Source of the DNA: Nemertoderma westbladi
Lineage: Eukaryota > Animalia > Xenacoelomorpha
NCBI GenBank assembly: GCA_032718475.1
Contig: JAUCBJ010001798.1
Span: 1-43,013, forward strand
DNA: 43,013 bases
Reading direction: 5' to 3'
Shown one piece after another: positions 1 to 43,013 of the stretch. The notes under the pieces were generated by a model, which did not search any database, was not told the origin of the DNA, and worked only from the letters and a program-made list of their open reading frames with translations. Position numbers and translations under genes: made by a program. Position 1 is the first letter of the stretch, and every line of letters starts with the position of its first letter.

Positions 1-245
1 CTAACTCCGATCGCGAGTTGTTAGTGCTAGTACTTGACCTCATCCTCTCAATTACTTTCACTTTCTTACTAACTCCACACGTGAGTTGATTGTGGTAGTA
101 CTCGACCTCACCCTCTCAATTACTTTCACTTTCTTACTAACTCCGATCGCGAGTTGTTAGTGCTAGTACTTGACCTCACCCTCTCAATTACTTTCACTTT
201 CTTACTAACTCTACACGTGAGTTGATTGTGTTAGTACTTGACGCC
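1..245. repeat. 68-bp tandem repeat with alternating A/B variants (136-bp higher-order unit), truncated by the window edge
   Basis: Units start at 1, 69, 137 and 205. Units 1 and 3 carry ccgatcgcgagttgttagtgc; units 2 and 4 carry c(c/t)acacgtgagttgattgtg. Confidence 0.9.
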
Positions 246-530
246 CTGTCCTCTCTTATTTTCGCCTCAGTTATGTATTTATCGTTTTGTCCCAAAATTG
301 TAATACTCACTTCGTCCCCAAATTATGTCATTGTTGTCGCCGGTATTTTAATCAAAAGGTTCGCATGTTTGCATACTTGTACACACACATACCGAAAAAC
401 TAGACTTTCATTCCCGTAGATTGACCAGTCTATCTATAGCAGAAACTAACAAAATTCCTTGACTTGGTGCGGCACCCTCAATATAATCTGACCATTTAAA
501 TCATCAAAATACGTACGACACACCCATCCA

Positions 531-790
531 TCTTACTAACATGATCATTTCGTACAGTACGTGGACTCGGGTTACAGCGGGATTCCACATTTCATTCATA
601 TAATAAACCCCCCAAGTCTTGTCTTACTAACATGATCATTTTGTACAGTACGTGGACTCGGGTTACAGCGGGATTCCACATTTCATTCATATAATAAACC
701 CCCCCTCAGTCCCACTAACATTATCAAGTACTGTAAGTGGCCCCAGGTGAAAGCGGGATGCCACATGTTCACTCATATAACCACCCCCCT
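531..790. repeat. ~91-bp tandem repeat, two near-identical copies plus a diverged third
   Basis: tcttactaacatgatcattt..gtacagtacgtggactcgggttacagcgggattccacatttcattcatataataaacccccc starts at 531 and ~623; a diverged copy follows from ~711. Confidence 0.85.
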
Positions 791-1103
791 CTCGATATAT
801 ACTGACATTATATTATATAATTAATAATATAACCCTTCACAACGCCCATCAACCTCAAACAGAATTATTGAATCTCTGCACATTCATTGGTCGAATCTAC
901 TAATTTGTTAGCCCTAGTATGCCTGTCATGTGTTACATCAATGCAAACCTCATGTTTTAGGCCTGACCCCCTCCATTCAGCATCTTGACCTCCTGTTATC
1001 ACCTCGCGATGTAATAATTTACCATTATATACTAATACTTCATTCTGAGCAATTTCGTCAGTCTTCCTATTTTCTCCACCGGTTGTCACAAATTGTTTTT
1101 TAC

Positions 1104-1140
1104 CGCTCGCTCGCTCGCTCGCTCGCTCGCTCGCCCGCTC
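1104..1140. repeat. (GCTC)n microsatellite
   Basis: Direct reading; it produces the ERAS/SLAR repeats in the ORF track. Confidence 0.9.
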
Positions 1141-1439
1141 CCGTCCACTCACTTGCACGCCTTTTCATTCGTCCCATTTCTTTTACTTTGATATAACACT
1201 TTATTTCTGCTGATATTTGTAACCACATATACTCGAAGTAAATGATTCATTCATTTCCCCTCCCCTTATTTTATCCATATTTTTACTACGTTATCGAAAT
1301 ATATTATGTTATTTATTAGTGCTTTTATTGTCCATATTTCATTATCATAACTGCCCGTAATTTGTAAATACAAAACGATTGAATGCGAGCGCGTTAATAA
1401 AGAAACTCAATTTTGCAACCGAAACCTCCCTTGAGTGTC

Positions 1440-2138
1440 CCAATGATAGACAGTGCCCTTAGTAGTCTTGTGTAGCAACCATCAATTCGTTGTTCAAGTG
1501 ATTTTGTCAGTTTCCAATTCTCACCCCCGTATAAAAGTACACATTCCACTGCGGCTCGAAAGAACTTAGTCTCCAGGTGCCTTGATAGATCTGATTTCCA
1601 GATGGTATCCATTTTTGATAGAGCTACCCAAGCCTTTGCATTCCTAACTTCTATGTCCTTTTTGCTACTTTCTATCCATGATCCAAGGTACTGGAAGTCA
1701 TCGACCTCCCTTAGTTGATTATTATCAATGGTTGTCAAGTTTCCATCAACATTAAAGGTCATGAATTCGGTCTTGGTAGCATTTATATACAATCCAACCT
1801 CCTTAGCAGCCCTCTCCACTTTATTTAGTAGAAACTGTGCATCTGCTAGCGTATTAGAGAGCAGGACGATGTCATCCGCAAAGTCGGAGTCTGTGACTGT
1901 AGTTGCCGGATATCTACTACTTCTGCGTTCTTGAAGTGTGAATCCCACACCTTCACCCTTTGTAGCGTCCTCATTGCGTAATCCAGCACAATTACGAATA
2001 GTAATAGCGCCAATGTGTTACCTTGCAGTACGCCAGCAGCCAGGATTGAGAAGAACTCAACTGAGCTTCTGTGTCACAATATAATAATCCAATGTCAGCG
2101 ACAATTACTTCTGGTATTCCATAAGCTCTTAGGATTTC
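1440..2138 (-). mobile_element. RTE-clade non-LTR retrotransposon RT fragment (second family, B), frameshifted
   Basis: The minus strand reads ILRAYGIPEVIV...AGVLQGNTLALLLFVIVLDYAMR, then a frameshift into ORF 1394-1948 with DSDFADDIVLLS, FQYLGSWI and LLYGGENW. Nucleotide sequence differs clearly from family A at 13.1 kb. Confidence 0.9.
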
Positions 2139-2149
2139 GAGCATTGAAG

Positions 2150-2222
2150 GAATGCGGTAAGGTGGGAATGTGGGAAGATTGGAATGTGGAAAGGTGGATG
2201 GGATTTGGGAATGTGGGAAGAA
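2150..2222. repeat. Degenerate (GGAATGT)-like simple repeat
   Basis: ggaatgcgg, gggaatgtgggaag, ggaatgtggaa, gggaatgtgggaag in succession. Confidence 0.6.
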
Positions 2223-2269
2223 TGTGTATCCTCAATCCTCAATCTCAATCTGTGTCATGTACAAGAATC

Positions 2270-2590
2270 AATCTTAGGGGGACCAATGAAACACCTCGAA
2301 TTCTGTAAAATGTGTGCATTGTACTTGACACAGTATCATTCTTAACTTGTGTATGTGTCACCCAGAGATTTGGTGTACTCAGCAGTTAGAGCCTAGCATT
2401 GACTCCCATAGAGGAATACCGATTTCACTGCTGCTCTAAATAACCTTAAGATTGTGCTATATTCTGTGTGACTTACAAATACTGGACAGCCCATTCAATA
2501 CTGTCCATGTCTTTCCCTTACGTATTCGAAGGTCCCTGACTTCGGGATCTATGATCCCAAGTAGCATAAGTCATCTATATGTTCAACCAT
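2270..2590 (-). mobile_element. Decayed RTE family A fragment (RT C-terminal region)
   Basis: The reverse complement aligns by eye to 13735-14080, e.g. gaccttcgaatacgtaagggaaag, ttatttagagcagcagt, gctctaactgctgag and tgtgtcaagtacaatgcacacat. Confidence 0.85.
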
Positions 2591-3465
2591 TTGAAGCACA
2601 CTTGCAAAGTTAATTTTTGAGGAAATTATATTAGCATATATTCAATGATGAAGCATATCTCATTCACAATAACGATTAGATAGTTAACCTCGGTGTTGAA
2701 AACGGATATGCAGCCCTTCAGAAAGACAAAGACAGAAAGACATGCGATTCAATAGGTGTTTCAAACCTCACGAAACCTGCGAATAAAGGCGTGGTGTGCC
2801 TTTGGCTCCGACACTGGAGAACATTATGGATCAACATTTCAGGAGAAGATTCCTGAACAACAGTACAATCCCTCTACCCTTCAATGAGGACGTGTTATGG
2901 ACCTTCAGGATTCCGTCGTGCTAGGGTTATGGCTTTCTTTAGGGTCGGGTCGTGTGACTTATACAGAAGGATTTCTAGAATAAATGAAAGGAGTGCAAAT
3001 TCTATACGTAAATTAAGGCCCATTATTTTTACGTCCAGCATACAAGTTCCTACACCCAGCTACTGTCGGTGGGTAACCTGACGACGTTGCAGTAAATTCA
3101 TCCCTTACAAATTACGTTCGCGGTAAACGTTATATAGGGAAGAGGTGACATTTAATGTAGAGTCACACTCATGAATGAAATCCTACACTCAATATTGTCA
3201 CGTTAAATACACTGAAATATCACCATTAACTACTAAACATCTGGCGGCTCTAATATTATCACTTAAACTAAGGTGCTTCCTTGTATGTAGACTTCAAAAT
3301 ACCATACCAGGTACTCATTCTGACTGTGAATATGGTGTCAATTCCCAAACAATATTGTCCGCTTTGTTCGTACAACAATAATTACTGTATTCACATTATA
3401 CCATCCTACTGTACTACAACCACCACAATATAATTATTGCATCTTTTGGCTTCATTAATACGCAG

Positions 3466-3559
3466 TGTTTAATGGGTTTGGCAGTTTACATGGCTTCCTC
3501 ACACTTTGTTTGTTTAATGGGTTTGGCAGTTTACATTGCTTCCTCACACTTTGTTTGTT
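3466..3559. repeat. 45-bp tandem duplication
   Basis: tgtttaatgggtttggcagtttacat(g/t)gcttcctcacactttgtt occurs twice in a row. Confidence 0.85.
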
Positions 3560-4225
3560 CATCACTTAAACACACTTAGTCATACCGCATTATAATTCAA
3601 TCGGTAGCCAATATTACAGCCACTGTTATTACCCATGCAATTATGTCCTTTATTGGTTGGTATTATTCACTCTCACGCGTGCTTTATTTTGGTTTGTTAG
3701 GGCCGTGTACCACTTGTAAGTCATAAGCCATTTGTGAAAAAATAAAAGGTACATCAGACATTGGACATTTAATGGAATGCTGGGCTTGCCGCTGCGAGTA
3801 ATTTATCAACTTCGTTAGATATTTGGGAGATAAGAGGTACCAATATAGTGTAGTATATGTCATATGGTTACAGGCGAGTGGGATGTGACAATGGAGGTTA
3901 AAGTGTGAACGCATGTCATAAATATTGCATATTATATAAGAATTATAGTCAATATAAGAATATGAGTAGGAATAATTAACATTTATTATTTATCACGATT
4001 TCTCCGACGTTTACTACGTTCCGTCATGTTAAACCCTCGACCGGGGTTCTACCCCACAGCAGGCCCCTGACTTATAGAACTGGTAAGGCGAGACACAAAG
4101 GTAGTGAGACCATCCACAATCCCTAAATAGGAAAACCCTTACAGCGGCTACCATAAAAAGTCAAATGATAACATCTTCCATTGAAACAAATGAGTTCTTT
4201 AATATATTTTTGACTCATAACTTAC

Positions 4226-4285
4226 CTCCATAGTGATTGCTGTAATATGTTGATCAAAGTCTACCCTCCCCCACATGAGGACATT
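4226..4285 (-). other. Possible 60-nt phase 0-0 exon (NVLMWGRVDFDQHITAITME)
   Basis: The minus strand has an attattttag| acceptor, a stop-free 60-nt frame and a gag|gtaagt donor. The phase is compatible with the phase-0 donor at 11995, but no homology was recognised. Confidence 0.25.
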
Positions 4286-4404
4286 CTAAAATAATGAGTT
4301 TTTATCAATTGCAAATTATTGAACTGGATGTTGTTGATTAAAGATTACCCATTACCAGAATTAATAACACAAATAATCGCTATAATTACCAAAAACAGCA
4401 CCGG

Positions 4405-4545
4405 CACCAACACCAACACCAACTCCAACACCAACTCCGACACCAATACCAATACCAACACAAACACCAACACCAACACCAACACCAACACCAACACCAA
4501 CACCAACACCAACACCAACACCAACACCAACACCAACACCAACAC
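4405..4545. repeat. (ACCAAC)n hexanucleotide microsatellite
   Basis: Direct reading; it explains the TN, VL and WC dipeptide ORFs. Confidence 0.95.
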
Positions 4546-5134
4546 CGCCACAGGAAATACAACCAACGGTTCCTTATCCCTTTGTCATTGGTCATTGTGC
4601 AATTAAAGTAGAAACCATGGACTCCAGCCATAATGTACCTAATCGTTTTGCTGAAAAATTATCAGTGCAAGGGAAAAATAATAGTAAGAAGAGTTTAACT
4701 ATTTAGTCATAAGATGAATATTTTACTATTGATTATAAAATATCCGGAAAAGGTGAAAAAGATAGCCGCGAGGATTAGCAATCTTACCTGCCAGATAAAG
4801 CCCTAGAATATGTCATTTGATAGCCCACCATTTGTGCATGTCAATCATATAAGGCTCACCTTGATGAGAATTGATTCCTGAATGTGTGTTATGCGTGTAA
4901 ATTAGGGCAGAACCATAGATAATATTAAAATTTTAATTCAGGCCGATTGACCAACCGTAGAGTGAAACATGACTAAGTGATACGGCCGTACAATGAGTGC
5001 CCGCAAGCGGAATTTTTACTTTCTGAAGTCCTTGCCTTGCCTTGCCTTGCCTTGGGCAAACTGGACTCGAAAGAGTCTTTTCATCAAAATGTCTGAAAAT
5101 AATACGTTATAGCTGGAAAGTGCTAAAATGCACA

Positions 5135-5335
5135 ACGTACAACAATGAAGAGCAACAATGAGCAACAAATAGCAATAACGGGCAACAACGAGCAACATCG
5201 AGCAACAATAGGAAATGAGCAACACAGAGCAATAATGAGCCAAGTACGAGCAATAATGAGCAGCAAATATCAATAATAAGCAAGTACAAGCAGCAATGAC
5301 ATACAAGGAGCAAGAACGACTACATTGAGCAATAC
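5135..5335. repeat. Degenerate ~10-bp repeat (GAGCAACAAT-like)
   Basis: Recurrent gagcaacaat, gagcaataat and gagcaacatc units. Confidence 0.7.
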
Positions 5336-5461
5336 ACTAATATATAAGTGTTGCCCCAGTAGAAGAGGATAATTTCTACCACAATCTACAAGGAGCTACT
5401 GATGGAGTAGATCAGCATGAATCCTTAACCTTCCTGGGTGAATTTAATGCAAGCCTGCAAT

Positions 5462-5568
5462 GTCAGGGACAAGTGGCTGAACTGGTTAGCGCTACTGATG
5501 AGGCCTGATAGGCCGAAACGTACGTATAGCGCTGGTTCAACCCCCGGTGACGTGCTTTCTCATTTTTT
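5462..5568 (+). mobile_element. tRNA-derived Pol III unit (SINE/retrozyme-like) carrying a hammerhead ribozyme
   Basis: A box TGGCTGAACTGG at 5474-5485 with D-stem gctg/tagc; B box GGTTCAACCCC at 5534-5544; T6 run at 5563-5568. It interrupts the APE coding remnant just after the GEFNA motif. Confidence 0.6.
5488..5533 (+). ncRNA. Type I hammerhead ribozyme with minimal helix III
   Basis: Stem I agcgcta (5488-5494) / tagcgct (5527-5533); core CTGATGA 5495-5501; stem II ggcct-gat-aggcc 5502-5514; GAAA 5515-5518; helix III C5519-G5524 closing a palindromic GTAC loop; cleavage triplet GTA 5524-5526. Confidence 0.9.
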
Positions 5569-6770
5569 CCACTTCTTAACTAAACCATTTACATTACATC
5601 AATTACCTACAACGTCATGGGTCAACAGCAATATTGCCAACCGAAATTCAATTCAAGGATTTCATATCTTGAAATTGGTTTTTTTCAGGTGGGACCCAGT
5701 TCAAGAAGCGAACTGGAAAGTTATGACTCACAATGGACCCAGTGGTCATAAGTACCAGAATGACCATATTCTGTTTTGTAAGAAATACAGGAGCTCTATA
5801 CAAGACTGTAATGCCTTTACACTTAGACCCTTCTCCAGTGATCACCGCCTTATTGTGGCCAAGGAAAGACCTAATCTCCGCGCTAGCAAGAGACTAAGTA
5901 ATCCTAAGTAATAAGTACTAAATACTAAGTAATAAGTAATATTCATTAGATCAGACTGCTTCTAGTGTTGGTCTTTTTGTTAACTCAAATAAGAAAATTA
6001 TTGATTTAACTTCAACAGTCCTCACAAATGGGATCATGAATCTGGAAGTAGTCAGGTGAAGACCTTCGAATAAGTAGGGAAAAGAATGGCATGGGCTGCC
6101 CAGGATTTGGAATTCACATACAATACAAGAAACATAAGGTACGATCATTTAAACAGCAGTAGTACCAGGATATTCAAATATTGGAGTCCATGCTGGGCTC
6201 AAACTGCTGAGGTAACCAAATCTCTGGATGCCACATACAAAAGAATGCCACGCCGGGTTCACTGTGTCAAGTGCAATGCCCACATATCCAACCAGACACT
6301 ATATAACATTGGAGGTGTCTCATTGGTTCCCCCAAACTTCATACTTGATCAGAGCCGCCTCCGCTTCACAGGGCATTACTTTCGCCGTGAGAACCTACCT
6401 GTGCACAATATTGGGCTTTGGCAGCCTCATATAGAGAATATAAGCATGATGGACAGCCTGATGACATTCTTGAGACGCTAAAGGACACTGGCCTTGGAGA
6501 TGCTGATGATATTGCGAAAGTCATGGGTGATAGGGAGTTGTGGAGGGGCAGTTTTGTCGATAAGACGTTATAGCAATCTTAATGCAACTGCAATGCAGAA
6601 GGCAGCATCCCGATTCATAGATAGATATATAAAACCTCAATAAACGTGGGTCGGGTAACCTACAGTAAAACGATATACATTAGAACGGATTCAAGTTGTT
6701 ATTAACCATTAAAGGATTTAATGTTTTTGAATTAGATGTTATAACTGAAATTAAACTTAATTAAACTTTA

Positions 6771-9700
6771 GTTAAATAAACTACTTTAGATAGGCCCACA
6801 AAAGGGTTAAATAAACTACTTATTGTAGGACTCCAAAATGGTTAAATAAACTACTTTAGATAGGCCCACAAAAGGGTTAAATAAACTACTTATTGTAGGA
6901 CTCCAAAATGGTTAAATAAACTACTTTATGGTAGGACTCCAAAAGGGTTAAATAAACTACTTTATGGTAGGACTCCAACGGGGTTAAATAAACTACTTAG
7001 GGTAGGACTCCAAAAGGGTTAAATAAACTACTTTATGGTAGGATTCCAAAAGGGTTAAATAAACTACTTTATGGTAGGACTCCAAAAGGGTTAAATAAAC
7101 TACTTTATGGTAGGACTCCAAAAGGGTTAAATAAACTACTTTATGGTAGGACTCCAAAAGGGTTAAATAAACTAATTTATGGTAGAATTCCAAAAGGGTT
7201 AAATAAACTACTTTATGGTAGGACTCCAAAAGGGTTAAATAAACTAATTTATGGTAGGACTCCAAAAGGGTTAAATAAACTACTTTATGGTAGGATTCCA
7301 AAAGGGTTAAATAAACTACTTTATGGTAGGACTCCAAAAGGGTTAAATAAACTACTTTATGGTAGGATTCCAAAAGGGTTAAATAAACTACTTTATGGTA
7401 GGACTCCAAAAGGGTTAAATAAACTAATTTATGGTAGGACTCCAAAAGGGTTAAATAAACTACTTATTGTAGGACTCGAAAAGGGTTAAATAAACTACTT
7501 TATGGTAGGATTCCAAAAGGGTTAAATAAACTACTTTATGGTAGGACTCCAAAAGGGTTAAATAAACTACTTTATGGTAGGATTCCAAAAGGGTTAAATA
7601 AACTACTTTATGGTAGGACTCCAAAAGGGTTAAATAAACTAATTTATGGTAGGACTCCAAAAGGGTTAAATAAACTACTTTATGGTAGGACTCCAAAAGG
7701 GTTAAATAAACTACTTATTGTAGGACTCCAAAAGGATTAAATAAACTACTTTATTGTAGGACTCCAAAAGGGTTAAATAAACTACTTATTGTAGGACTCC
7801 AAAAGGGTTAAATAAACTACTTATTGTAGGACTCCAAAAGGATTAAATAAACTACTTTATGGTAGGACTCCAAAAGGGTTAAATAAACTACTTTATGGTA
7901 GGACTCCAAAAGGGTAAAATAAACTACTTTATTGTAGGACTCCAAAAGGGTTAAATAAACTACTTATTGTAGGACTCCAAAAGGGTTAAATAAACTACTT
8001 ATTGTAGGACTACAAAAGGGTTAAATAAACTACTTTATGGTAGGACTCCAAAAGGGTAAAATAAACTACTTTATTGTAGGACTCCAAAAGGGTTAAATAA
8101 ACTACTTTATGGTAGGACTCCAAAAGGGTAAAATAAACTACTTTATTGTAGGACTCCAAAAGGGTTAAATAAACTACTTATTGTAGGACTCCAAAAGGGT
8201 TAAATAAACTACTTATTGTAGGACTCCAAAAGGATTAAATAAACTACTTTATGGTAGGACTCCAAAAGGGTTAAATAAACTACTTTATTGTAGGACTCCA
8301 AAAGGGTTAAATAAACTACTTATTGTAGGACTCCAAAAGGGTTAAATAAACTACTTATTGTAGGACTCCAAAAGGATTAAAGAAACTACTTTATGGTAGG
8401 ACTCCAAAAAGGGTTAAATAAACTACTTTATGGTAGGACTCCAAAAGGGTAAAATAAACTACTTTAAGGTAGGACTCCAAAAGGGTTAAATAAACTAATT
8501 TATGGTAGGACTCCAAAGGGTTAACTAAACTACTTTATGGTAGGACTCCAAAGGGGTTAAATAAACTACTTTATGGTAGGACTACAAAAGGGTTAAATAA
8601 ACTACTTTATGGTAGGACTCCAAAAGGGTTAAATAAACTAATTTATGGTAGGACTCCAAAAGGGTTAAATAAACTACTTTATGGTAGGACTCCAAAGGGT
8701 TAACTAAACTACTTTATGGTAGGACTCCAAAGGGGTTAAATAAACTACTTTATGGTAGGACTCCAAAAGGGTTAAATAAACTACTTTATGGTAGGACTCC
8801 AAAAGGGTTAAATAAACTACTTTATGGTAGGACTCCAAAAGGGTTAAATAAACTACTTTATGGTAGGACTCCAAAAGGGTTAAATAAACTACTTTATGGT
8901 AGGACTACAAAAGGGTTAAATAAACTACTTTATGGTAGGACTCCAAAAGGGTTAAATAAACTACTTATGGTAGGACTCCAAAAGGGTAAAATAAACTACT
9001 TTATTGTAGGACTCCAAAAGGGTTAACTAAACTACTTTATGGTAGGACTCCAAAGGGGTTAAATAAACTACTTTATGGTAGGACTACAAAAGGGTTAAAT
9101 AAACTACTTTATTGTAGGACTCCAAAAGGGTTAACTAAACTACTTTATGGTAGGACTCCAAAGGGGTTAAATAAACTACTTTATGGTAGGACTACAAAAG
9201 GGTTAAATAAACTACTTTATGGTAGGACTCCAAAAGGGTAAAATAAACTACTTTATTGTAGGACTCCAAAAGGGTTAAATAAACTACTTTATGGTAGGAC
9301 TCCAAAGGGGTTAAATAAACTACTTTATGGTAGGACTACAAAAGGGTTAAATAAACTACTTTATGGTAGGACTCCAAAAGGGTAAAATAAACTACTTTAT
9401 TGTAGGACTCCAAAAGGGTTAAATAAACTACTTATTGTAGGACTCCAAAAGGGTTAAATAAACTACTTATTGTAGGACTCCAAAAGGATTAAATAAACTA
9501 CTTTATGGTAGGACTCCAAAAGGGTAAAATAAACTACTTTATTGTAGGACTCCAAAAGGGTTAAATAAACTACTTATTGTAGGACTCCAAAAGGGTTAAA
9601 TAAACTACTTTATTGTAGGACTCCAAAAGGGTTAAATAAACTACTTTATGGTAGGACTCCAAAAGGGTTAAATAAACTACTTTATGGTAGGACTCCAAAA

Positions 9701-10555
9701 GGGTTAAATAAACTACTTATTGTAGGACTCCAAAAGGGTTAAATAAACTACTTTATGGTAGGACTCCAAAAGGGTTAAATAAACTACTTATTGTAGGACT
9801 CCAAAAGGATTAAATAAACTACTTTATGGTAGGACTCCAAAAGGGTTAAATAAAATACTTACGGTAGTTCTCCAAAAGGGTTAAATAAACTACTTATTGT
9901 AGGACTCCAAAAGGGTTAAATAAACTACTTTATGGTAGGACTCCAAAAGGGTTAAATAAACTACTTTATGGTAGGACTCCAGAAGGGTTAAATAAACTAC
10001 TTATTGTAGGACTCCAAAAGGGTTAAATAAACTACTTTATGGTAGGACTCCAGAAGGGTTAAATAAACTACTTATTGTAGGACTCCAAAAGGGTTAAATA
10101 AACTACTTATTGTAGGACTCCAAAAGGGTTAAATAAACTACTTTATGGTAGGACTCCAAAAGGGTTAAATAAACTACTTTATGGTAGGACTCCAGAAGGG
10201 TTAAATAAACTACTTATGGTAGGACTCCAAAAGGGTTAAATAAACTACTTTATGGTAGGACTCCAGAAGGGTTAAATAAACTACTTATTGTAGGACTCCA
10301 GAAGGGTTAAATAAACTACTTATTGTAGGACTCCAAAAGGGTTAAATAAACTACTTTATGGTAGGACTCCAAAAGGGTTAAATAAACTACTTTATGGTAG
10401 GACTCCAAAAGGGTTAAATAAACTACTTATTGTAGGACTCCAAAAGGGTTAAATAAACTACTTATTGTAGGACTCCAAAAGGGTTAAATAAACTACTTTA
10501 TGGTAGGACTCCAAAAGGGTTAAATAAAATACTTACGGTAGTTCTCCAAAAGGGT
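6771..10555. repeat. 36-bp (35-bp variant) satellite array, roughly 105 units
   Basis: Consensus gggttaaataaactactttatggtaggactccaaaa; variant ctacttattgtagg. It gives the ESYHKVVYLTLL 12-aa artefact ORFs. Confidence 0.97.
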
Positions 10556-11994
10556 GATTTATTTTCGATGCAAAGCAATCGAATAGAATGATGTTTTAGG
10601 TATATAGTGAAGTCAACCGTAGGAATGCCATCCTTTAGATACATACGTGCATGCAACGTTTCATGAGGCCACGTGACGAATAGAACCTGCGTACACAACA
10701 CATATAAAACAGGGTCTTATTATTCCATATAATGCGTAACACCATAGAAAAACCTCTGGGAAGAGGGAAAATGAGAAACCGAATGAGGGGTGCTTTGGGT
10801 CGGTTAGAATCCAAAGTATGGCCTCGAAAAATAGTACAAAATAAATACAATCCAAATAATTGTAACAAAAAATACTACAGAAAATATAGTATTTTAGTCG
10901 TTTCTTATGCTAAAATACTCTGAAAAAATATAAAGTCTATCCGGGTGAAATAAAGTATGAAAAAGTCTAAAAGGTTACTGAAAAGACGTAATAAACTTGG
11001 TGCGGCTTCACGCTATTGGAAACTTGGCAATAGTGCAAACACCAGGTTACTTTCTGTGTCCAAACAGGGGGGGCCCGATTGGATGCAGAATGTTTTTGTC
11101 CTACGACTCAGAGGTTTGACCGAAGGTCGCCCCAATGAGTCTACGGGCAGAGTGCGCAAGCTCTAGAGGGCTGGTTGGCCAAAAACTATGTTTTCAGCGG
11201 TAACTATACCCACGCTCCTAAGCCCCACCGATACTAGGCGAATGTAAAGGTGAGTATGGGGATAGTCCAGCCCGACTGCTGAGAAACTGAGCCAAGAGCG
11301 TTAAAATTGTTACTTTTGTTAAACGTTTGCCAAGTATTAATAAATATTAATTCATTTTAATAAAAACGCTAAACTAAAATTTTAACCGATAACTTTTGTG
11401 GAGGTCACCTCAGTTATTCAAAAAAAAAATGTTTTAGCCAATTTCACATCAAATTGAATGACTAGTAGCATTTTAACCGCTAATCGTGTTTCATTCAATG
11501 GCCGCTAGGGGGCGAATGGAAATTTAAAAAAATTTTGAAAAAACAAATGTTTAGCCATATTTTAACAGTCCATACTGTATAAAATCAAAATATTTTAATT
11601 TCAGTAGAAATTGTAGACATTTACAAAACGTGTTCGGGGGGGGGGGATACTCCGGCCTTAAACGCACCCTACCTACGTATCTCCATCCCGTGGATCCAGC
11701 GAGAGTGTGTCTCGGTGTCCATTAAAGCAAAAAAAAAATAATGATAAAAAGTCCTTTTGGAGATAGTGAAAAGTTTTCTAGAAATAGAATAGTTTTCTCC
11801 AAATGTGGGACAATTAATAGTTACCATAGGAACATAAACTAGATCCAGCTACGAATCAGTCCATATATTATTAACAGGACAGCCGTAATAATTTCGGGTT
11901 CAGTAACGTAGAAAGGGATGGGAATATTCAAATTAATATGGGGGTACACCACACACATCGTTGATGATCAATATTAATAATAAGAACAACTTAC

Positions 11995-12320
11995 CTTGGC
12001 GGTATAAACATCGCCGAGGTCTGGATCAATGATCTTATTAACCCCGCATTCACCATCCGCAAACGTTCCCGTTGAATACGACGGGTCATTACTGTCTACT
12101 AACAAAGCACAATCGTCTGAATGCGGCGACATCACAATCGAATGTTGTTCTTCGTCAAATAGTGTGGTCCACTTTGTAAAATTGGTAGGAATTTTGACAG
12201 TAAGGGAACCATTGCAATTTACTATGGTATCGCCCAGCTGGTTCAACTCCTCGAGCTCATCGAAAGTTACGTTCTCTAGCGAATCCAAATATTCACCAGG
12301 AAATTTTTTCCGAATCCGAC
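11995..12320 (-). CDS. Candidate 326-nt internal coding exon, product unknown
   Basis: The minus strand has a tttttgttattattttcag| acceptor and an aag|gtaagt donor around a stop-free frame GRIRKKFPGEYLDSLENVTFDELEE...DPDLGDVYTAK (phase 1 to phase 0) with protein-like composition. Confidence 0.6.
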
Positions 12321-12454
12321 CTGAAAATAATAACAAAAATGCACACCGACAAAGACCGACCGGGAAACAACTCAAAAAAGGATACACCTCGGCAAATGTT
12401 TGCATTAAATGTTTGTTATGTCTTATGTCCTGCCGTTGTGTGAACTGACCTAAC

Positions 12455-12877
12455 CTGACCAGACTTCGCGACGAGTAGACAGGTTGATTAGATGGAGGAT
12501 TTCACAGATACCCTGATTTCTTCCATCTAATGAATATTGAATAATTTTGCCCGGTTGTCCGAGTACTGCAATATCAAAGCCTTCATGGAATCATGTCGGG
12601 AACGTAACTTCTAAATCTGGGCTTAAATAAGTTTATAGATTTGATAGAGAATGCGCTGAACTGAGATGATTCCCTTTCACTTGTGGTGCCGGGGTGTATG
12701 GAATAATAGTTCCTTGTGGAGCAGATTTCCGTCCTGCTGTAAACTGGTTGTATCTCATATAGCGGTATGGTCATATTACCATCAAACAGATGAGTACACT
12801 TTATCAACCAAAATGATTAAGTTGTCCGTCGCTATGAGAATGGGGTTACTCGAATCTCTCCAAAATTAATGGACTCA
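12455..12877 (-). pseudogene. Possible upstream exon of the same gene, frameshifted
   Basis: Acceptor gttctcttacag| at 12878 and phase-1 donor tcag|gttagg at 12455, matching the next exon across a 134-nt intron. Open segments (LFDGNMTIPLYEIQPVYSRTEIC...; FHEGFDIAVLGQPGKIIQYSLDGRNQGICEILHLINLSTRREVWS) lie in different frames. Confidence 0.35.
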
Positions 12878-13129
12878 CTGTAAGAGAACAGCAATCCATC
12901 CATAACCAAACTCAAATAAAATATGGTTAATTTGTGACTTGTGATCGCGAATAGTTTTCAAGACGTTTCTGAAATTTGTGTATTGTGGTATGTGATGCTG
13001 GTCTATCTTAGTGTCGCAGCAAACAACTGTACGTTGTTCCGTTGTGGTGACATTTTGTCAATGTGGTGTCTTTTATGTTTTGCGGTGGTATATCGTCGTC
13101 ATCCATTGAGTCTCCACTTACAGAGGCTT

Positions 13130-14365
13130 TTTAGGAGCCCATTTTGGCACTTAGAAGGATAATTGAAGAGTTATCAAAAAAGAAAGACAGGAATCTGGCT
13201 GTTATCTTTGTTGACTTCTTCAAGGCCTTTGATTCAGTCTCTCGCTCACGTATGTTCAGCATACTTTCATTATATGGGATTCCTGATGAAATTATTGCAG
13301 CAATCAGATCAGTATACGATGGTTCGACAACATTTGTGTCTACTGTTGACGGTGACACAGAACCATTTGAAGTGTTATGGGGCGTCCTCCAAGGAGACAC
13401 ACTTGCACCATTCTTGTTCATTATTGTGGTTGACTATGTTCTACGCATGTCCTTAGATCATCATAATGATGATGGGGTGATGATAACTCCACCTACTGGC
13501 TCCAGAAGTCGAGGAAATCCTGCCAAGTACCTAACTGATCTAGACTTTGCTGATGACTTAGGAGTACTCTCAGAATCATTAGAGGGAGCCCAGCGGCTCC
13601 TCAGCTCATTAGAACATGCTGCTTCTAGTGTTGGTCTTTTTATTAACTCCAGAAAGACCAAAATTCTGACAGTTAACTTTGAAAGTCCTCAGCAAGTCTC
13701 TGATCGGATGAGCATAAGCTCAAAGGATGGTATGCTTGAGCATGTGGACGACTTCTGTTACCTGGGATCATGGATCCGGAAGTCAGGTGAGGACCTTCGA
13801 ATACGTAAGGGAAAGGCATGGGCAGCCTTGAATAGGCTTTCCAGGATTTGGAAGTCACCTAGAATTAATCGGAAACTTAAGGTCCGATTATTTAGAGCAG
13901 CAGTAGTTCCAGTACTCCTCTACGGGAGTCCATGCTGGGCTCTAACTGCTGAGGACACCAAATCTCTGGATGGCACATTCACAAGAATGCTACGCCGGGT
14001 ACATTGTGTCAAGTACAATGCACACATCTCCAACCAGACACTATATAACATTGGAGGTGTCTCATTGGTTCCCCCAAGCTTGACACTAGAACAAAATCGC
14101 CTCCGCTTTGCAGGACATTGCTTTCGCCGTGAGGACCAGCCAGTGCATAATCTTGTACTTTGGCAGCCTCATGGAGTGAATAAGCATGGTGGACAGCCCA
14201 TGACTTTCTTGAGACGCATCTTAAAGGACACTGGCCTTAAAGATGCGGATGATCTAGCAAATGTCATGGGTGATAGGGAGTTGTGGCGGTGCAATTTTGT
14301 TGACAAGCCGGCACAGCATTATTAAAAATGCAGCTGCAATGCAGCATGCCGATCCTAGTAGTAGT
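13130..14365 (+). mobile_element. 5'-truncated RTE family A LINE with an uninterrupted RT C-terminal ORF (13144-14325)
   Basis: FVDFFKAFDSV, GVLQGDTLAPFLFIIVVDYVLR, LDFADD, YLGSWI, LLYGSPCW and RLRFAGHCFR motifs; short 3' UTR aatgcagctgcaatgcagcatgccgatcc and a tagtagtag tail. Confidence 0.96.
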
Positions 14366-15510
14366 ACAGATTCTATCATATGGGATTCCTGAGGAAATTA
14401 TTGCAGCTATCCGATCACTGTACGATGGTTCCACCACATTTGTGTCAAATGCTGATGGTGAGACAGATCCATTCGAAGTCTTATGGGGAGTCCTTCAGGG
14501 TGACACAGATGTACCAATCTTATTCATAATTGTGGTTGACTATGTTCTACGCATGTCCTTAGACCATCTTAATAAAGATGGGGTGATGGTAACACCCACC
14601 TACTGGCACAAGAAGTAGAGAAAATCCAGCAAAGTACCTTACTGCTAGACTTTGCTGATTACTTAGGGGTACACTGTCAGAATCAAAAGAGGGCTCCTCT
14701 GCTCATTGGAGCAGGTTGCTTCTAGTGTTGGTCTTTTTGTAAACTCTAAGAAGACCAAAATCATGACAGTAAACCTAGGCAGCCCTCAAGAAATGTCTGA
14801 TCGTAAGGGCATAAGCTCTAAGGATAGCTTGCTTGAGCACATGGATGACTTCTGCTTCTTGGGATCATGGATCTGAAAGTCAGATACGTAAGATACGTAA
14901 GGGGATGGGCAGCGTTAAATAGTCTGTCCAGGATTTGGAAGTCCCATAGAATAAAACGGAACCTTAAGGTTCGATTATTTATGGCAGTAGTAGTACCAGT
15001 AATCTTATATGGGAGTCCATGCTGGGCTCTAACTGCAGAGGATACCAAATCTCTGGATAGCACTTTCACAAGAATGCTGCGTAGGGTTCATTGTGTCAAG
15101 TACAATGAATACAACTCCAACCCACTACAACATTGGTGCTGTTTCATTATTCTCCCCTAGGTTGACACTTGAACGGAACCGCCTCCGCTTTTCAGGACAT
15201 TGCTTTCACCGTAAGGACCAGCCAGTGCATAATCTTGTGCTTCTTCGGCCTCACGGAGCAAATAACCATGGTGGACATCCCATGACTTTCTTGAGACGGA
15301 AAATAACACTGGCCTTGAAGATGCGGATGATCTAGCAAATGTCATGGGTGATAAGGAGTTATGGCAGCGCAATTTTTGACGACAAGCCGGCACAGCATTC
15401 TTAATGTATTTATATTATCAATCATCCTTCTTTATTTTTCTTCTATCCTATTAATCATTCTTAATGTTCTTTGTGTAATATATATATAATGCAGCTGCAA
15501 TGCAGCATGT
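14366..15510 (+). mobile_element. Second, more decayed 5'-truncated RTE family A copy, head-to-tail with the first
   Basis: Starts at SYGIPEEIIAAIRSLYDGSTT directly after the first copy's tail. It is collinear with 13270-14350 but has stops and frameshifts, and its 3' UTR is split by an AT-rich insert at ~15406-15490. Confidence 0.93.
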
Positions 15511-16505
15511 AATGGGGCTTTCTTTCCGCATGATTGAGTATGTAATGGGTTGGAATATGTAATGGGTTGTTTGACGTATTTAATGGGTCGGTTAGCGTAT
15601 ATATGTTGGTGCCATTCATTCATTCGAGGGTTATAGATGCAACTTATTCTTGGTCTATCAACTAATTATATTAATAATATTCAGCTTTCAAATTACCCGA
15701 ATTCGGAAGTATTATTTCGATATTGTTGACAGAATAGTTCAAAAGAGCGTAAACAGTGACTACTTGAAATTGATTGTATACGAAATCCAACAACGCTGGA
15801 CCCTCAAGTTCCTCGAAGGCTTCTCCATGTTCGTCCATTACATTGTTTAGAACAATCAGCTTGTCACCATTATTGTTACGATCCTAAAAATACATAATTA
15901 TTAAATATTAATTTGTTTATTCATTCAAGCAACCTAGATAGGGCATAAACGAAATACAGGAATCACAATTAAACATATAATTAATTTTAAACCAAATAAT
16001 ATTAACAACAACAATAATAATAATATCCCAAGAAATTGATAAATATCCACTCCACACCCTACTCCAAATATTCCACTGTATATAATGAATAATATTTTCT
16101 TGACAGTAGACAGAAAGTTGGAGTTACGAAGTCTAAAGTTTAGGGATTAGAAAAATGGGATTTACATGGGATATTATATATCAGATAGCATTATCTTCAG
16201 GATTCACGCAGCATCAGATATCATTATCCAAGAAAAACCAGATGTGGTTGAAACATACCGATGAAACATAGTTGCGGGGACTTATAGACATTGTGAATTC
16301 CGTATTAAAAGACATTCAATATGATCCCTTAGGAATGAAAACTCACACTAGCGGCTAATGAATTATCTGAGTCTGGGGATATTGACGATATTGTTTCGGG
16401 AACTCAATTGCCCAACTATTAATAATTAATTACAAGCTTGCCAGCCGAGAGCTGGCAATAATGGACGGATCCATTGCTACCAATATAGTTTTAATAATAT
16501 ACGCG

Positions 16506-16978
16506 CCTATGCATGCAGGGCAGCCTAATAACGAAAAACGAAGCATTGGGCGAAGTACACAATTGGACGGATCCTTCATGGATGTCCTTATTTCTCACTG
16601 GTGCATGTTTGTTTGTTTGTGTGTTTGTTTGTACACACAACTTCATGCACTTAATGTTGGTGATAGGTTCATTATAGGACCTAGTTGCGTATGCAAGGTT
16701 TTGGTTGATAGGGACCTGTTGGTTGCCTAGCCACAGTAAAATTTATTCTAGAATGACCGATCATAATCGTAGAATTTACTCAATCAAAATTCTGTCGACA
16801 CCCCATAGGGAGCATCTATTGGACATGTTTTCTGCAAACTTTATTTCGTTCAGAATTGTAGGAGAAGATACATTTTTTTACACACAGTGTTTTTTTTAAT
16901 ACAATATACTACTATTGTGTACTTTGCCTAATGTTTCGTTTTGCGTTTTTCGTTATTAGGCTGCCTGCCCTGCATAGG
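16506..16978. mobile_element. MITE-like element with ~60-bp imperfect terminal inverted repeats
   Basis: Left cctatgca..ggcagcctaataacgaaaaacg..aagcattgggcgaagtacacaat; right attgtgtactttgcctaatgttt..cgtttttcgttattaggctgcc..tgcatagg; internal (GTTT)n. No clear TSD. Confidence 0.75.
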
Positions 16979-17132
16979 TATAACCTGTACATATACTAAT
17001 TCGTTTATTGTTTTGGTAAGATTCAGCCCTTCTGTAACCTGTGTTTTTGGTGAAAACCTGGTATTCTTCACATGGGGGTATCTACAAAGAGAAGTATAAC
17101 GGCAGAAAGTCGTATACTTCACATGATGGGCC
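16979..17132 (-). mobile_element. Truncated copy of the GCCCATGTGAAG-TIR MITE
   Basis: The reverse complement matches 18101-18253 (cccatgtgaagaataccaggttttcaccaaaa..caggttacagaagggctgaatct). Confidence 0.85.
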
Positions 17133-18100
17133 ATTATTTTACCTTTATTTAAATGGTGCTATTCTGCTATATTTACAAACATAAATCAGAAATCAAAATT
17201 ATTATTCCTGGTGGTGTTTGAACCCACCAAAGGAAATAATGAAGGAAGTTATGGAAATGCGAATGCAATGTTAAAGGGAAGAGTTTGATCGGAAAATCAA
17301 AGCACAAAGGGGAATTATCAACAGATGGCGTTAGTGGTCACCATACTGTTACTGTTAGATATATTATATTGTAGGCCTAGCTACTGCGCTTGACTCAATG
17401 CGTTTCGTCATTGCGGCATTTACATATTATAAAACCGTTGTATTTTTATTATTATAATACTACATGTATTTACAACTTTACTACCCGGTAGATTATTTAC
17501 TGTAGCGAGCTTGAGAATCAGTAGGCGTATAAAATATATTGTCCTTGTCCACCAAATTGTTGAGGTATTTTTATTTAGTCTGTAGCCTTCTCCGACCGAA
17601 TGAGCCGTCATTTTACAAAAAAAAATTTAGCTTTATACCGTTAGCAAGATTAGCTTGTATTTGTATATGTCGGCTCGGTATATAAATATGTCGGCTATAA
17701 ATATCGGCTCCGGTTCTTTCGTATATCACCCTAAAGTAATAGTAATAGCCATCCTAAGTCTAATCCCGTAATGTACATTGCTACATAACATGAACAACGT
17801 GAGTACGATACCAATGTAATGTAAGTATAAAATTACTCATCCATAAGGGGTATAAAATGTAGAGCTAGGCCTAGCCATATAGTGTAAATGTAGACTGCTA
17901 ATTAGCCAATTAGGTGGCCTTGTGTACCTATTTGTATATATTTGAAATGTTGCAGCCAATTTTCTTTCAGTTGTGCTGTGTTCTTGCGATTAGACATTAA
18001 ATGTCTAATTATAAAATTAGACATTATAATTATGCCGTATTTTAGAATTCTACGATTTGCTGTTTAAGTTCAATTTTAATTTTAATTTAATTATCGTTTG

Positions 18101-18378
18101 GGCCCATGTGAAGTATACCAGACTTTCTGCCATTATATTTCACTTTGCAGTTACCCCCATGTGAAGAATACCAGGTTTTCACCAAAAATACAGGTTACAG
18201 AAGGGCTGAATCTAACCAAAACAATAAACAAATTAGTATGTGTACAGGTTATAAGACAGAAATAAGCGATATAAAACACTTAATAAAGATAAATTAAAAA
18301 AAAATAAAAATCTTCATATATAAAATTCCAATAAAAAGTCGACCGAAAAGTGAAATCCTGATATTCTTCACATGGGCG
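18101..18378 (+). mobile_element. 278-bp MITE with TIR GCCCATGTGAAG(A/T)ATA and an 8-bp TSD
   Basis: ggcccatgtgaagtata...tattcttcacatgggcg, flanked by atcgtttg at 18093-18100 and 18379-18386. Related copies at 16979 and 36053. Confidence 0.88.
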
Positions 18379-19374
18379 ATCGTTTGTGTCACTCTCTGTT
18401 TGAAAATTGAAACATTTTACATTATATTTAATTCCCGGTATAGACACTAAGTATACATGTTTCTACACTGCGTATAGTAATGTAGGTTAGGCTTGGCGGT
18501 ACCGCTACGTTTGGTAAATGAACTAATACTGCTTATATAGCATATCGTATAGGCCCCTATGGTGTATGGGTACCATTTACCATACCATATACCAATTTCA
18601 TCGTAAATGGTTTTTAACATTAATTCAGTGTCAGTCATGTTATGGTTGAACTGAACAGTTGCGAAATAATACACAATGAATGCGAATGGCCCCAAATCTA
18701 AGTAGTCCCAACTCCTTTTCAGTACCAAGGGCTTCTGTGCGTTGTGTTTGTGTATAGAGCTACTGTAGGCCTATTGCCATACTACTGAAAAGCATAGGAT
18801 AGGGAGGGCCTATCCAATATTGTATCGGTTCCATATGTAGGCCTGTATGGAGAAATGGTTCTGGGTTATGTTACATAGTTGCGATTCAGTATTGTTGTGG
18901 AACATTGATAGTGATTCATTAATATGTTTAAGATTCTATAAGGTAATATGCTATTTCCGCCTTATGTACTTAGAAAGTCAATTAGAAAAACTGAGCATTT
19001 CAACCGGACCCTCTCAGAGCATTGCTCAATGAACCTTTTCCTAACAAGGAAACAAGTAAAACAGGTAACAAGGTAAACTTCTAAAAAACTTACAAAAAAC
19101 ATGTAAGAAACTAACATACATTTACCAGAGTAACTATCCACAGGTATTCCAATTAACAGGCCTCGGAATCAATCCCTAATAAGATCGGCGACGTAAGCGA
19201 GATTTTAGTTTATCGGTACCACCGCGCTGTGTCGGTCGGTCTAAATACTGAGACAATCTTTGATGAAATGAACCGAACTTGGTAGGCCTACACATCTTGT
19301 CTGAAATAGAATTTGCGTGTGGTGGGAATCTGTGGTCGACCAGTAAGTTTACGGTATACAGATTTTCATAAAAC

Positions 19375-20386
19375 TACGGAAACCCTGAGTGGCCAAGCTG
19401 TTATACATTCATGAACAAGAGGTCCGCGCGCGAATTTTGAAATATGTGTGTATGCATGACATGAGCATATGTGTGCGCGAAATGTATATGTGTGCACAAC
19501 ATCATTATATATGTGCACCACATGAGGGGGTGTGTGCACGACATGTGTATGTGTGCACAACATGAGTAGGCCTATATGTGTGCTGTGTGCACGACATGAG
19601 TATATGTATGCATGACTACGACATGAGATGTAGACTTGATGGAGGGAAATTCAAACAAAGCATAATTCACATACAGTTGATGTGTCCTGTTACCGGTAGG
19701 TTACCTACTGACCACTAACCTAGCTGTAATGTTAGATAGAGTAACGACTCCGACTAAACTGCAAAGCTTCACGATGCATACGGTAGGGTGTGGCATTCAA
19801 GGCGATAAAGGCACCGTTAGATGGAAACCACATGGAGTTTCAACAAAGTTCGGACTTCGTTGTCTTCATTCCGAGTTTATTGGACTCGGCTACTAAGTCT
19901 TCCAACCGGGGTTATTTGGACTCAGCGTCTTTTGTTCTCGGGTTTACTTTTACTCCATGTGCCATCTGCAATGTTAACGATCGACCGAGCCACACCGTAT
20001 TCATCGTGAAGCTTGCAATTTAGTCGGAATCGTTATACAGCTAGGTCAGTAGGTAACCTACCCGTACCAGTACACAGCAACTGTATGTGAATTGTGCTTT
20101 GTTTGAATTTCCCTCCATCTCTAGTCTACATATCATGTCGTGCAAACATATACTCATGTCATGCACAGATATAGTATGTCGCTCACACATATACTAATGT
20201 TGTACACATACACACATGTCGCGTACACATATGCTCTTGATGTGCATACATATATGCTCAGCTTATGTCAAGCACAGATATACTCTGTTGTGCACACATA
20301 CACCCATGTCGTACATACACACACACAATTCCAAATTCGCGCTGGTGATGTATAACAGCTTCGCCACTCAGGTCAGGGCTTCCGTA
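19375..20386. mobile_element. 1012-bp foldback (near-whole-length palindromic) non-autonomous DNA element with a 6-bp TSD
   Basis: Termini tacggaa...ttccgta; the arms pair over more than 400 bp (e.g. gatggagggaaattcaaacaaagca / tgctttgtttgaatttccctccatc); central hairpin ccgagtt-tattg-gactcgg at 19871-19889; taaaac at 19369-19374 and 20387-20392. Confidence 0.88.
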
Positions 20387-21839
20387 TAAAACCAACAAGT
20401 TTTTTTTTGCGTAATTCACCCACCGCCTCATTGAGACAAATTATTTAATTTATTATTGATTCAAATTCATTGCTAGTCGTTGATGTTGCTTAACCTATGC
20501 TTCGCTTGCATATATCACTTAGATGATACATTAATTAACATGTTTAATTTGGGATTTAAGGATAATTTACATGTATCCTAATGCAATCCCTGGAACTGAT
20601 AATTATTTGCAACATGTGGTTTGTGTATCTGCACCCAGGTGGTATGTGAGTTGTTAGGGTATTAGATAGTAGATTGCATTGACAGTTGTTGCTTAGTGTG
20701 TATTATAGTATAATTATAATTTAACCAGAACCAGGGCCAGGGGAAATTGTATACAATACAAATACACATCTGTCTTCTGGAAATCTTCTTGCATTATTGT
20801 GTTCTGTGGGCCTACTCCTGTGTATGTGTGCTTCGTAGCTTTAAAAAAATGAATGAGATTTCATTTGATTGGGAACTTTTAACCAGAAATATATTGAGTT
20901 ATGGATTGTAATATTTCTTAATGCCATTATGTTTTATTTTTTGTTATACAGTTGGCCTACATTTAAATTGCATTTTTTCATAATTATTAATTATATTATA
21001 TAGTTTAAATTCTGTCATAAATATAACACCAATGATAAATACACCCCTCCTCCTGTAGGAGGTACCAGTACATATTACAAAAATAAAATTTTACAAAGAT
21101 ATTAATTCATTACTTCGTATTGTTGTTGATTCTTTCAGTAGACGAACTGACTACTCCATGCCCTGCAATACACTGCCTTTATTCAGGTACTTGCCCTTAC
21201 CCAAAAAATCTGCTTTCACATATCTTAATGAGATCGCTTGAAATTTGAAACAGAAATAGTTTCATCACCTTCCAGGATGTGTCAGAATTTTTACTTTTGC
21301 TTTTATTCCTTATTACAAGCGTTTGATTCCCAGAGAAAAATTAAATGTTCCAGAACTATGTGTATTTATTAAATGAAATTAAATTTCATTTAATTTCGGG
21401 CGGGGCCGATTGCTGAAAATATTCCAAGAAACGGTGCATATATGAGTTGTTATACATTGCTTTTGCAACTCTAGTATTTGAAAACTCATCCGAGTTTGCC
21501 ATATTGTGTGTAATCTGCTCTCTGCTCTGTACGTATATTAGAATATGAGTAGTTTCCTGCTATCTCAACATTTATTTTTAAGTTTTAATGTATTCCTTTT
21601 CAACAATTTTTATACTATACAGCTTTTGGTATGATTAATTTATATTTGAAGTCGAGTGCTCACTGCTCAATACATAATAGTTTAGAATTGCTGTCAACGC
21701 CCTAATTATTTAATGGATGACCATATATGGAAGAACCTGAAGTCTAAACCCAAACCACATTCTGGTTTCTTTTCTTAGCTGATGGTTATCTGGTAAGTCA
21801 ATATCAATAATACCGAAATTAGTAGGATTTTATCAACTA

Positions 21840-23695
21840 CTGTATATCTAGCAACTTTAGTATACTCTCATATGTTGGTACTAGTTCCCAAGAAAGGCGA
21901 CCTAACAACACAAGGATCTTTTCATGGAATTACGTTGATCTCGATTACTGCAAAGCTATACAATATAATTATTGAATCGCATCATGGATCCCATCTAGAG
22001 ACTATGCTACGCGGGAACTAAAATGGGTTCCGTTATGATCGTGGGATATTGGGGCCCATTCTGTCCCTCAGAAGGATAATTGGAGTTATCAACAAAGAAA
22101 GACAGGCATTTGCATGTTGTCCATCTTTACTTCTTTAAGGCCTTCGATTCAGTCTCCCGACCGACGTATGTTGAGCATTGTTTGCATATTATTGTAGCTA
22201 TCAGATCACTGTACGATGGTTCCACAACATGTGTGTCTACTGCTGATGGTCACACAGATCCATTCGTAGTCTTATGGAGAGTCCTTCAGGGGGATACACT
22301 TGCACAATTCTTATTCATAATTCTGGTTGATTATGTTCTACGCATGTCCTGTCCTTAGACCATCTTAATAAAGATGGGTAGAGGAAGCCCAGAGGCTCCT
22401 CTGCTCATTGGAGCAGGCTGCTTCTAGTGTTGGTCTTTGTGTAAATTCCAAAAAGACCAAAATCATGACAGTCAACCTAGACAGCCGTCAAGAAATGTCT
22501 GATCGTAAGGGCATAAGCTCTAACGATGGCTTGATTGAGCAAGTGGATTGAGCAAGTATGTATATGTAATGTATATGGGGTGACGATAACCGTAACAAGG
22601 AACAACCCCTACTGGCATAAGAAGTAGAGGAAATCCAGCAAAGTACCTTACTGATCTAGAATTTGTTGACGACTTAGGAATAATCTCAGAATCCGCCTCC
22701 CCACCTCATTGGAGCAGGCTGCTTCTAGTGTAGACTTTTTGTCTTGTTAAAACCAAGAAGACCAAAATGTTGACAGTAGTTTGCTTTGGTTTTTTGGCTG
22801 CCCTCGATGAAAAATGTCCGATCTTGGTGGTATGTTTGGCATGTATATGACTTCTACATACCGGAAACAAGTTGAAGGAAGACCTTCGAATACCTAAGGG
22901 GAAGTCATGGCACTGAGGGCAGCATTGAATAATGGGCTGCCCTGTCCATGATTTTAAATCACACAATACTCCTATAATTTATTATTGGTGTTATGGGTGA
23001 ATGAGTGGTTGACTGTAGGGTTGAGTACAGTGGCAGCATATGATGGTATTGACAGATGGTAGGCCATGAGGAGGTAAATTGCGGACATACAAGGTATCAG
23101 GTAGTATTTCCAGGTCTATCTTTTACCTGAGCCGCTAGCTGAATGGTTAGAGCCTAGAGCGTCAGACTTCCAACCCGGAGGTCACCAGTTCGATCCCACC
23201 TGGACGTCATTGCCGACTTTGCAAAAGCTGTGCCCAACAAAAAGTTACAATACTCGTATGAGATTCCATGCTGATGGGCTCTAGCTGAGGATACAATCTT
23301 TGGATGGCATTTACACAAGAATGCTAAGCAGAGTTTATTATGTCAATACAAAGCACGCGCACACATCTTCAACCCAGATCCTATACAGCATTGGAGGTTT
23401 CTCAGTTCGTCCCGCCAAGCTGACATTTGAACATAGCCGCCGGCACATTCAGGACTTTGTTTTCGCCATGAGGACCAGCCCGTTGGTGGCCTCATGGATA
23501 AAACTTGCATGGTGGGCAGCCGATGACTTTCTTGAGTTATGCGCCTCTAACAGGACACTGACCTTGAAGATTGCGGATATTTTTCTCGTGAAAGTGATGG
23601 GGTATAGGGAGTTGTGGCTTTGCAAAATTGTCGATAAGTTGACATAGCATTCTTAATGCAAGCTTCATTGTAGCATGCGGATCGTAAATAGATAG
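21840..23695 (+). mobile_element. Decayed, rearranged RTE family A locus (RT N-terminus to 3' tail) with a nested insertion
   Basis: LVPKKGDLT...GITLISITAKLYN near 21880-21965; FFKAFDSVSR and VLQGDTLAQFLFII; LEFVDDLG at ~22655-22680; 3' end tagcattcttaatgca...tagatag at ~23645-23695. Confidence 0.88.
23129..23210 (+). mobile_element. tRNA-derived SINE head or tRNA pseudogene
   Basis: A box tagctgaatgg followed by ttagagc (tagagc duplicated), anticodon-like arm tcaga-cttccaa-cccgga, B box agttcgatccc. The acceptor and T stems are not intact. Confidence 0.65.
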
Positions 23696-24840
23696 CTCTA
23701 TCTATAATAACAGTACTAAAACTTATTTGCATATACAACTTTGTGCAGTATAAAAGCAGAGTTGTCAACGTGTAAACTGGGCAAATGTGATTTAATTATG
23801 TGACAAGTGACTGGAGCCTTTGTCTAGTTAGACGCTAAAACTTTCACAATTTTCATAGAGTTAAGAATCATGGTTTTTTTTTTAGTTAATTAATTAATTA
23901 CTGTTCCGTTCGTCGTTGCTGAACGTATTAGAGCATATTACGTATATCGTATATTGGAGTTCTTGACTTCTTGAGCTTCTACATCAATTAATCCAAAGGA
24001 CCTGTTGTGTGGCTTTGGTGAGATGTGGTCCAGTCAAGTTGTATCTAATTTTCCTTACTTTTAGCACACAAACTGAAATTGACGTTAGCTAGATTTATGG
24101 ATTTTGTATCCATGTTTTATTAATGAATTTTATTTAATGGTATTACATCCATAGTATATGTTCGTTAATGTTTATAATTATATTAATTGGGTTTCTATTT
24201 ATTATCATGAAGGGATATATATATATACAACCTTTTTTTATGTTGTATCCGATAAATTTTGATTCTGTTACAACGTTTATATGAAACACCCTGTCTGGAT
24301 ACAAACGATCCTGCCTGCCTTTTTTCGACTACACCCTTACACTTCAACAAATACACATTTACGCATCTACATTGACGACATACATCACACCTCTATGGCT
24401 ATCGTTCATGTTCTCTGTTAGAAATATACCATGAGGTTTAGGGTTAGGTTTAGTATAATAATTCGAGTTACCTCAACGTCAACCATAACGGAAATTCTTT
24501 ATATATCTATCCTAATCACCTGGAGTTGGGGCTTTGGATTAATTATACGTAATTAGACTTATACAAAAAAAGGCACGTATAAATTCAAATTATCTTTATA
24601 GCGAACAAAAGGAGACCAAGCCACTGAGATGATATTGTGTAGCTGCTGGATTTGTATATAGCTGTACTGGGATCATACAGGTAATATAATATGGTTTCCT
24701 ATTAAGTATGCGACTTATTTCAATGAAATTTCCCGGAAGCTATAGAAATAGAATTTGATATTTTTCGGAACTATAAAACGTATTGTTATACTCTGGCTTT
24801 ATCCATTATTTATTCTAAGAAAGTTTTCATTCTTAATCAA

Positions 24841-26436
24841 TGCTGCCATATAGCCCAAGGAAATGTTTTGCTGCCATATAGCCCAAGGAAATGTTTTGCT
24901 GCCATATAGCCCAAGGAAATGTTTTGCTGCCATATAGCCCAAGGAAATGTTTTGCTGCCGTATAGCCCAAGGAAATGTTTTGCTGCCATATAGCCCAAGG
25001 AAATGTTTTGCTGCCGTATAGCCCAAGGAAATGTTTTGCTGCCATATAGCCCAAGGAAATGTTTTGCTGCCATATAGCCCAAGGAAATGTTTTGCTGCCA
25101 TATAGCCCAAGGAAATGTTTTGCTGCCGTATAGCCCAAGGAAATGTTTTGCTGCCATATAGCCCAAGGAAATGTTTTGCTGCCGTATAGCCCAAGGAAAT
25201 GTTTTGCTGCCATATAGCCCAAGGAAATGTTTTGCTGCCATATAGCCCAAGGAAATGTTTTGCTGCCATATAGCCCAAGGAAATGTTTTGCTGCCATATA
25301 GCCCAAGGAAATGTTTTGCTGCCATATAGCCCAAGGAAATGTTTTGCTGCCATATAGCCCAAGGAAATGTTTTGCTGCCATATAGCCCAAGGAAATGTTT
25401 TGCTGCCATATAGCCCAAGGAAATGTTTTGCTGCCATATAGCCCAAGGAAATGTTTTGCTGCCATATAGCCCAAGGAAATGTTTTGCTGCCATATAGCCC
25501 AAGGAAATGTTTTGCTGCCATATAGCCCAAGGAAATGTTTTGCTGCCATATAGCCCAAGGAAATGTTTTGCTGCCATATAGCCCAAGGAAATGTTTTGCT
25601 GCCATATAGCCCAAGGAAATGTTTTGCTGCCATATAGCCCAAGGAAATGTTTTGCTGCCGTATAGCCCAAGGAAATGTTTTGCTGCCATATAGCCCAAGG
25701 AAATGTTTTGCTGCCATATAGCCCAAGGAAATGTTTTGCTGCCATATAGCCCAAGGAAATGTTTTGCTGCCATATAGCCCAAGGAAATGTTTTGCTGCCA
25801 TATAGCCCAAGGAAATGTTTTGCTGCCATATAGCCCAAGGAAATGTTTTGCTGCCATATAGCCCAAGGAAATGTTTTGCTGCCGTATAGCCCAAGGAAAT
25901 GTTTTGCTGCCATATAGCCCAAGGAAATGTTTTGCTGCCATATAGCCCAAGGAAATGTTTTGCTGCCATATAGCCCAAGGAAATGTTTTGCTGCCATATA
26001 GCCCAAGGAAATGTTTTGCTGCCGTATAGCCCAAGGAAATGTTTTGCTGCCATATAGCCCAAGGAAATGTTTTGCTGCCATATAGCCCAAGGAAATGTTT
26101 TGCTGCCATATAGCCCAAGGAAATGTTTTGCTGCCATATAGCCCAAGGAAATGTTTTGCTGCCATATAGCCCAAGGAAATGTTTTGCTGCCATATAGCCC
26201 AAGGAAATGTTTTGCTGCCATATAGCCCAAGGAAATGTTTTGCTGCCGTATAGCCCAAGGAAATGTTTTGCTGCCATATAGCCCAAGGAAATGTTTTGCT
26301 GCCATATAGCCCAATGAAATGTTTTGCTGCCATATAGCCCAAGGAAATGTTTTGCTGCCATATAGCCCAAGGAAATGTTTTGCTGCCGTATAGCCCAAGG
26401 AAATGTTTTGCTGCCATATAGCCCAAGGAAATGTTT
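24841..26436. repeat. 28-bp minisatellite, 57 units, highly homogeneous
   Basis: tgctgccatatagcccaaggaaatgttt; 1596 bp = 57 x 28; essentially one recurrent variant (ccata/ccgta) plus one caatg. Confidence 0.98.
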
Positions 26437-27394
26437 TCGCCGACTTGTAAGGATGATAAGAATCTCGCGGGAAAAGAACAAGATAGTTTATTTTTTTCAT
26501 TTTCACGTTCTCGCTAACCGATACATTATTGCACATTTATTTTTAATTTGATACTATCGTAGTAATTATTATCAGTATTCCATTCCCATGAACCAATATT
26601 CCAATATGTCGTTTCAACTAATGGACTACGAGCTGAGAGGGTTCGGGTTGGTCAATTATTGTGAAACTGTTACTCTGATTTTGCCTCACATAATGAATCC
26701 ATCAGTGACCTCCTAGGGCAATGAAATATTCATTTCACACCTTCATACGCCGGAATTGGAGATAATAGTTAGCTGATTTATATTTGTATATTAGAATATT
26801 CCACGGGCACTCTATATAGGCAGGGTGCAAAGAAGCTCCATAATGCCTTGATCAGCCATTAACACTTATGTTATCTAAGTTTTCCATGGAGATCCTAATC
26901 AATATTAAGAGGAAAGTAGTGCCGATCCCATTAATAGTAATGTCAGCCCACTTTCATTTGTATCACCTAAGCGGAAACCCCGCATACAGGAACCGATTAA
27001 AACTCTTTGGAGCGAACACGGCCAAGGAGCCCATATCAGGGATTCAAATCAGTTACGCTACCTACATTCTTCTATTAACTAACTCTGTTAGGCAATTCAA
27101 AATATTTTACTGCTGTGTTGATGGCCTGGAACCCAATGCTGGAGTGAGAAATCTTCTAAATGATGGCCTGGCCACCCAACCAAACACTGAACCTTTAACC
27201 TGGGTCGCTGCCTGCCGGAGTCCTCGTGGGAATGCGGGAAGACAAAGCACCCTGAGGTGACTCCTATAGGATTCCGGCATGTCGGGATGGGTTGCGATTA
27301 TTTTTTATTTATTCCCAGAATTTATCTTGACGGTTTCTTTTATTAATGAAGATTTGGTGCGCCATTGGTTATGTCTGTCCCTACAGCATACATT

Positions 27395-27858
27395 GTGGCG
27401 TGGCGTGGCGTGGCGTGGCGTGGCGTGGCGTGGCGTGGCGTGGCGTGGCGTGGCGTGGCGTGGCGTGGCGTGGCGTGGCGTGGCGTGGCGTGGCGTGGCG
27501 TGGCGTGGCGTGGCGTGGCGTGGCGTGGCGTGGCGTGGCGTGGCGTGGCGTGGCGTGGCGTGGCGTGGCGTGGCGTGGCGTGGCGTGGCGTGGCGTGGCG
27601 TGGCGTGGCGTGGCGTGGCGTGGCGTGGCGTGGCGTGGCGTGGCGTGGCGTGGCGTGGCGTGGCGTGGCGTGGCGTGGCGTGGCGTGGCGTGGCGTGGCG
27701 TGGCGTGGCGTGGCGTGGCGTGGCGTGGCGTGGCGTGGCGTGGCGGCGTGGCGTGGCGTGGCGTGGCGTGGCGTGGCGTGGCGCGGCGTGGCGTGGCGTG
27801 GCGCGGCGTGGCGCGGCGTGGCGTGGCGCGGCGTGGCGTGGCGTGGTGTGGCGTGACG
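27395..27858. repeat. (TGGCG)n pentanucleotide array, about 90 units
   Basis: Direct reading; it degenerates at the right end. Confidence 0.98.
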
Positions 27859-28239
27859 TGGACTATATTACCAATTCCTCATTCCTAACAACCTGCACGA
27901 TGCTTATCCAGCGGCATTCCTTGGTTAACGATACCAAACGCCGGCTAACTATGTCGCAGCGCGGTGGATGGGCCCACTTGGCCCTGGGCTATCCGACGGC
28001 CAACCAATACAACTGATTGAGGAAGATGAACTATCCTGCAGGAACTAATTAATCGCGGATCCATTCTATTTCGCCCGTTTGGACGCTCAGGCCTCCTACC
28101 GTAGATTGGACGACATGCATGATCTATCTTTTGTCTCACAATAATTTACTGTATCTTAATTTTACTGAATTTCCTTTGATTATTTTTTAACCATTCAGAA
28201 TTTACTTAATTTAGTTTGGGTTATTGATATTTGATTTTA

Positions 28240-29095
28240 ATTATCACTGTAACGCTCTTTCTATAACTTTTATTATCATTGTAACGCTCTTTCTGTAACT
28301 TATATTATCATTGTAACGCTCTTTCTGTAACTTTTATTATCATTGTAACGCCCTTTCTGTAGCTTTTATTATCATTGTAACGCTCTTTCTATAACTTTTA
28401 TTATCATTGTAACGCTCTTTCTGTAACTTTTATTATCATTGTAACGCTCTTTCTATAACTTTTATTATCATTGTAACGCTCTTCCTGTAACTTTTATTAT
28501 CATTGTAACGCTCTTTCTGTAACTTTTATTATCATTGTAACGCTATTTCTGTAACTTTTATTATCATTGTAACGCTCTTTCTGTAACTTTTATTATCATT
28601 GTAACGCTCCTTCTGTAACTTTTATTATCATTGTAACGCTCTTTCTGTAACTTTTATTATCATTGTAACGCTCTTTCTATAACTTTTATTGTCATTGTAA
28701 CGCTCTTTCTGTAACTTTTATTATCATTGTAACGCTCTTTCTGTAACTTTTATTATCATTGTAACGCTCTTTCTATAACTTTTATTATCACTGTAACGCT
28801 CTTTCTGTAACTTTTATTATCATTGTAACGCTCTTTCTGTAACTTTTATTATCATTGTAACGCTCTTTCTGTAACTTTTATTATCATTGTAACGCTCTTT
28901 CTGTAACTTTTATTATCATTGTAACGCTCTTTCTGTAACTTTTATTATCATTGTAACGCTCTTTCTGTAACTTTTATTATCATTGTAACGCTCTTTCTGT
29001 AGCTTTTATTATCACTGTAACGCTCTTTCTGTAACTTTTATTATCATTGTAACGCTCTTTCTGTAACTTTTATTATCATTGTAACGATCTTTCTA
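28240..29095. repeat. 32-bp minisatellite, about 26 units
   Basis: ctttctgtaacttttattatcattgtaacgct repeated; it ends about 25 bp before the transposon TIR. Confidence 0.96.
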
Positions 29096-29120
29096 ACGTT
29101 GGGTGATAAGAGGTTCGATT

Positions 29121-31420
29121 CACTGAACAACAAAAATTTTTGACAAGAATTGTAAAGGTTGCCCCTAGGACAGTTTTCCATGTAGATTCCAAATCTGCAG
29201 TCCTTTTTCCACCATCACGTAAGGATTTTCTGTAATTTTAAGAATTATATTTTACAGATATAGAGTATTCTTTACGAAAAGGGAAAAGCATAATGGCATA
29301 TGAACGTTAATTTGATATACTGTAGGGCCTACTAACACTAACAGTAGGCCTATAATAACCCACTATTATATAGTAGGCCTATATTGTAGTGCCTCGACTG
29401 TTTGGAGGGAATTTCAAAATCTAATTGTATGCCCTTCTGCTGATGTGTGTTTATTATACTTATTGTGAGTTTCAAGAAACAGCATAAAACGACTACAGCC
29501 TAGCCTACTAGCACTAGCCGCTAGGTAGGACTAATACAGTAGGCTGACACCGGTTAACTGTAATATTATTTAATATTATAAGTAGCAGTCTATCACAATG
29601 TCGCGAACTTGTTTAAATCATCCTAACTTATTTTGCTATATTTGTGGAGAATACACTATAAAGACTGACCGCAGAAATATAACACCGCATGTAAAGAAAC
29701 TAGATTACTTATACTTTGGAGTTCATCTCGGTGATCAGGATAAAAAGTGGGCTCCGCATATATGTTGCTCTTCATGTGTAACGAACTTTGGAATTCGGAA
29801 TTTCAATCTCATTTGGAATTCCTATGATTTGGAGGGAGCAACAAAATCATGTCACTGATTGCTACTTCTGCATGGTTCCTCCCGTAGCTGGTCACAACAA
29901 GAAAACCAAGAAATCTCGTGTGTTTCCAAATGTCCCGTCTGCGATACGGCCAGTAGAGCACTGTGACCAGATTACAGTGCCAGTTCCACCAGATACTATA
30001 AAGGAAACTGACGATTCAACAACCGGCACTGACGACGATGATACGTATGAACCAGGACCCCAAGAGTTGGAAGTTCCCCATTTAGTAACGCAGGGTGATC
30101 TTAATGATTTAGTTAGATATCTGGCTTTAACAAAGGCTCAAAGTGAACTGCTGGGATCTCGCCTTCAGGATTGAAATTTACTCCAGAGAGGAACTAAAGT
30201 AACGGTTTATAGGAAGCGCACAGCAGACTTGACCCAAATCTTCTCTAAAGAGGAAGATGTCTGTTTTAGCAATGATGTTCCCCGTTTGTTCAGCCTTGGC
30301 ACAGGCCATGATCCCACTGATTGGAGACTCTTTATAGATGGTTCTACTAAGAGTATTAAAGCCGTCCTTTTACAAATGGTAATGTGTATCCATCGGTACC
30401 TGTAGCTCACTCCATAGCTAGAAAAGAGTCATATGAAACACTGAAGGTAATTCTTAGGTTAATAAAGTACTCGGAACATCAGTGGTCTATCTGTGCTGAT
30501 TTGAAAGTTATAGCTATATTCCAGGGACTCCAAACGGGTTTTACAAAGTACATGTGCTTCATTTGCTTATGGGACAGTCGAGCACGAGCAACCCACTACA
30601 CTAGATGTGAATGGCCAGACCGAACACCCGACATCATAGGTTGTAGCAATGTAATTGCAGAACCACTAGTTCCAAAATCAAAAATGCTGCTACCTCCACT
30701 ACACATTAAACTCGGGCTAATGAAACAATTTGTTAAAACACTAGATAAAGATGGTGCTGCATTTCAGTACCTTGTTACCAAGTTCTCTAAACTCAGTCAG
30801 GTTAAAATTAAGGAGGGAATATTTCTGGGACCTTAAATTCGAGAAGTTATTAAAGATCCGAACTTCAACGAAGTACTCATGTCTACAAATGAGTTTAGAG
30901 CCTGGGATTCTTTTCAACGAATTTGCAGTGGATTTCTAGGAAACAATAAGGTTGAGAATTATATTGATCTTCTGGGTAAATTGGTTGATAGCTATAAGAT
31001 GCTCGGTTGCAACATGTCTTTGAAGTTACACTTCCTCCACTCACACTTAGATTTCTTTCCTCCCAACATGGGTGCTGTAAGTGATGAGCACTAGGAAAGA
31101 TCCCACCAAGATATTGCAGTTATGGAGAAGCGATATCAGGAAAGATGGAGCCCTGCCATGTTGGCCGATTTCTGCTGGATGCTGCGACGCGATCAGCCAG
31201 CAGCCAGTATATATTCATGCTATTCAGTATTCACCCTTCAGCTTCAATTCACTGATCCACTTCAATGAGACTATATAGCGATATTGCGATTAATTAAAAA
31301 TTATGTATTTCTCATGTAACTTTTTTTGCGACGTGATATGAAAAATCTGATTGCAGATTTGGAATCAGTGAACAAAACTGCTATGTGTCATGGCCATATC
31401 AAAAAATTTGTTATTCAGTG
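29121..31420 (+). mobile_element. Chapaev3-type (CMC superfamily) DNA transposon, full span, 2300 bp
   Basis: Termini cactgaacaacaaaaattttt / aaaaaatttgttattcagtg; subterminal inverted gattccaaatctgca / tgcagatttggaatc; encloses a transposase remnant. Confidence 0.88.
29598..31200 (+). pseudogene. Chapaev3-type transposase with frameshifts and stops
   Basis: Cys-rich Chapa region (CLNHPNLFCYICGEY, GDQDKKWAPHICC, WREQQNHVTDCYFC); WRLFIDGSTKSIKAVLL; CADLKV; LPPLHIKLGLMKQFVK; NMSLKLHFLHSHLDFFPPNMGAVSDEH*ERSHQDI. Split over several frames. Confidence 0.88.
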
Positions 31421-31949
31421 GTTCGCCTTTTATTCCCAAACAATTCGTTCACGTTGCTGAACTCCCGCCTCGGCCCTGAGAGTATTCGTAATAGTGCACC
31501 GCATTTCTTGATATATTGGAATATATACCGGGCACTTTTTTCTATTCGACTCTTTTCTATAAGTAAATAAATTACTCACATAGTTCTTATTGGAATTTCC
31601 ATACGTTGTCGGTCACTTAGTATTGTTTGATGGCTTGGGTTCGATAATAACTTCATGATGAACGCGGCGCGCGGGCAGATATAGAAACAGCTGCAACAAG
31701 TGGAATATTTAGTTAAAGATACCCTTTCCATCCGGGAACACACTCGGTGCCTAGAGCCTCCAATCAATAATACAATCATGCATTTATTAACACATCCAAT
31801 AATAATGTTGCTCCGATGTTAACTCTTACGGCACGCACTCGCCACTGTTCGGACTTGTTAATTGCCGATTCTATTATGACGCAACGAAGGAACTGAAAAC
31901 GCAATATAATAAGAAAACCAAATTAATTATTATATCAAAATAAATGAAT

Positions 31950-32760
31950 AGTGGCTACCAGTTACATGTGGTGTCCCTCAGGGTGGTTTGAACTCCGTTC
32001 TATACTTTGTTAGCTTTGTTAACCATGTCCAACTCTCATCATTAAATTTATACTCTAGATGTTTGCGGACGACATAAAGGACATTTGCATATTCCAACCT
32101 GGCATCTTGCGATCCATAGGGCCTATACAAACTGACGAACATGTCACATGGCAGCTACTCTTCAATGCCGACAAGTTTAAACTGTAAAGTAATGCACCTC
32201 GGTTACAATAACCCCTGTTTTACTTACATGTTAGGAGCATCAACACTTGAAGTAGCTCAGTTTAAATAAGGACTTGGGGATAATATTTCAGAATACACTA
32301 GCATTCAGTTAACATATTGGAATGATCACCAACAAACCAAACACAACTTTAGGTTTAATTTGGCCCCACTTCAAACACCTAGACTCCTCTATATTTACCA
32401 GCTTGAATCGGTGCAACGGCGCGCAACACGTATCGTTAGGACTTTGCGTGAGAAACCATACCCAAAAAACACGATTTGGTGAATAAGAACTCCAAACTCT
32501 CGAATATCGCCGACATATGGCTGATTTTTATGTCTGAGGTGTTCCGCTACCTGTCTGGTATGGAAGATGTCGACCACTCACTCTCGCACCCAGCAGTGGT
32601 CGTCGTGGCCACTCCAAGAAGCTATTGCTAACCCGAGCTCATCTCCTACAACGAAACTTAACCTTCCATATCGGAGTCATAGACTCTTGAAACTCCCGAA
32701 GTGAGATGCTCGTATCTTCCCCGTCATTGAATATCTCTAAATCTCGCCTAAACGATCACT
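31950..32760 (+). mobile_element. Old CR1-clade LINE RT/3' fragment
   Basis: Broken reading gives WLPVTCGVPQG, MFADDIK, WQLLFNADK, CKVMHLGYNN, KDLGII, LESVQRRATRI and RGHSKKL. Confidence 0.85.
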
Positions 32761-35000
32761 ACCATAACTTACCTCCTCGTGGTGGACATTGACGTCATCC
32801 CTTCCACACTATTCATTGGTAACTTATAAAGCCCACTCTATCCACTTTAATTATTACGTTTGATAGATCTACTCTTGATGGCCCCACATTTTCATTTTTT
32901 ATTTCAATTATTTTAATTTAATTTGGTGATCTCAATTTGAGTTTATGGAATTTCTATTTTATATTATTTTTTGTAGGATTGGAAATTTTTGTTTGTAAAA
33001 ATTTTATTTTGTCTTATTGTCTTTGAAGGATTGGCTATATTTAGATATACACGTGACTATTTTTCAGAATATATTCATCACACATTGATCTCAATCTTTG
33101 CATTATTGTTTTTATTTTTATTTTGTGCGTCGTGTAGTTTCCCATTTTTTTTACTTTCAGTTTAATATTTGTGTAATTTGGTGTACAGTCAATCTTACCT
33201 ACGGAACTGACCTATATTATTGTCTATGAACAGGTTCAGTAAGCTTTGCTTTCATGACTATCAACATTCAATAAAATATTATTAATATGCATCTGTTCGG
33301 CCATGTCCTGAATCTAGTGGCGGGATGTGTATTTCGTTAAAACGCGAAGAAATATCAGAAAAAGACACGGTAGCGCCGGTGGGAAATCTAGTCAAATATT
33401 TACATAAATGATTCAGTCGCTGTCTTCATGTCTCGCATAAGTTCCATTATCTGCTATCTCCGAATTCCCGATTATGTTCATTATTGTCTTACCAAACGAC
33501 CATGTTTTTTGGCCACTGCAGCCGAGTAATGGGTCTTCTTTTTATTTTCTCATAGTGTAATTAATTTCTTGTATGTTGCTGATTATGACCAAAAATGTTT
33601 CCCAAAAGTTGACTCCAGTTGATTATTTTAGTTAGAATTATACAAGCAACTGTAACCTGCTCCTTTCCCTTAATTAATAAATTAGCGGGCGAAGCTGACA
33701 CCAACTTTGGGACCTTACAAAAGTTATTCACAAAATATGACAAACCATGTGTATGTAAGTAATATGGATAAGAGCGACAAATAAATTAGAATTACATTAT
33801 AACTTATCGTATCACCACCCACTAATCTCAATGTCGCTTCTAAAAGAAAGTCTGAATCTTACAATCTTAACAAATCTACACAAATAATATATCACTTTAT
33901 ATTAATCACGCCATGATTAGAACATCATTGCTAAACCCGCCCAGAGCCCAGGAACATTTTACACTCACTGCACCACTGCGCACTGGTGTGGTTAAATTTC
34001 ACCGAATTCCCCATTGCGAATTGAAGAAGTAGAATATGTCTGAACCATTATTCCACGCTTGTACACAAAATATAAATTGGATTTCTCCACTTTTTTAACA
34101 CATATGAAGACTCCCTGTGGCATGCAATTTATTTGCTTGCCTATTGCTTACAGGCCTGTCTGTCATTCACACATGGAGTCCTTCATTTCTTCTTCCCTTG
34201 GGGCGGTTGAGAAACAGTGAAACTTCTGTCTAAATAATTACCATCAAGACTCGGAAGTTTTCAATAAATTAACGAGTCTTAGATAATGTATTTTTCGTTA
34301 GTTAGTATTCATTTATTAACATATATAATTTTGTGTTTCGATTTGAATGATCGAGATCGATCCCTATTTCGACTGTGTGTGTATTGTCCTCATAATGCAA
34401 GTTAACATAACTTCCCCCTCTACTCATGGGCTATTCCGGGGTGAGTTGAGTATACCCCACTGTTCGTTGATTACAATATAGTAAAGTTATACATCGAACA
34501 GACGAAACAACCTGTCTTAATGCAGGGATGGTGCCCCTGCCCGTGTCACACTAACTCCCAAGGGTGAACACTTCCACTTGACTCCTCCAACAGATGTCAG
34601 GTTCCCATTGTAGCGCTTGGTGTGCTTAAGCACTAACATCTGGAGAGTCTTGTCTAGGGATACAACAGTGCCGACAGTGGTTCAATTATACATATTGAAT
34701 AATTTGTATAAACTTTCGACGAATTTTACACTTGAAGACTTTTATTGTTGTGTAAATAAGCCAACCACATAATGACAGTTTCTTTATTTAAATCCACTCA
34801 GCTATTCGCAACGCATGATGTTAAGTGACATTGATTATGCTCAGCCCATACAATCAACTTTATTCGTAGGCTCATGACTTGTAGGCACATTTTAACATAT
34901 AAATAACACTATTATAAAGTAGTTTAATGCAGAGGGCTCGCATTTCCATTTAGTTGGTGTTTACTGTTTAGTCATACTTTTTCCTTAATAACACTTAAAA

Positions 35001-35201
35001 AGGGTGTAAACGCTACGCCGACAGCCGACAACAGCAAACATGAAAATGTAACCTGAGTTCGTGACTCTCGTTTATTGTTTTGGTTAGAATAACCTTCTAC
35101 AGTAACCTTTTCCTTTCCCTAAATGAATAATTAACATTAATTAGCTTTAATAATGGTTGTAGGCGTTGGTTGTCGGTTGTCGACGTAGCGTTTACACCCC
35201 T
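35001..35201. mobile_element. ~200-bp MITE with ~31-bp TIRs, in a TAA/TTAA context (PIF/Harbinger- or Kolobok-like)
   Basis: gggtgtaaacgctacgccgacagccgacaac versus gttgtcggttgtcgacgtagcgtttacaccc; ttaa on both flanks. Confidence 0.75.
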
Positions 35202-36052
35202 TAAAAAACGAACGCAAAGCATTTTTTACCTACTGTATCAACATTTATCCTCCAAAACTATGTAAATAAAGTCCCCATTAAATTATTTCTCATTGTGCGC
35301 GGTTTTGTGTTATTGCCATTAATTTATGGGACCGCCTAGTACTACTGCTTCGGGGCTGCCTCTCCATTGTTATGATTTGACAATGGGTATTTATTCTAAT
35401 GATGTTGTTAATAATAGGATGAGAAAAATTTTAATGGGGGTGTTGACATGACATAGTATTATAGTGTGGCTATTCGAACGTACTGTAGGACCTGAACCAT
35501 GGCAGAACAATAGGACCGCAGCTCAATGTTTTCTTGCTTACTTATTGCGTCTGTCAGACCTACAATTTTTATCTGGGTTGAGGTGTCACTCCAATCGTTT
35601 CCATATTTAAATTGATCAATTTATTTAAATAATCAATATGACTTTAACCAACATATTGTATGATGTTTCAGGCTTCAAACTGAGTATGTAATTAATGCTC
35701 TCGTGGCCATACGTAATCAGTAATTAATTATGCGATGCGGCATACCTAATAAATCCTCCCTTTGTATATCCACAGGCAGTCCTCATATTTATTTATCACT
35801 TTTTTCACATGAAATCCCTCACAACTTTATGTCATGCATGACTGGGTCTCAGTATCTCTACAACCCTCACTCCCTAGGGACCTGTGTTTGCGAGAACAAA
35901 CACAAGTGGATTAAAACTTACCTTTCATTGTCTACCATGTAAATGTACAATGTACTTGAATGGATGATCTGATTAATATTTGTTTGTAATGGAATTATCT
36001 AAATAGTTTAACGCCTGAAAATCTAAAATATAGACTTACTTGGCCTAAATTC

Positions 36053-36297
36053 GGCCCATGTGACGAATACCACACTTTCTGCTGTTATATTTCACTTTTC
36101 AGTTTACCCCCATGTGAAGAATTCCAGGTTTTCACTAAAACCACAGGTTTCAGAAGGGCTGAATCTAACCAAAACAATTGTCGAATTAAAATATGTACAG
36201 AGATTATAAGACAGAAAAAAAAATCAAATTCTTCATATATAAAATTCCAATAAAATGTCAACCGAAAAGTGAAAACCTGGTATTCTTCACAAGGGCG
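36053..36297 (+). mobile_element. Third copy of the GCCCATGTGAAG-TIR MITE
   Basis: ggcccatgtgacgaatacc...ggtattcttcacaagggcg, collinear with 18101-18378; flanks taaattc / caaattc. Confidence 0.88.
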
Positions 36298-36937
36298 CAA
36301 ATTCAGCTTACGTAGACTAAATTCAGTCTTAAGTTTATTCAATCGCGATAAAGGTTTTTTTTTTGCAAATTAATGTTTTTCTATGTATAGAACAACAATT
36401 TTCTTTGTTGTTTCGATTAAATTATCAATAAATTTGATTGTGTGCTTAATACAATATTGGATAGAAGAGCCAGTATTTTATTGATTACATAAAGGCCAGT
36501 CTAAATTCATTTATCCCTTTGAGATCCCGGTAGTAATTATAGTATAGTAATTACAGATTATTCATTGGATATGACGACGCTGGGGCTACTAAGCAAGACT
36601 CAAGCAACAACTAAGTTATTGTTGATCTTCCTTTGATCTCCTATTCATTCCAACCAATAGTACAATATCCAAGTGAAAGTTCACTTGGTAGGCACTAAGT
36701 GTTTCAGTTCGGAATACTAATATGTCGACTTCGTTAAACACTGCTCCCCATAAACATTATAATGATAAGTAATATATATATATTGAATTACAATAACAAA
36801 TTCAATGAGGATATTTTATTATAGTAACTTACCAAGTGTAATAAAAATGGGTATAAATGTACTACGGTATTTTTAAAAATGGCGAATACTTGAATTTTCA
36901 CGTTATCAATTTTATTTTCGTTAAACGACCCTACGCT

Positions 36938-38570
36938 GACACCACTCCGCCGACACCATGTAGACAATGTGTCGCCACTTGTCAGACATTGCCGATACAA
37001 TGTAGACGCCGTCCCGATAATGTGCAAACGACACATCGTGCTTTCGTGTGTCAGAGTGCAGTCGGACAATGTGGGCACTGTGTCGGAGTGGTGTCTGCAC
37101 AATGTGGGCACTGTGTCGGAGTGGTGTCGGCACAATGTGGGTACTGAATCGGAGTGGTGTCGGTACAATGTGGTCACTGTGTCGGAGTGGTGTCGGTATA
37201 ATGTGGGCACTGTGTCGGAGTGGTGTCGGCACAATGTGGTCACTGTGTCAGAGTGCAGTCGGTACAATGTGGGCACTGTGTCGGAGTGGTGTCGGTACAA
37301 TGTGGTCACTGTGTCGTTGTGGTGTCGGTACAATCTGGTCACTGTGTCGGAGTGGTGTCGGTACAATGTGGGCACTGTATCGGAGTGGTGTCGGTACAAT
37401 GTGGTCACTGTGTCGGAGTGGTGTCGGTACAATGTGGTCACTGTGTCTGAATGATGTCGGTACAAAGTGGTCACTATGTCGGAGTGGTGTCGGTAAAATG
37501 TGCGCACTGTGACGGAATGGTGTCGGTACAATGTGGTCACTGTGTCGGAGTGGTGTCGGTACAATGCGGGCACTGTGTCGGAGTGGTGTCTGCACAATGT
37601 GGGCACTGTGTCGGAGTGGTGTCGGCACAATGTGGGCACTGTGTCGGAGTGGTGTCTGTACAATGTGGTCACTGTGTCAGAGTGCAGTCGGTACAATGTG
37701 GGCACTGTGTCGGAGTGGTGTCGGTACAATGTGGTCACTGTGTCGTAGTGGTGTCGGTACAATGTGGTCACTGTGTCGGAGTGGTGTCGGTACAATGTGG
37801 TCTCTGTGTCGGAGTGGTCTCGGTACAATGTGGGCACTGTGTCGGAGTGGTGTCGGTATAAAGTGGGCACTGTGTCGGAGTGGTGTCGGTGCAATGTGGG
37901 CACTGTGTCGGAGTGGTGTCGGTACAATGTGGCCTCTGTGTCGGAGTGGTGTCGGTATAATGTGGGCACTGTGTCGGAGTGGTGTCGGTACAATGTGGTC
38001 ACTGTGTCAGAGTGCAGTCGGTACAATGTGGGCACTGTGTCGGAGTGGTGTCGGTACAATGTGGTCACTGTGTCGTTGTGGTGTCGGTACAATCTGGTCA
38101 CTGTGTCGGAGTGGTGTCGGTACAATGTGGGCACTGTGTCGGAGTGGTGTCGGTAAAATGTGGTCACTGCGTCGTAGTGGTGTCGGTACAATGTGGTCAC
38201 TGTGTCGGAGTGGTGTCGGTACAATGTGGTCACTGTGTCGGAGTGGTCTCGGTACAATGTGGGCACTGTGTCGGAGTGGTGCCGGTATAATGTGGGCACT
38301 GTGTTGGAGTGGTGTCGGTGCAATGTGGGCACTGTGTCGGAGTGGTGTCGGTACAATGTGGTCTCTGTGTCGGAGTGGTGTCGGTACAATTCGGTCACTG
38401 TGTCGGAGTGGTGTCGGTAAAATGTCGTCACTGTGTCGGAGTGGTGTCGGTACAATGTGGTCACTGTGTCGGAGTGGTATCGGTACAATGTGGTCACTGT
38501 GTCGGAGTGGTATCGGTACAATGTGGTCGCTGTGTCGGAGTGGTATCGGTACAATGTGGTCACTGCGTCG
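36938..38570. repeat. 33-bp minisatellite built from three 11-bp subunits, with a degenerate, partly inverted left end
   Basis: gtgtcggtaca-atgtggtcact-gtgtcggagtg; gacaccactccg at ~36938 is the reverse complement of the unit. Confidence 0.95.
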
Positions 38571-38681
38571 TATTGTCACGGTTTTCGCGTCAACCTCATC
38601 AATGAAATTATGTTATTATTTCAATAAATATTAAATAATTGAAAAATCGAGAAATGCTAAATCATCACTCATGAAAAATAA

Positions 38682-39188
38682 AATCTCACTCATATGCTTC
38701 CCTATCACATAGATTTCCCCAATCTCACTCATATGCTTCCCTATCACATAGATTTCCCCAATCTCACTCATATGCTTCCCTATCACATAGATTTCCCCAA
38801 TCTCACTCATATGCTTCCCTATCACATAGATTTCCCCAATCTCACTCATATGCTTCCCTATCACATAGATTTCCCCAATCTCACTCATATGCTTCCCTAT
38901 CACATAGATTTCCCCAATCTCACTCATATGCTTCCCTATCACATAGATTTCCCCAATCTCACTCATATGCTTCCCTATCACATAGATTTCCCCAATCTCA
39001 CTCATATGCTTCCCTATCACATAGATTTCCCCAATCTCACTCATATGCTTCCCTATCACATAGATTTCCCCAATCTCACTCATATGCTTCCCTATCACAT
39101 AGATTTCCCCAATCTCACTCATATGCTTCCCTATCACATAGATTTCCCCAATCTCACTCATATGCTTCCCTATCACATAGATTTCCCC
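38682..39188. repeat. 39-bp minisatellite, 13 apparently identical units
   Basis: aatctcactcatatgcttccctatcacatagatttcccc; 507 bp = 13 x 39. Confidence 0.98.
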
Positions 39189-39556
39189 TAACTAGTATAG
39201 TTATAACTGTTTACATACCGGTTCTTGTGGTTTAAAAGTAACAGTCCTGAAACGAAAGTTTGGTACACGTACGACCGTGTCACCTGTACAATGACGTCGT
39301 CTGCTGGAAGTTGTGATAGTTCATATTGTATGGTATGTTAAATATATGGTTGGTTATATCAATATCTTTGTAGTACTTCTCTGGTGTTAGTTAGATCTGA
39401 GGTACTTTTGGAACAATACAATACATATTAATTATGTTCTGTATATTAATATACGGAACTGAGAAATCTAACGCTGAATCACACCGCACCGCCCCCTTCT
39501 TCAAGAAAACCTTGGCTCACCCAGATTCCATAGTTACCTTGACCCGGTCGCAGACC

Positions 39557-40707
39557 CCACGACCTTGTCTTGGGACAACCACAACCGTGTCTAGGAACAA
39601 CCACGACCGTGTCTCGGAACAACCAAGACCGTGTCTCGGAACAACCACGACCGTATCTAGGAACAACCATCACCACCGTGTCTCGGAACTACCATGACCG
39701 TGTCTCGGAACAACCAAGACCGTGTCTCGGAACAACCACGACCGTGTCTCTGAACAACCACGACCGTGTCTCGGAACAACCATGCCCGTGTCTCGGAACA
39801 ACCAAGACCGTGTCTCGGAACAACCACGACCGTGTAACCACGACCGTGTCTCGGAACAACCACGACCGTGTCTCGGAACAACCACGACCGTGTCTCGGAA
39901 CAACCACGACCGTGTCTCGGAACAACCACGACCTTGTCTCTGAACAACCACGACCGTGTCTCTGAACAACCACGGCCGTGTCCCGGAACAACCACAACCG
40001 TGTCTCTGAACAACCACGACCGTGTCTCTGAACAACCACGGCCGTGTCTCGGAACAACATGACCGTGTCTCGGAACAACCACGACCGTGTCTCGGAACAA
40101 CCACGACCGTGTCTCGGAACTACCATGAACGTGTCTCGGAACAACCACGACCGTGTCTCGGAACAACCACGACCGTGTCTCGGAACAACCACGACCGTGT
40201 CTCGGAACAACCACGACCGTGTCTCGGAACAACCACGACCGTGTCTCGGAACTACCACGGCCGTGTCTCGGACCAACCACGACCGTGTCTCGGAACAACC
40301 ACGACCGTGTCTCGGAACTACCATGACCGTGTCTCGGAACTTCCATGATCGTGTCTCGGAACAACCACGACCGTGTCTCGGAACAACCACGACCGTGTCT
40401 CGGAACTACCACGACCGTGTCTCGGAACTACCATGACCGTGTCTCGAAACAACCACGACCGTGTCTCGGAACAACCACGACCGTGTCTCGGAACAACCAC
40501 GACCGTGTCTCGGAACAACCACGACCTTGTCTCGGAACAACCATGACCGTGTCTCGGAACAACCACGACCGTGTCTCGGAACAACCACGACCGTGTCTCG
40601 GAACAACCACGACCGTGTCTCAGAACACCACGACCGTGTCTCGGAACAACCAAGACGGTGTCTCGGAACAACCACGACCGTGTCTCAGAACAACCACGAC
40701 CGTGTCT
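39557..40707. repeat. 22-bp minisatellite, about 52 units
   Basis: gaccgtgtctcggaacaaccac with scattered variants. Confidence 0.97.
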
Positions 40708-41184
40708 TGAAAGTGATGAACACCATAACTTGACGATGTTAATTACCTCAGAGTTTGTTGCTAGTGTGCTGCTGAAGTAAATTCCTTATCTCATCGCGTA
40801 ATGAACGGTTTTATTTAACGGACCGCCTGACTTTCATTACCAGTGGCCGGTAAATCTGCGACCAAATTCTGCTTCCTAATTTCCGTGTTCTAGTCCAAAA
40901 ATTTGCAATTATTCGCCGCGCATGATTTCCGCCCGTTAATGTGGTAATTTAATGTAATTACCCACCGGTGTATATTCTGTATTATTTGATCTATACTGCG
41001 AAAAGTAACTGCTATATTCCCAACTTCCTTCGTCCGGCATAATTTGTTAAATCACATTGAGTTAATGGACGTGGGTGATACTGCGTATGCGAATAGCACG
41101 TACCGATACAGTATATGTATTATTATATGTAAAAAACGTATTTCCAGAAATATTGCTTCTCAAAAGAAACATTGTCTCTCAGTA

Positions 41185-41585
41185 GTGGCGTGGCGTGGCG
41201 TGGCGTGGCGTGGCGTGGCGTGGCGTGGCGTGGCGTGGCGTGGCGTGGCGTGGCGTGGCGTGGCGTGGCGTGGCGTGGCGTGGCGTGGCGTGGCGTGGCG
41301 TGGCGTGGCGTGGCGTGGCGTGGCGTGGCGTGGCGTGGCGTGGCGTGGCGTGGCGTGGCGTGGCGTGGCGTGGCGTGGCGTGGCGTGGCGTGGCGTGGCG
41401 TGCGTGGCGTGGCGTGGCGTGGCGTGGCGTGGCGTGGCGTGGCGTGGCGTGGCGTGGCGTGGCGTGGCGTGGCGTGGCGTGGCGTGGCGTGGCGTGGCGT
41501 GGCGTGGCGTGGCGTGGCGTGGCGTGGCGTGGCGTGGCGTGGCGTGGCGTGGCGTGGCGTGGCGTGGCGTGGCGTGGCGTGGCGT
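41185..41585. repeat. Second (TGGCG)n array, about 80 units
   Basis: Direct reading; a single 1-nt deletion near 41401. Confidence 0.98.
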
Positions 41586-41833
41586 TATTTATTATCCGAC
41601 ATTAATTAATCCTGCTGCGACATACCAGCCAAACATTCCTCCTGCAGCTCCCTTAATTTCAACCGTCTAAATTACTTTACTAAACTTAATCTTACTTGAT
41701 GGAAGACAGAGGCGTGGGGGGGGGGGTTTGTTTCATGGTAAATTTTCGGACTGAAGCCCCAGGACCCGTCATATATTATTATATTTTTAATTGTTTATCT
41801 TTCTTTTCAGGTAAATAAATATTCGGTGCTTGA

Positions 41834-41950
<117 letters not shown>

Positions 41951-43013
41951 TAATCTCCGCCAGTTAAGGAAACGGAAATCCCATCTCGGCGAACTAATAT
42001 CTTTTATCTGCGAATTAATTTTATCGTCTCGATGAATTAACAACGTTAATTATCAATTAAGGGAAAGGTGCAAGTTGCAGATGTTAATCTAACCAAAATA
42101 ATAAAAAAAACTAAAGAAAAAATAACTATATTGTAACTCAGGATACAGTACTGTAATAATAAAAGGCCTAATACTTGCGTCACCTTTCTTCGGGGAGGGG
42201 TGAATTTTGAATGTGTCGAGAGTGTACCCCCCATCCCCTATGGTAGTAACGGTTATGTGGTACCATATTTATTATTTTTTTAAATTGAAGTTTTCGGCGC
42301 TCCCTGATAAATGAGTTTTGTATCAATTTCCCAGTATACCAGACATGCCTTCCCTGAGTGCTATATTTATCCAACCTAGGAGGAATATACTGTATGGCTA
42401 TACTAGGAGTATCATATTACCTTTGGTGTATATTATTCAGTACTCTAGTAGTAGGAGCAACAGGAAGCCGTGAGCGGCAGCATTGATCACTATCAGTGAA
42501 CTGTGCAATGGACTCTGTTTGAATCAATGAGTATGAATGTTTGCTCCATGCCAGTGAGGGTCCGTACGCATCGTTTAATAAGGAAGCGACCACTTCCTGC
42601 CACGGGTAGTAAAATATTTACGGATTCATTTCGATGCGACTTTATGCATGAGGATGGGGGGGCGGGGGGGGGGGGGGGGGCGGTGTAGGGACTCGGGATG
42701 GAGTTTGGGATGCATCCTGGCACCCAATCCCCCATCGCTGCACACTGCTCGTCTGTACATAGCCCAACCAACTAACCTCCTACCAACTCGATTGTTAAAA
42801 AGAAATGTATTCATTAAATGGAGGAACTGTAGTTAGTGATCTTCGCTCGTGCTCTACTCAAATTAATTAAATGACTTCGTGTTTATTATGAATTCCATAT
42901 GTTGAAATTCAACATTTTATTTTGTAATCGCCTTTAGTAGCAGAAGATTGCGGGGCAGCTGACATTCCAGAATGTGCCACAAAAGATCCCGTGACGTGTC
43001 AGATATATGAATG

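Follow-up and report, generated by a model that had tools for sequence, protein, structure and literature searches.

A type I hammerhead ribozyme motif is found between the A box and the B box of a tRNA-type RNA polymerase III (Pol III) promoter in the DNA of Nemertoderma westbladi, with conservation of the boxes and of the ribozyme core across the copies of the dispersed repeat that carries them. The window analysed, i.e. the whole stretch of 43,013 nt, holds one copy of this repeat, ~138 bp long, at 5461-5598 of the forward strand, to which all coordinates of the repeat refer. On balance we favour reading it as the solo LTR (TGT...TTACA) of a Helenus-type miniature LTR retrotransposon, whose ribozyme would cut out, and likely circularise, the element's own RNA. 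The layout is unusual and conserved and makes the repeat a member of neither retrozyme class as these are defined.

The hammerhead motif (5488-5533) was recognised by pattern match, Rfam and folding. It is composed of a 7-bp stem I (5488-5494/5527-5533), CTGATGA (5495-5501), a 5-bp stem II (5502-5506/5510-5514) with a UGAUA-type loop, GAAA (5515-5518), a 2-bp helix III (C5519-G5524) with a GTAC loop, the loop region being palindromic, and a GTA cleavage triplet (5524-5526). Hence the core, stems I, II and III and the NUH triplet that characterise a type I hammerhead are all present. Hammerheads cut after the NUH triplet, here GUA, and self-cleavage is predicted between 5526 and 5527. On the two sides of the motif lie the A box (5474-5485), a 12-nt form of TRGYnnARBGG, and the B box (5534-5544), which matches GGTTCRAnYCY at 11 of 11 positions, followed by a Pol III terminator-like run of six T (T6, 5563-5568); the boxes fit the type 2 promoter consensus in the part of PMC7279448 that gives it. 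On inspection of the sequence the hammerhead parts, both boxes and T6 all stand at the positions given in the original prediction, and the motif between the two boxes is real. Both stem I strands (5487-5494 and 5527-5533) are one and the same palindrome, so that each could self-pair or pair with another copy.

The hammerhead pattern, searched with no stem demanded, occurs once in the window and was matched in 2 of 100 shuffles. The Rfam check proposed for the motif was borne out in part: Hammerhead_1 aligns to 5489-5532 with 26.4 bits (E=0.00039) but under its gathering score of 34, at which nothing is reported across the whole window. The sole A-box/B-box pair of the window is the one flanking the hammerhead, and the chance of both boxes lying at most 40 nt from a given site is ~4e-6 under a dinucleotide model. 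The gap between the boxes is 48 nt, compared with the usual 30-40 nt. The hammerhead had also been thought to replace the anticodon and variable arms of a tRNA, which does not hold for the RNA, as it has no such cloverleaf: no tRNA was called by ARAGORN or Rfam, and the D-stem overlaps stem I. Indeed, the 4 bp of the supposedly intact D-stem are there, but they share 5488-5490 with stem I and the two helices cannot form at the same time. A working tRNA or a tRNA intron was ruled out, given the lack of a tRNA call and a cloverleaf-like fold of -12.1 kcal/mol compared with -28.7 kcal/mol for the ribozyme fold. Furthermore, the intact tRNA-like head upstream of the ribozyme that is a trait of tRNA-derived SINEs of the Sm-alpha type is not found in this repeat, the ribozyme being placed between the boxes.

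The copies were studied through public contigs aligned to the stretch, in four of the six listed runs and then in run X2, where 981 of 1,581,921 contigs match a stretch of 190 bp. Contig depth in X2 begins in the bin 5457-5463 and stops in the bin 5597-5603, the other runs being alike, and among the eight listed X2 pieces four begin at 5461 and one at 5462, two of these starts lying hundreds of letters inside their contigs. Contig coverage assigns to the repeat a 30-bp U5-like tail beyond T6 (5569-5598) that ends in TTACA; the loose-end consensus of the contigs behind 5588 runs on to ATTACA, and the 3' end is uncertain within 5598-5600. Summed depth over the repeat in X2 is near 1e5, compared with 2-55 for listed single-locus contigs, which suggests thousands of copies in the genome, summed depth being no copy number as such. 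It rises from 5527 onward, which could reflect copies that start at the cut site, although contig depth is unable to show such copies. The prediction of a small non-autonomous element therefore stands in that the unit is small, non-coding and multi-copy, but it does not extend from the A box to T6 since it runs ~30 bp beyond the latter. Neither a poly-A, A-rich or simple-repeat tail nor a long target duplication, both traits of tRNA-derived SINEs of the Sm-alpha type, was found. The window contains no second copy and no second hammerhead, and so none of the tandem units that mark animal non-LTR retrozymes, although arrays may exist elsewhere and escape notice in contigs. Patterns for the repeat family or its architecture had no match in viral contigs, and the family motif had none in prokaryotic genomes.

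The motif sits in an insertion, since the flanks of the repeat are the two halves of one decayed LINE endonuclease region. The 5' part (5341-5460) is recognised by tblastn of relatives, which align to 5350-5469, and the 3' part (5600-5908) has 37 relatives at E<=0.001 in a full HMMER search, with PF14529 in six of the eight relatives scanned; the same relatives align to both 5350-5469 and 5612-5908 in tblastn. The decayed flank itself was not recognised by Pfam, PDB, a word-indexed protein search or plasmid tblastn. The interrupted LINE is presumably of the RTE clade. A candidate 4-bp target duplication is formed by GCAA (5457-5460) and TCAA (5599-5602), which match at three of four letters; the sequence agrees equally with a duplication of 3 bp or 2 bp without mismatch, or with no duplication. 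Whichever duplication is assumed, the host LINE lacks one codon compared with its closest relative (8 residues instead of 9).

The DNA of the window as a whole is animal-like and rich in repeats, among them numerous LINE fragments and satellites. Decayed endonuclease/reverse-transcriptase LINE copies lie at 1394-2626, 5341-6598, 13135-15398 and 22083-23661, and 13135-14325 retains a 396-codon open frame with RVT_1. Inverted repeats of 133 nt, 93% complementary and 1009 nt apart (16979-17111/18121-18253), have a MITE-like appearance, with related pieces at 36103-36305. Two frames in 29782-30836, which we take to resemble a DNA-transposon protein, gave no Pfam match. Long young tandem arrays occupy 6771-10555, 24841-26437, 27395-27861, 28236-29094, 37047-40707 and 41185-41585, with periods of 36, 28, 5, 32, 33, 39, 22 and 5.

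Variation among the copies was taken as the places varying at >=1% in X2, i.e. from a single run whose contigs were weighted by depth, aligned to the copy in the window and unphased. The repeat has 17 such places. None falls among the 12 positions of the A box, the 11 of the B box or the 11 of the catalytic core, so that the conservation of both boxes that had been asked about is confirmed, and no variant is listed for T6. In the stems 2 of 26 positions vary, one changing a G-C pair to G.U and one breaking a pair. Within the ribozyme the changes affect N7, loops II and III and, as a minor allele seen in five contigs (5526 A>C), the cleavage triplet, where GUC replaces GUA. Taken together, 2 of 60 constrained and 15 of 52 free positions vary (Fisher p=3e-4), with classes set after the variant list had been seen. 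The stem covariation that had been looked for did not appear: no compensatory pair is seen among these unphased contig variants. The pair 5522:5553 was considered as compensatory and rejected, as T5553 of the window copy is explicable as CpG decay of the common C, and no covariation is claimed.

According to the folding predictions, RNA growing from 5461 holds stem I with P ~0.9 from the time it reaches 5533 until it reaches 5555, and the A box (5478-5483) pairs with the B box as a distal helix I. The 8-nt helix III region is palindromic, with a duplex of -9.8 kcal/mol, and thus permits the dimer fold known for hammerheads with a palindromic helix III, as described in part in PMC4209133. Downstream, the strand 5550-5564 is complementary to two halves of the catalytic core and is a predicted off-switch: it forms 15 of 15 pairs with the core halves (G.U allowed), which is reached in 3 of 20000 shuffles, and 1 of 400 shuffled tails blocks as well, the target of blocking having been chosen once the fold had been seen. 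For the window allele a switch to the blocked fold is predicted once 5559-5564 have been made, and stem I has P 0.09 in the finished transcript. When 5553 is held unpaired, which mimics the commonest allele, the blocked fold has P ~0.01-0.13 and the active fold P 0.76-0.9. The off-switch is hence a lead and no family-wide result. The element folded as a whole is no stabler than shuffles (z -0.8 to -1.6).

The reading as a Helenus-type LTR is suggested by the ends of the repeat and by what lies next to them. TG at 5461 is sharp and CA at 5598 fits, yet TC follows it in both the consensus and the window; the consensus behind ACA reads TCTT..., not TGG, and the repeat end may lie 1-2 bp further. 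In X2 the same 5' edge has two kinds of neighbour: 17 contigs carry long, unrelated flanks (agreement 0.65), and in 17 there is a purine-rich sequence that they share (agreement 0.84). The latter stands directly before TG, is known from a 30-letter loose-end consensus only and is absent from the window by motif search. Purines make up 20 of the 26 letters at its end (p=0.005, the last two letters being taken from the second consensus row and the stretch chosen after viewing), and this end resembles by eye the 3' end of the internal region of a fish Helenus. Neither the window nor the contigs revealed a second LTR, an internal region or a primer-binding site, though junction contigs may fail to align as the window copy diverges near its 3' end. 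Against an LTR, the two sides of the 4-bp duplication differ at one letter although the copy is young, and the loss of one host codon has to be assumed. Moreover, the repeat begins where Pol III is predicted to start, as a SINE does, with the A box 13 nt from the edge.

This coincidence, which is what a tRNA-derived SINE of the Sm-alpha type would show at its 5' end, is among the points for another reading, which is close to the original prediction and which we hold to be possible, if not probable: a Pol III-driven retrozyme or SINE-like repeat, non-LTR and Sm-alpha-like, that is multiplied by the enzyme of a Penelope element or of a LINE. Complete copies would then begin at the transcription start, and the shared upstream sequence would be the spacer of a longer tandem unit. 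Sm-alpha already joins a tRNA-derived promoter and a hammerhead, and animal type I hammerheads are, in the parts of the literature covered, mostly found in Penelope-related elements (PMC7229834; bioRxiv 10.64898/2026.07.22.740005); the lack of a clean target duplication and the TC shared after ACA point the same way. However, the TGT...TTACA ends and the purine tract right before TG would be a coincidence, and there is no A-rich or repeat tail. The joints seen in contigs bear on both readings. Four of them link 5461 head-to-head to 5504-5522, with none listed in the same orientation, and their side lengths fit the 5' inversions of non-LTR insertion; but inverted joints occur in only 3 of 981 X2 contigs, a rate that nested insertion could yield, and they could be nested insertions or one event. 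Two further joints, from run X3, go from 5545-5568 back to 5528 as short tandem pieces, one base past the predicted cut, which would suit the Sm-alpha-like reading, both having a depth of 11.6 and perhaps being one locus. Among the joints listed, none runs head-to-tail from the 3' end to 5461, and the contigs show no position where many molecules begin.

Two further explanations touch the ribozyme and the boxes themselves. The repeat could be an ordinary Helenus-type LTR or SINE that carries its hammerhead along as a passenger, cleavage in vivo having been lost and the RNA being copied uncut by the normal route. The predicted blocking of the core in the finished transcript of the window allele would agree with this, a Penelope element is described as transposing in vitro without needing cleavage (PMC11167929), and in the part of the frog retrozyme data covered 8 of 9 tested dimers failed to cleave (bioRxiv 10.64898/2026.07.22.740005). 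We nevertheless find it improbable, as the changes seen (at N7 and in loops II and III, the G.U that closes the base of stem II, and GUC for GUA) are of the kind that leaves a hammerhead functional, and 11 of 11 core positions are free of them. It is even less credible that the boxes are due to chance, i.e. that an ordinary retrozyme or Penelope fragment has a long stem I merely resembling an A and a B box. Six letters of each box do pair mutually, so that RNA structure alone could conserve part of the boxes, but the unpaired box letters are conserved too, the full match of the B box and the joint chance given above stand against it, and the T run and layout are those of tRNA-derived LTRs.

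The LTR reading was compared with known systems. Helenus is a tRNA-type TRIMp3 (Kojima 2024, PMC10886601), and the tRNA-derived A and B boxes that mark it are present in the window repeat, which is likewise short, starts with TGT, probably ends in ACA and has an A box, a B box, a T run and a short tail. As judged by eye, the order TGT, A box, B box, T run, ACA is found in nearly all animal LTRs examined among those of that paper; the length of the repeat lies within the range it gives, many solo copies are common to both, and a purine tract before TG would be so as well. By contrast, the window repeat has a type I hammerhead between its more widely spaced boxes and no cloverleaf, and while two LTRs, a primer-binding site and a clean 4-bp duplication are Helenus traits, it is known as a lone copy and from contigs. 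Motif searches of the PMC10886601 supplement, as far as covered, gave no published Helenus family matching it. Plant LTR retrozymes, in the portion of their description drawn on here (Cervera 2016, PMC4918200), share with it a hammerhead in an LTR-like repeat, a complementary blocking strand and solo LTRs, but theirs is a type III hammerhead in an LTR of 300-400 bp for which no internal Pol III promoter is described there. As the hammerhead of the window is of type I, the element would work like an LTR retrozyme without being a member of that class.

Sm-alpha and Sj-alpha of Schistosoma, as presented in the sections of PMC6765202 and PMC2770079 used here, have a tRNA-derived Pol III promoter and a type I hammerhead, are high-copy and restore the promoter only via multimers. 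They are, however, SINE-like and tandem, whereas the repeat studied here has LTR-like ends and its cut site between the boxes; the view in the original prediction that the layout differs from Sm-alpha was correct, the promoter there preceding the hammerhead (PMC6765202). Animal non-LTR retrozymes have in common with the repeat a canonical type I hammerhead, a 2-bp helix III and a palindromic tetraloop. In the material covered (PMC7229834; bioRxiv 10.64898/2026.07.22.740005) they are tandem units of 170-400 bp with no LTR, PBS, PPT or described promoter, the lack of LTR, PBS and PPT being also given in the parts of two reviews that treat them (PMC7761336, PMC7229834), whereas the window copy stands alone with sharp ends and boxes.

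Hammerhead motifs can also be read in other repeats with tRNA-type boxes. In the covered part of the Helenus supplement of PMC10886601, CTGATGA has eight matches, CTGACGA none and CTGAAGA two, motifs split by a line end being missed. Two of the eight CTGATGA matches belong to the LTRs of Helenus-2_SyJa and Helenus-2_SyUm, from gall wasps, in which a full type III hammerhead can be read by eye. Its loops I and II are complementary, it lies beyond the B box with no T run between, and it is identical in both species; in the text of that paper, as far as covered, the word hammerhead occurs only in a reference and the wasp motif is unmentioned. The combination of an LTR with tRNA-type boxes and a hammerhead therefore exists, although the wasp ribozyme is of type III and beyond the B box while that of the window is of type I and between the boxes. 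A general hammerhead-plus-B-box pattern matched six metagenome and six prokaryotic loci, of which eight are chance matches without a stem II and were rejected; an A box was found by pattern in 0 of the 12. The remaining four are one repeat, unrelated to that of the window, whose identical end occupies positions 1-126 of the metagenome contigs L001, L002, L003 and L006 with different flanks that look eukaryotic and are perhaps fungal. Stem I of its type III hammerhead (Rfam E=0.00035) is a hairpin resembling a D arm, its B box is held by a stem resembling a T arm, and its end is CA-like, the 5' part being cut by the contig starts. This repeat is the weaker support, since the B box was part of the search pattern and the A-box-like hairpin fails the A-box pattern.

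By analogy with plant LTR retrozymes, animal retrozymes and Helenus, we infer a cycle of cleavage, host ligation, circle formation and copying by a Gypsy-type partner for the element proposed here. Pol III would start near 5462 in the 5' LTR and the ribozyme would fold first, with the A box paired to the B box as distal helix I. The RNA would be cut after 5526, by the monomer or by a dimer formed through the palindromic helix III. As T6 sits 37 nt past the cut, Pol III should stop in the 5' LTR and full-length RNA needs read-through; some transcripts may thus pass T6, or arise by Pol II read-through, cross the internal region and undergo a second cut in the 3' LTR. For Cassandra, transcription is reported to continue through the first repeat and to end in the second, and a T run stands by eye at the place of T6 in most animal Helenus LTRs. 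A host ligase would then join the ends into one whole LTR with both boxes restored, in agreement with the original argument that a cut promoter is restored only through a multimer or a circle, the logic of which holds. The 5550-5564 strand may stop the circle from recutting, and a blocked ribozyme in the circle is part of the plant LTR retrozyme cycle as PMC4918200 describes it in the section concerned. Finally, a Gypsy-type reverse transcriptase and integrase would copy the circle back. A solo LTR like the window copy would yield only a 107-nt RNA, cleaved into pieces of ~65 and 42 nt.

In the full-text literature, to which subscription journals, Repbase and the supplements of the bioRxiv preprint and the retrozyme papers did not belong, no description of a Helenus LTR with a hammerhead, or of a hammerhead flanked by an A and a B box, was found, and the layout likely joins features that have until now been known from different kinds of element. 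The favoured reading would make the element an LTR retrozyme of an animal that brings along a Pol III promoter. More tentatively, the boxes would double as promoter and distal ribozyme helix, cleavage would divide the promoter, and the closing of the circle would both restore it and switch the ribozyme off; together with the wasp Helenus LTRs and the metagenome repeat, tRNA-promoter LTRs would have captured hammerheads several times independently, as an unrecognised group bridging Helenus, plant LTR retrozymes and animal retrozymes, a wider proposal that we put forward with considerable doubt. Under the Sm-alpha-like reading the repeat would still be a new layout of the Sm-alpha design. Retrozymes are described in the part of PMC7761336 concerned as LTR-type with type III hammerheads in plants and non-LTR with type I in animals, with no promoter of their own. 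If the LTR reading is true, a type I hammerhead in an animal Pol III LTR would contradict both this class division and the promoter-less description. It would also make experimentally accessible the question of how LTR elements transcribed by Pol III set the ends of their RNA, because the cut sites and the 107-nt test transcript are predicted exactly.
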